Shown one piece after another: positions 1 through 64,000 of a DNA stretch of 64,000 nucleotides (the first letter of the stretch is position 1; each line of letters begins with the position of its first letter). The stretch covers positions 1,735,319 through 1,799,318 of the forward strand of contig JADKFU010000005.1 in assembly GCA_016717285.1 (NCBI GenBank), written 5' to 3'. Source of the stretch: Chitinophagaceae bacterium (GTDB lineage: Bacteria > Bacteroidota > Bacteroidia > Chitinophagales > UBA10324). Under the pieces are notes generated by a model, which saw nothing but the letters and a program-made list of their open reading frames with translations, had not been told where the DNA came from and did not search any database. The position numbers and the translations under genes are program-made.

Positions 1-2621
1 TTGGTTGGAATGACTGCGCTTACTGTTCCTGAATTGGCATTGCTGCTGAGCGAACCAATATTTACCGGTGCGTCGAAAGAACCTGTTTTATCTGAAAGCT
101 GTGCGGTATAAATATTTGCGCCGCTAAAAGTGCCGGTGGAAGAAAATGAAACATTCACTGCTGTTCCCGGACAGAAAGGTGAACCGCTTATTGGATTTGT
201 AATTATAGTATTTGCTTCTCCGAGTGTAAAAGGAGAGAAGGAACTGACGGTTGCTGATGTGATAGTGCCGGAAGTATTTGTTCCTGTTGTAGCTGTAACA
301 CCTGCATCTGTCCATTGTGCTCCATCCCAACGTGCAACGGTTAATCCATTCAAATCTGCAAGTGCTTCTGTCGTATTCCATTGCAGTTTCACATTTGCAT
401 TGGCACTGCCATTCCGGTCAAGTGTCCAGTAGGAGAAAGTATTTACGGAAGTAATGGGTGCAAGTACGCTTGTGGTATTGCTGTAGGAAGAAGAAAAATA
501 TTCAGCGGTCCATGTTGTAGAAGAAGTTGATCCAGGCGTCACGCTCAACGGTCTGTAGTTTAATCCTTTGCCGAGTTGAAATAAAAATTCTGCAGTTGAT
601 GTTGTGGTTTTTGAAACGGGTCCATAAACACAACTGAAAGCATTTCCACCAAGGAAGCCACCGGTTGCACCAAATATCAGTTTTGCGCCGGAGGACGTGG
701 TGAGAATCCCGCTCATCAATGTGAAGATGCCGGTTGTATTTACGGGTGAATTACAGGTTGCTCCGGCAGCATTGTTCAATTGAAGATTTCCCCATTCACT
801 GCCGGTTCCGCTTAACGATTGATTGGTAGTTCCACCCAAAATAATTTTTCCGTTTCCTGAATGCATTCCATCGTTTATCACAGTCCCTTTTGTTGTTGCA
901 TCAAATCCGCCATCGGCCAATGTTGTGCCTGCGCCAATTTTTAAAGTGCTGTTTGAAGTGATTGCATTGTTCATTGTTTTAACTCCGCTATTGCTCGTAC
1001 TTAACTGATTGTATGTCCTGTCCGTTATAGACTGTACACCAGCGGCTGAATAGTCAACTGTTCCTGCGCTACTGATTCCATTCAGATTCCAATCGATGTC
1101 AGCGGTTCTGTTTTTGAAAGCAACGGCGGCGGCAGCTTCGGACAACAATCCTTTTCCAAGCCCACCCGAATTTTCAACATACAAAACACCATTTCCACCC
1201 ATAGAAATTGTCGGACCATTGGTTGGCACATAACCGATGTCTTCTGTTTCCGTTTCTGATCCTGCAACTTCGCCACCGTTTTCAATCCGAAGTGTTCCAT
1301 TAACAGTAAGTGTGTTATCGGAATGCATTGCAAGACTTGATCCGTTGGTAATTTTCCAGTTGCCGTTCACCGTCCAGTTGGCCATTGATTCAGAGATCTG
1401 CGCAAGTGTAAGCGAACCAAGCGGACTGGAAGATTGCACATCAGCATCAAATACTTTGAATGCAACACTCAAAGTATTAGGTGTGCCAACAGATCCTCCG
1501 TTCAGATTCATTTGTGGAAAAGCTCCCTGTGAATCAAATAAGCCAAAAAAACAAGTCCTTACCAGGAAATCTTCAGAAGTAAAAGGAATATCAATCGTGT
1601 GTGTTTCGCTGCTGGCCCAGGTCATATTACCTGAAACATTTATCACAGGATTGTTAGGTTCTGTGCCACCGAAGACTTTTGTATTTCCTACGAAAACAAA
1701 AATATCTGTCATATTCCAATCACCGCTGATGGTCAAATCTGTTGCGTTGCCTGCTCCGCCAAAACAATTCGGCCCTAATACACCAAATGCAGTAGCAGCA
1801 TTAGCTTGCGTCATAGAAGGAGAAATGAAGGAGCCATTCACCGACATGGTTACATTGGAGTTGGAGGCATCATTCAAAATCATCGCAGCGTTTACAGTAA
1901 GTGTTGTAACGGAAGTAAAAACATTGACACTCGAAGTAATTTTGGCGGTGCCACTTCCTAATTTGAAATTGGCAAAGCTGTGCGTGATGGTTGCATTGTT
2001 GGTAGCACAACCAATCAGTAAACCTTGCTTGATTACCATAGTGTCTGCAGTAGTAACACTTACATTCAGTTTGGTGGGAGCAGTTTCAGAAGGTGTAAAT
2101 GAACCCGCGCCATAATCAATCACAAATTTTCCTCCTGTATTATTGAGTGTAAGTTTATTCAGGTTGAGTGTATGACTACCGCCAATGGTTTGAGTAACCG
2201 AGTTTCCAATCACCATGTTGCATTTGTTGGAACTGTTCACAAGATTCATAATGCCGTTGTTGGTGAAAGCAATACCATTGTAATTAAAAGTATGAACAGT
2301 CGCTGTTCCAGGCGATGCACAAATAAAAGAACCTGTTCCATTGATTACAAAGTTTCCGGATACGGTCCAGGTGCGCGCTGCTCCGGTCGCATCCCATTGC
2401 AATGTTCCATTTACAGTTACATTGATAATATTATTTGGATTGATATTAATGGTAACAATATGGCCGGTGCTGATCACCACATCGTCGTTGGCAACAGGCA
2501 CTGTACCACCCCATATGCTGGGATTATTCCAGTCACCTGAAGTAGTAGTAGTGCGCACTGTTGCAAATGAAGTAACAGAAAGAAGAATGCTTGCCAGAAG
2601 CAGAAGGGTAATTTTTTTCAT
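1..2621 (-). CDS. Large secreted cell-surface repeat/adhesin-like protein; N-terminus complete, C-terminus cut by the window edge
   Basis: Hand translation of the minus strand from ATG at 2621-2619 gives MKKITLLLLASILLSVTSFATVRTTTTSGDWNNPSIWGG... (signal peptide). The frame stays open for ~873 codons to position 1. It is absent from the ORF track because no stop lies in the window. The + strand ORFs listed here (1237..2115, 2172..2540 etc.) are antisense shadows. The last ~65 aa (NPISGSPFCPGTAVNVSFSSTGTFSGANIYTAQLSDKTGSFDAPVNIGS) are homologous to the N-terminal module of CDS 44941..46113. Confidence 0.75.
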   Translation of the reverse strand, partial: MKKITLLLLASILLSVTSFATVRTTTTSGDWNNPSIWGGTVPVANDDVVISTGHIVTININPNNIINVTVNGTLQWDATGAARTWTVSGNFVINGTGSFICASPGTATVHTFNYNGIAFTNNGIMNLVNSSNKCNMVIGNSVTQTIGGSHTLNLNKLTLNNTGGKFVIDYGAGSFTPSETAPTKLNVSVTTADTMVIKQGLLIGCATNNATITHSFANFKLGSGTAKITSSVNVFTSVTTLTVNAAMILNDASNSNVTMSVNGSFISPSMTQANAATAFGVLGPNCFGGAGNATDLTISGDWNMTDIFVFVGNTKVFGGTEPNNPVINVSGNMTWASSETHTIDIPFTSEDFLVRTCFFGLFDSQGAFPQMNLNGGSVGTPNTLSVAFKVFDADVQSSSPLGSLTLAQISESMANWTVNGNWKITNGSSLAMHSDNTLTVNGTLRIENGGEVAGSETETEDIGYVPTNGPTISMGGNGVLYVENSGGLGKGLLSEAAAAVAFKNRTADIDWNLNGISSAGTVDYSAAGVQSITDRTYNQLSTSNSGVKTMNNAITSNSTLKIGAGTTLADGGFDATTKGTVINDGMHSGNGKIILGGTTNQSLSGTGSEWGNLQLNNAAGATCNSPVNTTGIFTLMSGILTTSSGAKLIFGATGGFLGGNAFSCVYGPVSKTTTSTAEFLFQLGKGLNYRPLSVTPGSTSSTTWTAEYFSSSYSNTTSVLAPITSVNTFSYWTLDRNGSANANVKLQWNTTEALADLNGLTVARWDGAQWTDAGVTATTGTNTSGTITSATVSSFSPFTLGEANTIITNPISGSPFCPGTAVNVSFSSTGTFSGANIYTAQLSDKTGSFDAPVNIGSLSSNANSGTVSAVIPT

Positions 2622-2781
2622 GCGGGATGGATTTTTGGGATTGAATGAGTAAATGTATATTTTTATTTTTAGGATGAAAATGGGGAGTTGTTTATTTTAA
2701 TCGTTGCCGTCTGACTAAATTTTGGGACATTATCGTCATCCCAAACTTGTTTCAGGATATCATCATCGATTGAGGGATGCC

Positions 2782-2932
2782 GAAATAAATTCGGCATGAC
2801 GGTAGTTTAACTGTGTCCCAAATTACCGTCATCCCGAACTTGTTTCAGGATCTCATCATCGATTGACTGATCCCGAAACAAGTTCAGGATCTCCATATTC
2901 GAACGGATGCCGAAATAAATTCGGCATGACGG
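2782..2932 (+). repeat. 151-nt higher-order repeat unit, copy 1 (3 mismatches to copies 2 and 3)
   Basis: Base-by-base comparison with 3230..3380. The only differences are in ACTGTGTCCC vs ACTCTGTCTC and CATCCCGAAC vs CATCCTGAAC. Confidence 0.85.
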
Positions 2933-3229
2933 TTTTGGCTACGGTTTGACGATCGGTTCAGCGTCTACCATACACACGTCGTCCCAAATTACCGTCATCC
3001 TGAACTTGTTTCAGGATCTCGAACTCTGTCCCAATTAGGTGGTCCGGGGCAATGTCCAATTGAGCAGATGCCAAAGGGGGGCCGCTTCCCGCGTTTCGGT
3101 CCCATATTCGAACGGATGCCGAAATAAATTCGGCATGACGGTAGTTTAACTCTGTCCCAAATTACGGTCATCCCGAACTAGTTTTCCGAAGGATCCTGGG
3201 GGCAGGATGTCCATATTCGAGCAGATGCC

Positions 3230-3380
3230 GAAATAAATTCGGCATGACGGTAGTTTAACTCTGTCTCAAATTACCGTCATCCTGAACTTGTTTCAGGATC
3301 TCATCATCGATTGACTGATCCCGAAACAAGTTCAGGATCTCCATATTCGAACGGATGCCGAAATAAATTCGGCATGACGG
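3230..3380 (+). repeat. 151-nt higher-order repeat unit, copy 2 (identical to copy 3)
   Basis: GAAATAAATTCGGCATGACGGTAGTTTAACTCTGTCTCAAATTACCGTCATCCTGAACTTGTTTCAGGATCTCATCATCGATTGACTGATCCCGAAACAAGTTCAGGATCTCCATATTCGAACGGATGCCGAAATAAATTCGGCATGACGG, compared by eye with 4023..4173: identical. Confidence 0.9.
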
Positions 3381-3587
3381 TTTTGGCTACGGTATGACGA
3401 TCGGTTCCGCGTCTTCCATACACACGTCGTCACAAATTACCGTCATCCCGAACTTGTTTTCCGAAGGATCCTGCGGGCAGGATCTCCACATTCGAACGGA
3501 TGCCGAAATAAATTCGGCATGACGGTTTTGGGTACTATATGACGATCGGTTCACCGTCTCCCAAACAAACGCAGTCCCAAATTACCG

Positions 3588-3959
3588 TCATCCCGAACTA
3601 GTTTCGGGATCTCTCCGGCGGAGTTCATACTCTTTTCGCATATCCTCCCTAAAGGTTTTTATTTCATCAGGAGTAAACCAATCATGAGCCAGGTCCAATA
3701 AAGATTTGTTAAAGGATTTTGCCTGATTCCATTTCCACTTGCTGTGCCAGTTCTTTAATTGTTTTTCTCTTTCAATCGCAGCGATCATGGAAGGATGTTT
3801 TTCATAATAGATAAGATCAACAAGATTATATTTTGCTGCGAATGATGACCCGATTCCTGCTTTGTGCTCAAGCATCCTTTTTTCAAGATCACTTGTAACG
3901 CCGATGTAAATGGTTGTTCGGTTTTTATTGGAAATAAAATAAACTGCGGGATGTTTCAT
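3588..3959 (-). CDS. GIY-YIG nuclease superfamily protein (small UPF0213/YhbQ-like type)
   Basis: ATG at 3959 gives MKHPAVYFISNKNRTTIYIGVTSDLEKRMLEHKAG...YYE...IAAIEREKQLKNW, the GIY..YIG N-terminal motif followed by conserved R/E/N positions. The longer track ORF (to 3989) begins inside a repeat unit. The last residues RRDPETSSG and the TGA stop are encoded by repeat motif M1. Confidence 0.85.
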   Translation of the reverse strand: MKHPAVYFISNKNRTTIYIGVTSDLEKRMLEHKAGIGSSFAAKYNLVDLIYYEKHPSMIAAIEREKQLKNWHSKWKWNQAKSFNKSLLDLAHDWFTPDEIKTFREDMRKEYELRRRDPETSSG

Positions 3960-4022
3960 GAATACTAATATACACGTCATCCCGAACATGTTTCTGGACT
4001 TTTCTATTGATTGAGGGATGCT

Positions 4023-4173
4023 GAAATAAATTCGGCATGACGGTAGTTTAACTCTGTCTCAAATTACCGTCATCCTGAACTTGTTTCAGGATCTCATCAT
4101 CGATTGACTGATCCCGAAACAAGTTCAGGATCTCCATATTCGAACGGATGCCGAAATAAATTCGGCATGACGG
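4023..4173 (+). repeat. 151-nt higher-order repeat unit, copy 3 (identical to copy 2), on the other side of the GIY-YIG gene
   Basis: Perfect direct repeat of 3230..3380. Confidence 0.9.
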
Positions 4174-4429
4174 TAGTTTAACTCTGTCCCAAATTACGGT
4201 CATCCCGAACTAGTTTCAGGATCTCATCATCGATTGATTGATCCCGAACTTGTTTAGTGATCTCCCAATTCGAGCAGATGCCGAAATAAATTCGGCATGA
4301 CGGTTTTGGGTACGGTATGACGATTGGAAAATTCTACCCGCGTAATATCAGTAGAAATTCACAATGCATTCTTCGGTATTGAAATCCTTTTCACAAGAAG
4401 CAGTATGTTAGCAGTTGAAAAGAACACTT

Positions 4430-5188
4430 ATGAAACAAAAACTTTTATCCTTCATGATGCTTATGGGAGCGCTCGCATTCTTCACCCATCATCTTGCCGC
4501 TCAATGCATTCCCAACAATGATACAGTGGTAGGAATAGAACCGGATACTTTATCGGTGGCTTACGTGGGAGTTCCATATGAACAAATTATTTATTTCAAA
4601 ATACCACTCGATACCAGTATTCAATTTGGCCCATATACGGTGCCAATAGTGGTTGACTCCTTAGTGATAACAAGTTATTCAGGATTGCCACCATCGTTTT
4701 CATTGTCTTGTAATACGGCATCATGCACCTTGCTTGGCGGACAAAACGGATGTGCTTCCATCAGCGGAACAGCTACAGAATCAGAACTGGGATATCATCC
4801 TTTGAAGGTGTATGTAACAACCTACGTATCTGATACTTTGGGTACAACTATAGGTGGATTTCCGGACTCCATCGACTTTTATTTTTTGGATATTCAACTG
4901 CCTGCAGGAATTGCTAATACGTCATCAGGAAATTGGGAGATGGGATATCTGTATCCCAATCCGTCCAACCAAAAAATTTTGATTTCGGTTACGGCTCCCA
5001 TCAATACAATTGCAGAATTATCAGTGAAAGATATTTCAGGTAGGGAAATAAAACGGGAACAAGTGGAATTGAAAAAAGGGAGCCACGCGAATTGGATTGA
5101 TATTTCTTCACTGCCGGATGGTTGCTATTTTATTCAGTTGAATGCAAAGGGATATCATGCAAATGCAAAATTCCAGGTGATGCATTAA
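4430..5188 (+). CDS. Secreted hypothetical protein with T9SS (Por) C-terminal sorting domain
   Basis: ATG at 4430 gives MKQKLLSFMMLMGALAFFTHHLAAQ (signal peptide). The C-terminal ~80 aa, LYPNPSNQKILISV...GCYFIQLNAKGYHANAKFQVMH, fit the T9SS type A CTD pattern. Confidence 0.7.
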   Translation: MKQKLLSFMMLMGALAFFTHHLAAQCIPNNDTVVGIEPDTLSVAYVGVPYEQIIYFKIPLDTSIQFGPYTVPIVVDSLVITSYSGLPPSFSLSCNTASCTLLGGQNGCASISGTATESELGYHPLKVYVTTYVSDTLGTTIGGFPDSIDFYFLDIQLPAGIANTSSGNWEMGYLYPNPSNQKILISVTAPINTIAELSVKDISGREIKREQVELKKGSHANWIDISSLPDGCYFIQLNAKGYHANAKFQVMH

Positions 5189-5232
5189 TAAAGTTGTTTT
5201 TTTATTAAGGAATGTGAGATTGTTTTTTCACG

Positions 5233-5586
5233 TCACATGATGTAAGGAAAAAACACAATCACTCCGATTGCTACTGCGGTTAACGCTGCAATTAAAACGG
5301 CACCTGCCGAAATGTCTTTTACAATACCTGCCCTTTCATCAAATTCCGGCGCTACCATATCGGTAAGTTTCTCAACTGCAGTATTCAGATATTCTGTTAT
5401 GAAAACTAAACCTATCGCGAAGATTAACAACAGCCATTCCATTCGCATCAGGTGAAAATAAAATCCAAGTGCTGATACTAGCATTGCAGCGAGGAGGTGA
5501 ATCCGCAAATTATTTTCTGAGAGGAAAGCCGACTTAATACCTGTGAGAGCGGGTACAAAACTCTTTATCATTTTAATCAGATTCAT
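5233..5586 (-). CDS. dgkA: Diacylglycerol kinase family protein (prokaryotic DAGK/DgkA type)
   Basis: 117 aa with three hydrophobic helices and the motif ITEYLNTAVEKLTDMV typical of the DAGK_prokar family. Confidence 0.85.
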   Translation of the reverse strand: MNLIKMIKSFVPALTGIKSAFLSENNLRIHLLAAMLVSALGFYFHLMRMEWLLLIFAIGLVFITEYLNTAVEKLTDMVAPEFDERAGIVKDISAGAVLIAALTAVAIGVIVFFPYIM

Positions 5587-5592
5587 AGCGCA

Positions 5593-6264
5593 TTATTTCT
5601 TGTGAGTAGATTTTACAAAGTAAAAAAGAAAAGGATAGGTGATGCCCATTAATATAGAAAACATCGCAATCATAGCCAGGGAAGAAGGCGTTAAAATGGT
5701 GTCATGCACATCATGCAACAATGGAATCGGGCTGGTAAAAATATCCCAACTGTTCCATCTTAAAATTCTACCGATATAAATTCCGTATCCGCTCATGGCA
5801 ATCAGCAGCATAATCATCAGCCATGATTTCCACGATGCAAAAGCGTGGTGCAACATCCGGTGTATCATGTATAAAGAAGAAAGTCCGAGAATGAATCCTG
5901 TGAAAGCAAAGCAAAAAACCATCGTCGCATCAAACCAAATGGGAATACCGGAACGTGTCCGCATGTGAACAATGTCGGTAATAATGTAAGGAGCATTTGG
6001 AAAAAAGAGCAACCAGAATAATGCCGGCAACAGAATACTTATCATATGACCACCGAGGAAATAATTCCGGTAGGCCCAATAAGCGAAAATAAAAGGAAGC
6101 CATGCGAGAAATAAATTCCAAAGCAAAAACCCATAGTAAGTATCATTGGTATAAAGTGTCCGGACGCTATACAACACAATCATAAATAAAGTAAGCAGCA
6201 CAGACATAACCGTAACATTTGTTTTACGGGATTCAGAAGTAAACAATTGCAGGATGTTTTTCAT
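5593..6264 (-). CDS. Polytopic membrane protein, DUF1361-like
   Basis: LLWNLFLAWLPFIFAY and FFPNAPYIITDIVHM resemble the DUF1361 signature. Its start overlaps the upstream gene by 4 nt. The family assignment is from memory, not from a search. Confidence 0.6.
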   Translation of the reverse strand: MKNILQLFTSESRKTNVTVMSVLLTLFMIVLYSVRTLYTNDTYYGFLLWNLFLAWLPFIFAYWAYRNYFLGGHMISILLPALFWLLFFPNAPYIITDIVHMRTRSGIPIWFDATMVFCFAFTGFILGLSSLYMIHRMLHHAFASWKSWLMIMLLIAMSGYGIYIGRILRWNSWDIFTSPIPLLHDVHDTILTPSSLAMIAMFSILMGITYPFLFYFVKSTHKK

Positions 6265-6764
6265 GAGTTATAGTTTGTTGAAGAAGTGGTGAAAGAAAGT
6301 TGCAGCACCAGGTTGCGGCAAATGAAAAGGAGAATAAACCCAATAACGCCGAATGAGCAATCAATTAGCCGGTGAAATAAAGGTATTTCACGAATGGGTC
6401 CGGCAATGAAGGCCAGTGGAATTACCATGATGCAGGCAATAAGTCCCCAATCGATGACCCAACTGTTTTTAACCGGATCTTTCAATGGCCCTAGAAATGC
6501 AGTGGCAATAACAAGATGAGCGAATGCCAGCCAATCAGTTCCATAGGCAATGAAAGGATATCTTTCAGCCGTGAGCATCAAACCGGTTGAAACACGATGA
6601 ATCCAGGAAGCAAATGGGTTGTGAATATTATTGTTAAGCAACCATTGATCAAAAAACTGCAATTCAGTATTGAGCGGAAAAGCAGTAACACCACTTAATA
6701 CCAATCCGATGATGACAAGTAGAATGAGCAGGTGGAGGCGTCTTTTTATTTTTTGATGGCTCAT
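6261..6764 (-). CDS. Hypothetical integral membrane protein
   Basis: 167 aa with 4-5 hydrophobic segments. It has 4-nt start/stop overlaps with both neighbours (translational coupling). Confidence 0.55.
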   Translation of the reverse strand: MSHQKIKRRLHLLILLVIIGLVLSGVTAFPLNTELQFFDQWLLNNNIHNPFASWIHRVSTGLMLTAERYPFIAYGTDWLAFAHLVIATAFLGPLKDPVKNSWVIDWGLIACIMVIPLAFIAGPIREIPLFHRLIDCSFGVIGFILLFICRNLVLQLSFTTSSTNYNS

Positions 6765-8299
6765 TGCAATTGAGGTTGTGTTTTCAGGTACCTGTAAATA
6801 CGGTCATCTGCATAATTCCAGGAAGGCCATGAGGAGCTTTCATAAAATTGCATGAATGACTGGCTTTTCATTTTTATCCAATGCTCAAGCGGTGTGAGTT
6901 CACCCGCAGGTAATGCGGGATCAGGTTCAAACCGATGATCATACTCAATAATGACTGGCAGTGCGCGGTGTGACAAGGTCATCAGGAAATCCCGGTCAAC
7001 ATGTTCACTATCGAAATGGGTGAGGTTGTAAGTGGCAATCAACGGATCCCAATTAAAACAACTCATCAACACCAGCAAAGCACAAATAGCCCAGCTTTCC
7101 ATTTTATAGATGTAAAAAAATGATCGTTTGTCTCTGATCTTGATAAAGAGCATGATGAGTGAGAAAAGAATCAATAACAGAAAAAAGATGACGCCGATTC
7201 TTTTATAGGCCAATCCATAGTCGCGGATGTAGTAATAATTTCTGATTGCCACCGTGAAAGCCAGGAAAGTATTTTGAGCAATCCACAAGTATGACAATTG
7301 CTGCAATCGCTTATTGTCTCTCAAAAAATTAATATTGCCCCTGAAAAAGAAAAGGAGGATACACATTGCAATGGCAATGCTGAAGAGCAGGAGATAAGTG
7401 CTTTCATGCAATGACTGCGACCTGGAATAAGGAGAAGCAGCAATTACATTTTCAAACCAAACCATTTTGATATCCACCACATTCACAAACAATAGCAGCA
7501 CATTCACCATAATCAAAAGCATAATGGCACGGTTATATTCATTTTTCAAACTGCGCATTGACTTTCTGAAAAAGAGCTGCCACCATTCTATCTCATCTGA
7601 CTTGCCTGTGGGTTTTGATTTCTTCCGCCACAGCATATTACTTTGGAGTAATTCCTGCCTTACAACGAGCTGATTATCGCGGTTGATTAGAATGGCGGCT
7701 GAGATCAGCAAAGAGAAAATAAAGAAGATAATAGTATCAGGAGAAATATAGCTAAAGAACAAATCCAATTTATCAAACAAATAAGTGAACAGTTGATTTG
7801 ATACCTGGTCGAATTGTTGATCAGCAATTGAATACAGAATGAAAAAGAAAAAAACTACGAGCAAGGGAACAATGCTCAGCCGGAGATATTTCAACAGCAA
7901 TGAAGCTCGTGAACTTGATTTTCCTATAAATTCCAATCCGTTCCACCACGACAATGGTGAAGTTATTAATCCAAATAATGTTGTCAATAAAGCACTTCCG
8001 GCAGATCGCAACCGGGACTGGTGAGCGAATCCAATCATCACCCCAAACAGAATCCAGAAAGAAATGATACTGATATCTGTATTAAAGGCAATAATGAAAA
8101 ATGCTGCCAGCAATGCAGCGGCAAATGTTACTTTGACTGAGGTAAGCCTGAGCATTCCAGGAGTAATGATGGCAAGTGCTGATGATGATAAAAGGAAAAA
8201 AATCAGCACATTGATTCCAGGCGTTTCATTCCTGAAAAGAAAATAAAAGATAGTTGCCATCAGCAAAGCAGGCAGGTAAACAGTTGCATTTTGTTTCAT
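6761..8299 (-). CDS. Large polytopic membrane protein of unknown function (possibly DUF4153/DUF4173-type)
   Basis: More than 10 hydrophobic segments. The preferred start is ATG at 8299 (MKQNATVYLPALLMATIFYF), because the conserved leader element abuts it. The track ORF extends to 8338. Confidence 0.6.
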   Translation of the reverse strand: MKQNATVYLPALLMATIFYFLFRNETPGINVLIFFLLSSSALAIITPGMLRLTSVKVTFAAALLAAFFIIAFNTDISIISFWILFGVMIGFAHQSRLRSAGSALLTTLFGLITSPLSWWNGLEFIGKSSSRASLLLKYLRLSIVPLLVVFFFFILYSIADQQFDQVSNQLFTYLFDKLDLFFSYISPDTIIFFIFSLLISAAILINRDNQLVVRQELLQSNMLWRKKSKPTGKSDEIEWWQLFFRKSMRSLKNEYNRAIMLLIMVNVLLLFVNVVDIKMVWFENVIAASPYSRSQSLHESTYLLLFSIAIAMCILLFFFRGNINFLRDNKRLQQLSYLWIAQNTFLAFTVAIRNYYYIRDYGLAYKRIGVIFFLLLILFSLIMLFIKIRDKRSFFYIYKMESWAICALLVLMSCFNWDPLIATYNLTHFDSEHVDRDFLMTLSHRALPVIIEYDHRFEPDPALPAGELTPLEHWIKMKSQSFMQFYESSSWPSWNYADDRIYRYLKTQPQLQ

Positions 8300-8336
8300 G
8301 AAATTAAAAGTGCTTTTTATTACAAAGTGAAAAGAC
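8300..8336 (-). promoter_or_regulatory. Conserved leader/operator-like element, copy 2, abutting the start codon at 8299
   Basis: Sense strand: TCTTTTCACTTTGTAATAAAAAGCACTTTTAATTTC-ATG. It aligns with the element at 9261..9292 at about 24 of 29 positions and has two (C/T)ACTTT half-sites 17 nt apart. Confidence 0.4.
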
Positions 8337-8343
8337 AAAAAAA

Positions 8344-8643
8344 TTATTTATTGTTTTTGATCAGCTTTTCCAATGCAGCGAGGTGATCTTTAAATGCTTT
8401 CTTTCCGGCAGCAGTGGCGCTGTAAGAGGTATTTGTTTTTTTTCCGAGAAAACTTTTTTTAACAACCAGGTAATTGCTTTTTTCAAGTGCTGCAATATGC
8501 GTGGCTAAATTGCCATCTGTTAGTTGCAACAGTTCCTTCATGGTAATAAAATCAATCTTGTCATGCACCATCAGCAACGACATGATGCCCAGCCGCTGCC
8601 TGCTTTCAAAAGATTTATTAATGAGTGTGATGATCTCTTTCAT
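8344..8643 (-). CDS. Winged-helix transcriptional regulator (ArsR/MarR-like, HTH_34-type)
   Basis: 99 aa: RLGIMSLLMVHDKIDFITMKELLQLTDGNLATHIAALEKSNYLVVKK, a typical wHTH. ATGA overlap with the upstream membrane-protein gene. Confidence 0.75.
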   Translation of the reverse strand: MKEIITLINKSFESRQRLGIMSLLMVHDKIDFITMKELLQLTDGNLATHIAALEKSNYLVVKKSFLGKKTNTSYSATAAGKKAFKDHLAALEKLIKNNK

Positions 8644-9260
8644 CGTTCATATTTGAAATACATAATAATTCCATAAACAATGTGCAGCAAACCAAAACCG
8701 AGTGCCCAGAAAAGAAGTCCGTTTCCCGGCGTAACGGCTGCCAGTAATCCTGCAATTATTTCACAAAAGCCAAGATAGCGTACGTCAGAAAGTGTGTATT
8801 TGCTGGCGTTGATCAATGCAAGTCCGTAAAAGATTAAAGTAGAAGGCGCAATTAATTCCGGAGCATGATAAAGCAGTACGAAACAAAACAATCCACCCAC
8901 AAAAAGCGGAATCATAAGATTGATCAGCAGGTTGCGACTGGTAGCATCCCAGATTTTCTGACCTTTTCGTTTTGCATTTCTGGTAGTAAAAAAAACACCG
9001 GTTATCAACGACATGAATAAAACTCCCGATGCAACAGCCGCAAGAAACCAGAGTGCAGGTACTTTATCAAGCACATGTTGTATGAATCCTGAATAATCAC
9101 GGTTTACATACTGCCAGGTTACATAAGCGCCGATCAATGCAAAGGTGCCGGCACAGATTCCGGAAAGGCCACTGAGGGAAATAAAACGGGAAGAACGTTC
9201 CATGAGGGAACGGATCTCATGAAGGTCCTCAAGGTGTTGTTCGGTGGATGAGTTCGCCAT
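8640..9260 (-). CDS. Hypothetical membrane protein (first gene of the wHTH operon)
   Basis: 206 aa. The cytoplasmic N-terminus (HLEDLHEIRSLMERSSRFISLSG) is followed by 5-6 hydrophobic segments. Confidence 0.6.
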   Translation of the reverse strand: MANSSTEQHLEDLHEIRSLMERSSRFISLSGLSGICAGTFALIGAYVTWQYVNRDYSGFIQHVLDKVPALWFLAAVASGVLFMSLITGVFFTTRNAKRKGQKIWDATSRNLLINLMIPLFVGGLFCFVLLYHAPELIAPSTLIFYGLALINASKYTLSDVRYLGFCEIIAGLLAAVTPGNGLLFWALGFGLLHIVYGIIMYFKYER

Positions 9261-9292
9261 ATTAAAAGTACTTTGTAGTGCAAAGTAAAAAC
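9261..9292 (-). promoter_or_regulatory. Conserved leader/operator-like element, copy 1, abutting the start codon at 9260
   Basis: Sense strand: GTTTTTACTTTGCACTACAAAGTACTTTTAAT-ATG. Contains the 7-bp inverted repeat TACTTTG-N5-CAAAGTA (9269..9287). Confidence 0.4.
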
Positions 9293-9494
9293 AAATAATC
9301 CGGATTTTTATTGTGGGAATTGAAAAATGGATAGAAGAAGTGGTTTGATGAGTGCTGACTCAAACCAGTGCTGAGGTTAGAATGGCCCATGTTGTCCTCT
9401 TAAAGTTTAAACATAATTACAGTAAGAAGTGAGGATAAAATCTCGTCCTATTTCCCCTGATTTCTGTTAAAATCCGCTATACTTGCGCCGTTTT

Positions 9495-11981
9495 ATGAAA
9501 CACAAGAATCCAACTGATAAAAAAGAGCACAAACAAATGGAGCAAGAGTCTTTGATTGCTCCGGAAGTCGTACAGCACAGCGATATTCCGGACATTACCG
9601 TTCAACCGATTGCCAAGCAATACCTCAAAGAAGTTAAGACCTTAATTCCGAACGGCAATCGTTTTTATTTTTCTGATGGCATTTCAGAAGTGGAAGTGAA
9701 GGTGGTTAGTGATGAAATCATTCGTGTGCGTGTTGCGCCGATGGGAGATTTTCTCGAAGAGTTTTCTTATGCAATAGACGACCATAAATTCCACCTTTCA
9801 CGCGTTGAAAAAAGGGAGACCGCCGATCACTACATCATTGCCACCAATTCCGTTTCCTGTCGCGTCAGAAAAACTGATTTTCTGATTTCATTTACTGATG
9901 TTAATGATTTGGTGATCAATGAAGATTCCATTCCTATGCATTGGGAGGAAAATGCTGAATACGGTGGTTACTATGTTTATTGCTCCAAGAAATGCCAGGA
10001 GGACGAGCATTTTTTCGGTCTTGGCGATAAAGCAGCGGATCTCGACATGCTCGGTAAGCGCTATACCATGTGGGGCACAGATGCTTATGCATACGATCGC
10101 GAACGTGATCCATTGTACAAGAACATTCCGTTTTATATTGGCATTCATAACAACGTGAGTTATGGTTTGTTTTTCGACAATACTTTCCGCAGTTTTTTTG
10201 ATTTTGCCGGTGAAGTAAAAGATACGGTGAGCTTCTGGTCTGATGGAGGTGAAATGCAATACTATTACATCCATGGTCCGCATATGATGGATGTTGTGAA
10301 GCGTTACTCAATGCTTACCGGATCTCATCCGATGCCTCCATTATGGGCATTGGGTTTTCATCAAAGCCGCTGGAGCTATTATCCTGAAGAAAATGTGAAG
10401 GAACTCGCAAAGACTTTTCGTGATAAGAAAATCCCCTGCGATGCCATTCATCTTGATATTGATTACATGGATGGATACCGTTGCTTTACCTGGAACAAAA
10501 AATATTTTCCCAACCCGAAAAAGATGATTACTGAATTGTCGGATGATGGATTCAAGACGATCGTCATCATTGATCCGGGAATAAAAGTGGATGAACAGTA
10601 TTGGGTTTTTAATGAAGGCCGAGACAACAAATATTTCTGTCGCAGAGGTGATGATTATTTTATGGAAGGATCAGTATGGCCGGGCCGTTGCCAGTTTCCG
10701 GATTTCACCAACCCGAAAGTGCGGGACTGGTGGGGCGGATTATTTAAAGAACTTGTTGAACAAGGTGTGGCAGGAGTGTGGAATGACATGAATGAACCGG
10801 CAGTTTTTGGTAATGGTACTTTCCCACTGGATGTACGTCATAATTATGATGGCTATCGTGGTTCTCACAGAAAAGCACATAACATTTACGGAATGCAGAT
10901 GGTACGTGCAACTTATGAAGGACTTAAAAAATTGCAGAAAAATAAACGTCCGTTTACCATTACCAGATCAGGTTATTCCGGTGTTCAAAGATTTACTTCT
11001 ACCTGGACAGGAGATAATAGTGCCACCTGGGATCATTTAAAACTTGCCATCCAGATGTTGCAGCGATTGAGCATGTCAGGCATTTCTTTCAGTGGATCGG
11101 ACATTGGAGGATTTACCGGCGAACCGGAAGGTGAATTGTATGCTCGCTGGATCCAACTCGGTGTTTTTTCACCGCTGATGCGTGTGCATTCTTCCGGTGA
11201 TACACGCGATAGAGAACCTTGGACATTCGGAGTGGCAGTAGAAAAAATAGCGAAAAAATTCATCGAGCTGCGTTATAAGTTATTGCCTTATATCTACTCT
11301 GTTTTCTGGGAAAATCACAAGTATCAGTTCCCGATGTTGCGTCCGCTCGCTATGTCGGAGCAGGAGGTAAAGGAAAATTTCGCACGTGATGATGAATTTA
11401 TCTATGGTGATAAATTGTTAGTTGCGCCGGTGATTGAGAAGGGTGCGCTTTCGCGACAAGTGTATCTTCCAAAAGGCATTTGGTATAACTTCTGGGATTT
11501 CTCCGTGTTGACCGGCGGTAAAACTTATGAAATAGCGGCAGCGCTGGATGAACTTCCTGTTTTTGTAAAAGCAGGATCCGTAATTCCCGAATATCCTGTG
11601 ATGCAATATGTAGGGGAACAGCAGATTGATGAAATGCTGCTCAATGTCTACTATGCTCCTTATCACGTAAAGTCATTTATGTTTGAAGACAACGGCGACA
11701 CATTTGGTTATGAGCAGGATATTTATGTAGAGAAAGAATTCAGCACACACGGCAATCAGCATGTGCTGGTGATTGAACAGGAGGCAGAAGGCATGTATTC
11801 ACCGAGGTACGAACATTACAGGATTAAGGTATATGGCATTCCTTTCACGGTAGGAAAAGTTTTTATTGATGAAAAAGAGGTGAAAGGAGTGAAGCAGGTG
11901 AAAAAAAATAAGATTCTTGTTTTACGCGCTGCGAAGAATTTCAAACGGATTGAAATTAAGAGTGCTGATACCAGATCGTAA
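9495..11981 (+). CDS. Glycoside hydrolase family 31 alpha-glucosidase
   Basis: GVWNDMNEPA (catalytic nucleophile region), TWTGDNSATWDHL and SGSDIGGF motifs. ATG at 9495 is preferred over TTG at 9483. Confidence 0.9.
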   Translation: MKHKNPTDKKEHKQMEQESLIAPEVVQHSDIPDITVQPIAKQYLKEVKTLIPNGNRFYFSDGISEVEVKVVSDEIIRVRVAPMGDFLEEFSYAIDDHKFHLSRVEKRETADHYIIATNSVSCRVRKTDFLISFTDVNDLVINEDSIPMHWEENAEYGGYYVYCSKKCQEDEHFFGLGDKAADLDMLGKRYTMWGTDAYAYDRERDPLYKNIPFYIGIHNNVSYGLFFDNTFRSFFDFAGEVKDTVSFWSDGGEMQYYYIHGPHMMDVVKRYSMLTGSHPMPPLWALGFHQSRWSYYPEENVKELAKTFRDKKIPCDAIHLDIDYMDGYRCFTWNKKYFPNPKKMITELSDDGFKTIVIIDPGIKVDEQYWVFNEGRDNKYFCRRGDDYFMEGSVWPGRCQFPDFTNPKVRDWWGGLFKELVEQGVAGVWNDMNEPAVFGNGTFPLDVRHNYDGYRGSHRKAHNIYGMQMVRATYEGLKKLQKNKRPFTITRSGYSGVQRFTSTWTGDNSATWDHLKLAIQMLQRLSMSGISFSGSDIGGFTGEPEGELYARWIQLGVFSPLMRVHSSGDTRDREPWTFGVAVEKIAKKFIELRYKLLPYIYSVFWENHKYQFPMLRPLAMSEQEVKENFARDDEFIYGDKLLVAPVIEKGALSRQVYLPKGIWYNFWDFSVLTGGKTYEIAAALDELPVFVKAGSVIPEYPVMQYVGEQQIDEMLLNVYYAPYHVKSFMFEDNGDTFGYEQDIYVEKEFSTHGNQHVLVIEQEAEGMYSPRYEHYRIKVYGIPFTVGKVFIDEKEVKGVKQVKKNKILVLRAAKNFKRIEIKSADTRS

Positions 11982-11987
11982 ACAAGT

Positions 11988-12716
11988 TCATTGTAAAGCG
12001 AGATATTGAATAGTTGCTGCATCCAACGGTCTGTTGTAAATGCTGACATCATCTATAGAACCGTTGAAGTAATAGTTCTTTCCATAGCCACCGCCATTTC
12101 CAATTACGAAATGTGCATTTGTATCCTGTAAGAATAAGCCTGCATGGAGAGCATCTTCTCCTGACTGTAAAATACCATTCAGATAAACTTTCAATGTAAT
12201 ACCGTCAGCAACATAAGCGACGTGCGACCATAGATTCAATTTCAAAATTGCGGAAGCTTTCAATGGATCAGTTCCATACACAGTCGTGCTGCCATCCGGT
12301 ATCCAATTATCAAGATTGAATACAGCATGATTAAAATGATTATCGAGACTGTATTCCCATGGACCATATACACTGCGTTTGCTCAGCATACAGATGGGTG
12401 CAACACTGTCAGACACATTGATCCAGCAACTAATGGTGAATTGATTGTTTGGAAAAGAGAGTGCTTCCAAATCACCAAAGTCAATAAAAGACGAATCGTT
12501 GCGGTTAAACAACATTGATTTATTGGCTTCACCGTGCCGGCTGATAGCTGGGTTTACGTTATGCATGACTCCGTTTATTCCGCTTACTTCTTCATAGCCA
12601 TTTCCATCCAATGAGAAACTTGCCACCAGACCGGTCGTAATATCAGGCGTAATGATTTCTGTCTTCTTACAGGATAAGAGCGTAAGTAAAAAAATGAATG
12701 CAGGAAGATATTTCAT
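11988..12716 (-). CDS. LamG/concanavalin A-like lectin domain lipoprotein
   Basis: Lipobox LLSCKK. NNQFTISCWINVSD and FNGSIDDVSIYNRPL are typical of Laminin_G_3 domains. Confidence 0.6.
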   Translation of the reverse strand: MKYLPAFIFLLTLLSCKKTEIITPDITTGLVASFSLDGNGYEEVSGINGVMHNVNPAISRHGEANKSMLFNRNDSSFIDFGDLEALSFPNNQFTISCWINVSDSVAPICMLSKRSVYGPWEYSLDNHFNHAVFNLDNWIPDGSTTVYGTDPLKASAILKLNLWSHVAYVADGITLKVYLNGILQSGEDALHAGLFLQDTNAHFVIGNGGGYGKNYYFNGSIDDVSIYNRPLDAATIQYLALQ

Positions 12717-12872
12717 TGATAATTGGGTGTAGTCAAGGTGTTACATTCAGATCAACTCTGTTATTCAGACGGCTCGAAGTGGAATGGCGTCAAGCAACAA
12801 TCAGACAATTTTAAAATGCAACCTTTTAGTCATTTAAAAATTCAACTTCATTAAAAAATATAGCAAATAACC

Positions 12873-13403
12873 TTATGGCTTCGTCATATAAATATCCATG
12901 AGACCTTCCGGCAATCGAATACGAATTTCCTTTTTTCGCTTGTCAATTTTCAAGATAACCTGTTCATTCCACGGAAACAATACTTCATTTCCCAAATAAA
13001 TAAACTGTCCAACATCATGATTCGGTAATTCAATGATGTTATCTAAAGGTGCAAGCAATCCGGCCGTTTCATCAATAAGGTTGAATCCGATAAAATCTGC
13101 CAGCGAAGAATAAGGCTTTGTTTTTTTCAGGGTGCTTTCATCCACATAAATTTCTTTACCGACTAATTGATCTGCAGCGGTTTTGTCTTTTACTTCTTCA
13201 AAATGAAACATGCAATGTCCTGATTCATTAAGGTCTGTTTCGTCTGGAAAGTAGGGGAGATAACTGTTTTTTGAATACAAGTAAATCACCGGTAATTTTT
13301 TCAATCGGGTAATAACGGCAGGATCAAGATAAGCGCGCAAATGTCCTTTTAATCCAAATGTTTTATTCAGCCTGCCTGCTTTGATGTAGGTTGGATTTTC
13401 CAT
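12873..13403 (-). CDS. rimM: 16S rRNA processing protein RimM
   Basis: GRLNKTFGLKGHLRAYLD N-terminal motif, a PRC-barrel-like C-terminus, and a position directly downstream of rpsP. Confidence 0.85.
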   Translation of the reverse strand: MENPTYIKAGRLNKTFGLKGHLRAYLDPAVITRLKKLPVIYLYSKNSYLPYFPDETDLNESGHCMFHFEEVKDKTAADQLVGKEIYVDESTLKKTKPYSSLADFIGFNLIDETAGLLAPLDNIIELPNHDVGQFIYLGNEVLFPWNEQVILKIDKRKKEIRIRLPEGLMDIYMTKP

Positions 13404-13426
13404 GAATGGTTTTGATCGGTTGCACT

Positions 13427-13460
13427 AAAAAAAGAAAGCTACCTCAGTTGAAGTAGCTTT
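13427..13460 (-). terminator. Stem-loop plus U-run between rpsP and rimM (terminator or attenuator)
   Basis: Minus-strand sense: AAAGCTAC-TTCAACTGAG-GTAGCTTT followed by CTTTTTTT. Confidence 0.5.
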
Positions 13461-13480
13461 CCAAATAAAGTCAATTCGAA

Positions 13481-13909
13481 TTAAGAAGCAGGTGTGGCAG
13501 CAACAGCAGGTCCGCCTTTTCCTTTTTTCTTTTTCAGGCCTTTGCGGCCTTTCTCTTTTGCATCAAGGATGGCAGTGCGGTGGGTATCTTCCCATTGCAG
13601 CCATTTCTGATCAGCCACATCCTGTGGAACAACGCCTTTCTTTACGCCACGAAGCAAATGCTTGTGGTAAAGAATGCCTTTGAAGGATAAGATTTTGTGA
13701 ACAGTGTCAGTTGGTTGAGCACCCTTTTGAAGCCAGTCTAACGCCTTGTCTTTGTTAATGTCAACAGAAGCAGGAATGGTAGTTGGATCATAGGTACCGA
13801 TTTGCTCAATAAATTTGCCGTCTCTTGGTGAACGGGAGTCAGCGATGATGATGTGGTAGAAAGGCTTTTGCTTTCTGCCCATTCTTTGTAATCTGATTTT
13901 TACAGCCAT
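13481..13909 (-). CDS. rpsP: 30S ribosomal protein S16 with Lys-rich C-terminal extension
   Basis: [42 protein letters not shown] is the canonical S16 N-terminus. Confidence 0.95.
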
Positions 13910-14033
13910 TGTACTTTAGAAAAAGTTTTATGGGTTAGGGAAAACTTCCGAAGTCATTTCCCGGAAGGGCGGCAAAGGTAATCGGAATTTCTGAAAATTC
14001 CTCGCGAAGATTGGAATTAGATTCTTAAACGGT

Positions 14034-14094
14034 CCTTGCGAACTTAGAGCCTTAGCGAAAGCATTTTCGCGCAAAGGCGCTAAGTTCGCAAAGG
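14034..14094 (-). other. Long imperfect stem-loop in the prfB-rpsP spacer
   Basis: CCTTGCGAACTTAG (14034-14047) pairs with CTAAGTTCGCAAAGG (14080-14094). The loop holds a second small hairpin, GCGAAAGCATTTTCGC. No U-run follows, so it is not a canonical intrinsic terminator. Confidence 0.4.
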
Positions 14095-14157
14095 GGTTTA
14101 GCAATGGAACCATTTATAAAGCGTGTAACATATTCTTGAAAGAGCACATCCTGAATC

Positions 14158-15241
14158 TTAGTTCTTATCAGCCATGAGGAATGCCTTGATAAATTCATCC
14201 AAACCACCATCCAGCACGGCTTGTGGATTGCTTGTTTCGTAGCCTGTGCGCGCATCTTTCACAAGTTTATATGGATGCAGCACATAATTACGGATTTGTG
14301 AACCCCATTCAATCTTCTTTTTACCGGCTTCTATCTTGTCCCGTTCTTCATTGCGCTTGCGGATTTCCTCTTCATATAATTTAGACTTCAGCATTTTTAG
14401 CGCTTTGTCTTTGTTGCCCATTTGCGTGCGGTCTTCCTGACAAGCAATCACAATTCCGGAAGGTTTATGACGCAGCCGGACTGCAGTTTCCACCTTGTTT
14501 ACGTTTTGTCCGCCTGCACCACCGGAACGAAAAGTTTCCCAGGTTATATCATTGAGGTTGATTTCGATGTTGATGCTGTCGTCCACCAACGGATAAACAA
14601 ACACAGAAGCAAAAGAAGTATGTCTTCGTGCATTGGAATCAAAAGGAGAGATGCGGACCAATCGATGTACGCCTGATTCCGACTTCAGATAACCATAGGC
14701 AAAATCACCTTCAAATTCCAGCGAACAGGATTTGATTCCGGCTACATCGCCGTATTGCACATCCATTTCATGAATCTTATATCCGTTTTTTTCTCCCCAC
14801 ATAACATACATGCGCATAAGCATTGCTGCCCAGTCGCAACTTTCTGTTCCTCCTGCTCCCGCATTTATTTCGAGAATGGCACCCAATTGATCTTCCTGGG
14901 AAGTGAAGGTAGATTTGAATTCAAGTTCATCTACAGCAATCAGTGCCTGCTGATATTGTTTTTCAATATCATCAATATTGCCTTCTCCTTGCTGGTAAAA
15001 CTCAAACAACACTTCCGACTCATCCACTTTGGATTGGGCATCATTGAATTGCTGCACCCATTTTTTGTTGGATTGAATCTGTTTCATCACACCTTCTGCT
15101 TTTTTCGGATCGTTCCAGAATTCAGCAGCGGTGGATAGTTGTTCGTCTTCTTTGATTTTTTCTACTCTGTTTTCGTAGTCAAAGAAACCTCCTCAGGGCC
15201 TCAGTGCGGCTCTTTATATCTTTAAGTTGATCTATGGTCAT
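14158..15241 (-). CDS. prfB: Peptide chain release factor 2, expressed through a programmed +1 frameshift (join 15241..15182, 15180..14158)
   Basis: ORF0 is [20 protein letters not shown] followed by an in-frame TGA at 15181-15179. The +1 frame continues [14 protein letters not shown]... into the 310-aa track ORF, which carries SPF ([15 protein letters not shown]) and GGQ ([16 protein letters not shown]). Confidence 0.9.
15178..15193 (-). other. RF2 autoregulatory +1 frameshift site
   Basis: Sense strand AGGAGG-TTT-CTT-TGA-C: an SD-like AGGAGG, a 3-nt spacer, then the slippery CTT TGA C. The geometry matches E. coli AGGGGG-TAT-CTT-TGA-C. Confidence 0.9.
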
Positions 15242-15441
15242 AATGCGGGCAAAGGTAAATTATTTGGTAAGAAATGGTAACGTCTCTGTTTTACAGCCTT
15301 CCTCCACATAATTCTTCATCTTAAAAATTTAATTGACATAAAGTCAAGTTAATTACTGAATCAGCGCCAAAATTACCGATTGGCAATCCCAATACCGCCA
15401 TGGCAATGTATTTGACGACAACCGCCTGTAATTCAAAAAAA

Positions 15442-18066
15442 ATGAACCCAAATAACTTAACTATAAAATCGCAGGAAGCAATTCAAAAAGCGCAAGAATT
15501 GGCTTTTGCGAATCAAAATCAATCTATCGAAACAGGTCATTTGCTGAAAGGGTTGTTGTTAGTGGATGAAAACGTAGTTGATTTTTTGCTCAAAAAACTT
15601 GGTGTTAATATCAGTCATGTTGAAACAAGGTTAGATGAGCAACTCAATAAGTACCCAAAAGTAAGCGGTGGAAGTGGTCAATATCTTTCGAATGATGGAA
15701 ATCAGGTGCTGCTGAAAGCACAGAGCTATCTGAAAGAATACAAGGATGAATTTGTTTCCGTAGAGCATTTGCTATTGGCTTTGCTGAATGGTAAAGACGA
15801 AACCTCAAAATTGCTGAAGGATGCAGGTGTAAGCGAAAAGGATCTCAAGCTTGCCATTGCAGCATTGCGAAAAGGAAAAAAGGTGACAGATCAGTCTGCC
15901 GAATCCAACTATAACGCCTTAAACAAATATGCCAAGAATTTAAATTCACTGGCACAGTCCGGCAAACTCGATCCTGTGATTGGCCGCGACGAAGAAATCA
16001 GAAGAGTGTTGCATATTCTTTCAAGGAGAACCAAGAACAACCCCATTTTAGTAGGTGAGCCAGGCGTAGGTAAAACGGCCATTGCTGAAGGTATTGCACA
16101 TCGTATTGTGAATGGAGATATTCCTGAGAACCTGAAGTCAAAAAGCATCTTCGCGCTGGACACCGGAGCCTTGCTGGCCGGTGCAAAATTTCGGGGTGAA
16201 TTTGAAGAGCGGTTGAAAGCAGTGATCAAAGAAGTGACAGACAGCGATGGACAAATCATTTTGTTTATTGATGAGATTCATACGTTGGTGGGTGCCGGCG
16301 CTACGGAAGGAGCGATGGATGCCGCCAACATATTAAAACCTGCATTGGCGCGTGGTGAGTTGCGTACTATTGGTGCAACCACTTTGAATGAGTATCAGAA
16401 GTTCTTCGAGAAAGACAAAGCACTGGAGCGTCGTTTTCAAAAAGTAATTATTGATGAGCCGAATGAAGAAGATGCGGTGTCTATTCTTCGTGGATTGAAA
16501 GAACGATATGAAACGCATCATAAAGTGCGGATCAAAGACGAAGCCATCATTGCCGCGGTAGAACTTTCGCACCGTTATATTTCTGATCGTTTTCTTCCTG
16601 ATAAGGCCATTGACCTGATTGATGAAGCAGCAGCGAAGTTGCGGTTGCAGATGGATTCGCTTCCTGAAGAGCTGGATGAAATTGAAAGAAGAATCCGTCA
16701 GCTTGAAATTGAACGCGAAGCCATCAAGCGGGAAAATGATAAAAAAAAGCTGGATGAACTCAGCAAGGAAATCGCTAACCTGACTGATGAACGCAATGAA
16801 TTGAAAGCAAAGTGGCAATCGGAAAAAGATATTGCAGATAAGGTGCAGGTAACGAAGCAATCCATAGAGGAATTTAAGTTACAGGCAGAACAGGCTGAGC
16901 GTAGCGGCGACTATGGTAAGGTTGCAGAATTGCGATACGGAAAGATCCGGGATGCAGAACAAAAGCTGAAGGAATCAGAGCAAAATCTTGCGGAGATCAA
17001 CAAAGGAAGCCGCATGCTGAAGGAAGAAGTGGATGCAGAAGACATTGCAGAAATTGTTTCAAAGTGGACAGGTGTTCCTGTTTCAAGGATGATACAATCG
17101 GAGAAAGAAAAGTTGCTTCATCTCGAAGAAGAATTGCATAGAAGAGTGGTCGGACAGGAAGAAGCGATTGTTGCCGTGAGTGACGCCATACGCAGAAGCC
17201 GTGCAGGTTTGCAGGATCCGAAAAGACCAATCGGTTCCTTTATATTTTTGGGAACAACCGGCGTTGGAAAAACTGAATTAGCGAAAGCACTTGCCGAAGT
17301 ATTGTTCAACGACGACAATGCAATGACGCGCATTGATATGAGTGAATACCAGGAACGACATGCCGTTTCAAGATTGATTGGCGCGCCTCCGGGTTATGTT
17401 GGATATGATGAAGGCGGGCAGTTGACAGAAGCGGTTCGCAGGAAACCATATTCGGTAATTCTTCTCGATGAATTTGAAAAAGCACATCCGGATGTATTCA
17501 ATATTTTGTTGCAGGTGCTTGATGATGGACGATTGACCGATAATAAAGGGAGAGTGGTGAATTTTAAAAATACGATCATCATCATGACATCTAATTTCGG
17601 ATCGCAGATTATCCAGGAGAATTTTGAAAAAGTGGATGAAAGGAATAAACAGGGAATTATGGAAACTACCAAGATCGAAGTGATGGACCTCTTGAAAAAA
17701 TCTGTTCGACCTGAATTCCTGAACCGTATAGACGACATCATTCTGTTTATGCCATTGATGAGAGATGAGATTAAAGAGATTGTGCGGTTGCAGTTGAAAG
17801 CATTGGAAAAAATGCTGATGAAGAACAACATCAGGATTGGATTTACAGAAGAAGTGGTAGAGCAATTGGCGGAAGAAGGATTCGATCCACAGTTTGGCGC
17901 GCGTCCATTGAAGCGGGTGATTCAAAAAGATATTGTGAATGAATTATCGAAACGGATTTTAAGTGGTGAAGTGAGCAGCGATAGTGAGATTATGGTTATG
18001 AAAGACAAGAAAGGAAGTTTAGTTTTCAAAAACAGCGCTAAAGTAAAAGCGGAAGTTGTGGGATAA
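15442..18066 (+). CDS. clpB: ATP-dependent chaperone ClpB
   Basis: [21 protein letters not shown], two Walker A boxes ([10 protein letters not shown] and [12 protein letters not shown]) and a long coiled-coil middle domain. ATG at 15442 is preferred over the 15400 extension. Confidence 0.95.
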
Positions 18067-18139
18067 TATTCTCGCGTATAACGGCGAGCGAGAAATTATA
18101 AAAGGTTATTCAGGTTGATTAGCATGGCAAGAATAAAAA

Positions 18140-18171
18140 AGAGCATCCACATTCGGATGCTCTTTTTTTTT
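18140..18171 (+). terminator. Rho-independent terminator of clpB
   Basis: AGAGCATCC-ACATTC-GGATGCTCT followed by T9. Confidence 0.75.
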
Positions 18172-18189
18172 GCTTGGAATTTGAAAATA

Positions 18190-18807
18190 TTAAGATTTCC
18201 ATTTGATGGTACAACCAACCGCTTTGGTTGTTGTAACAGGAACGGATTTACCTGCAATCAATGCATTCACCGCATCTTCTACATACTTATGTTGTACAGC
18301 ACCGGCATCTTCGGTGTTGTCGTCAATTGCGCCGATGTAAGCAACATCATAACCTTTGTCAGTCTTGTTAAGCACAAACACATGTGGTGTTTTAGCAGCT
18401 CCGAATTGGCGGGCAACCTGTTGTGTTTCATCTAACAGGTAAGGAAAAGTGTAACCTTTCTCTTTGGCATTTTTCACCATGTTGTCGAATGAATCATCCG
18501 GAACAGCCACTACATCATTCGGATTAATGGCAATTACAGGATAACCCTTGCTCTTGTACATTTTATCCAATGCAATCACACGCTGCTCATAAGCTTTTGC
18601 ATATGGGCAATGGTTACAGGTGAAGATCACGATAGCGCCTTTGGCACTGTTATAATCTTTCAAAGAAACCATCTTGCCATCAATGTTTTTAAGACTGAAA
18701 TCTTTCACCGTATCACCAACTTTATATCCGGTGGTGGCAGCGGAAGTAAGAAATGCAACAGCTACAATAGCCATAGCAAAAATCTGCACTGATTTTTTCA
18801 TGTTCAT
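18190..18807 (-). CDS. Thioredoxin-fold (AhpC/TSA-redoxin-like) secreted protein
   Basis: Signal peptide, then VIFTCNHCPYAKAYEQRV, a CxxC-type redoxin motif. Confidence 0.75.
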   Translation of the reverse strand: MNMKKSVQIFAMAIVAVAFLTSAATTGYKVGDTVKDFSLKNIDGKMVSLKDYNSAKGAIVIFTCNHCPYAKAYEQRVIALDKMYKSKGYPVIAINPNDVVAVPDDSFDNMVKNAKEKGYTFPYLLDETQQVARQFGAAKTPHVFVLNKTDKGYDVAYIGAIDDNTEDAGAVQHKYVEDAVNALIAGKSVPVTTTKAVGCTIKWKS

Positions 18808-18822
18808 TTTTTTTAAGGGAGT

Positions 18823-19314
18823 TTAATTAGAAATGTTTTTATTGATGAAGGTCCTTAATTCTTCAGGACTGTTGAATGCATCATAATGTTCACGCTTTTC
18901 TCCATCCGGCAAAAGCAACACTGTGTAGGGAATGGCGCCTGACCAGTTGCTGTCAAATTCATCGATCCATTCGCCACCGGATTCGTTCAATTGCAGCAGT
19001 GTGCCGGTTAATGAAAGCTTATTAATCAATTCTTTCACTTTTGTGGTCTGCGACATAAAGTCGAGCGAAATAAAAATGAACTGCACGTTTTCATTCTTTG
19101 CCTCCTGTTGCAATGACATGAAGTAAGGAAGCTCTTCTACACAGGGCTTGCACCAGGTTGCCCAGAAATTAATAAGCTTCGGTTTTCCAGGTTCCGAAGT
19201 GAGTATTTTTTCCAGTTCTGTGTACTTCAAAATTTTCAGTTCCTGCGCTGAAGCTTGCTTCACAAAACAGTTGATGATGACTAAAATGAATACTAATCTC
19301 ATTATTCGATTCAA
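18823..19314 (-). CDS. TlpA-like thiol:disulfide oxidoreductase
   Basis: Signal peptide plus INFWATWCKPCVEELP (WCxxC). Confidence 0.8.
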   Translation of the reverse strand: MNRIMRLVFILVIINCFVKQASAQELKILKYTELEKILTSEPGKPKLINFWATWCKPCVEELPYFMSLQQEAKNENVQFIFISLDFMSQTTKVKELINKLSLTGTLLQLNESGGEWIDEFDSNWSGAIPYTVLLLPDGEKREHYDAFNSPEELRTFINKNISN

Positions 19315-19434
19315 AATTGGATATTAATTTTTGAAGTGATCGCAACGGCAGGCAATAATTCGACCAACTATTTAATTTGCCAAACAGCTATTGCCAAAGG
19401 CTCGATCAAAATTATTTCCTGTCGGGAAGAAATA

Positions 19435-20280
19435 CTACTTCAACGCGGTTCTAAAGTAGCGGATGGCAATCTGTTGCGCATCAGCAGAGAACTCTTTATT
19501 GTAATGTGGATTGGAAGGATTTGCAAAGGCATGATCAGCATCATATTCCTTCACCGTCAGTTTTTTCCCTGCTGCTTCCATGTTTTTAACAAAATTATTT
19601 TTCACTTCTTCATTGATCCACTGATCTTTATTAGCAAACATAAAAAGCACATCGCTGTTAAGATTTTTCAGTTTGGCAACATCGGTTTCCGGCATTCCGT
19701 AATACATCACGCAGGCTTTTGTTTGTTTGCCACCTATTAAAGCTGCCTGCATCGACCATCCGCCACCAAAGCACCAGCCAACAGTTGCCACTTTAGCATC
19801 TTTACCAACATGCGTAAAAGCACCTGTTATAATACTTCTGAGGCGCGCATCATTAACCGACTGCATTATTTTTCCTGCTTCTTCCGGGTTTGAAGTTACT
19901 TGTCCGTCGTACAGATCAATAGCCATTACATTTACATCTTTCAGTGAATCTGAATAAGTATCTGCCTGCTTTTTGATGTAGTCATTTAATCCCCACCATT
20001 CCTGGAAAACAAAAAGATATTTGTTTGATTTTGTTGCTGAAGGAATGAAGTATGCATTCGCAGTCTTTCCATCCTGGGTAGGATAAGTAATCATGTTTCC
20101 TTTCGCTGCATAGGTAAAAGCTATTGGTGATTCATGAGCACCGGTAAATCCTGCATTGCCTGCCAATGAAGCGAAAGTGGCGGTAGCGGAAGGAGCCTGG
20201 CAACAGGATTTTGATTGCTGTGCGAAAGTAGAGGTGGAGAGTGAGATAAGAGTCATAACAAAAAATGGTAATTTATTCAT
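19435..20280 (-). CDS. Dienelactone hydrolase family protein (secreted)
   Basis: VGWCFGGGWS nucleophile elbow region and a C-terminal YDADHAFANP, typical of the DLH family. Confidence 0.8.
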   Translation of the reverse strand: MNKLPFFVMTLISLSTSTFAQQSKSCCQAPSATATFASLAGNAGFTGAHESPIAFTYAAKGNMITYPTQDGKTANAYFIPSATKSNKYLFVFQEWWGLNDYIKKQADTYSDSLKDVNVMAIDLYDGQVTSNPEEAGKIMQSVNDARLRSIITGAFTHVGKDAKVATVGWCFGGGWSMQAALIGGKQTKACVMYYGMPETDVAKLKNLNSDVLFMFANKDQWINEEVKNNFVKNMEAAGKKLTVKEYDADHAFANPSNPHYNKEFSADAQQIAIRYFRTALK

Positions 20281-20521
20281 GATTGTTGGTTTTATGGTTT
20301 AAAGTTACATGCAACGCAGCAATCGGCAAATTGTTGAGGCGATTGAAATTTTTTAGTTTCTGGTGTTGTGTTAAGTTTGAATGGAGGTTAACCTGGCAGG
20401 ATTTCAAAAGTTAATAACAATGAAGCTATTCGATATGAACCCTGCCAAAGTTTACTTTACAGAGCGTTGTTTTAGTGCCATCTGAATTATTGAGATGAAT
20501 TCTTTTGTAAGGAAGCTCACC

Positions 20522-23500
20522 TTATTCTACCACCACTTTCTTAACACTCACTCCATCCTTGCCTTCCAGCTTCACAAAATAAATTCCCTTACCAAATGGT
20601 CTCAGATCAACAGGAATCGTTTCATCTTTTGAACTCAACGACAATGAATAACTGAGTACGACTGATCCGAGTGAATTCATCACGGTAATCGAATTTTTAG
20701 CAGAAGAAGCGTTCGTTACAATAAACTGGCCATCATTTGGATTGGGTGAAATGGTGAATGATGTTGAAGGGTTCAATTCATCGATTCCAATCAATACGGA
20801 AGAAGTCAGATTGATGTTATCTATGTAAAGCACATTTCCATAATAGCCAATGTTGCGGAAAGCAATCACCACTTCAGGATTGTCCGTAAATCCATCAAGC
20901 GAAACAGTATCAGTTCTCCATTCATCATTTCCCGGAATAAAGTAGTTGCCGTTGTTTCCGGGTACGGTAGAAAGATCATCGCCACCGCGTTTATAAAGTT
21001 GTGTGAAAGTGGCACCACAATCTGTTGAGGCCAGCACTGCCAGCGAATCCACGTATGGATATCCGTAAGGAACATAGGCCACATCAAATGTTAATCGCGC
21101 ATCCGCAAAATTGCTGAGGTTGTACTTTGCCGTATGCACGTCCACAAAACCTCCCTGCAAATCACTGTCGTAGTTATCGTAGTACATACAATGATCGCTC
21201 AATCCGTAGCCACCCACTTCTTCATTAATGCTCCATTGCGTTAATAACCAGTTAGCATCAAACTGACCTTGCTCAAAACCTTCAGCAATCGGCAATGACT
21301 GCACACTTACTCCATCAATCACAATTGTTTTAGTGATGGTATCACTCAAAGTGCCGTCGGTTACAATTAAAGTGACATCGTAAGTTCCTGGTACGGAAAA
21401 TATTGCAGCAGGATTTTTTATACTGGACATTGAAGGACTCGCGCCATTGATCTGCCATTGGTAGGTTGCAGCAGCAGTTGCCACTGAATGATCTGAAAAG
21501 TAAATCGTATCGCCGGAACAATAAATGGTATGATTCCCAATTGCGAAATCAGCGATTAAATCAGAGGGTTCATAAAAATCATTTTCCCAAACACCTACAT
21601 GCCATGTTGCCAACCTGATCTTCTGACCTTTGTAAAACGGAACAATCTTCAACGGTTCTGAAACGGCAGGCAACCCATTACCATGAACTGCCCAATCTGT
21701 CATTACATTATTCCGGTAGAAAACAATGCCCTGCTTCATTGCAAGATAAACTCCACCATTGGTACCAAACTGATGTGTTAGACTCCACACATTCATATTG
21801 TCGAGAGCAGGAGTGGAGATGTTTGTCCAGGTGGTGCCGCCATTCGTTGAATGATAAATCTTTGATCCATTCGGTCCATTGGTAAATGACAACCACAATT
21901 CATTTTCATTATTTCCGCTTAAGGTGAAGTTGAGATACTTCTGATTGGCAACCGGTAAAGTCAGTTGTGCCCACGTTATTCCGCCATCTGTAGTTTTCCA
22001 AAGCACACTTTTCGATGATTGTAAATGCTGTGCATACATGATATTAGTGTTCACCCTGCTTTGTTCGATCCAAAGAATTTTTTGATTGACATTAGTGCCG
22101 AAAGTGTGATAGGTAAAGAAACTGGATCCGCCATCAGTGCTTTTATAGAGTTTGTTTTCTTTTCCCAGGTAAGCAATGTGATAGTTGTTCCAGTCGAAGA
22201 TGATGCGTGAACTTTCTCCCTGGTAATAACTTTCATTCGGCTGACCTGATCCGCCGGTATATTTTGCAAGTCCATCAATCTGATCAGGTAAAACAACACT
22301 TCCGATATCTGAGAAAAAAGCTTTTCGTTCATCACTGTAATTGACATAACCGGTAGCTGCTTCACCGCCACCAAGTGCAAGAAATTCACCATCAGGAAAT
22401 CCTTCAGCAAATCCCATGTCGCCGTTATGATAACGTCCACCTACCATCATGTCTTCATTCCATCCCTGGTCGAAGCCCCAGAGTTCTGTCGCATAAATAC
22501 CATTGCATTTTGATTGATGTGTTTCGAGGAAATCGGTGGAATGATTTACGCCTCCATCGCTGCTCCACCAAACGTCTTCAGTAGTATCGGAAGTTTTATA
22601 GTTACGGATTGTTTGTATGTCAACGTGCATTAATGGCAATCCGCCGATGTAACCACCAACGCCCTGGTAGGAAACAGCACCATCATCAGAGCGCCACATG
22701 TTTAATCCGCCGATAAGTATTCTGTTTTCATCAAGGTGCGATGCAACGATAAATGTGTTGTAGTAGATCTGGTTGTAATCAGCAGAATGGCCGTCAAAAT
22801 CCATAAGGCATGGATGTGTGTCAAAATCATACGGCTCACCAATTAATACATGTGGGTTGTTCCATAATTCACCGGAGTTGTTACTTACATAGGTGCCAAT
22901 AAATCCTCCGAGTTGCAACTGTGCTGTGGATTGACTCGTGCCTACAAGCAGCACATACACTTTTTCAGGATTGGCTTCTGTTACAGCAATTCTTCCACCA
23001 TAGCTTTCAATTTTTCCCGCATCAACGGGAGGCACTTCAAACCAACCATCGCTGTATTTGGTAAATGTTGCACCGTAGTTTATTGATTTGTAGAAATAAG
23101 AAATCTTTGTGGCAGGATCATATTGCAATGCATAAATCGTGGAAGGATCATTTGGCTTGATGTTAATAGACATGCAGTAATCAGGTAAAATCTCTGTCCA
23201 GTTTTGACCGCCATCTGTAGTGCGAAACATTCCTTTATTGGTACCGATGTAAATGATGTTTGGATCACCCGGATTATAAATCAGATCATCTGCAGTGAAA
23301 TTAAGAGCTTGAAAAGCTGCATCACCAATAGCGTTCCAGGTTGAGCCACCATCATTCGTTTTATACAATTTACCACCACCGGCAAACAACATTTCATTTT
23401 CATTGGTGGGATGAATACGCACCGCTCTTGAAGTAAAGATGAGCAGGTTGGGCGTAACTAAATTCCACGATTCGCCGGCATCAACAGATTTATAAATGCC

Positions 23501-23992
23501 GCCACTTTCACTTCCCGCAATCAATAGGTTGGGATTGCTTTGAGAACGATCTATTCCATAAATATTCGCTTGTTCAGAAATGGGTTCAAACGGACTGTTC
23601 TCATTTGTTTTTGTTGAATAATGAATATCAGGGCCGGCATGTGTCCATCCGCTGCGAACATTGTTTGATAAATCGGTGCGTTGCCTTAATTGCTGATTGA
23701 TTTCTTCAGCAGAAGGATAGCGAATAAATCCTTTTTCATCCAAAAAAGAACTCACTCTTCTGCGCCAGGTTGTGTACAGTCGCGCATAGATATCATTCTC
23801 CGGTTCACGACCTTCAAAGTACGCTTCATATGCGCTGTCCACTGCAAATACACTTTCAGATTCATCATACATCATCTTCACCCATTGCGGGAGATTGGGA
23901 TCATCAGCATTTATTTTAGGTTGTGAATATTGCGCGATTGATTGAATGGAAAGAAAACACAGAACGGCAATGATGATTGTAATTTTTTTCAT
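20522..23992 (-). CDS. BNR/Asp-box repeat beta-propeller protein (sortilin/GH74-like) with PKD domain and T9SS CTD
   Basis: Repeated SxDxGxTW boxes (SVDAGESWN, TNDGGSTWN, TTDGGQNWT, STDGGSSF, TTDGGITWA, STNGGTTWT). PKD-like segment GTYDVTLIVTDGTLSDT. C-terminus ISPNPNDGQFIV...GIYFVKLEGKDGVSVKKVVVE. ATG at 23992 (MKKITIIIAVLCFLSIQSIAQ) is preferred. Confidence 0.75.
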   Translation of the reverse strand: MKKITIIIAVLCFLSIQSIAQYSQPKINADDPNLPQWVKMMYDESESVFAVDSAYEAYFEGREPENDIYARLYTTWRRRVSSFLDEKGFIRYPSAEEINQQLRQRTDLSNNVRSGWTHAGPDIHYSTKTNENSPFEPISEQANIYGIDRSQSNPNLLIAGSESGGIYKSVDAGESWNLVTPNLLIFTSRAVRIHPTNENEMLFAGGGKLYKTNDGGSTWNAIGDAAFQALNFTADDLIYNPGDPNIIYIGTNKGMFRTTDGGQNWTEILPDYCMSINIKPNDPSTIYALQYDPATKISYFYKSINYGATFTKYSDGWFEVPPVDAGKIESYGGRIAVTEANPEKVYVLLVGTSQSTAQLQLGGFIGTYVSNNSGELWNNPHVLIGEPYDFDTHPCLMDFDGHSADYNQIYYNTFIVASHLDENRILIGGLNMWRSDDGAVSYQGVGGYIGGLPLMHVDIQTIRNYKTSDTTEDVWWSSDGGVNHSTDFLETHQSKCNGIYATELWGFDQGWNEDMMVGGRYHNGDMGFAEGFPDGEFLALGGGEAATGYVNYSDERKAFFSDIGSVVLPDQIDGLAKYTGGSGQPNESYYQGESSRIIFDWNNYHIAYLGKENKLYKSTDGGSSFFTYHTFGTNVNQKILWIEQSRVNTNIMYAQHLQSSKSVLWKTTDGGITWAQLTLPVANQKYLNFTLSGNNENELWLSFTNGPNGSKIYHSTNGGTTWTNISTPALDNMNVWSLTHQFGTNGGVYLAMKQGIVFYRNNVMTDWAVHGNGLPAVSEPLKIVPFYKGQKIRLATWHVGVWENDFYEPSDLIADFAIGNHTIYCSGDTIYFSDHSVATAAATYQWQINGASPSMSSIKNPAAIFSVPGTYDVTLIVTDGTLSDTITKTIVIDGVSVQSLPIAEGFEQGQFDANWLLTQWSINEEVGGYGLSDHCMYYDNYDSDLQGGFVDVHTAKYNLSNFADARLTFDVAYVPYGYPYVDSLAVLASTDCGATFTQLYKRGGDDLSTVPGNNGNYFIPGNDEWRTDTVSLDGFTDNPEVVIAFRNIGYYGNVLYIDNINLTSSVLIGIDELNPSTSFTISPNPNDGQFIVTNASSAKNSITVMNSLGSVVLSYSLSLSSKDETIPVDLRPFGKGIYFVKLEGKDGVSVKKVVVE

Positions 23993-24112
23993 GGAGGAAT
24001 TTATTAGAAGTGGATGCAAAGGTATAGTTATTGTATTCCCATCAAACACACGTATCGGCTAACGCATTCCTATCATTACTTTCGAATAAATTAACTTTAC
24101 AAAAAAAACAAC

Positions 24113-26290
24113 ATGCAGCGTCTTTATACATTCTTATTTGTATTCATTATTTGCGGATTTCAACTGCAGGCACAAAACTGTCAAACGAATCCGCCTGGTG
24201 GTTTAAAGCTTAGCAACTTCACTTCCTGCAGTATTAAACTTACCTGGAAACCTGGTGCGCCTAATGCAAAATTCCAGGTGCGGTATAAGCCGGCTACGGC
24301 TACTCAATGGTCTAATTGGATAAAGACCAGCACGGATACCTTCTATACCTTTTCCAGCCTCAAAGCGGGAAAGAAATATGATTTCAATGTGCAGTCAAAA
24401 TGCACGGACGGCTCTCAAAGCGCTGCTGTAAGTAAGTCAGGAAAAACACTTGTTTGCACGCTTCCTGATGTTCTGAATATAGTTGCAGCCAGCAGCACCA
24501 CGGTGAAGATTACAGCACAAACAAGTTGCCCTTTTGCAAAATTCAGCGTCAGGTACACTACCGCAACAGGAGTTTCGACCATTAAGACTTTTCAACCGGC
24601 GTCCACTTATCTTATCACAGATCTGCTGCCTGATTCTACCTACCTGTTTGAAGTGACTACCTGCAAGCTCGATCAAAATAACTGGACGGCAGCGCAACCC
24701 ATTCACCTTCCGAAGCTGCCCAACATTGTATTTATTTTAATTGATGATGCACGCTCAGATTATTTCAGTTGCTGCGGGGCATTTCCGTTTTTTCATACAC
24801 CCAACATCGACCGTATTGCTAACGAAGGTGTAAATTTTAAGAGAAGTTATGTGGTTACTTCGATGTGTGCACCCAGTCGTGCTTCTATTGCCACAGGCTT
24901 ATTTACATTGAAAACAGGGGTATTTGAAAATGGCACTTCGCTGGATACTTCAAAAACAACCTTCCCCGAAATACTTCATAACAACGGATATTATACAGCA
25001 TTGATCGGAAAAAACCACAACACGTTTTTGCAGGAAGGAAAAGATGAATTTGATTATTCACTGGAATCGCATGACGAGAACCAGGGACAGATCAATTATC
25101 TCTTCAACGGCGTGATAAAAATTATTGACAAGCCGAATGTAGAAACGCTCACTGATTCGGCGATTGCAATCATCAACAGGGTAGATGATCCACTTCTACT
25201 CTGGTTAGCCTACAGAACACCACATTACCCAAATGATCCGTTGGCAGCGTATGAAGGAAACATGGCGAATGCAGCGCTTCCCTGGAAGCCGGACACTGCT
25301 AAATATTCCGTAAACTATCCTTCATTTTTGTATGATGGCAATAATGAAGATCTTTTGCATGGCAAGGCTATGGATTCTACTTACAAAAGATTGTTGGAAG
25401 TAATTGAAGGTTTAGATAGTTGTGTGGGAATTTTGTACGACGCATTGGAGAGTACAGGTAAACTTGACAACACACTTTTAATTTTTATGTCTGATAACGG
25501 ATTTACGTTGGGAAGTCACTGGCTGAATGGCAAATCCGTAGCTTATGAGCCCTCAATGAAAGTTCCATTACTGATACGGTATCCGGAATGGTTTGCTGCA
25601 GGCACTTCTGTTTCAGATCAGATCGTCACCAACCTTGATATCGCGCCCACTGTTTACCAACTTACGGGAATCAATTATACCGAACCATTGGATGGCGGAT
25701 CGTTGAAAAATATTTATGATGGAACCTATAACCGTTCCTCATTTTACTACCTGATGCTGAATGAAGGCAATGGCTCACCATCGAAGCGTGCTATTCGCGA
25801 TCTGCATTACAAGTACATTCATTACACCTGCTTTACTGATACGGTAGAAGAATTTTTCGACATGGTAAATGATTCGCTTGAACTCACCAACCTCGTGAAC
25901 AATCACAATTATGATGCTTTAGTACAAACCTACCGGGAAAAATATGATTCCATCAGGTTGGCTTTCGGTGATGTTAGTCCGGGTCCTATCAAACCCTGTT
26001 ACATTTCGCACCCTTATGTGCTGAAAGAAATGCTGGATGCTTCAGAAGAGCCGCAAACCACACCACTTGTTTATCCAACCATCACTCGTGATAACATTGA
26101 AGTCTATATTCCATGGAAGCAGGCCGATGCCATTCTGTATAATGAATTTGGAAAAGCAGTAGGTAAGTGGAAGCTGGAAGAAACTTACAGCAAAATAGAT
26201 TTCCCTGCGCTTGCAGCCGGAATTTATTATCTGCAACTTTCTAATGACGCGACATCTGTTACGAAGAAACTGATTATTACTGAGGAATAG
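24113..26290 (+). CDS. Sulfatase (formylglycine-dependent) with N-terminal FN3-like domains and T9SS CTD
   Basis: The CAPSRASIATG (C-x-P-x-R) sulfatase signature is preceded by IFILIDDARSD. There are two N-terminal FN3-like modules (SCSIKLTWKPG...FQVRYKP...W). C-terminus GIYYLQLSNDATSVTKKLIITEE. Confidence 0.85.
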   Translation: MQRLYTFLFVFIICGFQLQAQNCQTNPPGGLKLSNFTSCSIKLTWKPGAPNAKFQVRYKPATATQWSNWIKTSTDTFYTFSSLKAGKKYDFNVQSKCTDGSQSAAVSKSGKTLVCTLPDVLNIVAASSTTVKITAQTSCPFAKFSVRYTTATGVSTIKTFQPASTYLITDLLPDSTYLFEVTTCKLDQNNWTAAQPIHLPKLPNIVFILIDDARSDYFSCCGAFPFFHTPNIDRIANEGVNFKRSYVVTSMCAPSRASIATGLFTLKTGVFENGTSLDTSKTTFPEILHNNGYYTALIGKNHNTFLQEGKDEFDYSLESHDENQGQINYLFNGVIKIIDKPNVETLTDSAIAIINRVDDPLLLWLAYRTPHYPNDPLAAYEGNMANAALPWKPDTAKYSVNYPSFLYDGNNEDLLHGKAMDSTYKRLLEVIEGLDSCVGILYDALESTGKLDNTLLIFMSDNGFTLGSHWLNGKSVAYEPSMKVPLLIRYPEWFAAGTSVSDQIVTNLDIAPTVYQLTGINYTEPLDGGSLKNIYDGTYNRSSFYYLMLNEGNGSPSKRAIRDLHYKYIHYTCFTDTVEEFFDMVNDSLELTNLVNNHNYDALVQTYREKYDSIRLAFGDVSPGPIKPCYISHPYVLKEMLDASEEPQTTPLVYPTITRDNIEVYIPWKQADAILYNEFGKAVGKWKLEETYSKIDFPALAAGIYYLQLSNDATSVTKKLIITEE

Positions 26291-26368
26291 TTACGGATAA
26301 TAATTAGCGCCTTTCGACAAACTCAGGGAGCGGTTGACATGAACAGTTTGAAGTTTGACGAAGATGAG

Positions 26369-26914
26369 TCAAATAATTCCGGTCAACATCAATTGCTTAG
26401 CTTTCAATACAGCAATTACGGTTGGAGCATCCATCACTTCATTGTTCATCACCATCTGAAATAAAGTTTCAAACGGAATTTTCTTCACTTGCAGAATTTC
26501 TGTTTCCTCAGGTGATGACTGATGAAAACTCAATCCCTTGGCTACATAGATCATTGCTTTTTCATCAGTTCCGGAATTAGAGAGATGGCAGGTTGCAATC
26601 TGAGTCCATTGCTGCGCCACAATTCCGCATTCTTCCTGCAACTCACGCTTGGCGGAATCTAAAGGATCCGTTCCCAATGGGCCACCACCTTCCGGAATTT
26701 CCCAACTGTATTCTTCCATGGGAAAACGGTACTGACCAACAATCCAGGTATTGTAATCGTCATCCAAAGGCAAGATGCAGATAGCAAGATTTTTAAAATG
26801 CACCACGCTGTATATTCCGGGATTGCCTGCAGGATTGGTGACCTGATGTTCTACCACGTTCACCCAGGGATTGTCGTAGTGTTCTTTAGTCGAAAGTATT
26901 TTCCAGGGATTCAT
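26369..26914 (-). CDS. NUDIX hydrolase (ADP-ribose pyrophosphatase-like)
   Basis: Nudix box GGGPLGTDPLDSAKRELQEECGI. Confidence 0.85.
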   Translation of the reverse strand: MNPWKILSTKEHYDNPWVNVVEHQVTNPAGNPGIYSVVHFKNLAICILPLDDDYNTWIVGQYRFPMEEYSWEIPEGGGPLGTDPLDSAKRELQEECGIVAQQWTQIATCHLSNSGTDEKAMIYVAKGLSFHQSSPEETEILQVKKIPFETLFQMVMNNEVMDAPTVIAVLKAKQLMLTGII

Positions 26915-26930
26915 AACGAAAGAGTTTAAA

Positions 26931-27095
26931 ATGTTTAGGTTGTTTAGAAGGTTTATATTGTTTCGTCGCTACTGCCAATCGATTAGTTAATAATGTGAGT
27001 CAACAGTTCATACTTTAGTTGATCATGTTTAGATTGTTGAGAGGGTTTAGGTTGTTGTACCCACTACGATCAAAGTAATCAGTTAATTATTCAGA
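26931..27095. repeat. Two imperfect ~70-nt direct repeats in the NUDIX-cobB spacer
   Basis: Unit 1 (26931..26999) starts ATGTTTAGGTTGTTTAGAAGGTTTATATTGTT.... Unit 2 (27025..27095) starts ATGTTTAGATTGTTGAGAGGGTTTAGGTTGTT.... They are alignable over their whole length, roughly three quarters identical by eye. Confidence 0.6.
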
Positions 27096-27112
27096 GCTAT
27101 GGTTGAATTACT

Positions 27113-27808
27113 TCATCGCTTATACTTCTCTACAATTCTTTCCACCAATGCCGGCACGCCATCACTTGCTTTCGCTTCAATGATTTCAAGGTTGTTCAAC
27201 TTAGGTATTTCCGGAATGTTTGGATCAACTAAAAATTTAAGCGAACTGTAAGGTGCATAATTTATCAATCCGGCTGCCGGATAGACTTGGAGCGATGTTC
27301 CAACCACAATTAATATTGCTGCTTCGCTGCTTACAGCGGCGGCCTGTTCCATCATCGGAACGGCTTCATGAAACCAGACTACATGAGGACGCAACTGTGA
27401 TCCCAATTCACATTTATCACCTAATAAAATATCTCCATGACATTTGTACAAAAGATCGGAATCAGCGGAACTTCTTGATTTCAGAATTTCTCCATGCAGG
27501 TGAATAATGTTTTTAGAACCTGCACGCTCATGCAAATCATCAATATTCTGTGTAATGATGGTTACGTTGAAATGTTCTTCCAATTTTACCAATGCCTTGT
27601 GTGCTGCATTGGGTTGCGCTTTAAGTACATCTCTTCTTCGTTCATTGTAAAAAGCAAGTACCATGACAGGATCTTTCATCCATGCCATCGGTGTTGCAAC
27701 ATCTTCTACCCGGTAATTTTCCCACAATCCATCGGAATCACGAAATGTTTTTAAACCGCTTTCAGCACTGATGCCTGCTCCTGTGAGCACTACCAAATTC
27801 TTTTTCAT
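27113..27808 (-). CDS. cobB: NAD-dependent protein deacylase (Sir2 family)
   Basis: GAGISAESGLKTFRDSDGLW, ITQNIDDLHERAG and HLHGE motifs. Confidence 0.9.
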   Translation of the reverse strand: MKKNLVVLTGAGISAESGLKTFRDSDGLWENYRVEDVATPMAWMKDPVMVLAFYNERRRDVLKAQPNAAHKALVKLEEHFNVTIITQNIDDLHERAGSKNIIHLHGEILKSRSSADSDLLYKCHGDILLGDKCELGSQLRPHVVWFHEAVPMMEQAAAVSSEAAILIVVGTSLQVYPAAGLINYAPYSSLKFLVDPNIPEIPKLNNLEIIEAKASDGVPALVERIVEKYKR

Positions 27809-27901
27809 CCTGTGTATATTTCATTTTGAAATCATTGTGCAAAAGTAAGCAGACAGCCCTCTTTTTATAGAATAGGTTTCGGTTAACTTTGTCGCAAATA
27901 A

Positions 27902-28483
27902 TTGGTGACATTGCCGGAGACAGATAATACTTTTATAAAATATTTCCGAAGCATTCTTGCGGTCGCGAGTCTGCTGATTTTATTTATTTTTCAGTCTGCA
28001 ACAGCTCAAAATCCGGGCTTGCCACCAACAGGTCAGCGGCCGAAACCTCCTCCTGTTTACCTGCTCAATTTAACGCCTTTGGACGGCGGAAAACCTTACA
28101 CCTTATTCCGTAATACAAAGGTGCATGCAACACTTGTTAATGGAACCGACATTTCAGGTAAAGTAAAGGCAGTTACCAGGGATTCCATTTACATTGACAG
28201 CAGATTTTATGGCTTGCGGGACATCACTGAATTCCGGTTCAATCCCGGAACTGTACTTGGTGCAGCCGCAGCCATTGGTGCCTGCGCGGGTATTGTAACC
28301 ATTGCAATAACGGCTAATGGAGGAAAGGATGGTGAGCGTTCTGACGGTGAAAACATTGCATTCTGGAGCGGTGTTGGAGTCACGGTTGTAAGCGCGGCAT
28401 TATTAGTCCCCAATTATTTTATCAAGAAAAGATTCCCGCGCACCAAATATGATTTCCGCACGATTCAGATTGGAACCTTTTGA
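27902..28483 (+). CDS. Hypothetical secreted/membrane protein
   Basis: ORF with a hydrophobic N-terminus (ILAVASLLILFIFQSATAQ) and a Gly/Ala-rich hydrophobic C-terminal region. Only non-ATG starts are available (TTG 27902, GTG 27905). Confidence 0.4.
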   Translation: MVTLPETDNTFIKYFRSILAVASLLILFIFQSATAQNPGLPPTGQRPKPPPVYLLNLTPLDGGKPYTLFRNTKVHATLVNGTDISGKVKAVTRDSIYIDSRFYGLRDITEFRFNPGTVLGAAAAIGACAGIVTIAITANGGKDGERSDGENIAFWSGVGVTVVSAALLVPNYFIKKRFPRTKYDFRTIQIGTF

Positions 28484-28559
28484 AATTGCCTTTCACAAAT
28501 TTTAAACGTAGGCGGCGCGATAAGTTAATCTCAACTTCATCTTCACGCTAAGTCATTCA

Positions 28560-28838
28560 GGGGGGGGCCCCTTTTCCCCCCCCCCCCCCCCCCCTTTTTT
28601 GGCCCCCGGTAAAAAAAAAAAAAAGCGCGCCACCCCCGGGGGCCCGGCGGCCCCCCCCAAGGGGGCGGGGGCAGACGGGGCCCCCCCAGGAAGGGAGGCG
28701 CCGGGGGGGGGGGGGGGGGGCCCCCCGGGGCGCCCAAAAAAAAGACAAAAAGGGGGGGGGGGCCCCCGGCGCCCCCCCCGGCCCCAAACGGGAAATCTTT
28801 TTCCCCCCCCTTTTGGCCCTTCTCCCCCCATTTTTTTA
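28560..28838. other. Anomalous homopolymer-run block 1 (non-coding, probably a technical artefact)
   Basis: About 280 nt made almost entirely of consecutive mononucleotide runs (for example C19, G18, A14), GC-rich in an AT-rich genome. Located between two convergent 3' ends. Confidence 0.9.
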
Positions 28839-28920
28839 TACCGGAACTGCTGAAGATTTGCATGCATCATGCAATCACCATTAGCCGAAGAACTATAAAA
28901 ATTAATCTGACAATTGAACT

Positions 28921-30387
28921 TCACTTTGTTTTCGCCGCCACCGAATAAGGATCCACACTCATTTCAGGACGATATGGTGTTATAAACTCCAGTGTATTCA
29001 GGTCAATAAATTTCATGTATCCATTTCTTCCGCCACAATCCGACACATGATGTGGTGCCGGTCCACTCGGATTTACATTGCGGTTGGCAACCATCACGAG
29101 TCCTTCCTCCTCATCCACTGAAATGCCGTGTGGCTCAAACAATCCCGACTGCAGCACTTTCAATACAGTCAGATCATTGTAATCAATCACATACACAGAA
29201 CCTTTGCACAAGGATTCACTGCAGGGATCTTCCATACAGGTTACAAAAAGATATGGTTTGGTAGTTGCCATTGTCATTTCAACAGGGTAGTGGCCTACCG
29301 GGATAATGGCGATTAAGGTATCTGTTTGCGCATCCATCACCCTTACTTCATCAGAAGCTTCACACGTTACAAAATATCTTGACTCATTGGGCGACAACAT
29401 AATTTCATGCGGATCTAACGTGCCTTGAATAGTATTGGGTTGCTGTCCGGGCTTTAAAACCACTTTGTCAATTTCAGGAAAGGATGGATTGCTGATCCCA
29501 ATCTTATAAATATAATTGCCATACTGCGCGGAAACATACAGCGTAGTAAAAGAATTATTCAACCAACTGCCATGTGGATTTGCAAATAAGCCGCTGCCCT
29601 GATAATATTGTTTAAACAACATGTTTTCTAAATCAACATAAGCAATTTTACCTTCATCATCAAAATCAACTACAAATGCTTTTGTTCCATCTGATGAAAT
29701 TGCCATCGTATTCCAGTTTCCAGGACCAATTTCTATTTGACCAACCAAAGAATCATCAGATGTTCTGAATTTCTGAACCACCGTACCGGCAACAAAACAA
29801 GCGTACCAGTATTGTCCGTCAGGTGATACTTTTAATTGATGTGGTACTTCAATGCCAGTTAAAACACCAACATCGATATATCGCATGGCCAGCAAAGTCT
29901 TCGTGTCGAAAACCGCAACAAGGTCACAGCCCTGGTTCGACACATAAAATTTCTTTCTGTTCGGGTCACCTGAAAATGCGATATGGCCATTTACGTCTGG
30001 TGCACCGGCAGTAATCCAATCATTCAAGGTATAATATTCCGCATCTGTAAGGGCAGGAGCATTAAAGGGCATGGTTGGCGTCAAAGCAACGCCACGATTT
30101 GTATCCGTATTTATATAGTACATAAACCAACTCTGGTCGGGACGGTAAGGAATTACAACAGAACCACCAGTGCCACCCTGGAATAACTGCTCCCAGGTTT
30201 CCATGGCTAATCCTCCGGCAGCGCCTTTGGATTTTTCATTGTGGCAACCACTGATCGAACATTTGGTGTTTAATATTTTTCCAACCTCAGAAGGGAAATT
30301 GGAAACATCAACTTCCGATGACTTATCCTTTTTACAACCCTGAATAATAAACAGCAGGAGAGATGCTGCAATCAAATACTTATTCAT
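28921..30387 (-). CDS. Lipoprotein with N-terminal PSCyt1-like (cytochrome-c-like) segment and a beta-propeller body
   Basis: Lipobox IIQGCKK. KILNTKCSISGCHNEKSKGAAGGLAMETWEQLFQGGTGGSVVIPYRPDQS resembles the planctomycete-type cytochrome c domain but has CX4CH. Repeated hydrophobic/Asp-Gly blades (SPDGQYWY, SSDGTKAFV, SPNESRYFV) suggest a YVTN/YncE-like propeller. Confidence 0.6.
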   Translation of the reverse strand: MNKYLIAASLLLFIIQGCKKDKSSEVDVSNFPSEVGKILNTKCSISGCHNEKSKGAAGGLAMETWEQLFQGGTGGSVVIPYRPDQSWFMYYINTDTNRGVALTPTMPFNAPALTDAEYYTLNDWITAGAPDVNGHIAFSGDPNRKKFYVSNQGCDLVAVFDTKTLLAMRYIDVGVLTGIEVPHQLKVSPDGQYWYACFVAGTVVQKFRTSDDSLVGQIEIGPGNWNTMAISSDGTKAFVVDFDDEGKIAYVDLENMLFKQYYQGSGLFANPHGSWLNNSFTTLYVSAQYGNYIYKIGISNPSFPEIDKVVLKPGQQPNTIQGTLDPHEIMLSPNESRYFVTCEASDEVRVMDAQTDTLIAIIPVGHYPVEMTMATTKPYLFVTCMEDPCSESLCKGSVYVIDYNDLTVLKVLQSGLFEPHGISVDEEEGLVMVANRNVNPSGPAPHHVSDCGGRNGYMKFIDLNTLEFITPYRPEMSVDPYSVAAKTK

Positions 30388-30442
30388 GAGGAGGGAGATA
30401 ATTTTTTTCGCACCCGAAATTACAAAATAGATTTAAACATAC

Positions 30443-30883
30443 TCACTTGTATGTTTTTATACGAAGTTCATTCTTATCTAAATTAATTACAGCGCCATAA
30501 TCCACCAGCACATCACAGCCCAGCACGCCATCAATAGGAGGCAGTTGAATCAGGTTGTAAGTTTCATTCACATGCTGAAGATCAAGCACAGCCACTTTAA
30601 GTTTCTTCAATTTCAATTTCCCGACACTGAGATTTTCAATGTCAGTGAATTCGCTTTGAATGGTGTTTGTGCCTACACCCGTTGTAAGTTGTTCATTTAT
30701 TTCAAGTTTCAATTCAGGAAGTCTTTCGCTGATGAATTTCTTATCGAGCACCGTTTTGGAAGCACCTGTGTCAATCAATAATCGTAGAGCGTGCTTACCT
30801 AATTTTCCTTTCACAAATAGGTGAAACCCTTCTTCCTGCAAGCTCACAGCTTTGATCGGAATATGAATTTTATTTTTTTTCAT
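30443..30883 (-). CDS. Retropepsin-like aspartic protease (clan AA)
   Basis: LLIDTGASKTVL active-site motif in a 146-aa single-domain protein. Confidence 0.75.
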   Translation of the reverse strand: MKKNKIHIPIKAVSLQEEGFHLFVKGKLGKHALRLLIDTGASKTVLDKKFISERLPELKLEINEQLTTGVGTNTIQSEFTDIENLSVGKLKLKKLKVAVLDLQHVNETYNLIQLPPIDGVLGCDVLVDYGAVINLDKNELRIKTYK

Positions 30884-30922
30884 AGTAGTAGTCTTGAGGG
30901 GAAAACAATTGCAATAAAAATG

Positions 30923-30955
30923 AAAAGCGCAGGAAGCAATACTCCTGCGCCTTTT
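30923..30955 (-). terminator. Stem-loop terminator downstream of mdh (bidirectional shape)
   Basis: GCGCAGGA-AGCAATAC-TCCTGCGC, flanked by AAAA on one side and CTTTT on the other. Confidence 0.6.
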
Positions 30956-31000
30956 ACCTGTTTGTGTTATTCAAGTTGACGATCACCTTGTGGAAAAATT

Positions 31001-31939
31001 CTACGCAATCAACTTCATATTATCCAATACCGCCATCACTTCTTTTACGGAAGCGGCCGAGTCACTCAACAACTTCATTTCTGCCGCATTCAGGTTCAGT
31101 GTGATAATTTCTTCAATGCCCTTTTTTCCAAGCTTAACCGGAACACCTAAATAAATATCTTTCAATCCGTATTCACCTTGCAGCCAGGCGCAACATGGAT
31201 AAATGCGTTTCTCATCTTTAACAATGGCTTCCACCATCTGCGCTGCTGCTGCTCCGGGAGCATACCAGGCACTGGTTCCCATGAGGTTAACCAGTTCACC
31301 ACCGCCTTTTTTTGTCCTTTCAATGATAGGATTAAGTTTCTCTTCTGAAATAAGGTCGGTAACCGGAATGCCGGAAACGGTAGTATATCGTGGCAAAGGA
31401 ACCATCGTATCGCCATGGCCGCCCATTAAAACAGCCTGAATATCCTTAGGAGAACAATTGAGTGCTTCAGCAAGGAATGCTTTGTAACGTGCTGTATCCA
31501 GAATGCCTGCCATTCCAAAAACACGGCTCGGATCAATCTTCGCAGTAAGGTAAGCGCAATAGGTCATTACGTCCAATGGATTCGACACCACAATGATGAT
31601 AGTATCCGGCGAATGTTGCATCACCTGTTCTGTTACCGATTTCACAATTCCGGCATTGGTTGAAATCAGGTCATCACGGCTCATGCCCGGCTTACGCGGA
31701 AGACCTGAAGTAATAACTACTACATCTGAATTTTTTGTTGCAGCGTAGTCGTTGGTCACACCCTTCACTCGTGTATTAAACATGTTGATCGGTGAAGTTT
31801 GCCAGATGTCCAGTGACTTGCCTTCAGCAATTCCCGGCTTAATGTCTACCAATACCACTTCATGAACGTAATCATTGCGTGCAATCACATCAGCACATGT
31901 TGCACCAACATTTCCTGCTCCTACTACGGTAACTTTCAT
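31001..31939 (-). CDS. mdh: Malate dehydrogenase
   Basis: MKVTVVGAGNVGATCA Rossmann motif, ITSGLPRKPGMSRDDL, and GGHGDTMVP of LDH-like MDH. Confidence 0.95.
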   Translation of the reverse strand: MKVTVVGAGNVGATCADVIARNDYVHEVVLVDIKPGIAEGKSLDIWQTSPINMFNTRVKGVTNDYAATKNSDVVVITSGLPRKPGMSRDDLISTNAGIVKSVTEQVMQHSPDTIIIVVSNPLDVMTYCAYLTAKIDPSRVFGMAGILDTARYKAFLAEALNCSPKDIQAVLMGGHGDTMVPLPRYTTVSGIPVTDLISEEKLNPIIERTKKGGGELVNLMGTSAWYAPGAAAAQMVEAIVKDEKRIYPCCAWLQGEYGLKDIYLGVPVKLGKKGIEEIITLNLNAAEMKLLSDSAASVKEVMAVLDNMKLIA

Positions 31940-32192
31940 TTGAATTGAGTTTTAACGCGTTAAAAAAGTGCGCGCAAAAATAGAAAACAAAATCCACGTG
32001 CTACGGTAGGCAGCGAAATTTTCTGAAAGTCCTGAAATTTTCTGATGTCGATAATCTTTAAATCAAGATAATACCAGGCGCATTCCGCTATCTTATCACT
32101 GTATTTTTTTGCCAAACACATGCTGCAATCACTGTTGATTGCACTATGCTTATTTGCCGAACGGGTGCATACCAAATTGTCACTAAATGGAA

Positions 32193-32280
32193 CCTTCATG
32201 CCGAATTTATTTTCCGGAAGATGCTGCGGACGGCATCTCTGCCAAATCGGGAGATTCCGAAATAAATTCGGAATGACAGC
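32193..32280 (+). repeat. Solitary degenerate copy of the M1-hairpin-M2 repeat family
   Basis: CCTTCATGCCGAATTTATTTTCCGGAAGATGCTGCGGACGGCATCTCTGCCAAATCGGGAGATTCCGAAATAAATTCGGAATGACAGC aligns along its length with the unit at about 3440..3527. It retains the perfect hairpin ATTCCGAA-ATAAA-TTCGGAAT (32254..32274). Confidence 0.65.
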
Positions 32281-32403
32281 TATGACTTTACTTTTTTCCA
32301 ACCATCAACGCGACAATTTGTTATGCAACCCTGTCGAACAAGCGAATGGTAATTTAGTGTGATTTTAATATCTTTACCGCTTATTACCCCAACAAAAACT
32401 TCC

Positions 32404-33822
32404 ATGAAATTTTCATTCTTCCTGACAATAATTTTGATTAGTTTTTTCACTGTTAATGCACAACAACCCTGCGGAACGCCATTAACCGATGAAATGAAAG
32501 CCAGGCTGATTGAATATAGTCTTCATAAGTCTGATTATGAAGGATCAAACAGTGACCGGGTAATGCGGTTTGTTCCCATCAAATTCCATATTGTAGGGAA
32601 AACAAATGGATCGGGCCATTATCTTTTAGCCGACATCTGGCCATTGCTTTGCGAACTAAATACAAAATATGCTCCGGCCGGATTCTACTTTTATCTATTT
32701 GGTGACGTTCATTATATTGACAACGATGAATATTTTGATCATGATTTTAATTCAGGAGATCAGATGATGAATGATAACAATGTTAGTGACGTTGCAAACA
32801 TATACATCGTTGATGATCCTGCAGGTTATTGTGGTTATTACACTTATGGCCAGGATGCCATTTCAGTTGCAAAAAGCTGCAATGCTCCGGGAAGTACCAC
32901 ACTTGCTCATGAGTTAGGTCATTATTTCTCATTGCCTCATCCGTTTGATATTGTAGGAAGTCAGAAAGAATATGTGAATGGAAGCAATTGCAGTTTCGCT
33001 GGTGATATGTTTTGTGATACCCGTGCTGATTTCCTCGACTACCGTTGGAGTTGCCCTTTTACAGGTTCTGATACTGATCCAAATGGAGATGTGTATGATC
33101 CTGATGAAACGTTGTTCATGAGTTACTCTTATGACAATTGTCAAAATAAATTCTCCAATGAGCAAATTGCTGCGATGAATTATAATCTTACATTCCAGCG
33201 TGCTGACTTGTTGAATCATCCGCCTCCTGATATTACTCCGATTACAGGAGTTGAGCAATTAACTTATCCTATTGATTCTGTCAACAATATTCCTCACGAT
33301 TTTGTAGAGTTCAAGTGGCAACCTGTAACGGGTGCTGATTACTATCATCTTCAGGTAACAAGAGCTCCAACTTTTGCAGGAGAACCTACTGATATGGATA
33401 TGCTGATTCATGGCACTGCAATTACTACAGCACTTGATCCTGATAAAAAATATCACTGGAGAGTTTTACCGTTGAAGGATGGATATACCTGCACCACATG
33501 GTCTCCTACTGAAACTTTTTTTACGGTACTGGGAACAGGTTTGAATGAAACGGTTTATCCTGAAGAAAACTTTGCGATTTATCCAACTCTTTTCAAAGCA
33601 GGCAATCAGTTATCAATCTCCCTGAACGCTATGAAAAGCGGGAATGCAGTAGTTAGCTTTATTTCACCTAATGGAATTGTTCTGACAGAAATGACTGCAA
33701 ATTTGGTTGCGGGAGAGAACAACTGGAAAATTTCAACTGAAGGATTTGCGAGTGGTATGTACCTGATAAACGTTCGGTCTGAAGGCAATATTTACCAGCA
33801 AAAAGTTATCGTAATGCAATAA
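32404..33822 (+). CDS. Metzincin zinc metalloprotease (M43/pappalysin-like) with T9SS CTD
   Basis: HELGHYFSLPHPF (HExxHxxxxxH). ATG at 32404 gives the signal peptide MKFSFFLTIILISFFTVNAQQ. C-terminus GMYLINVRSEGNIYQQKVIVMQ. Confidence 0.75.
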   Translation: MKFSFFLTIILISFFTVNAQQPCGTPLTDEMKARLIEYSLHKSDYEGSNSDRVMRFVPIKFHIVGKTNGSGHYLLADIWPLLCELNTKYAPAGFYFYLFGDVHYIDNDEYFDHDFNSGDQMMNDNNVSDVANIYIVDDPAGYCGYYTYGQDAISVAKSCNAPGSTTLAHELGHYFSLPHPFDIVGSQKEYVNGSNCSFAGDMFCDTRADFLDYRWSCPFTGSDTDPNGDVYDPDETLFMSYSYDNCQNKFSNEQIAAMNYNLTFQRADLLNHPPPDITPITGVEQLTYPIDSVNNIPHDFVEFKWQPVTGADYYHLQVTRAPTFAGEPTDMDMLIHGTAITTALDPDKKYHWRVLPLKDGYTCTTWSPTETFFTVLGTGLNETVYPEENFAIYPTLFKAGNQLSISLNAMKSGNAVVSFISPNGIVLTEMTANLVAGENNWKISTEGFASGMYLINVRSEGNIYQQKVIVMQ

Positions 33823-33839
33823 CAACTATCAGCATTGGA

Positions 33840-34745
33840 CTAAAGCCTGATCTTGTCTTCCACTTCTTTTTTTTGTGCATGCTGTGCTACAAATTCAATA
33901 ATCTTTCCCGCAATATCTAAACCTGTTGCCTGTTCAATGCCCTTAAGTCCGGGAGAAGAATTCACCTCTAATATCATCGGGCCTCGTGACGAACGAAGCA
34001 TATCTACTCCTGCAATTTTTAACCCGAGCAGGTCAGCCGCACGTATAGCAGAAAGTTCCTCTTCTACTGATAGCTTCACGATAGTTCCTGATCCACCACG
34101 GTGAAGATTTGAACGGAATTCTCCGTCCACGCCTTGACGCTTCATAGCGCCAACTACTTTGCCGTTAATTACAAAAGCGCGAAGGTCAACACCATTCGCT
34201 TCTTTTATAAATTCCTGCACGAGAATATAAATATCCTGTCCGAGAAAGGCTTCAATAATTGATTTGGCTCCGCGATTGGTTTCCGCAAGCACCACACCAA
34301 TGCCTTGTGTGCCTTCCAGTAATTTTACAACCAATGGTGTTCCACCCACCATTTTTATGAGGTCATCTACATTGCGTGAATTGTCGGCAAATACTGTTTT
34401 AGGTATGCCAAGACCTGCACGTGATAGCAACTGCAGGCTTCTGAGCTTATCCCTCGATCGTACAATTGCTTGAGATTCATTGGCTGAAAAGATGCGCATC
34501 ATTTCAAATTGTCGGACAATAGCAGTTCCATAAAAAGTAACCGAGGCGCCAATTCTTGGAATTACAGCATCAATGTTTTTTACCTCTTTGCCCCCAAAGT
34601 GAATAGATGGTTTTGCTTTCTCAATAGAAACATAACATTTTGTATGATCAAGCAGCACAGGTTGATGACCAGCAGCAACTGCAGCGGCTATCAACCTTTC
34701 AGTTGAATAGAGCTTTGAATTTCTTGACAGGATGGCGATTCGCAT
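33840..34745 (-). CDS. rimK: RimK-family alpha-L-glutamate ligase (ATP-grasp)
   Basis: [22 protein letters not shown] and ATP-grasp motifs ([23 protein letters not shown]). Confidence 0.9.
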
Positions 34746-34821
34746 GTTGTGTAAAAGATTGAGATTGAAACTAAAAAACTACGGGATGTAATTCATGCTT
34801 GATTTTAAGGAATCGCATTGT

Positions 34822-35358
34822 CTATAAAATTCCATATTTAATTTCTTTCTTTTTTTCGCTTCGCATTGTTTTCATTTTTTCATGATAGGATAAATTCTGC
34901 CTGGTCACATCAATAATAAACCTGTCGCGCAAAACTTTTCTCCCCAACAAAACCGGATTTTTCATTGTTGACCTGTCAGTAAGTGCTAACTCTATTACAT
35001 AATTTTTGTCGAACAGGCAAATGGTGGTCTTAATAGTATACCGATAGGCTATCTGACCGAATGAATTTTTAACCTGCTTGCTGGCGAAAACTTTGCATTC
35101 CTGCGTATTCGGTTTATCTGCATCATAAACTGTAAATCGGACAGTATGTGCGCCATTCTTGTAAAAGGCGGTAATGTTATCGCAATGAATGGAAGAGGTA
35201 TAAGCGCCGCTGTCTATTTTAGCATCAATGTTATAAAGTCCCCATTCCGGAAAATCAATTTTGTCTGTCCGGCCGATGGTAAGTTTTTGCCTGCTTTTCA
35301 TTTGGTAAAGATTGTAAATTTTGAAAGGAACTTTAGCTGTGCTCAGGTTGTAATGCAT
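34822..35358 (-). CDS. RimK-associated putative ATP-dependent zinc protease (DUF785/retropepsin-like)
   Basis: TIGRTDKIDFPEWGLYNIDAKIDSGAYTSSIHC, with the usual position upstream of rimK. An alternative start at 35301 (MKSRQKL) is plausible. Confidence 0.75.
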   Translation of the reverse strand: MHYNLSTAKVPFKIYNLYQMKSRQKLTIGRTDKIDFPEWGLYNIDAKIDSGAYTSSIHCDNITAFYKNGAHTVRFTVYDADKPNTQECKVFASKQVKNSFGQIAYRYTIKTTICLFDKNYVIELALTDRSTMKNPVLLGRKVLRDRFIIDVTRQNLSYHEKMKTMRSEKKKEIKYGIL

Positions 35359-35512
35359 TTTTAAAATTTTTAAGCTACTGTTTGATTTAGAAATTCTTTC
35401 TGTCTGATTCCTTCAGTATAAGTTGGTAGTAGTATCTTTAATCCTTCTCCGCATCTTAAAAGCTGGATAGCAAATTTTAAAGACAAAGAAATAGCAATCG
35501 TTAAAAGAAGAA

Positions 35513-36613
35513 ATGAGCAAGCAAGGAAAAATATTGGTGGCTATGAGTGGCGGCATCGACAGTACGGTGGCTGCTGTTATGCTTCACAATGAAGGATATG
35601 AAGTGGTAGGCATTACCATGAAAACATGGGATTATGCTTCATCCGGAGGTTCTAAAAAGGAAACAGGATGCTGTAATCTCGATTCGATCAATGATGCGCG
35701 GCAACTTGCTGTTGACCTGGGCTTCGCTCATTATATTGTTGATATTCGGGAAGAATTTGGCGATGCCGTGATAGAGAATTTTGTGGAAGAATATATTGCA
35801 GGCAGAACACCGAATCCGTGCGTGCTTTGTAATACACACATTAAGTGGACTGCTTTGCTTAAGCGTGCAAAACAGATGGATTGTGAATTTATCGCAACAG
35901 GGCATTATGCTCAACTGCGGGAAGAAAATGAACGCTATGTAATTTCAAAGGGAGTGGATGACTGGAAAGATCAGTCGTATGTTTTGTGGGGACTTGCTCA
36001 GGAAAACCTTGCAATGAGCCGTTTCCCGTTAGGTGGATTTCATAAAAAGGACATTCGCAAAATGTGTATGGAATGGGGTTATACTGATCTTGCAAAAAAG
36101 AGCGAATCCTATGAAATTTGTTTTATTCCTGACAATGATTACCGCGGATTTTTAAAGCGAAGAGTGCCTGACCTGGAAGCAAAAGTGAATGGTGGAAAAT
36201 TTGTAAACTCAAAAGGAGAAGTAGTTGGAACGCATGAAGGATATCCTTTTTTCACTATTGGTCAGCGCAAAGGGCTTGGCATCGCTTTCGGCAAACCCAT
36301 GTTTGTTACAGATATTATTGCCGAAACAAATACTGTCGTGCTTGGAGAAGAAGAAGACCTGCAACGGACCGGGATGATAGTAGGAGGGATCAATCTTCAG
36401 AAGTACGCAACCATCATTGATGGACTTGAAGCAACGGCAAAGGTTCGTTATAAAGACGCAGGAACATCCTGCCGTTTATATAATGATGGAAAAAAAATCA
36501 GGGCGGAATTTGAAGGTGAAGTAAAGGGTGTTGCACCCGGTCAGTCAGCAGTTTTTTATGAAGGAAATGATGTGATTGGCGGCGGTATCATTCACTCAAG
36601 TTTTACAGTTTAA
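35513..36613 (+). CDS. mnmA: tRNA 2-thiouridine(34) synthase MnmA
   Basis: ILVAMSGGIDSTVAA PP-loop, NPCVLCN, and DQSYVLW. Confidence 0.95.
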   Translation: MSKQGKILVAMSGGIDSTVAAVMLHNEGYEVVGITMKTWDYASSGGSKKETGCCNLDSINDARQLAVDLGFAHYIVDIREEFGDAVIENFVEEYIAGRTPNPCVLCNTHIKWTALLKRAKQMDCEFIATGHYAQLREENERYVISKGVDDWKDQSYVLWGLAQENLAMSRFPLGGFHKKDIRKMCMEWGYTDLAKKSESYEICFIPDNDYRGFLKRRVPDLEAKVNGGKFVNSKGEVVGTHEGYPFFTIGQRKGLGIAFGKPMFVTDIIAETNTVVLGEEEDLQRTGMIVGGINLQKYATIIDGLEATAKVRYKDAGTSCRLYNDGKKIRAEFEGEVKGVAPGQSAVFYEGNDVIGGGIIHSSFTV

Positions 36614-36623
36614 TTAAATCAGG

Positions 36624-37346
36624 ATGAAGATTGCAGGAAACTCAGGAAAAATAATTCAGTGTGTCTTTTTCTGTATCCTAATGCTATGCATTGCATTTAT
36701 CTATTCAGCCTGTAAAAAATCTTCCATCGATCCTGTCCCGATAGATCAAAGTTATTTCCCGTTAACAACAGGCAAATACATTATTTATGATGTTGATTCC
36801 ATTGTGTTTAGTGATTTCTTTGATACAACTGATACGGCGCATTATCAATTGATGGAATTAGTGGATAGTTCATTTCTGGATGCATCAAATCAAGAGGCAT
36901 TCCGGATTATAAGGAGCAGGAGAAGCACTCCGGTTGATGACTGGGTGGTTACTGATATCTGGTCAGCTAACTTAACTGAGAACACTGCTGAAAAAGTGGA
37001 AGAGAATCTTCGGTTTGTAAAACTGAATTTTCCGGTTCTGTTGGATAAAAAATGGAAAGGGAACAGCCTTATAAATACTGATAGCCCTCTGGTGTATCTT
37101 GCTGATTGGGAATATGAATATACTGACGTAAATACGATACTCGAAATTGATACTGCGTCTTATGATTCCGTTGTTACAGTAACGCAGTACGAGGATATCA
37201 ATGCCATCCAAACAACATTTTATCAGGAGAAGTATGCGAAAAATATTGGGCTAATCTATAAGGAAGAACAAAATTTTGAAACGCAACCTCCGCCTCATTA
37301 TAAGAATGGTTACATCTTAACCATGAAGATTAAGGAGCACAATTAA
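36624..37346 (+). CDS. Hypothetical lipoprotein
   Basis: The signal peptide ends in IYSACKK (lipobox). No recognisable domain. Confidence 0.5.
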   Translation: MKIAGNSGKIIQCVFFCILMLCIAFIYSACKKSSIDPVPIDQSYFPLTTGKYIIYDVDSIVFSDFFDTTDTAHYQLMELVDSSFLDASNQEAFRIIRSRRSTPVDDWVVTDIWSANLTENTAEKVEENLRFVKLNFPVLLDKKWKGNSLINTDSPLVYLADWEYEYTDVNTILEIDTASYDSVVTVTQYEDINAIQTTFYQEKYAKNIGLIYKEEQNFETQPPPHYKNGYILTMKIKEHN

Positions 37347-37391
37347 TACCATTGTGCATGCTCAGGAAAAAGACGGAATCTGTTTTTCCAT

Positions 37392-37718
37392 TTATAGTAT
37401 TTCCTTTTCGAACCCATAATCACGTTCAACTTTGCAGATTCGGGTTTTATAAGCAGCATACCATTTTTGTTTTCCCGTTAACTGCGCAAACACGTGCTCA
37501 CTGTTTTTCTTCCAGTTACTGATGGCTTCTAAACTTTCCCAATAGGAAACGGTAATTCCAAGTTCTTCCCTTGCGCTTTCCATGCCTAGATATCCAGGTT
37601 GCTCCCTTGCAAGAAGTTCCATTCGCTCTGACATATTTTCGTAACCTTCAATGTCACCGGTTTTAATGGACGTAAAAACAACGGCATAGTAGGGAACAGG
37701 AGGAGTCGGGGCTATCAT
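37392..37718 (-). CDS. Antibiotic-biosynthesis-monooxygenase (ABM) domain protein
   Basis: YYAVVFTSIKT...GYLGMESARE..GITVSYWESLEAISNWKKNSEH, a typical ABM ferredoxin-like fold pattern. Confidence 0.75.
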   Translation of the reverse strand: MIAPTPPVPYYAVVFTSIKTGDIEGYENMSERMELLAREQPGYLGMESAREELGITVSYWESLEAISNWKKNSEHVFAQLTGKQKWYAAYKTRICKVERDYGFEKEIL

Positions 37719-37865
37719 CAGTTTGTTATTTAATGTACTATCGTTCGATTATTGGAATAGAAATTCAACCTTGAACTAAAAAAATTATGGTGAGAAATAC
37801 TTTCCAGGTATTTTAATTGAGCAATGTTGTCTTGAATTTCATAAGCAGATGTTTATTTATAAAAA

Positions 37866-39968
37866 TTACTCAACAACCACTTTTCGAATACTGGAAATTG
37901 AATTTTCTTTTATTTCCAGAAAATATATACCTCTTTCCCATTTGCTTACATCAATCGTAAGCAGTGTCTCTTCATCTGCTTCATTTTTTTTCTGATAAAT
38001 AACCCTTCCCATCATATCCCGAATCACCAGTATGGTTTCGTCTGATGCGTTATCAATAGCTACATTTAAAAAGTTGCTTGCAGGAACCGGGTAAGCATTA
38101 ATAGTCAAGTGCAAATTTTCGTCAATTATAGCAGCAGTTTTTTGAGGAGTAACAAAAGTTTTGATCTCTGAAAATAAAGAGCTGACCAGCGGTGATTTCT
38201 CGCAAACGGTTTTTACTTTCCATTCATAGGTAGTTGCAGGCAGAAGTCCCAGGAGGTTTATTTTGGGAGCCTTTATATTTTTAGTTTGCCATGCTGTAGT
38301 TCCAAGCGGACGGTAATTCACCTTATAACTTATAGCTCCGGTTGCAGGCTGCCAGCTCAAAATCATTTTACCGGGCTTCTTGGTTGCTTTCATGGTAAAG
38401 CCGGAAACACGGCTACACGGATCCCAGTCAAATTTAAAGGTGCGATAGCTTTTCTGACCTGATTCGTCAAAAGTCATTTCCCAGACAATATTTTTATTCA
38501 TATCAACTTCAGTCATATTAGGTATTCCCTTATCGAAATAAATGGTTCCCCAACTGATCATGGTATTTCCATTGGGCAACCGTTGGGCATTACCTGAAGC
38601 ACGCGCAAAAACTTTGTTTCCATTGACATCCGGATGTTCATAAAACCAAACCAGTGTTGCCACTTTATTCACCTCATCTAATTGATATTCTTTGGCACTG
38701 GAAATCTGTATGGGCAGGTAGTTACCGTTATTCAGGATGGTAATGTGGCCATTGGCAATTCTTCTTACGTCATGTTGTTGGTGAAAATGTTCGGGAATAT
38801 TATCATTCACGAAAGTAAACTGATTGTTTTCTCCGCCCATCCTCCAGATAATATCGCCAGTTTCCCGGTTAATCTTCGTTAACTCATCCATATTGCGGCA
38901 GGAGATCAGGATGTTACCGTCAAAATCCCGCTCCACCGTATTTCCATGCACATAATCTACCTGACTGTTGGTTAATGGCGTGTATTGATTGGCATCCGTA
39001 AAAAGAAAATGATCCCAGCTTCTCCATTGAAAGATCACTTCTTTATTAGCATCCAGTTCCTGCACTATCAATCCTTTTACATCTGCAACAGGACTTCCGC
39101 CATAAGCGGTCATATTAATGGTCTGATCATCAAACGCGATTATCAGACTGTGACCATCGGGAAAAATTTGAAAATCATGTCCATTGGTTACAGTCGAGTA
39201 ACCATTCCCACAGGTAAATGAGTCAATTTCATTATAGTTGGAGTCCATAATTTTCCAATGGGAATTAGAATATTGAAAGAAAGTCAGGTAGCCATTGTGA
39301 TTGAGTTGAAATGCATGTCCGCTGCCAACTTCATCTCTGGCAAAAACGAGTGTTCCGTCATTCTCTATAATTGTGGGAAAAGAATTGGAGTCATTTGGAT
39401 CATTTTCATTCTGATTGTCGTAGAAAATTTGTCCGGGAGTTGCATTGTTGTTTACATTAATTACAAATGTTGGAAAGGAGTCAGGAGTTTCAAATTGTTC
39501 TTTTTCTAATTTCTTTGTTGGGTCGTAACCAAATGATTCAATAAAATTATCGAGTCTGCTTTGCCTGTAACGCTCATTTTCTTCAGGCGTTATCTGATTC
39601 CTTGTACTAAATGAAAAGGTCGTGCCTTCAATTCTCGATCCTTTTTCACTTCTCAATTTCGCATTCACTGTAACTGAAATTGTTTCGCCGTAAGCAAATT
39701 CGGGAACAGGATGTACTATAATGGTTTTCCTGTCATCTGATAGTCGCGCATTCCATGCATGTGCGCCGCTCAGTGATCCTGAAATATTCAGCAGTTGCTT
39801 GTCAGATACTGTTGCCTGATCTATAAATTGACCGTTTTTGAGAATGATATTGGTTTCCGGGTTATGATATTGTGAGCCCGGATTCGGACTTATATAGTTG
39901 AATTGTGCCATTGTAGTACTACCAATCAGGCAAAAAGCAAAGAGGGTAGAAATTTTCTTCATCATCAA
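37866..39968 (-). CDS. Arylsulfotransferase (ASST)-like beta-propeller protein, paralogue A: SP - Ig-like - propeller - FN3 - T9SS CTD
   Basis: VDYVHGNTVERDFDGNILISCRNMDELTKINRETGDIIWRMGGENNQFTF..HFHQQHDVRRIANGH..ASGNAQRLPNGNTMISWG fits the ASST/Arylsulfotran_2 pattern as I remember it. FN3-like ILSWQPATGAISYKVNYRPLGTTAWQ. C-terminus GIYFLEIKENSISSIRKVVVE. Confidence 0.7.
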   Translation of the reverse strand: MMMKKISTLFAFCLIGSTTMAQFNYISPNPGSQYHNPETNIILKNGQFIDQATVSDKQLLNISGSLSGAHAWNARLSDDRKTIIVHPVPEFAYGETISVTVNAKLRSEKGSRIEGTTFSFSTRNQITPEENERYRQSRLDNFIESFGYDPTKKLEKEQFETPDSFPTFVINVNNNATPGQIFYDNQNENDPNDSNSFPTIIENDGTLVFARDEVGSGHAFQLNHNGYLTFFQYSNSHWKIMDSNYNEIDSFTCGNGYSTVTNGHDFQIFPDGHSLIIAFDDQTINMTAYGGSPVADVKGLIVQELDANKEVIFQWRSWDHFLFTDANQYTPLTNSQVDYVHGNTVERDFDGNILISCRNMDELTKINRETGDIIWRMGGENNQFTFVNDNIPEHFHQQHDVRRIANGHITILNNGNYLPIQISSAKEYQLDEVNKVATLVWFYEHPDVNGNKVFARASGNAQRLPNGNTMISWGTIYFDKGIPNMTEVDMNKNIVWEMTFDESGQKSYRTFKFDWDPCSRVSGFTMKATKKPGKMILSWQPATGAISYKVNYRPLGTTAWQTKNIKAPKINLLGLLPATTYEWKVKTVCEKSPLVSSLFSEIKTFVTPQKTAAIIDENLHLTINAYPVPASNFLNVAIDNASDETILVIRDMMGRVIYQKKNEADEETLLTIDVSKWERGIYFLEIKENSISSIRKVVVE

Positions 39969-40113
39969 GAATTTATTTTTGAAGCATGCATTGAAAATCC
40001 AAAGAAAGATAAAATTAAAACATCAATAAAAGTATTGATAGCGAATATCTATTGAGAGGAGGAATAACACTTCAGAATGGCTATGGATAAAATGATTGGA
40101 ATTCAATGAAACA

Positions 40114-40143
40114 GGAAAGGCATACCAACAAGGTATGCCTTCC
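40114..40143 (-). terminator. Possible stem-loop downstream of ASST-like paralogue B
   Basis: AAGGCATACC-AACAA-GGTATGCCTT. Only a weak U-run follows. Confidence 0.4.
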
Positions 40144-40173
40144 GAATAAAGTAACAAGATTATAGTACCAGGT

Positions 40174-42300
40174 TTAATGAATTACTAACTGCTGCTTGCT
40201 GACCAGTTTTTCAGTTCTCATCTGAACGGTATAAGCCCCTGCCGGTAATCCTTTTAACTTGATCTCGCGCTGACTTTTTCCTGCAGCAGCTTTAAAGGAT
40301 TCTTCATGAATCTCCTGGCCTAAAGCGTTCGTCAATGAAATCACAATATTTCCGGCCTCTTGTAAATTCAATGAGATCGTAACCCCTGAAACAGCGGGAT
40401 TTGGATAAAGACTAAATGAAGCTGTAGTTTCTTGTTGAACAGGTGCACCTGATCCAATCGTATTAAATTGATGCACGTTTGAAATGGTGGAAGTGTCCGT
40501 AAATTTTTCACAGACTGTATGCACCCTCCAGTCATAAACGGATTGAGGTATCAGATTATCTATGGAAATAAAGTTTTCTGTCGTTGGAATGGTTATCCAA
40601 TCCACTTCAGTGGAAAGCTTATATTCAAAAATATAAGATGAAGAATTATTCGGATCTCCCCAACTAACCACCACAGAATCCGGTTCGTAAAAAGTTGAGG
40701 TTAAAGTGCTGTCTACAGGAACCGCACAACGGATCCATTCAAACTTATAGGTCCGGTAACTTTTTTGCCCGGCTGTATCAAATGTCATTTCCCACACAAT
40801 GTTTTTATTAGAATCAACTTCAGTCATTGAAGGAATATCTTTATTCCAATAAATGGTTCCCCAGCTAATCATCGTGTTACCATTGGGAAGCCGTTGTGCG
40901 TTGCCCGAAGCACGTCCGAACACATGATTTGGTGGAACATCGGGATGTTCATAATACCAAACCAAAGTTGCAATCTTATTCACTTCATCAAGCTGGTATT
41001 CTTTTGCACTGCTGATTTCAGGAGGTAACTTATTGCCATTGTTGAAAAGCGTGATATTTCCATTCGCAATTCTGCGTGCATCGTGCTGCTGACTGAAATG
41101 TTGAGGAATATTATCGTCTACAAAAGTAAATTGATTGTTTTCGCCGCCCATTCTCCAGATAATATCTCCTGTCTGCCTGTTGATTTTAGTTACTTCATCC
41201 ATGTTACGGCAGGAGATTATTACATTTCCATCCAGATCTCTGCTACATGCATTGCCATGTACATAGTCCACTTTAGAGTTAGTAAGTGGTGTCCATTGAT
41301 TTGCATCAGTAAAAAGAAAATGATCCCAACTTCTCCATTGGAAAATGACATCTTTGTTTTGATCAAGTTCCTGGAGAATATATCCTTTCACCAATGCATC
41401 CGGCTGACCTCCATAGGCAGTCATATCAATTGTCAGGTCATTAAAGGCAGGAACATAATAATGGCCATCGGCATACATCTGAAAATCATGTCCGTTGGTT
41501 TCATCATCATAACCATTTCCGCAATGAACAGAATCAATCTCATTATAATTTGAGTCCAGTATTTTCCACCAGGAATAAGCGTAACTATAGTAGCTCAGGT
41601 AACCGCTGGGATTTATTTTAAAATCATGACCATCTTTTCCCTCGTCCCGCGCCCAAACTAATGTGCCGTCATTTTCAATTATGGTTGGAAAGGAATTGGT
41701 GTCTTCTTCGTCAAGTTCCTGCTGTGATCCGTAAAATATTTTTCCGGGTGCAGGGTTGTTATTTATATTGATCTTAAAACTCGGAAATGAATCCGGAGTT
41801 TCAAAAAAACCATCCTGAGGATCGTCATTTGGATCGATTGGTCCAGTTGGTTTAGTTGGATTGTATCCGAACGATTCTATGAAATCTTCCAGCTTATCTT
41901 TTTTGTAACGTGCCTGTTGTTCAGGTGTAATTGCTTTACGGGTCTGAAAACTGAAAGACGTGCCATTGATTACCTCACCTGTACTTTTACGAAGGCCGTT
42001 GTTTACAATTACATATACAGTTTCGTCGTAAGCAAACAGAGGAACAGGTTTAATGACAACAGTTTTATTGTCGTCTGATAAGCGTGCCTTCCAGGTATGA
42101 TTTCCGCTTACAGAACCAACAATCTCAAGCAGGTCAGGATTTGACACCGACTCCGCGTCAATTGTCTGTCCATTGAGCAGAATAATGTTTGTTTGCGGGT
42201 TGTGATATAGTGATCCCGGCATCGGACTTACATAGCTAAATTGAGCGGAAACAATTTGAATGCTAAGTGCGAATGCAAAAAAGGTACAGGTGATTTTCAT
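40174..42300 (-). CDS. ASST-like beta-propeller protein, paralogue B (same architecture)
   Basis: Collinear with paralogue A, with long identical blocks (NSFPTIIENDGTLV, VIFQWRSWDHFLFTDANQ, TGDIIWRMGGENNQFTFV, ASGNAQRLPNGNTMISWGTIY, KNIVWEMTFD). Has a T9SS CTD. Confidence 0.7.
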   Translation of the reverse strand: MKITCTFFAFALSIQIVSAQFSYVSPMPGSLYHNPQTNIILLNGQTIDAESVSNPDLLEIVGSVSGNHTWKARLSDDNKTVVIKPVPLFAYDETVYVIVNNGLRKSTGEVINGTSFSFQTRKAITPEQQARYKKDKLEDFIESFGYNPTKPTGPIDPNDDPQDGFFETPDSFPSFKININNNPAPGKIFYGSQQELDEEDTNSFPTIIENDGTLVWARDEGKDGHDFKINPSGYLSYYSYAYSWWKILDSNYNEIDSVHCGNGYDDETNGHDFQMYADGHYYVPAFNDLTIDMTAYGGQPDALVKGYILQELDQNKDVIFQWRSWDHFLFTDANQWTPLTNSKVDYVHGNACSRDLDGNVIISCRNMDEVTKINRQTGDIIWRMGGENNQFTFVDDNIPQHFSQQHDARRIANGNITLFNNGNKLPPEISSAKEYQLDEVNKIATLVWYYEHPDVPPNHVFGRASGNAQRLPNGNTMISWGTIYWNKDIPSMTEVDSNKNIVWEMTFDTAGQKSYRTYKFEWIRCAVPVDSTLTSTFYEPDSVVVSWGDPNNSSSYIFEYKLSTEVDWITIPTTENFISIDNLIPQSVYDWRVHTVCEKFTDTSTISNVHQFNTIGSGAPVQQETTASFSLYPNPAVSGVTISLNLQEAGNIVISLTNALGQEIHEESFKAAAGKSQREIKLKGLPAGAYTVQMRTEKLVSKQQLVIH

Positions 42301-42379
42301 GTAACAGGTTTTTTAAAGAAGTTCTTTTACTAAAAAGGGATTTTAATGATGAATGATATTGAGTGCCTCCTGAAATTAA

Positions 42380-44518
42380 TTATTGAATCACCAACTGCTC
42401 AGTATGCTGTGATTGGCTGGTAGCTATTTGAACTGTGTATATTCCGCGAGGTAAGAAACCGACGGGAATGGTGAACAAATTCTTGCCTGCAATAGCTTCC
42501 GGTTCATTTTGGTAAACTATTTCGCCAAGTAAATTTATAACGACCAGCTTCAACTTACCGCGCTCCGGCAAATACACAGTTACTGATGTTTGCAATGTTG
42601 CGGGATTAGGATAGATGTTGCAGAGAAGCTTCTTTACAGATGCATTAACGATTCCATCAAAAATTGTGTTAAACACGTGTGTTGCCGTGAAAGCAGAAGA
42701 GTCGTTGTAGGCATCACAAATACCCTGCACACGCCATTCATAAACAGTTTGCGGAATAAGCCCATTGAGTGAAACAGAATTAGTTGAAAGAGTCATAGTA
42801 ATCCAATCTGTTGCGCCAAATGACTTATATTGAAAAATATAAGATGTTGCATTGTTGGAATTATCCCACGACAGATCCACTGAATCCGACCCAACAAAAG
42901 TCGGCATCAAAGAACTGTCCGCAATATATCCGCAACGTATAAAATCAAATTTAAAAGCACGATAAGAAACAAGTGTGCTGTCGGTGTATCTTAATTCCCA
43001 TACAATATTACCTGCACTGTCAACTTCCGATACATTCGGATAGGGAGCAAAGTTCGGATTGGTAAGCAAGCCCCAGCCGATTAACCAGTTCCCATTCGGT
43101 AAGAGTTGTACACTTCCCATTGCTCTTCCATAAACATAATAATCAAAGGCTTCGTTATAACCTACTACTTTAGGATGCACATATTCCCAAACAAGCGTTG
43201 CTGTTTTTGTAACCTGGTCCAATGAAAAAATCTTTGCCCCTGATGCCTGGGGAATCTGATAATTCGCATTATTAAACATCGAATAATTGCCATCTGGCAA
43301 CAATCGAAAATGATGTTGATAGTAAAAATGAGTAGGGCCCGGATCGTTGATGAAAGTAAATTCGTTGTTTTCACCGCCCATCTGCCATATGATGTCGCCG
43401 GTGGACCGATTAATTTTCAGAATGGCACTCAAATGCCTGCAGGAAACCAATAGGTTGCCATCAACATCTATGTCAATGGAATTTCCGTGTACATAATCAA
43501 TTTCAAGACATGTGAGACAAACCTGCATCACCGCATCTGTAATCTCCAGATAATCCCAGCTTCTCCATTGAAAAATAACATTGTCGTTTTCATCTAATTC
43601 CTGAATTACCAGCCCTGATACAACGGCATCAGTGGCTCCGCCTGAAACAATCACAGACATATCGATGATCTGCGGATCATAACTCATCAGAAAAGAATGA
43701 CCATTAGGATACACAAGAAATTCATGCTCATCACAGGGATATCCATTCCCCATGTGAAATTTCTTGATTTCGTTATAGGCAGAATCCATCATCACAAAGG
43801 TGCTGTCACCTTTATCAAAATACGTAAGGTATCCGTTATAATTAATTTTGAAATCAATACCAGCGAATTCATCAAAGACGGCATATACGGAATCTCCTTC
43901 ATTGCTGGCAATGTGTCGCGAAAAACAAATATTATCGTTAAGGCGCTGATTGCGCATAAACACGGGGGCATTATATTCATTGCCAGTTGAAGTAATCTCA
44001 AGTTCAGGATAAATACAATCGGGCTGTAATTTATTTGCCGCTCCATTTCCGGAATCTGTTGAGGAAAGTTCGTTTCCGTATTCTTCTTCGCGAATGTGTT
44101 TTCCTGCCAGATGAATGGCCTCAATAGTTGCGGCATCCCTGGCAGGATGTATTTGGAAGGTAAAGCTTGTGCCTTTCACTTCTTCCCCGGACTTTATTTT
44201 AAATCCATCTGCTATAATTACGGTAACGGTTTCATCAAATTCAAACTTTACGGTAGGATAGAAGAGGATTGTTTTTTGATCGTTTGAAAGCACGATCTTA
44301 AAGGCATGTACTCCGCTTATGGATCCGGTAATTTGTACTAACTCAGTCTTCAGAGAATGCTGGTCCATCTCACTGCCGGATTTCAAAATGATATTGGTCT
44401 CCGGATTGTGATACAGACTGTTCGGTTTAGGAGAGATATATTCAAACTGCGCAAAAATACTTCCGGCAAAAAATAAATTCAGAAAAAGTGTCAGTACAAT
44501 ACTAGAGAATAAATTCAT
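42380..44518 (-). CDS. ASST-like beta-propeller protein, paralogue C (more divergent)
   Basis: VIFQWRSWDYLEITDA, IDYVHGNSIDIDVDGNLLVSCRHLSAILKINRSTGDIIWQMGGENNEFTF, and HFYYQHHFRLLPDGN (QQHD replaced by YQHH). FN3 plus T9SS CTD. Confidence 0.7.
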   Translation of the reverse strand: MNLFSSIVLTLFLNLFFAGSIFAQFEYISPKPNSLYHNPETNIILKSGSEMDQHSLKTELVQITGSISGVHAFKIVLSNDQKTILFYPTVKFEFDETVTVIIADGFKIKSGEEVKGTSFTFQIHPARDAATIEAIHLAGKHIREEEYGNELSSTDSGNGAANKLQPDCIYPELEITSTGNEYNAPVFMRNQRLNDNICFSRHIASNEGDSVYAVFDEFAGIDFKINYNGYLTYFDKGDSTFVMMDSAYNEIKKFHMGNGYPCDEHEFLVYPNGHSFLMSYDPQIIDMSVIVSGGATDAVVSGLVIQELDENDNVIFQWRSWDYLEITDAVMQVCLTCLEIDYVHGNSIDIDVDGNLLVSCRHLSAILKINRSTGDIIWQMGGENNEFTFINDPGPTHFYYQHHFRLLPDGNYSMFNNANYQIPQASGAKIFSLDQVTKTATLVWEYVHPKVVGYNEAFDYYVYGRAMGSVQLLPNGNWLIGWGLLTNPNFAPYPNVSEVDSAGNIVWELRYTDSTLVSYRAFKFDFIRCGYIADSSLMPTFVGSDSVDLSWDNSNNATSYIFQYKSFGATDWITMTLSTNSVSLNGLIPQTVYEWRVQGICDAYNDSSAFTATHVFNTIFDGIVNASVKKLLCNIYPNPATLQTSVTVYLPERGKLKLVVINLLGEIVYQNEPEAIAGKNLFTIPVGFLPRGIYTVQIATSQSQHTEQLVIQ

Positions 44519-44940
44519 ATTCGGGTATTCGTTTTGTGTTAGTAAAAAAGCTTCATGAAGAAATTTTCCGCGGGCCTAAAATCCGATTCGTTAAGTTGTT
44601 TTTATAAACTTATGAGCTATCGATCAACCCTGTTGCCGGATCAAAAAACGGTGCAAATTAACTGATTTTTAAGAATTGATTTCTAACTTAATCCACACAG
44701 TATCTTAAGCAGTACTAAAAAGGTAACAAAGGAAGTTATGAAATGTTTGTTTTTATCATGCATGCGATCAGGTCCAATGCATTAAAAGTTGTCCAACATT
44801 GCGCATCTTTCGGAATGAGTCATCATCACACATTATACTTTATCGGTAATCATGATTAAATCACTTTAATAAAATAGTTTTCCTCCTTGTTTTTTCTTTC
44901 TAATTTTGAAATGCTTTTTTAACCTAAACAAACATACCCC

Positions 44941-46113
44941 ATGAAAAAAACTTTTCTCTTCTTAATGGTATTTGCTTTTAGTATTCATTCTTACGCTCTT
45001 ACTTCCATCACTACAAAAAAAGTGCTTGATGGTCCTTTTTGCGGCGGTGCTGCTTTAACCGTCGGCTATGATATAGATGCATCGGCCATCACCGGGAATG
45101 TATTTACCGCTCAGTTGAGTGACAAGGACGGAAATTTTGCATCCCCGACAACAATAGGTTCTGTTACAAAAAAAAATAGCGGAAACATTTCCTGCACGCT
45201 ACCTGCGGGATTGGTAACCAGTAAAAAGTACAAAATCAGGGTTATCTCAAGCACTCCTGCTGTTATAGGGTCGCCTTGCGCTAACAATGTATCGATCAAT
45301 CCCAAACCGAATGAATTATCGGCCAGTGGCATCACAGCTTGTGAGATTACGCTTAATTGGGCAAGCGTGTCAACCGCCGCTTCCTATAAGGTACAATACA
45401 GAGTTGCCGGTACCACCGATTGGTCTTCAAGTATTGATGCGGCATTAGCAAACAGTTACACTTTTAGCGGGCTGGCTTCATCAACCACTTACGACCTTCA
45501 GGTTCGTGCAATTTGTGAAAATGGTGAAAAGAGCGATTGGTCAAAGGTTACTAAAACCACCAGCGCCTGTCCTATACCAACAAGTTTCATTGTTACAGAT
45601 ATTGGATTAACAACTTCTTCTCTGAATTGGAATGATGCGCTATGTTCAACAGGCTATTTGTTCCAGTATCGCGCTTTTGGTGAACCCGACTGGATTCCAC
45701 TTACAACTTCTACCAGCAATATAAATTTGACTGGTCTTTCTGCCGCTACCTTGTATGAAGCCCAGGTGGCCAATGATTGTGGAATCACTAATTCTGCCTA
45801 CACCGCTTCCATTATCTGGGAAACACAATATTTCAAAGTGGCAGGTAGTGCTGAGATGGAAGCATCTTTCAAAGTATTTCCAAATCCTTCCACCGGAACA
45901 TTTGTTGTTAGATATAGCAACCAGACTGCAAATGCACCGGTTGAAATTAATGTTCAAAACATGTACGGCCAGGTTGTCTTCAGTGCTGAAAGGCAATCAA
46001 CTGAAGGTGTTAATGAAGAGAAAATTGAACTTAGGAATGCTACGGCAGGACTTTATTTCGTGAGTATCAGATCAGAAGGTAAGGAATTCAAAACTTCATT
46101 GATGATTAAATAA
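44941..46113 (+). CDS. Secreted FN3-repeat protein with T9SS CTD
   Basis: Signal peptide MKKTFLFLMVFAFSIHSYA. The N-terminal module is homologous to the end of CDS 1..2621 (VFTAQLSDKDGNFASPTTIGS). There are three FN3-like repeats (ITLNWASVSTAASYKVQYRVAGTTDW and others). C-terminus GLYFVSIRSEGKEFKTSLMIK. Confidence 0.7.
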   Translation: MKKTFLFLMVFAFSIHSYALTSITTKKVLDGPFCGGAALTVGYDIDASAITGNVFTAQLSDKDGNFASPTTIGSVTKKNSGNISCTLPAGLVTSKKYKIRVISSTPAVIGSPCANNVSINPKPNELSASGITACEITLNWASVSTAASYKVQYRVAGTTDWSSSIDAALANSYTFSGLASSTTYDLQVRAICENGEKSDWSKVTKTTSACPIPTSFIVTDIGLTTSSLNWNDALCSTGYLFQYRAFGEPDWIPLTTSTSNINLTGLSAATLYEAQVANDCGITNSAYTASIIWETQYFKVAGSAEMEASFKVFPNPSTGTFVVRYSNQTANAPVEINVQNMYGQVVFSAERQSTEGVNEEKIELRNATAGLYFVSIRSEGKEFKTSLMIK

Positions 46114-46136
46114 ATATCAAAAAACTTCAGAAAAAA

Positions 46137-46163
46137 ATCCCGGCAAGTCCGGGATTTTTTTTT
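46137..46163 (+). terminator. Rho-independent (bidirectional) terminator
   Basis: An A-run, then ATCCCGG-CAAGT-CCGGGAT, then T9. Confidence 0.75.
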
Positions 46164-46289
46164 GGAGCTATGTGTAAAAACCCACATTCAACCGGAATTT
46201 TTAAATGAAATATCTCGCTACGACTTATTGATTCCCTATTTGCAACCTGAAAACCCGGATGAATAAAACGATCATCATTTGAGTGATAA

Positions 46290-47486
46290 TTAGTTACTGC
46301 TAAACCTTGATGTATTTGGGTGAAACTGCTGCCATGAATGCCAGAATTCCTGGTAAGCCGGAAGTATCGAAAGTTTACTTCCACTTAATGGTCCTGCAAC
46401 ACATTCGCCTTTGTAGTTCCAGGTTGAATTTGTGTTCGAATCATAAAATACGTTTCCTGAATCACTTTTGACAAAGTTCAGTGTATTTTCATTCACAATT
46501 CTGCTCCACACATGAAAAGTCATCAGGTCTTCTTCTATCACCAAAAGAAGTGGCACTTCATTTAAAGTATCATTCAGAAGTAGTTCTTGTTTCAACTGCA
46601 TCCAGTCATAAGCACGCGACTTGGTTGCAATGTTGATTCCAATCACCCACGATTTTGGCTCCCACGAGTTATGCGATGTTCCTTCGAGACTACCGTTGAT
46701 AGTTCCATAATCAAACCCTTCGAGTGAAGCATATTCTTTCTTGAAATCCGGATCAGGCTGCATAATTCTTGTTTGTGGAAACCTGTTGATCCATGCCTTA
46801 AGTGTCATTTGCTGCGAGGGGAGTTCTGTAAGGAATTTACCTTTTTGCATTCCTGCTACAGCCTCTCCGTTTTCCTGCCTCCACCAGCTCTTCGTTTCCG
46901 CATCTTCCAGCATTGCATTGAAATGGTCCATGCCCACAAGCCGGAAGTCCTGGAATTTTCCATCAATTATCGGACTATAAACACGACCGGTTCTGCAAAC
47001 AGAGCAATAAGTAATCAATACAGGAGTGCCACCAACTGTATCGTACACTTTATGATGATAGGCGATTATCTGGATCGGATAGCAACTGGCTGCTCCATTT
47101 ATTTCACACCCTGTCACTAATTGATTTTCGTTTACAGCATTATCAGTTACATTAGCAAAAATCCTATGATGAGGAGTCAGAAACATTTTATCTGCCTGCA
47201 TCACCTGTGTTGTTAAATAGAAAACAATTCCTGCGAATCCGGCTAATAATACAACCATAATTTTTTGCCACCATTTCCCACTTAATATAAATCTGTATAA
47301 AGGAATAGCAATAATTATTACTCCGGTTATTCTGAATAAAAGAATATAACGATGCAAAAAATAAGCAATGCTTACGGTATCTGAGTTTTGGCTTCCCGGA
47401 AATGGCATAATAAAATATATACGAAGCAATTCAGGTATCACCAATAGCAACCATCCTGATAAGAATACTAAAACTGATTTCATCAT
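46290..47486 (-). CDS. DUF3179-like membrane-anchored protein
   Basis: N-terminal TM helices, then PVLITYCSVCRTGRVYSP...FRLVGMDHFNAMLEDAETKSWWRQENGEAVAG, resembling the DUF3179 core. Family assigned from memory. Confidence 0.6.
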   Translation of the reverse strand: MMKSVLVFLSGWLLLVIPELLRIYFIMPFPGSQNSDTVSIAYFLHRYILLFRITGVIIIAIPLYRFILSGKWWQKIMVVLLAGFAGIVFYLTTQVMQADKMFLTPHHRIFANVTDNAVNENQLVTGCEINGAASCYPIQIIAYHHKVYDTVGGTPVLITYCSVCRTGRVYSPIIDGKFQDFRLVGMDHFNAMLEDAETKSWWRQENGEAVAGMQKGKFLTELPSQQMTLKAWINRFPQTRIMQPDPDFKKEYASLEGFDYGTINGSLEGTSHNSWEPKSWVIGINIATKSRAYDWMQLKQELLLNDTLNEVPLLLVIEEDLMTFHVWSRIVNENTLNFVKSDSGNVFYDSNTNSTWNYKGECVAGPLSGSKLSILPAYQEFWHSWQQFHPNTSRFSSN

Positions 47487-47601
47487 TTTTTTTCAGGCTG
47501 CGAAACTAATCAATCAGCGATTAGCAGGAGGTTGGAGGAAAACATTTCCAAATAGTAAAAGCTGATTATAGAAACACCGGATTTGATCTTTCTTATAAAG
47601 T

Positions 47602-48924
47602 TTAGTAGGTAAGTTTTCGCAATTTATCAGTTTCATATTGAAGCATAAATACTGATTTATTTTCATAATAAAGGAAAGACTGATCGCTGTTTGATAACAC
47701 AGGTTGCAAAGAAAACCGTTCGGCCAATTCAGTAGTTTCCGATTGTTTGAACGCAGTTTCAAAATCAATTCCCTGCTTTATCAGAATGTTGCCGAAATAC
47801 AAGAGTTGATCATAACCTTTCACGGCATAATCAGTGGGATTCACCTTGAATTTCTCAACATAGGCATTCTTAAACTTTTCAGCAGCTGCGCCTGACTTAT
47901 CAATCCAAAAATTTTGAGTAATGTGAGTAGATACATTTACAAATTGCTCCCTTGGTATCAAATCAAAGTTTACCCAAGTAGGCATTCCGTAAACTTCCAT
48001 CAGAAATGCGTCCGTAAGGCCGTTCAGTTGCCTTAAGACAAAGCGAACAAAAATCTCATCATTGGAAGGCACTATAATAATATTGCGTCCGGAGTCAGAC
48101 AAAGCATCTTTTACCTGATTGAATTTGATTTTGCTACTGTCTGTGAGCTCAACAAATTGAATCGCATGATTATTTGGGCTTTGGTCCGAAGATTGGTATT
48201 CTTTAAAATAGTTTACCAATTCGAGATCGGCAGGGCGTTTTTTGTAAATAAGATAAACTTTGCTGTTGTAATTCTTGCGGCTAATATAATCGTAAATCTT
48301 CTCGCAATGAGACCTGAGGGTTGCATTTGCAAGCACGTAATTGGGGTTGGGTGAATGTCCATTCACCATTACAGAAAAGGGAGACACCAGCCAAATCTTA
48401 TGAGATAACGAAAAATCGCAGGCAATCTTAAGATTGCTATTACCAACAGGACCGATAATCAAATCTGCAGAAATAAGATCAGGAGCCATCAGATTTTTTT
48501 TAAGTTGAATGGTATCCAATCCCACATCATGCACCAATAGTTTTACATTTAATCCAAGTTGTTGCAGCGAATCCAACGCCATTAATGCCCCCTGGTAATA
48601 TTCCGCTGCAAGTTGACTTTCTTCGGGAAAGTTGTAACCACCAGGCTCATCAAGATTGCTGATATATGCCTTAGAACTCCCGAATGGCAACAGCATGGCA
48701 ATTGTATACGAGGTCTTTTTATATGGTTTCTTATCAGGAATTGTGACGGGTACCTCTTTGGTCGCTTGTTTAGAAATTCCTTCTTTATTCTGAGGAAGAG
48801 GAATATTTTCTTTTGAACCTGTTCCTGTTTTCGTAGTCGTGCAAGAGCTAAGCCAACAGCAAAAGGCAAGCGCCAGGATTTTACTCCCACTCAATGGTTG
48901 AAGGCGGTTTTGAACTGATGTCAT
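47602..48924 (-). CDS. Periplasmic-binding-protein type I-like lipoprotein
   Basis: Lipobox [16 protein letters not shown]...[12 protein letters not shown]...[12 protein letters not shown] resembles Leu/Ile/Val-binding (Peripla_BP_6) folds. The start overlaps the guaA stop; an alternative TTG start at 48893 is possible. Confidence 0.5.
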
Positions 48925-50419
48925 ACACTACACGATTGATTCCTTTAATGCTGTTAATAATCTCGTTGGAAACCGAAGAAAGAAAATCATAGGGAAGGTG
49001 ACACCAGTCTGCCGTCATTCCGTCCGTTGATTCAACTGCTCTCAGGCAAACCACATTTTCATATGTCCGTTCATCACCCATCACTCCAACTGACTGCACC
49101 GGCAGCAAGATAACACCCGCCTGCCACACTTTATTATAGAGGCCCATTTTTTTGAGCGCGGTAATAAAAACTTCATCGGCCTCCTGCAGTAACTTGATCT
49201 TTTCAGGTGTGATCGCACCGAGGATTCTAATTGAAAGGCCAGGGCCGGGAAAAGGATGCCTGTTCAAAATTTCGGGAGGGATTTTTAATTCTGCACCAAC
49301 ATGCCGCACTTCATCTTTAAAAAGCAAACGAAGTGGTTCAATAATTTTCAGGTGCATTTTTTCCGGAAGGCCGCCAACGTTGTGATGGCTCTTAATAGTT
49401 TGAGAAGGTCCGTGCACTGATATGGATTCAATTACATCCGGATAGATTGTGCCTTGAGCGAGCCATTGAATATGATCAAGCTTGTGTGATTCTTCTTCAA
49501 ATACCCTGATAAATTGTTCGCCGATAATTTTTCTTTTTGTTTCAGGGTCGGTCACGTCTTTTAATGCGTTCAAAAACCGCTCACTTGCATCAACACCGTC
49601 AATAGTAAGTCCCATTTGCTCGTACGTTTTAAGCACTTGCTCAAACTCATTCTTCCGAAGCAATCCGTTATTTACAAAAAAGCAAAACAGGTTTTTGCCA
49701 ATAGCTTGATGGAGCAATCCCGCAGCCACGGTAGAATCAACACCACCCGATAATGCCAGCATCACATGATCATCGCCCACTTTTTTTCGGATCTCATCAA
49801 TGGTGCTTGTGATAAAAGATTCCGGTGTCCAGTCTTGATGGCAACCACAAATAGCAACGCAAAAATTATGGAGTAGTTTTTTGCCTTCGGTGGAGTGAAT
49901 CACTTCAGGATGAAACTGAAGGCAATATACAGGTTGATCAAAAACGTCTTTTGAACTTTTGTAGGCAGCGATATCGATACTTCCTGAATTCGCGATAAGT
50001 TCAAAGCCGGCGGGAAGTTTCGAAATGGTATCAGCATGGGACATCCATACTTGTGAATCCTGCTGCACATCTTTTAAAAAAGCATCGTCCTGTGAGAGAA
50101 GGTGTACCATCGCCCTTCCGTATTCACGTTTTTGCGCCCGCATCACCGTTCCACCCAATTTTTTTGCGATCAGCTGTGCACCATAACAAACAGCCAGTAC
50201 AGGATATTTGCCTAGCAACCCATCAAGAACAATATCAGCAAAGTTTGCATCATGCACTGAAAACGGGCTGCCTGAGAGAATGATACCTTTCACCTCCTGA
50301 TCAGGAGCAGGAAAGTTATGAAACGGATATATCTCGCAATAAATATTTAACTCTCTCACCCGCCGTGCAATCAGTTGGGTGTACTGTGAACCAAAATCTA
50401 TAATGAGGATTCTTTCCAT
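48881..50419 (-). CDS. guaA: GMP synthase (glutamine-hydrolysing)
   Basis: [30 protein letters not shown], the PP-loop [13 protein letters not shown], and the C-terminal [11 protein letters not shown] at 50419 is preferred over the 50482 extension. Confidence 0.95.
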
Positions 50420-50562
50420 GGAATGCAAAGGTATTGGAAAGAGGGGAGGGTTCAAAAGAGCTGATATGTAATGTATCCACAATAATTATTACAAATCCAT
50501 ACGAAGTGAATGCGCAGTATTAATTTTTTTGCTATTTTTTCGAAGTTCTTTTATCACTGACT

Positions 50563-53529
50563 ATGTTCACTATCATACAGCAATTGTTTAGGCTTCACTT
50601 AATGTTACTTTTATTAATGTTCAGTATTAATGTAAGTGGGCAATCTCCTGTCTATAAAAACTATACAGTCAATGATGGATTACCCAGTCAGGTTGTTTAT
50701 TGCGCATTGCAGGATCAACAAGGATACATGTGGTTTGGAACAGACGCAGGAGTTAGCCGCTTTGACGGGAAACATTTTGAAAATTTTACAAGTAGGGATG
50801 GGTTGTCGGATAATGAGGTTCTGAAAATTTATCAAGGCTCAGATGGCAGAATATGGCTCCTTATGCTTAATGGCACTCTGAGTTATTTCAAAAACGGACA
50901 GATTTATAGTTCGTTCAATACTGAAAATTTAAAGAATGCTCAAACAAAGTTAGAGCTTATGTCATTTCTTGAAGATACTGAGCATAATCTATGGTTTGGC
51001 TCCTCTGGGAAGGAAATGATACTAATCACACCCAAAAATAATGTTCAAGTATTAAACCTTGATACGTTGGAAAGATTCACTTCAAATAGACTCGTATATC
51101 CTATTCAAAATGCAAATGAAGTAATGGCTATTGTAGGATCTTGTTTATATCAAATTAAAGATTTACGTTTTTCATTAATTGATACTGCATGTTATGTTGC
51201 CAAAAATTTACCATTTGTAGTAACTGAAAAGTTGGATTCTCAAAGTGTGGCAACTAGCTTTAAAGATGGAATTCGCGAAATTAAAAATGGGAAAAGCACC
51301 TTAATACTCGGCAAAGAAATGATTCCAGATTATGAGGCGATACAAAGGATGTACATCGATAAAAACAAGGGCCTTTGGTTGCTTACATCCAATTTAAACA
51401 CTATGTATTTTGAAAGGACAACCAAAGGATATAAATACAAAACATCCTTTTTAAAAGGGACATATATGGGTGCGGTAATGATGGACAATGAAGGAAATAA
51501 ATGGTTCTGTACTGTCGGGAAAGGTATTTTTAAATTGTCAAATGATGCAGATCAAATTAAATTATTTGAAGGAAACTCAGTTATTGATAAAACCGAAATA
51601 TGGAGCGTAAATGTTGATAGCAATGATAATTTGTGGTTTGGGACGGGAGCAAGAAATCTATATTGTATTATCAAAGACTCAATAAAGCTGGAGATAGATC
51701 TTGGAAATGAAAAGTATAGGATGGGTAGAATAACAAGAATTGTGTTTGATAAACTTAATAACGCTTGGTGCTCAGTAAGTAATGGATTAGTTTGTGTTCA
51801 CCGTGATTCGTCCAATGCATTTTCAATTGAAGAAGTCACTACTATATCAAATTTAAGGAATTTCAATGCTAAATACGTTGGCTTCGATAGAAACAATGAG
51901 ATTTTCTTTACCTCATTTAGAGGAGTTCAAAAGGTTTTTAAACGTAATGGCAAGTATGTTTTTAGCAATTTTATACCAACAAGTCTTGATCTGTCTGGCC
52001 GTGTGTTTTGCCTATATTTTGATAATGATAATTTTCTTTGGTACGAAAAGTTCAATGTCCTGAACTCTTACAATGGTAATTTGGTGAAAAAGTATTCAAA
52101 CCTTGCCAGTGAGTTTAAATCCCAAATCTCTTGCATTCAGGGTTTCAGCGATTCTACTCTTATTATAGCCACTTACGGTAACGGAGTACATTTCTTCAAA
52201 AACGGAAAAATCATCAACCACGTTACTATGGCTGATGGTCTTGCGGGTGATTTATGCCGCAAAGTTTTTGTTGATTCATCTGTAATTTATGTAGCAACAA
52301 ACCAAGGTTTCAGTTATTTTAGTTACGTAAACAATCGCATATCAGATATAAATACGTTCACAACTTCTGATGGAATTGTTTCAAATGACATTAAGGACAT
52401 TTGTGTTAAAGGTGAAAAAATCTATCTTGCTACTTCAGCAGGATTATGCGTTGTCAACAAGCGGATTTCTCAGTTATCCTCCTCCCGGCCTCCGGTATAT
52501 GTTCAATCAATTACAACAAGAAATAGTAGTATAACAGATTTCCGGCAGCTAAAATTTCTATATAATACTGATTTCAACGTTAACTATATTGCTATTACTT
52601 TTGAGCAGCCTGATAAAATTAGCTATGAGTATAAGATTACCGGTAGTGATAAGAACTGGACAGAGACAAAAAATAATTCGATTTCATTTTCATCTTTGTC
52701 ACCAGGTGATTATACTTTTTTGCTCAAAGCAAAAAAATACAACTCAGAGTGGAGTAAACCTACCGTAATTCAATTTAGCATTATTCCTCCCATTTGGCAA
52801 CAATGGTGGTTTAGAACATTTCTAGTCAGCCTGCTCATAGGATTTGGCTATTCCCTATTGAAATATTTTACAGAAAGAAATTACAGGTTGCAACTTCGTA
52901 TTTTAAAGGAAGAACAAACGCTGGCAGATGAAAGAAGCAGAATATCTGCTGATATGCATGATGACTTAGGTGCGGATCTTAGTAACCTGTTACTCATGAC
53001 ACGTATGAAAACCAATGACGCGAATTCTGAAACACCTGATTATGGGGATCTTAATAATTTAGAAGATTTCGCAACAGGGCTAATTGGAAAGGTAGATGAA
53101 ATCATTTGGGCTTTAAACCCCAAAAATGATACTTTGAAAGGTTTGATCGACTTTATGTATGGTTACACTAAAAAGGTATCACACTTGAGTGGCATCCTTG
53201 CCGAAATTACATTTCCAGATGAAATTCCAGATCATCATATTTCAGCAGTTTTCAGAAGAAACCTCTTTCTTGTACTTAAAGAGACATTGAATAATATTGT
53301 TCGACATTCAAATGCAAATTGTATTTCTATTATAGCGCAATTCAAAGACAACGATCTTGAGTTAATAATCGAAGACAATGGCAACGGATTCAACCTTAAT
53401 AACTACCAAAGTGAAGGTGATGGTCTTCTCAACATGCATAAGCGCATTCAGGAAATCGGTGGCACTTTTAGCCTTGAATCGAAAATTGGCAATGGAACTG
53501 TCGTCAACATTAAAGTACCCTGTTTTTAG
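50563..53529 (+). CDS. Sensor histidine kinase with periplasmic two-component-regulator propeller/Y_Y_Y domain (HisKA_3 type)
   Basis: Reg_prop repeats (GLPSQVVYCALQDQQGYMWFGTDAGVSRFDG), a Y_Y_Y-like GDYTFLLKAKKYNSEWS, one TM helix, the H-box ERSRISADMHDDLGADLS, and the HATPase region EDNGNGF..GDGLLNMHKR. Confidence 0.85.
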   Translation: MFTIIQQLFRLHLMLLLLMFSINVSGQSPVYKNYTVNDGLPSQVVYCALQDQQGYMWFGTDAGVSRFDGKHFENFTSRDGLSDNEVLKIYQGSDGRIWLLMLNGTLSYFKNGQIYSSFNTENLKNAQTKLELMSFLEDTEHNLWFGSSGKEMILITPKNNVQVLNLDTLERFTSNRLVYPIQNANEVMAIVGSCLYQIKDLRFSLIDTACYVAKNLPFVVTEKLDSQSVATSFKDGIREIKNGKSTLILGKEMIPDYEAIQRMYIDKNKGLWLLTSNLNTMYFERTTKGYKYKTSFLKGTYMGAVMMDNEGNKWFCTVGKGIFKLSNDADQIKLFEGNSVIDKTEIWSVNVDSNDNLWFGTGARNLYCIIKDSIKLEIDLGNEKYRMGRITRIVFDKLNNAWCSVSNGLVCVHRDSSNAFSIEEVTTISNLRNFNAKYVGFDRNNEIFFTSFRGVQKVFKRNGKYVFSNFIPTSLDLSGRVFCLYFDNDNFLWYEKFNVLNSYNGNLVKKYSNLASEFKSQISCIQGFSDSTLIIATYGNGVHFFKNGKIINHVTMADGLAGDLCRKVFVDSSVIYVATNQGFSYFSYVNNRISDINTFTTSDGIVSNDIKDICVKGEKIYLATSAGLCVVNKRISQLSSSRPPVYVQSITTRNSSITDFRQLKFLYNTDFNVNYIAITFEQPDKISYEYKITGSDKNWTETKNNSISFSSLSPGDYTFLLKAKKYNSEWSKPTVIQFSIIPPIWQQWWFRTFLVSLLIGFGYSLLKYFTERNYRLQLRILKEEQTLADERSRISADMHDDLGADLSNLLLMTRMKTNDANSETPDYGDLNNLEDFATGLIGKVDEIIWALNPKNDTLKGLIDFMYGYTKKVSHLSGILAEITFPDEIPDHHISAVFRRNLFLVLKETLNNIVRHSNANCISIIAQFKDNDLELIIEDNGNGFNLNNYQSEGDGLLNMHKRIQEIGGTFSLESKIGNGTVVNIKVPCF

Positions 53530-53603
53530 CATCAAGCACTTGACCATGATTATGTTAGTTATTGCTTCCTGTTTTTACTATTAATGAAACTAAAAAATAT
53601 CCA

Positions 53604-54239
53604 ATGTCTACTAATATTGTCCTGATTGAAGACCATAAAGACTTTCGGGAAAGCTTATCCTTCTTATTAAACTCTAATAAACAGTTTATTTGTAAAGCGT
53701 ATGGAAGGGCTGAGGATGCGATGTTAAATCTTGTTAACGATATGCCTCAAGTTGTGATCATGGACATTAACTTACCAGGAATTTCAGGTATTGACTGCAC
53801 ACAAAGGATTAAACAAAAATATCCAACTATACAGATTTTGATGTGTACTGTAAATGAAGATGAAGAGAAAATATTTCAGGCGCTCAAAGCAGGCGCCAGT
53901 GGTTATTTGCTCAAACGATCTGCAATTGATGAAATCTTCGCTTCGATTAATGACATCTTAACTGGTGGCTCGCCAATGACACCGGTTATTGCTCGTAAAG
54001 TAGTCGCTTCATTCTTTCCCAAGCCAATAGATACAGAAGCATGTCAGTTGTTATCAGATCGTGAAAACGAAATTCTTGATTTACTTGCAAAAGGCGATAA
54101 AATCAAGGAAATTGCGGACAAGACATATTTGACCATAAGCACTGTACGAACTCATATCCGGAACATCTACTTAAAACTACAGGTTAATTCACGTGTAGAA
54201 GCACTAAATAAAGCCAGGAAAAATATTTACAGGAATTAA
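53604..54239 (+). CDS. Response regulator, NarL/FixJ family (LuxR-type HTH)
   Basis: Receiver domain IVLIEDHKDF...VVIMDINLPG, then a GerE HTH LSDRENEILDLLAKGDKIKEIADKTYLTISTVRTHIRNIYLKL. ATG at 53604 is preferred. Confidence 0.9.
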   Translation: MSTNIVLIEDHKDFRESLSFLLNSNKQFICKAYGRAEDAMLNLVNDMPQVVIMDINLPGISGIDCTQRIKQKYPTIQILMCTVNEDEEKIFQALKAGASGYLLKRSAIDEIFASINDILTGGSPMTPVIARKVVASFFPKPIDTEACQLLSDRENEILDLLAKGDKIKEIADKTYLTISTVRTHIRNIYLKLQVNSRVEALNKARKNIYRN

Positions 54240-54422
54240 TTCCTGTGGCTAATCCTATTTTTCAAAATCAGCCTTTTTAGGTATTGACAACCGTTTGTTT
54301 CAAACGATCTTTGATCCGGATAATGAATTACCTGAACTTCATTTATATAACAATCTGTTGACCTTATAAACAGACTATTCAACGTTCCGGCAAAGGTGAT
54401 TGGTTATCATATTATATATAGT

Positions 54423-54473
54423 AAAACTGCAGGAAGGATGTTTCAAGAGAGTGAGACAGAATTCCTGCAGTTT
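54423..54473 (-). terminator. Long-loop stem-loop downstream of the SpoU-family gene
   Basis: AAACTGCAGGA (54423-54433) and TCCTGCAGTTT (54463-54473) are inverted repeats. On the minus strand they are followed by TTTTA. Confidence 0.45.
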
Positions 54474-54528
54474 ATATTTTAAATACCCTTTTTGCTTGCA
54501 ATAAAACAAGTGATTCAGGCTTAAAAAT

Positions 54529-55107
54529 TCACCTCGACTTCCATTGCTGAAACAAAGCTTGTCTTTCCGGATTCTCTACCGTGCTGTCATACATACGTGC
54601 AAAACTCCTTTGCCGGTAGCATTCATAAAGGGTAACAGCACAAGCCACCGATATATTTAAGCTCTGAATCATTCCTGTCTGCGGAATCTGGAAGTTTCCA
54701 TCAGAGAGCACTGCGGCTTCTTGGGAAACTCCATCCTTTTCATTTCCAAAAACAAGTGCAAGTGATTGTGTGAAATCCATTGCATACAAGTTCTCTGCAT
54801 CCTGACTAAGTCTCGTTGAATAAATCTTCGCGTATTTTTTTCGCAATATTTCAAAACAGCTGGTCACCTCTTTAAAATGATGAATCGTCAGCCATTTGCT
54901 CGCACTGGCAGATGATTTTTTTCCAAGCTTTGATTCTTTTTTGTCTTTGGGTGAAATGATATAAACTTCCTGAATGCCCACTGCGTCACATGAGCGAAGC
55001 ACTGCCGATACATTGTGAGGATCCCACACATTTTCGAGTACTACCGTAATGTCGAACTGCCGTTTTTGCAGTACCACGCTGAGTCGTTTTTCTCTTTCTG
55101 CTGTCAT
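54529..55107 (-). CDS. SpoU/TrmH-family RNA 2'-O-methyltransferase
   Basis: VVLENVWDPHNVSAVLRSCDAVG, LVFGNEKDGVS, and IPQTGMIQSLNISVA (SPOUT knot motifs). Confidence 0.85.
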   Translation of the reverse strand: MTAEREKRLSVVLQKRQFDITVVLENVWDPHNVSAVLRSCDAVGIQEVYIISPKDKKESKLGKKSSASASKWLTIHHFKEVTSCFEILRKKYAKIYSTRLSQDAENLYAMDFTQSLALVFGNEKDGVSQEAAVLSDGNFQIPQTGMIQSLNISVACAVTLYECYRQRSFARMYDSTVENPERQALFQQWKSR

Positions 55108-55315
55108 GATCGATAAAGATAGAAATCAGTACGTAATACTTTTTTTAAATCAGTACGCAAATTCATACTAAGCTTTATCAGGAAATTACAAAAAATCACA
55201 TATTCTGATCGTGAAATCCACATTAATGGGCAGTTTTCCACACACTGGGTTTTCGCTTCTTTTTGACGTTTAAACTTACCTTATTATGTGTAACTTCGCG
55301 AGCGATTTCAAGGAG

Positions 55316-55337
55316 ACTTTCAAGGTTCCTTGAAAGT
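55316..55337 (+). promoter_or_regulatory. Perfect 10-bp/2-nt-spacer palindrome in the gyrA leader
   Basis: ACTTTCAAGG-TT-CCTTGAAAGT lies 32 nt upstream of the gyrA ATG. A third partial copy, ATTTCAAGGA, sits immediately upstream. Confidence 0.3.
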
Positions 55338-55368
55338 GAAATTAACCATTGAAAATTAACAAGTTAGC

Positions 55369-57891
55369 ATGGCAAACGGAGAGAAAATAATACAGGTAAA
55401 TATTGAAGAAGAAATGAAAACAGCCTACATCGATTATTCGATGTCGGTTATCGTATCCAGAGCAATTCCGGATGCCAGGGATGGATTAAAACCTGTGCAC
55501 CGGCGCATTCTGTATGCAATGAATGAACTGGGACTTGCTTCCAACAGACCTTATAAAAAATCGGCGCGATTGGTAGGAGAGGTGTTAGGGAAATATCACC
55601 CTCACGGCGATGCATCTGTTTATGATGCGATTGTCCGGATGGCACAATGGTGGTCAATGCGTTATCCGCTGGTAGATGGCCAGGGTAACTTTGGATCATT
55701 GGATAATGATCCACCTGCTGCCATGAGGTATACTGAAGTGCGCTTGGAGAAAATGGCAGAAGACATGATGACGGATATCGACAAAGACACCGTTGATTTT
55801 CAGTTCAATTTTGATGATACCTTGAAAGAACCTACCGTGATGCCAAGCCGGATTCCAAATCTGCTGGTAAATGGGTCTTCAGGTATAGCAGTTGGGATGG
55901 CCACCAACATCTTACCGCACAATATTTCAGAAGTCATTGATGGCATCAATGCTTATATTGATAATAAAGATATTACGGTTGAGGAATTAATCAAACATGT
56001 AAAGGCTCCAGACTTCCCAACTGGAGGTACTATTTACGGATATGATGGTGTGAAACAAGGATTACTGACAGGCAGAGGCAAAGTGGTCGTGAGAGCTAAA
56101 ACAATTTTTGAAACGCTTAAGAACGGTAAAGAACGGATTATCGTAACCGAATTTCCTTACCAGGTTAACAAGGCTCAGGTGCACCTGAAGATTCATGAAC
56201 TGGTAGTGGAAAAGCAGATTGATGGCATTTCTGAATGTCGGGATGAATCCGATCGTGATGGCATAAGGCTCGTGGTTGAACTTAAAAGAGACGCCATTCC
56301 AAATGTGGTTTTGAATCAACTATACAATTTCACTCAACTTCAGAATTCATATAGCGTAAATAATATTGCTTTGGTTGGTGGAAGACCTAAGCAAATGAAT
56401 CTGAAAGACATGATCAGTGTCTTCGTTGATTTCAGACATGAAGTGGTTGTAAGGCGGACAAAGTATGAATTGGCCGAAGCCGAAAAGAGGGCACATATTC
56501 TCGAAGGTCTGCTGATAGCACTGGATCACCTTGATGCGGTAATTGCACTTATTCGTGCCTCCAAAACGCCCGATGAAGCTCAGACCGGATTGATGGCCGA
56601 GTTTAAGCTCACAGAAATTCAGTCCAAAGCGATTCTCGAAATGCGCTTGCAGCGATTGACCGGGCTGGAACGCGATAAAATCCGCGATGAATACAAAGAG
56701 CTGATGAAAACAATTGATTACTACAAAGACGTGCTTGCTGATGAAAAACTTCGGATGGATATTATACGCGATGAGATGATGGAAATGAAGAAGAAATACG
56801 GTGATGAGCGGCGTTCTGAAATTGTTTACTCAGCGGAAGACATGAATATCGAGGACCTGATTGCTGACGAAGAAATGGTAATCACCATCAGTCACCTTGG
56901 TTATATGAAACGCACCACATTATCAAGTTACAAACGCCAATACAGAGGCGGAAAAGGCTCGATGGGAAGTGGTTCAAGAGAAGAAGATTTTATCGAGCAT
57001 CTTTTTATTGCTTCCAACCATAATTACATACTTTTCTTTACTGAAAAGGGAAGGTGTTATTGGATGAAGGTATATGAGGTTCCTGAAGGAAACAAAACAG
57101 TAAAAGGAAGGGCTATTCAAAATCTGATCAACCTTCCGCCTGACGATAAGATCAGGGCAGTTATCAATGTAAAGAAGATGGACAATGAAGAATTTCTAAA
57201 ATCCAATTACCTGATTTTTTGTACTAAAAAAGGGATTATCAAGAAAACGACACTGGAAGAATTCAGCCGGCCGCGATCTTCTGGCATTAACGCCATCACT
57301 ATTCGTGAAGGAGATGAATTGCTTGAAGTGAAGATGACTGATGGTAAGAAGGAAGTTTTGATGGCAGTGAAGTCCGGAAAGGCGATCCGTTTTAATGAAG
57401 AGAAGGTACGCCCAATGGGAAGAACTGCTGCCGGAGTAAAAGGCATTGACTGTTCTGCAAAAGATGAAGTAGTGGGCATGATCTGTGTTGATAAGAGTGA
57501 TGATTCGCAAACCATCCTGGTAGTTTCGGAGAAGGGTTACGGAAAACGAACTGATATTGATGAATACCGCATTACCAACAGAGGCGCCAAAGGTGTTAAG
57601 ACATTGAACATTACGCCAAAAACAGGTACATTAGTTACGATTAAGAATGTAACCAATCTGGATGACCTGATGATTATCAATAAAACTGGTGTTACCATCA
57701 GAATGTCAGTTTCAGACATTAAGGTAATTGGCAGGGCAACTCAGGGAGTGAGATTGATAAAGCTTACCAGCAACGATGAAATAGCAAGTGTGGCAAAGAT
57801 TGAGATGGATGCTGATAAAGGTATTGATAATGAAGATGATGATGAAAATAAGCCTAATGAAAAACAAGGGGATATGTTCAGCCCCAATTAA
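55369..57891 (+). CDS. gyrA: DNA gyrase subunit A
   Basis: [46 protein letters not shown] (QRDR region), and a C-terminal beta-pinwheel. Confidence 0.97.
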
Positions 57892-57920
57892 TTAACCAAA
57901 CTAATCAATAAACGCGACTC

Positions 57921-59090
57921 ATGAAAAAAGTGCTCTGGATGTTCGTCCTGACAATTATTTTTAACGGAACAGTATTCTCGCAATCATCACAAGTAGTTAG
58001 CGCCTGGAATTATGTTAAGTACGGGCAATTTGAAGAAGCAAAAACAGCAATCAATCAGGCTATTTTGGATCCTAAAACCAGTACATGGCCAAAAACATGG
58101 TTTTATCGGGGAAGTATTTATCTGGCTATTTACGACGACACTACTTTCAGAAAGAAAAATCCTGATGCTTTACCGGAAGCGATCAAGTCGTATGAGAAAT
58201 CTATAGAAGTAAGTGCAGGAGGCAAAAATGAATACAAGGATCAGATTATTGCAGGGTTACAGGAATGTGCCTTGAATTCCTTTAATGAAGGAGTTACACC
58301 CTATAACGAGAAAGATTATCAGAAGGCCTATAACTCTTTTAAGCAATCGGCTGATGCGTATAAATACATGAATGAGACGTTCAATCTAAAAATTGCCGAT
58401 ACGCTATCCACATTGTATGCAGCTCATGCTGCCTCAAAACTGAAGAATTATAACGAGGCCGAAATTTTGTATAAATCACTTCTGGACAAAGGAATTTCGG
58501 ATCCGGATGTTTATACTAATATGGGAGAAATGTATTTGGCAATGGGTGATACTACCAAAGCAATCGAGGTGATTTCGAAAGGAACAGCGCTTTATCCTAA
58601 TGACAAAGGGCTTATGATTCAGGAATTGAATGTCTACCTTTTTTCTAAGAAGTATGATGAAGCCGAGAAAAAGTTAAAGGATGCGATTCAAAAGGATCCC
58701 AAATTTATCCCTTTGTATATTCAGTTGGCAAATATCTATGAGCAAAAGAAAGATACTGCAAATGCAAGGAAAACCTATGAGCAGGCAATTGCCATAGATC
58801 CTAACAATTTTGATGGGCAATACAGACTCGGGGCGATGTACTATAACCAGGCTGTTGAGTTAAACAATACTATGAATAAGCTTGACCTGAACCAGCAGAA
58901 GCAATATGACTTGTTGAAAGTTCAACGGGATGCGACCTTCAAAAAATCTTTACCATACCTGGAGAATGCACACCGGCAGGATGCAAAGGATATGGACACT
59001 ATGATTGCGCTTAAAGAGTTGTATGCGAGATTAAATATGACTGAAAAGCTTACCATGATAAAAGGAGAAATTGATGCTGCCAAACAGTAA
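57921..59090 (+). CDS. TPR-repeat lipoprotein/secreted protein (usual gyrA neighbour in Bacteroidota)
   Basis: Signal peptide, then repeated TPR-like 34-aa units (YNEAEILYKSLL, AIEVISKGTALYPND, ARKTYEQAIAIDPNN). Confidence 0.8.
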   Translation: MKKVLWMFVLTIIFNGTVFSQSSQVVSAWNYVKYGQFEEAKTAINQAILDPKTSTWPKTWFYRGSIYLAIYDDTTFRKKNPDALPEAIKSYEKSIEVSAGGKNEYKDQIIAGLQECALNSFNEGVTPYNEKDYQKAYNSFKQSADAYKYMNETFNLKIADTLSTLYAAHAASKLKNYNEAEILYKSLLDKGISDPDVYTNMGEMYLAMGDTTKAIEVISKGTALYPNDKGLMIQELNVYLFSKKYDEAEKKLKDAIQKDPKFIPLYIQLANIYEQKKDTANARKTYEQAIAIDPNNFDGQYRLGAMYYNQAVELNNTMNKLDLNQQKQYDLLKVQRDATFKKSLPYLENAHRQDAKDMDTMIALKELYARLNMTEKLTMIKGEIDAAKQ

Positions 59091-59109
59091 ATAGGTGGTC
59101 TTAAAAAAA

Positions 59110-59142
59110 ATCCTGGTCATGTTTTGGTGACCGGGATTTTTT
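59110..59142 (+). terminator. Rho-independent terminator of the TPR gene
   Basis: ATCCTGGTCA-TGTTTTGG-TGACCGGGAT followed by TTTTTT. Confidence 0.7.
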
Positions 59143-59270
59143 ATGTCAGTCAAGTATATAATGTAAAAGCAGGAGATGTTCCAGTTCATTGAGTTCAGTT
59201 GATAAATTGATTCAAACAATTCTTACTTAACATAATATTAATTATAGGCAACGAAGCTAAATAAATTGTC

Positions 59271-60212
<942 letters not shown>

Positions 60213-60218
60213 CTACTC

Positions 60219-60306
60219 AACATAACGTATCTCACATTATAGGCAACTTTTGTCTAGTAAATTCATTAATTGCCAAGACAAGTCGCCTATAATTAAACGT
60301 TATGTT
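60219..60306. repeat. Imperfect ~88-nt palindrome (candidate bidirectional terminator between the TPR and EVE genes)
   Basis: AACATAACGT (60219-60228) pairs perfectly with ACGTTATGTT (60297-60306). TATAGGCAAC (60238-60247) pairs with GTCGCCTATA (60282-60291) with one mismatch. An inner TTGTCT/AGACAA pair is also present. Confidence 0.5.
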
Positions 60307-60351
60307 TAGCATTGTCCAATAGTGAATCTGGATTAAACCTCTTCAAAACAA

Positions 60352-60765
60352 TCAAATACTTGTTCCACTCATTTTTAAAATCCTTTCAAACTCAACATCA
60401 CTAACCGGCATTACAGATAATCTTGAAATTCTCACCAACGGAAATTCTTTCAACTCCTTAATTGCTTTAATATCAGCAAGTGTAACCGGATTTTTTAATG
60501 GTTTTAAAACAGCTATTTCAACAGCAACCCATGCATCATCTGTAGTTGTTGGATCTTGAAAAAATTGCTTTGTAACTTTTGCCAATCCGACAATCGCCTG
60601 TGATTGCTGACTGTGATAAAACAAAACCACATCTCCTTTTTTCATTGCTTTCAAATGAATTCTGGCCGCATAGTTTCTTACGCCGGACCAATCTGTCTTT
60701 TTATCCTTCACTAAATGATCCCAACCGTAGGTTTCGGGATCTGATTTAACAAGCCAGTATTTCAT
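60352..60765 (-). CDS. EVE (PUA-like) domain protein
   Basis: MKYWLVKSDPETYGWDHLVKDKKTDWSGVRNYAARIHLKAMKKGDVVLFYHS is the canonical EVE/DUF55 N-terminus. Confidence 0.85.
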   Translation of the reverse strand: MKYWLVKSDPETYGWDHLVKDKKTDWSGVRNYAARIHLKAMKKGDVVLFYHSQQSQAIVGLAKVTKQFFQDPTTTDDAWVAVEIAVLKPLKNPVTLADIKAIKELKEFPLVRISRLSVMPVSDVEFERILKMSGTSI

Positions 60766-60798
60766 AGGTGAAAAGTCGTTCGGGAGGTTTTCAGGGGT

Positions 60799-60831
60799 AA
60801 AAAAAAGTCCCGGCGAACTGCCAGGACTTTT
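60799..60831 (-). terminator. Rho-independent terminator of rpsA
   Basis: A8 (U8 on the minus strand) next to the stem AGTCCCGGC/GCCAGGACT with a GAAC-type loop. TTTT on the other side gives it a bidirectional shape. Confidence 0.6.
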
Positions 60832-60853
60832 GGTTTATCTATTTGCGAGAAGA

Positions 60854-62878
60854 TTATTCGTCAACCGGCTTTTGGTCAGTCAATGTTTCTTCAGGCGTTT
60901 CTGCAACTGGAGATTCCGGAGCGGCGTCTGCAGGAGTTTCCAACTCTGCATCAGCGGCTTCTTCAGATTCTATTTTCGCTTTGGCATTGCCTTTTTCGAT
61001 CTTCGATTTTAATTCAGAAAGCACACCTAGATCACCGAGTGTAGATTTCTCCACTTTCCGGTTGATGTTCTTCAGCTCAGTGCGCTGATCTTTACGTTCC
61101 ACCGCTTTCTTTTCACGCACATCTTCATTTTCCTTCTCTACTTTTTCTTCCCAAACTCTTGCATGTGAAACGATGATCTTCTTATTGCCGCGGTCAAATT
61201 CGAGCACTTTTACAGGCAATGTTTCGTCCACTTCCACCGTTTTTCCATTTTCCTTTTTAAGGTGCTTGGCTGGTGCAAAAGCTTCCAATCCATAAGGCAT
61301 CAGCAAAATCGCGCCCTTGTCATCTTTCTTGATCACCGTTGCCTGGTGTTCAGAACCCATTGGGAATACACTTTCGAAAGTATCCCATGGATCTTCTTCC
61401 ACCTGCTTATGACCTAACGAAAGTTTGCGTTCGTCCTTATTGATGTCAAGCACCACAACTTCGAGATCATTCCCAATCCTGGTAACATCATTCGGATGAT
61501 GAATGCGTTTTACCCATGAGAGATCAGAGATGTGCACAAAACCTGTAATGCCATCTTCCAATTCTACAAATACACCATATCCGCTGACGTTCTTGACAAC
61601 ACCTTTTGTACGTGTGCCAACCGGATATTTCTGCTCAATATCACTCCAGGGATCTTTAGTAAGTTGCTTCAGGCTCAATGACATTTTGCGTTCTGCGCGA
61701 TCCATAGTCACCACCATTGCTTCGTATTCATCACCTACTTTAAAGTGTTCTTTAGAGTTGATAGGCGTGTTACTCCACGAAATCTCAGATACGTGAATCA
61801 AACCTTCTACTCCCGGTTGAATTTCAAGGAATGCGCCGTAATCTTCAATGTTTACAATCTTGCCTTTTACTTTTGACCCTACTACTATTGCGGGATCAAG
61901 AATATCCCAAGGCTGAGGAGTTAACTGTTTCAGACCAAGAGAGATACGTTTCTTCTCTTCGTCGTAATCCAATACTACCACCTGTAGCTTTTGGTTAAGC
62001 TTTAAAACTTCAGTCGGATGACTGATGCGTCCCCATGAGATGTCGGTAATGTAAAGCAATCCATCTAAACCACCGAGATCGATAAATGCACCGAAGTCAG
62101 TGATATTCTTGATAGTACCTTCGAGAATCTGACCCTTTTCCAGCTTGGAAATAATCTCCTGACGCTGACTTTCAAGATCACCTTCAATAAGGGCTTTGTG
62201 AGAAACCACGGCATTCTTAATGGTTTCGTTGATCTTCACCACTTTGAATTCCATCATTTTTCCAACATAAGAATCATAATCAGTGATCGGCTTCACATCG
62301 ATTTGAGAACCAGGGAGGAAAGTTTCCAATCCAAACAGATCAACTATAAGTCCGCCTTTGGTTTTGCTGGTAATGGTTCCGGTAACGATTTCTCCGGTTT
62401 TGTAGCCATTGACAATCCGTTCCCAGGCGCGCTCCATTTTGGCGCTCTTGCGGGAAAGTGAAAGCTGACCTTTCACATTTTCCTTTTCAACCACTAAAAC
62501 TTCCACTTCATCGCCTACTTTTAGTTCAGGCATGTCGCGGAATTCTGAAAGCGGCACCAATCCATCGGATTTGAATCCAATGTTCAGCACCACATCAGTG
62601 GGCGTTAATGACACTACGGTACCTTTCAGGATTTCATTGTCCGTGATGGTAACGAAGGTGCTGCTGTAGATTTCTTCTAATTTTTCGCGTTCGTCCTGTG
62701 TATAGGTCTTGACGTTGCGCTTCGATACATTCCAGTCAAAATCATCGTGTGATGTTTCAACTTTTGCGGGCTTTTCTGCCTGTACTTCTACTGGTACTTC
62801 AATTTGCGGAGTTGTTGCTCCATTTTGTGTTTCGTTGGTAGTTTCTGCTTGTGGAATTTCAGTTTTGTTTTCTTCCAA
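60854..62878 (-). CDS. rpsA: 30S ribosomal protein S1
   Basis: Six S1 (OB-fold) repeats (for example GTVVSLTPTDVVLNIGFKSDG, GKIVNIEDYGAFLEI, GVVKNVSGYGVFVEL) with acidic/Pro-rich N- and C-terminal tails. Confidence 0.95.
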   Translation of the reverse strand: MEENKTEIPQAETTNETQNGATTPQIEVPVEVQAEKPAKVETSHDDFDWNVSKRNVKTYTQDEREKLEEIYSSTFVTITDNEILKGTVVSLTPTDVVLNIGFKSDGLVPLSEFRDMPELKVGDEVEVLVVEKENVKGQLSLSRKSAKMERAWERIVNGYKTGEIVTGTITSKTKGGLIVDLFGLETFLPGSQIDVKPITDYDSYVGKMMEFKVVKINETIKNAVVSHKALIEGDLESQRQEIISKLEKGQILEGTIKNITDFGAFIDLGGLDGLLYITDISWGRISHPTEVLKLNQKLQVVVLDYDEEKKRISLGLKQLTPQPWDILDPAIVVGSKVKGKIVNIEDYGAFLEIQPGVEGLIHVSEISWSNTPINSKEHFKVGDEYEAMVVTMDRAERKMSLSLKQLTKDPWSDIEQKYPVGTRTKGVVKNVSGYGVFVELEDGITGFVHISDLSWVKRIHHPNDVTRIGNDLEVVVLDINKDERKLSLGHKQVEEDPWDTFESVFPMGSEHQATVIKKDDKGAILLMPYGLEAFAPAKHLKKENGKTVEVDETLPVKVLEFDRGNKKIIVSHARVWEEKVEKENEDVREKKAVERKDQRTELKNINRKVEKSTLGDLGVLSELKSKIEKGNAKAKIESEEAADAELETPADAAPESPVAETPEETLTDQKPVDE

Positions 62879-63063
62879 TTTTTGGGTCCTCCTTTTAGGT
62901 GAGATTTCCCGTGTTTTTTAAACGGGACGACAAAGGTAAAGGAATTACGGAAAAAGGCAAACTCTTATATAAATATTGATCAGGTGATTTTTGAAGAAGT
63001 GTTTTGGGGGAAATGACAGGTAGACCCTCCTATTTATCAGGAACAAATGCGCTGTATATACAG

Positions 63064-63948
63064 CTAAGACAGGAGCGTTTTGGAAAATTCATTCCTTAAA
63101 GTTTCCGCCACTTTTTCCATCTGCCACAACGGAGTGGAGGTTGCGCCACAAATTCCAACAGACGAAATATTCTCGAACCATTCTTCCTGCAGCTCGCTTT
63201 CTTCTGAAACGAAGTAGGATTTTGGATTCACAGATTTGCAAACATTGTAGAGCACTTTTCCATTAGAGCTTTTCTTTCCACTAACGAATACAATCACATC
63301 ATGTTGGGCAGCAAATTTTTGCAATTGAGGTTCGCGGTTAGAAACCTGCCGGCAAATGGTATCGTTGGCTTTTATTTCTTCATTTCCTGCAGCAGCCGCA
63401 CGTTGCTCAATCAGGTTTTTGAAATGATAAAATTTTTCTGTGCTCTTAGTGGTTTGAGAAAAGAAAGCAATCGGACGTGTATAGTCCAGTTTATCGAGAT
63501 CATCTTCTGTGGTCACAATAATTCCCTGCTGATCAGTTTGTCCCATCAGGCCGTTCACTTCCGCATGACCGGGAATTCCATAAATAACAACCTGTGCATT
63601 TTTGTCAAGCAATTTATCGTAAGAAAGCTTCACACGGTTTTGCAATTTCAATACTACCGGACAGGAGGCATCCAGTAATTCGATATTGTTTTCCATTGCA
63701 GTGATATATGTTTGCGGTGGCTCACCATGCGCACGGATCAGCACCTTGCAATCACGTAACTGACGAAGGTTTTCATGGTTGATAATTTTTAATCCTTTTG
63801 CGGTGAGTCTTTTCACCTCCACATCATTGTGAACGATGTCGCCCAGGCAATATAATTCAGCTCCGGAATCAAGTTCGTCCTCTGCCATTTGAATGGCATA
63901 AACCACTCCAAAACAAAACCCGCTGTTCTGATCAATGGTTACCGTCAT
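63064..63948 (-). CDS. ispH: 4-hydroxy-3-methylbut-2-enyl diphosphate reductase
   Basis: MTVTIDQNSGFCFGVVYAI, LDASCPVV and ICGATSTP contain the three Fe-S cysteines in LytB context. Confidence 0.95.
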   Translation of the reverse strand: MTVTIDQNSGFCFGVVYAIQMAEDELDSGAELYCLGDIVHNDVEVKRLTAKGLKIINHENLRQLRDCKVLIRAHGEPPQTYITAMENNIELLDASCPVVLKLQNRVKLSYDKLLDKNAQVVIYGIPGHAEVNGLMGQTDQQGIIVTTEDDLDKLDYTRPIAFFSQTTKSTEKFYHFKNLIEQRAAAAGNEEIKANDTICRQVSNREPQLQKFAAQHDVIVFVSGKKSSNGKVLYNVCKSVNPKSYFVSEESELQEEWFENISSVGICGATSTPLWQMEKVAETLRNEFSKTLLS

Positions 63949-64000
63949 CGTGCAAATTTAAACCTTGTAACTATCATGCTGATGCGATTTTCTCTTTCGC

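Follow-up and report, generated by a model that had tools for sequence, protein, structure and literature searches.

The window, the 64 kb of a 2.38-Mb contig in which the repeats of the array were counted, comes from a Chitinophagaceae metagenome-assembled genome (Bacteroidota) and contains an array of nine doublet units, bounded by CGTCAT...ATGACGG and joined by two types of linker. Divergently transcribed genes flank the array. The sequence-only reading had placed it between two secreted-protein genes; its position between genes stands, and the neighbours are better described as a G8-domain gene and a T9SS-sorting-domain gene. A GIY-YIG open reading frame had been taken as the only gene inside the array, and with its PF01541 match it is indeed the only credible one. 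The features are as follows.

3-2621, minus strand: left neighbour gene, with a G8 domain
2734..4303, no strand: whole array
2734..2802, no strand: U1, short doublet of 69 nt, with M1 at 2734 and M2 at 2776
2827..2932, no strand: U2, doublet of 106 nt, composed of M1, a tagless inverted M1 and M2
2993..3141, no strand: U3, doublet of 149 nt, with a GC-rich insert inside
3166..3250, no strand: U4, doublet of 85 nt, with tag GGTC and a mini-hairpin insert, TCCGAAGGATCCTGGGGG, in M1
3275..3380, no strand: U5, doublet of 106 nt, identical to U8
3441..3525, no strand: U6, doublet of 85 nt, of the same type as U4
3586..4043, no strand: U7, gene-bearing unit, composed of M1 (3586), the ssn gene and a short M1-M2 doublet (3975-4043)
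3588..3959, minus strand: ssn homologue, encoding a 123-aa single-domain GIY-YIG nuclease (Pfam PF01541, E=6.4e-18)
4068..4173, no strand: U8, doublet of 106 nt, identical to U5
4198..4303, no strand: U9, doublet of 106 nt, with tag GGTC and a diverged inner arm
2803-2826, 3142-3165, 3251-3274, 4044-4067 and 4174-4197, no strand: five copies of the short linker TAGTTTAACTCTGTCCCAAATTAC, 24 nt
2933-2992, 3381-3440 and 3526-3585, no strand: three copies of the long linker, 60 nt
4304-4327, no strand: truncated long linker at the right edge of the array
3230..3381, no strand: perfect 152-nt repeat, copy 1
4023..4174, no strand: perfect 152-nt repeat, copy 2, on the opposite side of the ssn gene from copy 1
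4430-5188, plus strand: right neighbour gene, with a T9SS sorting domain
32197..32279, no strand: solitary decayed doublet of the U4/U6 type, with tags CTTC/GACA

The decayed doublet lies 28 kb away from the array, and beyond it a relaxed hairpin search of the remaining 62 kb of the window gave no family member.

Two hairpins recur through the array. M1 (CGTCATCCYGAACWWGTTT) has 10 matches, all on the plus strand, from 2734 to 4216 (at most 2 mismatches; 0.01 expected by chance). The 27-mer M2 has nine, from 2776 to 4303 (at most 3 mismatches; 0 expected), eight of them exact and the copy at 4017 carrying one mismatch; the same M2 search returned an extra diverged copy at 32253. This mismatch-tolerant search reproduces the ten and nine copies counted earlier. 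Each hairpin has an 8-bp stem and a 5-nt loop, a geometry first claimed for M2 and now found in M1 as well, and the stem reads CCYGAA/GCCGAA. The proposed folding check, run as single-stranded DNA, finds both the single hairpins (M1 -6.1 and M2 -9.8 kcal/mol, z about -4) and the whole 119-nt unit (-33.4 kcal/mol, z -8.65) to be stable. M2 had been regarded as a diverged inverted M1, and the arms, for example AAATTACCGTCAT.../...ATGACGGTAGTTT, are 79-82% complementary, in agreement with an inverted hairpin of the M1 type. In U7 the outer arms (3579-3615 and 4013-4049) show 78% complementarity. All 19 hairpins have the GTC tag directly against the palindrome, and a C follows the palindrome directly on the 3' side in 7 of 10 M1 copies and in every one of the 9 M2 copies.

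Stable hairpins in extragenic locations might be REP-like elements with an ordinary regulatory function, for example in termination or mRNA stabilisation, and have nothing to do with the nuclease. This is barely credible here. A terminator and promoter scan found no promoter and no terminator-like site in 2500-4500, where 1.9 are expected by chance, and no T-runs were found after the array stems. An Rfam scan of 2300-4700 (E up to 1) gave no family at threshold, only sub-threshold microRNA-precursor look-alikes that represent generic long hairpins. A regulatory function would also leave unexplained the strong and oriented association of the hairpins with ssn genes, described below.

The linkers and long repeats suggest how the array arose. 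Both of the alternative linkers reported by the sequence-only reading are present, the 24-nt one five times and the 60-nt one three times with a further truncated copy. That reading also recognised a perfect 151-nt repeat and a third copy with 3 mismatches; the perfect match in fact spans 152 nt, and the third copy (2782-2932) differs at 3 positions. Because the linkers repeat, multi-unit blocks are 97-100% identical, and the linker sequence TTTTGGG(T)AC stands at both ends of the array, duplication of unit-plus-linker modules, tandem or segmental, is the most likely origin of the 1.6-kb mosaic, and not a series of many independent insertions. Perfect 152-nt repeats in a metagenome-assembled source could also mean that the assembler expanded a single unit, and the exact window protein, looked up in the contig index, has no entry, hence no second, independent assembly of the locus. 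However, the array comprises at least five unit types with unit-specific substitutions and inserts, unlike a collapsed or expanded repeat, and arrays built alike, though smaller, accompany homologous genes both in isolate genomes and in independent assemblies. An assembly artefact thus seems highly improbable.

Over 91 residues the protein encoded within the array is 43% identical to a 94-aa gonococcal SsnA orthologue (L071 9998-10282), with E=7e-27; the homology criterion for Ssn proteins used by Chenal et al. 2025 (Nat Commun 16:2388, PMC11893778) is E<1e-10. Residues Y7, Y18 and E65 align with the catalytic Y6, Y17 and E64 of SsnA and are invariant in 27 homologues. PF01541 is the sole Pfam domain above cut-off, and NCBIfam has no model above cut-off for the protein. 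The M1 hairpin at 3586 encodes the last 7 codons (DPETSSG) and the TGA stop. An AlphaFold model (pLDDT 93.6) consists of the GIY-YIG core and one extra helix, residues 97-116. Judged from the model, 123 as against about 94 residues is a difference in size, and the protein would still be single-domain, with no added domain; the extra C-terminal helix could cause substrate handling to differ from that of SsnA. The best fold matches of the model in the PDB are generic GIY-YIG domains, UPF0213, Slx1 and UvrC. By sequence the PDB yields UPF0213 EF2693 only (E=0.002), and no solved Ssn structure was found there by sequence or fold. PADLOC returns weak GIY-motif matches only and PHROGs none, so that neither a phage origin of the locus nor a known defence system gains support. 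Membership in the GIY-YIG homing endonucleases of the I-TevI type, which join the GIY-YIG domain to a linker and a DNA-binding domain and occur with group I introns or free-standing in phages, was considered and rejected: the match to TIGR01453 scores 20.5 bits (cut-off 56.05) and covers residues 5-34 only, and neither PHROGs, with no match, nor the domain content, with no extra domain, supports the assignment.

Ssn proteins, the family of CDD entry cd10448, have been described as single-domain GIY-YIG nucleases that are site-specific for single-stranded DNA, with oriented hairpin repeats (NTS/SRM) alongside (Chenal et al. 2025). SsnA of Neisseria meningitidis cleaves single-stranded DNA only, in an orientation-specific manner and upstream of the hairpin; its direct, specific binding to its own hairpin has been demonstrated, and GTC 5' and C 3' of the palindrome are critical for both cleavage and binding (PMC11893778). 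SRMs flank 71% of homologues on one side and 42% on both (PMC11893778). The positions critical in Neisseria are kept in M1 and M2. On the strand of the window gene a CGTC-hairpin lies upstream (the reverse complement of 4017-4043), and a hairpin-GACG lies over the stop codon (3586-3612). From these sequence features it is very probable that the locus is an Ssn-SRM locus, in which a single-domain GIY-YIG Ssn protein is paired with M1 and M2 as its cognate oriented hairpins. The published SRM string, HGTCWYN(0-2)YYVSBRHN(0-5)WNVSBRGN(0-2)RNCYNB, has no match in the window or in loci L002, L004 and L035, and the same expression does match Neisseria, Rhizobium and gammaproteobacterial loci. Assignment of the window hairpins to the SRMs therefore rests on shared architecture and not on the operational definition of its authors.

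The description of a REP/BIME-like mosaic served by a GIY-YIG enzyme, with no Y1 transposase or RAYT, thus holds; the idea that the system was undescribed does not, since Ssn was published by Chenal et al. 2025, and mobilisation driven by the GIY-YIG enzyme is supported neither here nor in that paper. No literature joining GIY-YIG with REP, REPIN, RAYT or MITE was found under those terms. The locus is real and well formed, but it is no new kind of system. Modestly new are the Chitinophagaceae host, the CCYGAA-stem hairpins missed by the published SRM string, the extra C-terminal helix and the unusually large array.

By homology to Neisseria SsnA, a hairpin of the form 5'-(C)GTC-AT-stem-loop-stem-AT-C-3' would form when either strand becomes single-stranded, M1 being read on the plus strand and M2 on the minus strand. 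The nuclease would bind this hairpin in a single orientation and nick a few nucleotides 5' of the tag, at a predicted site within AAATTAC or AAACTAC ahead of CGTC. The units resemble REPINs, as heterodimers of two different inverted hairpins with outward-facing tags, and the gene lies within one such unit. By analogy with Neisseria, the role of the enzyme in Bacteroidota may be to trim single-stranded DNA at repeat clusters, thereby modulating recombination.

The clustering of repeats at GIY-YIG genes is systematic, and the window is no isolated case. In a set of 80 loci that spans many phyla, the density of CGTC-tagged hairpins is 1.74/kb at distances of up to 300 bp from homologous genes, versus 0.128/kb in the flanks, a difference of ~14-fold. 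CGTC/GTCA ranks first among all 256 possible tags at these 80 loci, with 118 near-gene matches versus a median of 3. Forward hairpins there are most frequent upstream of the gene, at 0-100 bp, and reverse hairpins downstream of it, at 0-250 bp; closer homologues display the same geometry, with the stop codon contained in the hairpin tag. Nearest-neighbour proteins have the same hairpin class in 39 of 45 cases (permutation mean 16).

These regularities bear on the suggestion of ssn as a selfish gene, free-standing and akin to homing endonucleases, for which REP hairpins already present in the host serve as safe places to insert; the repeats would then be neither partners of the gene nor made by it. 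Many IS elements insert into REPs, the ssn gene is present in 3 of 120 hairpin-bearing metagenome stretches, and the window protein shows weak similarity to TIGR01453 and to the PADLOC HEase (E=0.0014). Both matches, however, are far under threshold and confined to the GIY motif, and the protein is without a DNA-binding domain. Hairpin geometry is fixed across phyla, forward upstream and reverse over the stop codon, and protein clades track hairpin classes, as fits cognate pairs and not opportunistic targeting. The specific binding of SsnA to its hairpin (PMC11893778) likewise argues against such a gene, which appears distinctly improbable.

It is possible, though rather unlikely, that Ssn mobilises the hairpin doublets in the manner of REPINs and RAYTs, with U7 as an autonomous unit and the gene-less doublets as non-autonomous copies. 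Such a proposal overlaps with the Ssn-SRM reading, which it extends by a function. GIY-YIG enzymes act on DNA by hydrolysis, and we know of no strand-transfer or covalent-intermediate chemistry among them, which counts against mobilisation. In its favour, an outward-tagged doublet encloses the gene in the window and likewise in Rhizobium L049; at the latter locus the extended flanks of the cassette recur at a doublet that has no gene. The M2-type hairpin is found in at least 120 metagenome stretches, where 80 of 125 copies are doublets (53-129 nt), and sequence conservation of the dispersed doublets ends exactly at YGTCA...TGACR. Dispersed copies are extragenic, with 12% falling within long open frames though such frames cover 86% of bases. 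The solitary doublet remote from the window array also counts in favour, and Chenal et al. themselves drew the analogy to IS elements and REP/BIME-RAYT (PMC11893778). Against mobilisation, cleavage by the Neisseria enzyme falls a few nucleotides beyond the conserved unit and not at its edge (PMC11893778). The surroundings of 80 dispersed doublets show neither target-site duplications nor a target consensus, apart from the Y/R adjoining the tags. The suggested check for presence/absence polymorphism of units revealed none, sequences being identical between samples with the same homologous locus (L201 vs L202, L203 vs L206), and the window array resembles tandem duplication rather than insertion.

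The Ssn-SRM assignment leaves the kind of system unchanged, an Ssn nuclease with hairpin repeats. To our knowledge, no class of endonucleases other than the Ssn family is both site-specific and confined to single-stranded DNA. Tools for single-stranded DNA could gain a new specificity from each enzyme-hairpin pair, and the locus offers a clean Bacteroidota pair, in which a single enzyme goes with M1 and M2 as two related hairpins. Since the published SRM motif misses the CCYGAA hairpin class, current counts of the system are probably too low for Bacteroidota and Sphingomonadales. The NTS/SRM hairpins correspond to what Di Nocera et al. 2013 (BMC Genomics 14:522) called "CGTC-tagged REPs", elements that "apparently lack a dedicated transposase". 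The results thereby join two literatures without mutual citation, one on NTS/SRM repeats and the other on CGTC REPs, which in 2013 had no known enzyme of their own. A bolder proposal, which we consider doubtful, is that Ssn proteins are the missing enzymes by which the CGTC-tagged REP superfamily as a whole is mobilised, the superfamily being taken here as the Bacteroidota doublets, Neisseria dRS3/NIME, Rickettsia RPE and alphaproteobacterial REPs; the window would then display a "REPtron" state, an autonomous gene-in-doublet unit beside non-autonomous REPIN-like copies. If this were true, a hydrolytic GIY-YIG nick in single-stranded DNA, combined with host repair or replication, would constitute a transposition route distinct from those of HUH, DDE and serine/tyrosine enzymes.

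Several known systems resemble the array. Like REP/BIME-RAYT systems and REPINs, it is a mosaic of palindromes in alternating orientation, with few kinds of linker and inverted doublets; as in REP/BIME-RAYT, the enzyme gene is flanked by its own repeats, and recognition of the hairpins on single-stranded DNA is predicted. The array enzyme is a GIY-YIG hydrolase, whereas theirs is an HUH/Y1 transposase of the IS200/IS605 type, and the tag is CGTC in place of GTAG. Membership in REP/BIME-RAYT is rejected, with no HUH/Y1 enzyme, no GTAG tag and the mosaic layout alone in common. The dRS3-based NIMEs of Neisseria likewise consist of 50-150-bp blocks parted by inverted 20-30-bp hairpin repeats near genes for surface or secreted proteins, and about half of dRS3 copies are NTS; the array differs from NIMEs in hairpin sequence and host and in holding a nuclease gene.

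With the CGTC-tagged REPs of Di Nocera et al. 2013 the array shares the CGTC tag, a stem that starts with AT (8-9 bp in theirs, 8 bp here), a loop of 4-5 nt (here 5 nt), dimers of two different hairpins and an extragenic location, and Bacteroidetes are among their hosts. Their 3' tail is usually CCA, in contrast to CTC/CCG here, and large clusters are rare among them. The closest resemblance is to Ssn/SRM (Chenal et al. 2025): a small single-domain GIY-YIG protein with the same catalytic Tyr/Tyr/Glu, a gene set between oriented hairpins with a 5' CGTCAT tag, a 3' C and tags facing outward, and repeats both clustered in mosaics and dispersed. The window protein exceeds SsnA by 29 aa and differs from it in its additional helix at the C-terminus and in a tail encoded by a hairpin; unlike the published SRMs, the array belongs to a Bacteroidota host, uses a CCYGAA/GCCGAA stem with a 5-nt loop, and packs nineteen hairpins round its gene.

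The stretch from 2734 to 4303 is a mosaic of two tagged hairpins, as the sequence-only reading had described. A motif search of the window recovers ten copies of M1 (CGTCATCCYGAACWWGTTT), every one of them + strand and within 2734-4216, where 0.01 would be expected by chance, and nine copies of M2 (GATGCCGAAATAAATTCGGCATGACGG) between 2776 and 4303, with one more, diverged, at 32253. Both repeats form hairpins with an 8-bp stem, a 5-nt loop and a one-sided CGTCAT tag, and M2 is indeed an inverted relative, the opposite-orientation version of the M1-type hairpin. The array consists of nine units with outward-facing tags (ends CGTCAT...ATGACGG) and two linker types, an arrangement for which the earlier likening to REP/BIME elements was apt. 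It sits in a 1.8-kb gap that separates two divergent genes, on a 2.38-Mb contig of a Chitinophagaceae MAG:

3-2621, minus strand: gene for a large G8-domain protein
2734-4303: array units U1 to U9, in order 69, 106, 149, 85, 106, 85, 458, 106 and 106 nt
between units: 24-nt linker, five copies
between units: 60-nt linker, three copies, plus a truncated copy at the right edge of the array
3588-3959, minus strand: ssn homologue, 123-aa ORF with a GIY-YIG domain (PF01541, E=6.4e-18)
4430-5188, plus strand: gene for a T9SS-sorted protein

The 151-nt perfect repeat noted earlier is confirmed, and the identity in fact extends over 152 nt (3230-3381 and 4023-4174); a third copy has 3 mismatched positions. 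Repeated linkers, 97-100% identity between blocks and the same linker sequence at both array ends indicate that local growth has most likely proceeded largely by duplication of multi-unit blocks. Expansion of the array during assembly is unlikely, given that some variants are specific to single units and that the same design recurs elsewhere. At homologous loci in other assemblies the gene is accompanied by 3-6 hairpins; the window, with 19, thus has a large version of a common layout.

Individual units differ in detail. U3 contains a GC-rich insert (3019-3114, GGTGGTCCGGGGCAATGTCC...GGGGGGCCGCTTCCCGCG) that contrasts with the AT-rich remainder of the array. An M1 variant with a mini-hairpin inserted in its 3' arm (TCCGAAGGATCCTGCGGG) occurs at 3166-3250 and 3441-3525, and its recurrence in unrelated metagenome contigs (L089, L130) suggests a conserved sub-type rather than a local accident. 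Across the other 62 kb of the window, the only additional copy is a decayed doublet at 32197-32279. This solitary doublet, 28 kb from the array, is of the U4/U6 unit type, has tags mutated to CTTC and GACA, and directly precedes an ORF with its start at 32359. Searches did not support reading the array region as a terminator, an RNA family, a defence system or a phage.

The 458-nt unit holds the only credible gene of the array, the GIY-YIG ORF singled out previously. Its product very probably belongs with the Ssn family described by Chenal et al. 2025 (PMC11893778), whose N. meningitidis member, SsnA, has 94 aa and a single GIY-YIG domain (cd10448). SsnA binds the NTS repeat CGTCATTCCCGCGMAVGCGGGAATCYRG as ssDNA only and in one orientation only, and cuts a few nucleotides upstream of it; cleavage needs Y6, Y17 and E64 (PMC11893778). 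Over 91 residues, the window protein shares 43% identity (E=7e-27) with the gonococcal 94-aa orthologue, in which Y6/Y17/E64 are present; the corresponding Y7/Y18/E65 do not vary across 27 homologues. A confident AlphaFold model (pLDDT 93.6) matches GIY-YIG domains and predicts a long C-terminal helix, residues 97-116, absent from the 94-aa enzymes.

Gene and hairpin overlap. The M1 hairpin at 3586 encodes the last seven residues of the nuclease (DPETSSG) and its TGA stop, which is the complement of TCA within the CGTCAT tag (3586-3612; likewise in homologues P0003, P0006, P0031, P0045 and others). Homologues from unrelated metagenome contigs (48-68% identity) often end DPETSSG, DSETSSE, DAETSSA or MLKQVQHD, or start HPELVSGS or MLNLFQH; these recurrent ends are one hairpin translated in different frames. 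Such tails or N-terminal extensions, found in about 25 of 120 homologues, inflate annotated protein lengths.

The clustering of repeats at GIY-YIG genes, proposed earlier as a check, is borne out by a tagged-hairpin search of 80 genomic loci encoding relatives of the window protein. The sample spans Bacteroidota, Alpha-, Beta- and Gammaproteobacteria, lineages labelled delta proteobacteria, Neisseria gonorrhoeae, Treponema, Cyanobacteria, Acidobacteria and candidate phyla. The density of CGTC-tagged hairpins is 1.74/kb up to 300 bp from the gene versus 0.128/kb in the remaining flanks, and CGTC and its shifted form GTCA head the 256 possible tetranucleotide tags (118 and 123 near-gene matches; median 3). 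Position and orientation are constant: the start codon usually has a forward CGTC-hairpin 36-56 bp upstream, and a reverse hairpin-GACG is usually found 24-62 bp past the stop or overlapping it. With a strict detector, 30 of 83 genes have an upstream hairpin, 30 a downstream one and 16 both. Stem class follows clade: Bacteroidota, Sphingomonadales and some others have CCTGAA/GCTGAA stems, Beta- and Gammaproteobacteria TCCCGCG, and Rhizobia CCTCGGGC. Among 45 genes with classified hairpins from these loci (L001-L080), the nearest protein neighbour has a hairpin of the same class in 39, against a permutation mean of 16 and a maximum of 29, and some of these pairs cross phyla: alphaproteobacterial CCTGAA-hairpin genes have Bacteroidota or Calditrichia proteins as nearest neighbours. 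This concordance hints that enzyme and repeat have been transferred horizontally together.

A search from the hairpin side finds at least 120 metagenome stretches with an exact M2-type 25-mer; only 3 of those listed contain an ssn homologue, each 25-166 bp from the hairpin. A forward M1-type partner accompanies 80 of 125 M2-type copies, forming doublets of 53-129 nt whose conservation ends precisely at YGTCA...TGACR. Only 12% of copies fall within long open frames, which make up 86% of the sequence. From the doublet fraction, sharp ends, extragenic bias and gene proximity, the repeat is a dispersed, extragenic, REPIN-like heterodimer, with the nuclease gene typically inside or beside one. In Rhizobium bangladeshense (locus L049), two SRM-ssn-SRM cassettes, flanked by the Ssn-linked hairpins termed SRM, stand in tandem at 2159-3352 with 90% identity; a gene-less doublet follows at 3546-3670, with extended flanks alike (CCAACCCCACACTC|CGTCAT ... 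ATGACG|GAGGAGAGGTGGTGCC).

By homology, the enzyme would recognise M1 on the + strand and M2 on the - strand of ssDNA, and the nick would fall within the AAATTAC or AAACTAC preceding the tag. The doublets may be spread by the Ssn nuclease, since the gene is located within a doublet, gene-less doublets have identical ends, in Rhizobium as well, unit boundaries are sharp and dispersal is extragenic. Against such a role, the enzyme chemistry is hydrolytic, the Neisseria cut site lies outside the unit, no target duplication was seen around dispersed doublets and no polymorphism was observed.

The system is not undescribed, as the sequence-only reading had supposed. Di Nocera et al. 2013 defined CGTC-tagged REPs by a CGTC tag, a stem of 8-9 bp beginning AT and a loop of 4-5 nt, mostly in dimers, in Alphaproteobacteria, Neisseria (dRS3), Rickettsia (RPE), Bacteroidetes, Chlorobi, Spirochaetes and Thermotogae (PMC3733652); M1 and M2 fit this definition. 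Chenal et al. found at least one degenerate SRM near 71% of Ssn homologues and SRMs on both sides in 42%; where a genome has more than 200 SRMs, a homologue is encoded in 81% of cases (PMC11893778). They report that NTS-bearing DNA transforms Neisseria less when SsnA is present, and liken NTS-ssnA-NTS to an insertion sequence, comparing it with REP/BIME-RAYT; their main text neither mentions Bacteroidota nor cites the CGTC-REP paper (PMC11893778). SsnA cleavage depends most on the three nucleotides 5' of the palindrome, and binding on the C directly 3' of it (PMC11893778); in the window, GTC directly precedes the palindrome in 19 of 19 hairpins, and 16 of 19 keep the 3' C. The published SRM string matches Neisseria, Rhizobium and gammaproteobacterial loci but has no match among the hairpins at 2734-4303 or in other CCTGAA-type loci (L002, L004, L035). 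These unmatched CCTGAA/GCTGAA-stem hairpins are arranged around ssn genes in the same way, and the numbers in published Ssn/SRM censuses may be too low for Bacteroidota and Sphingomonadales. Judged from its sequence, the window locus would be filed as an Ssn-SRM member with a hairpin class outside the published search pattern. Its variant features (host phylum, hairpin class, predicted C-terminal helix and array size) are minor, and its placement between G8 and T9SS genes resembles the clustering of Neisseria NTS beside surface-protein genes. [quoted passage not shown]
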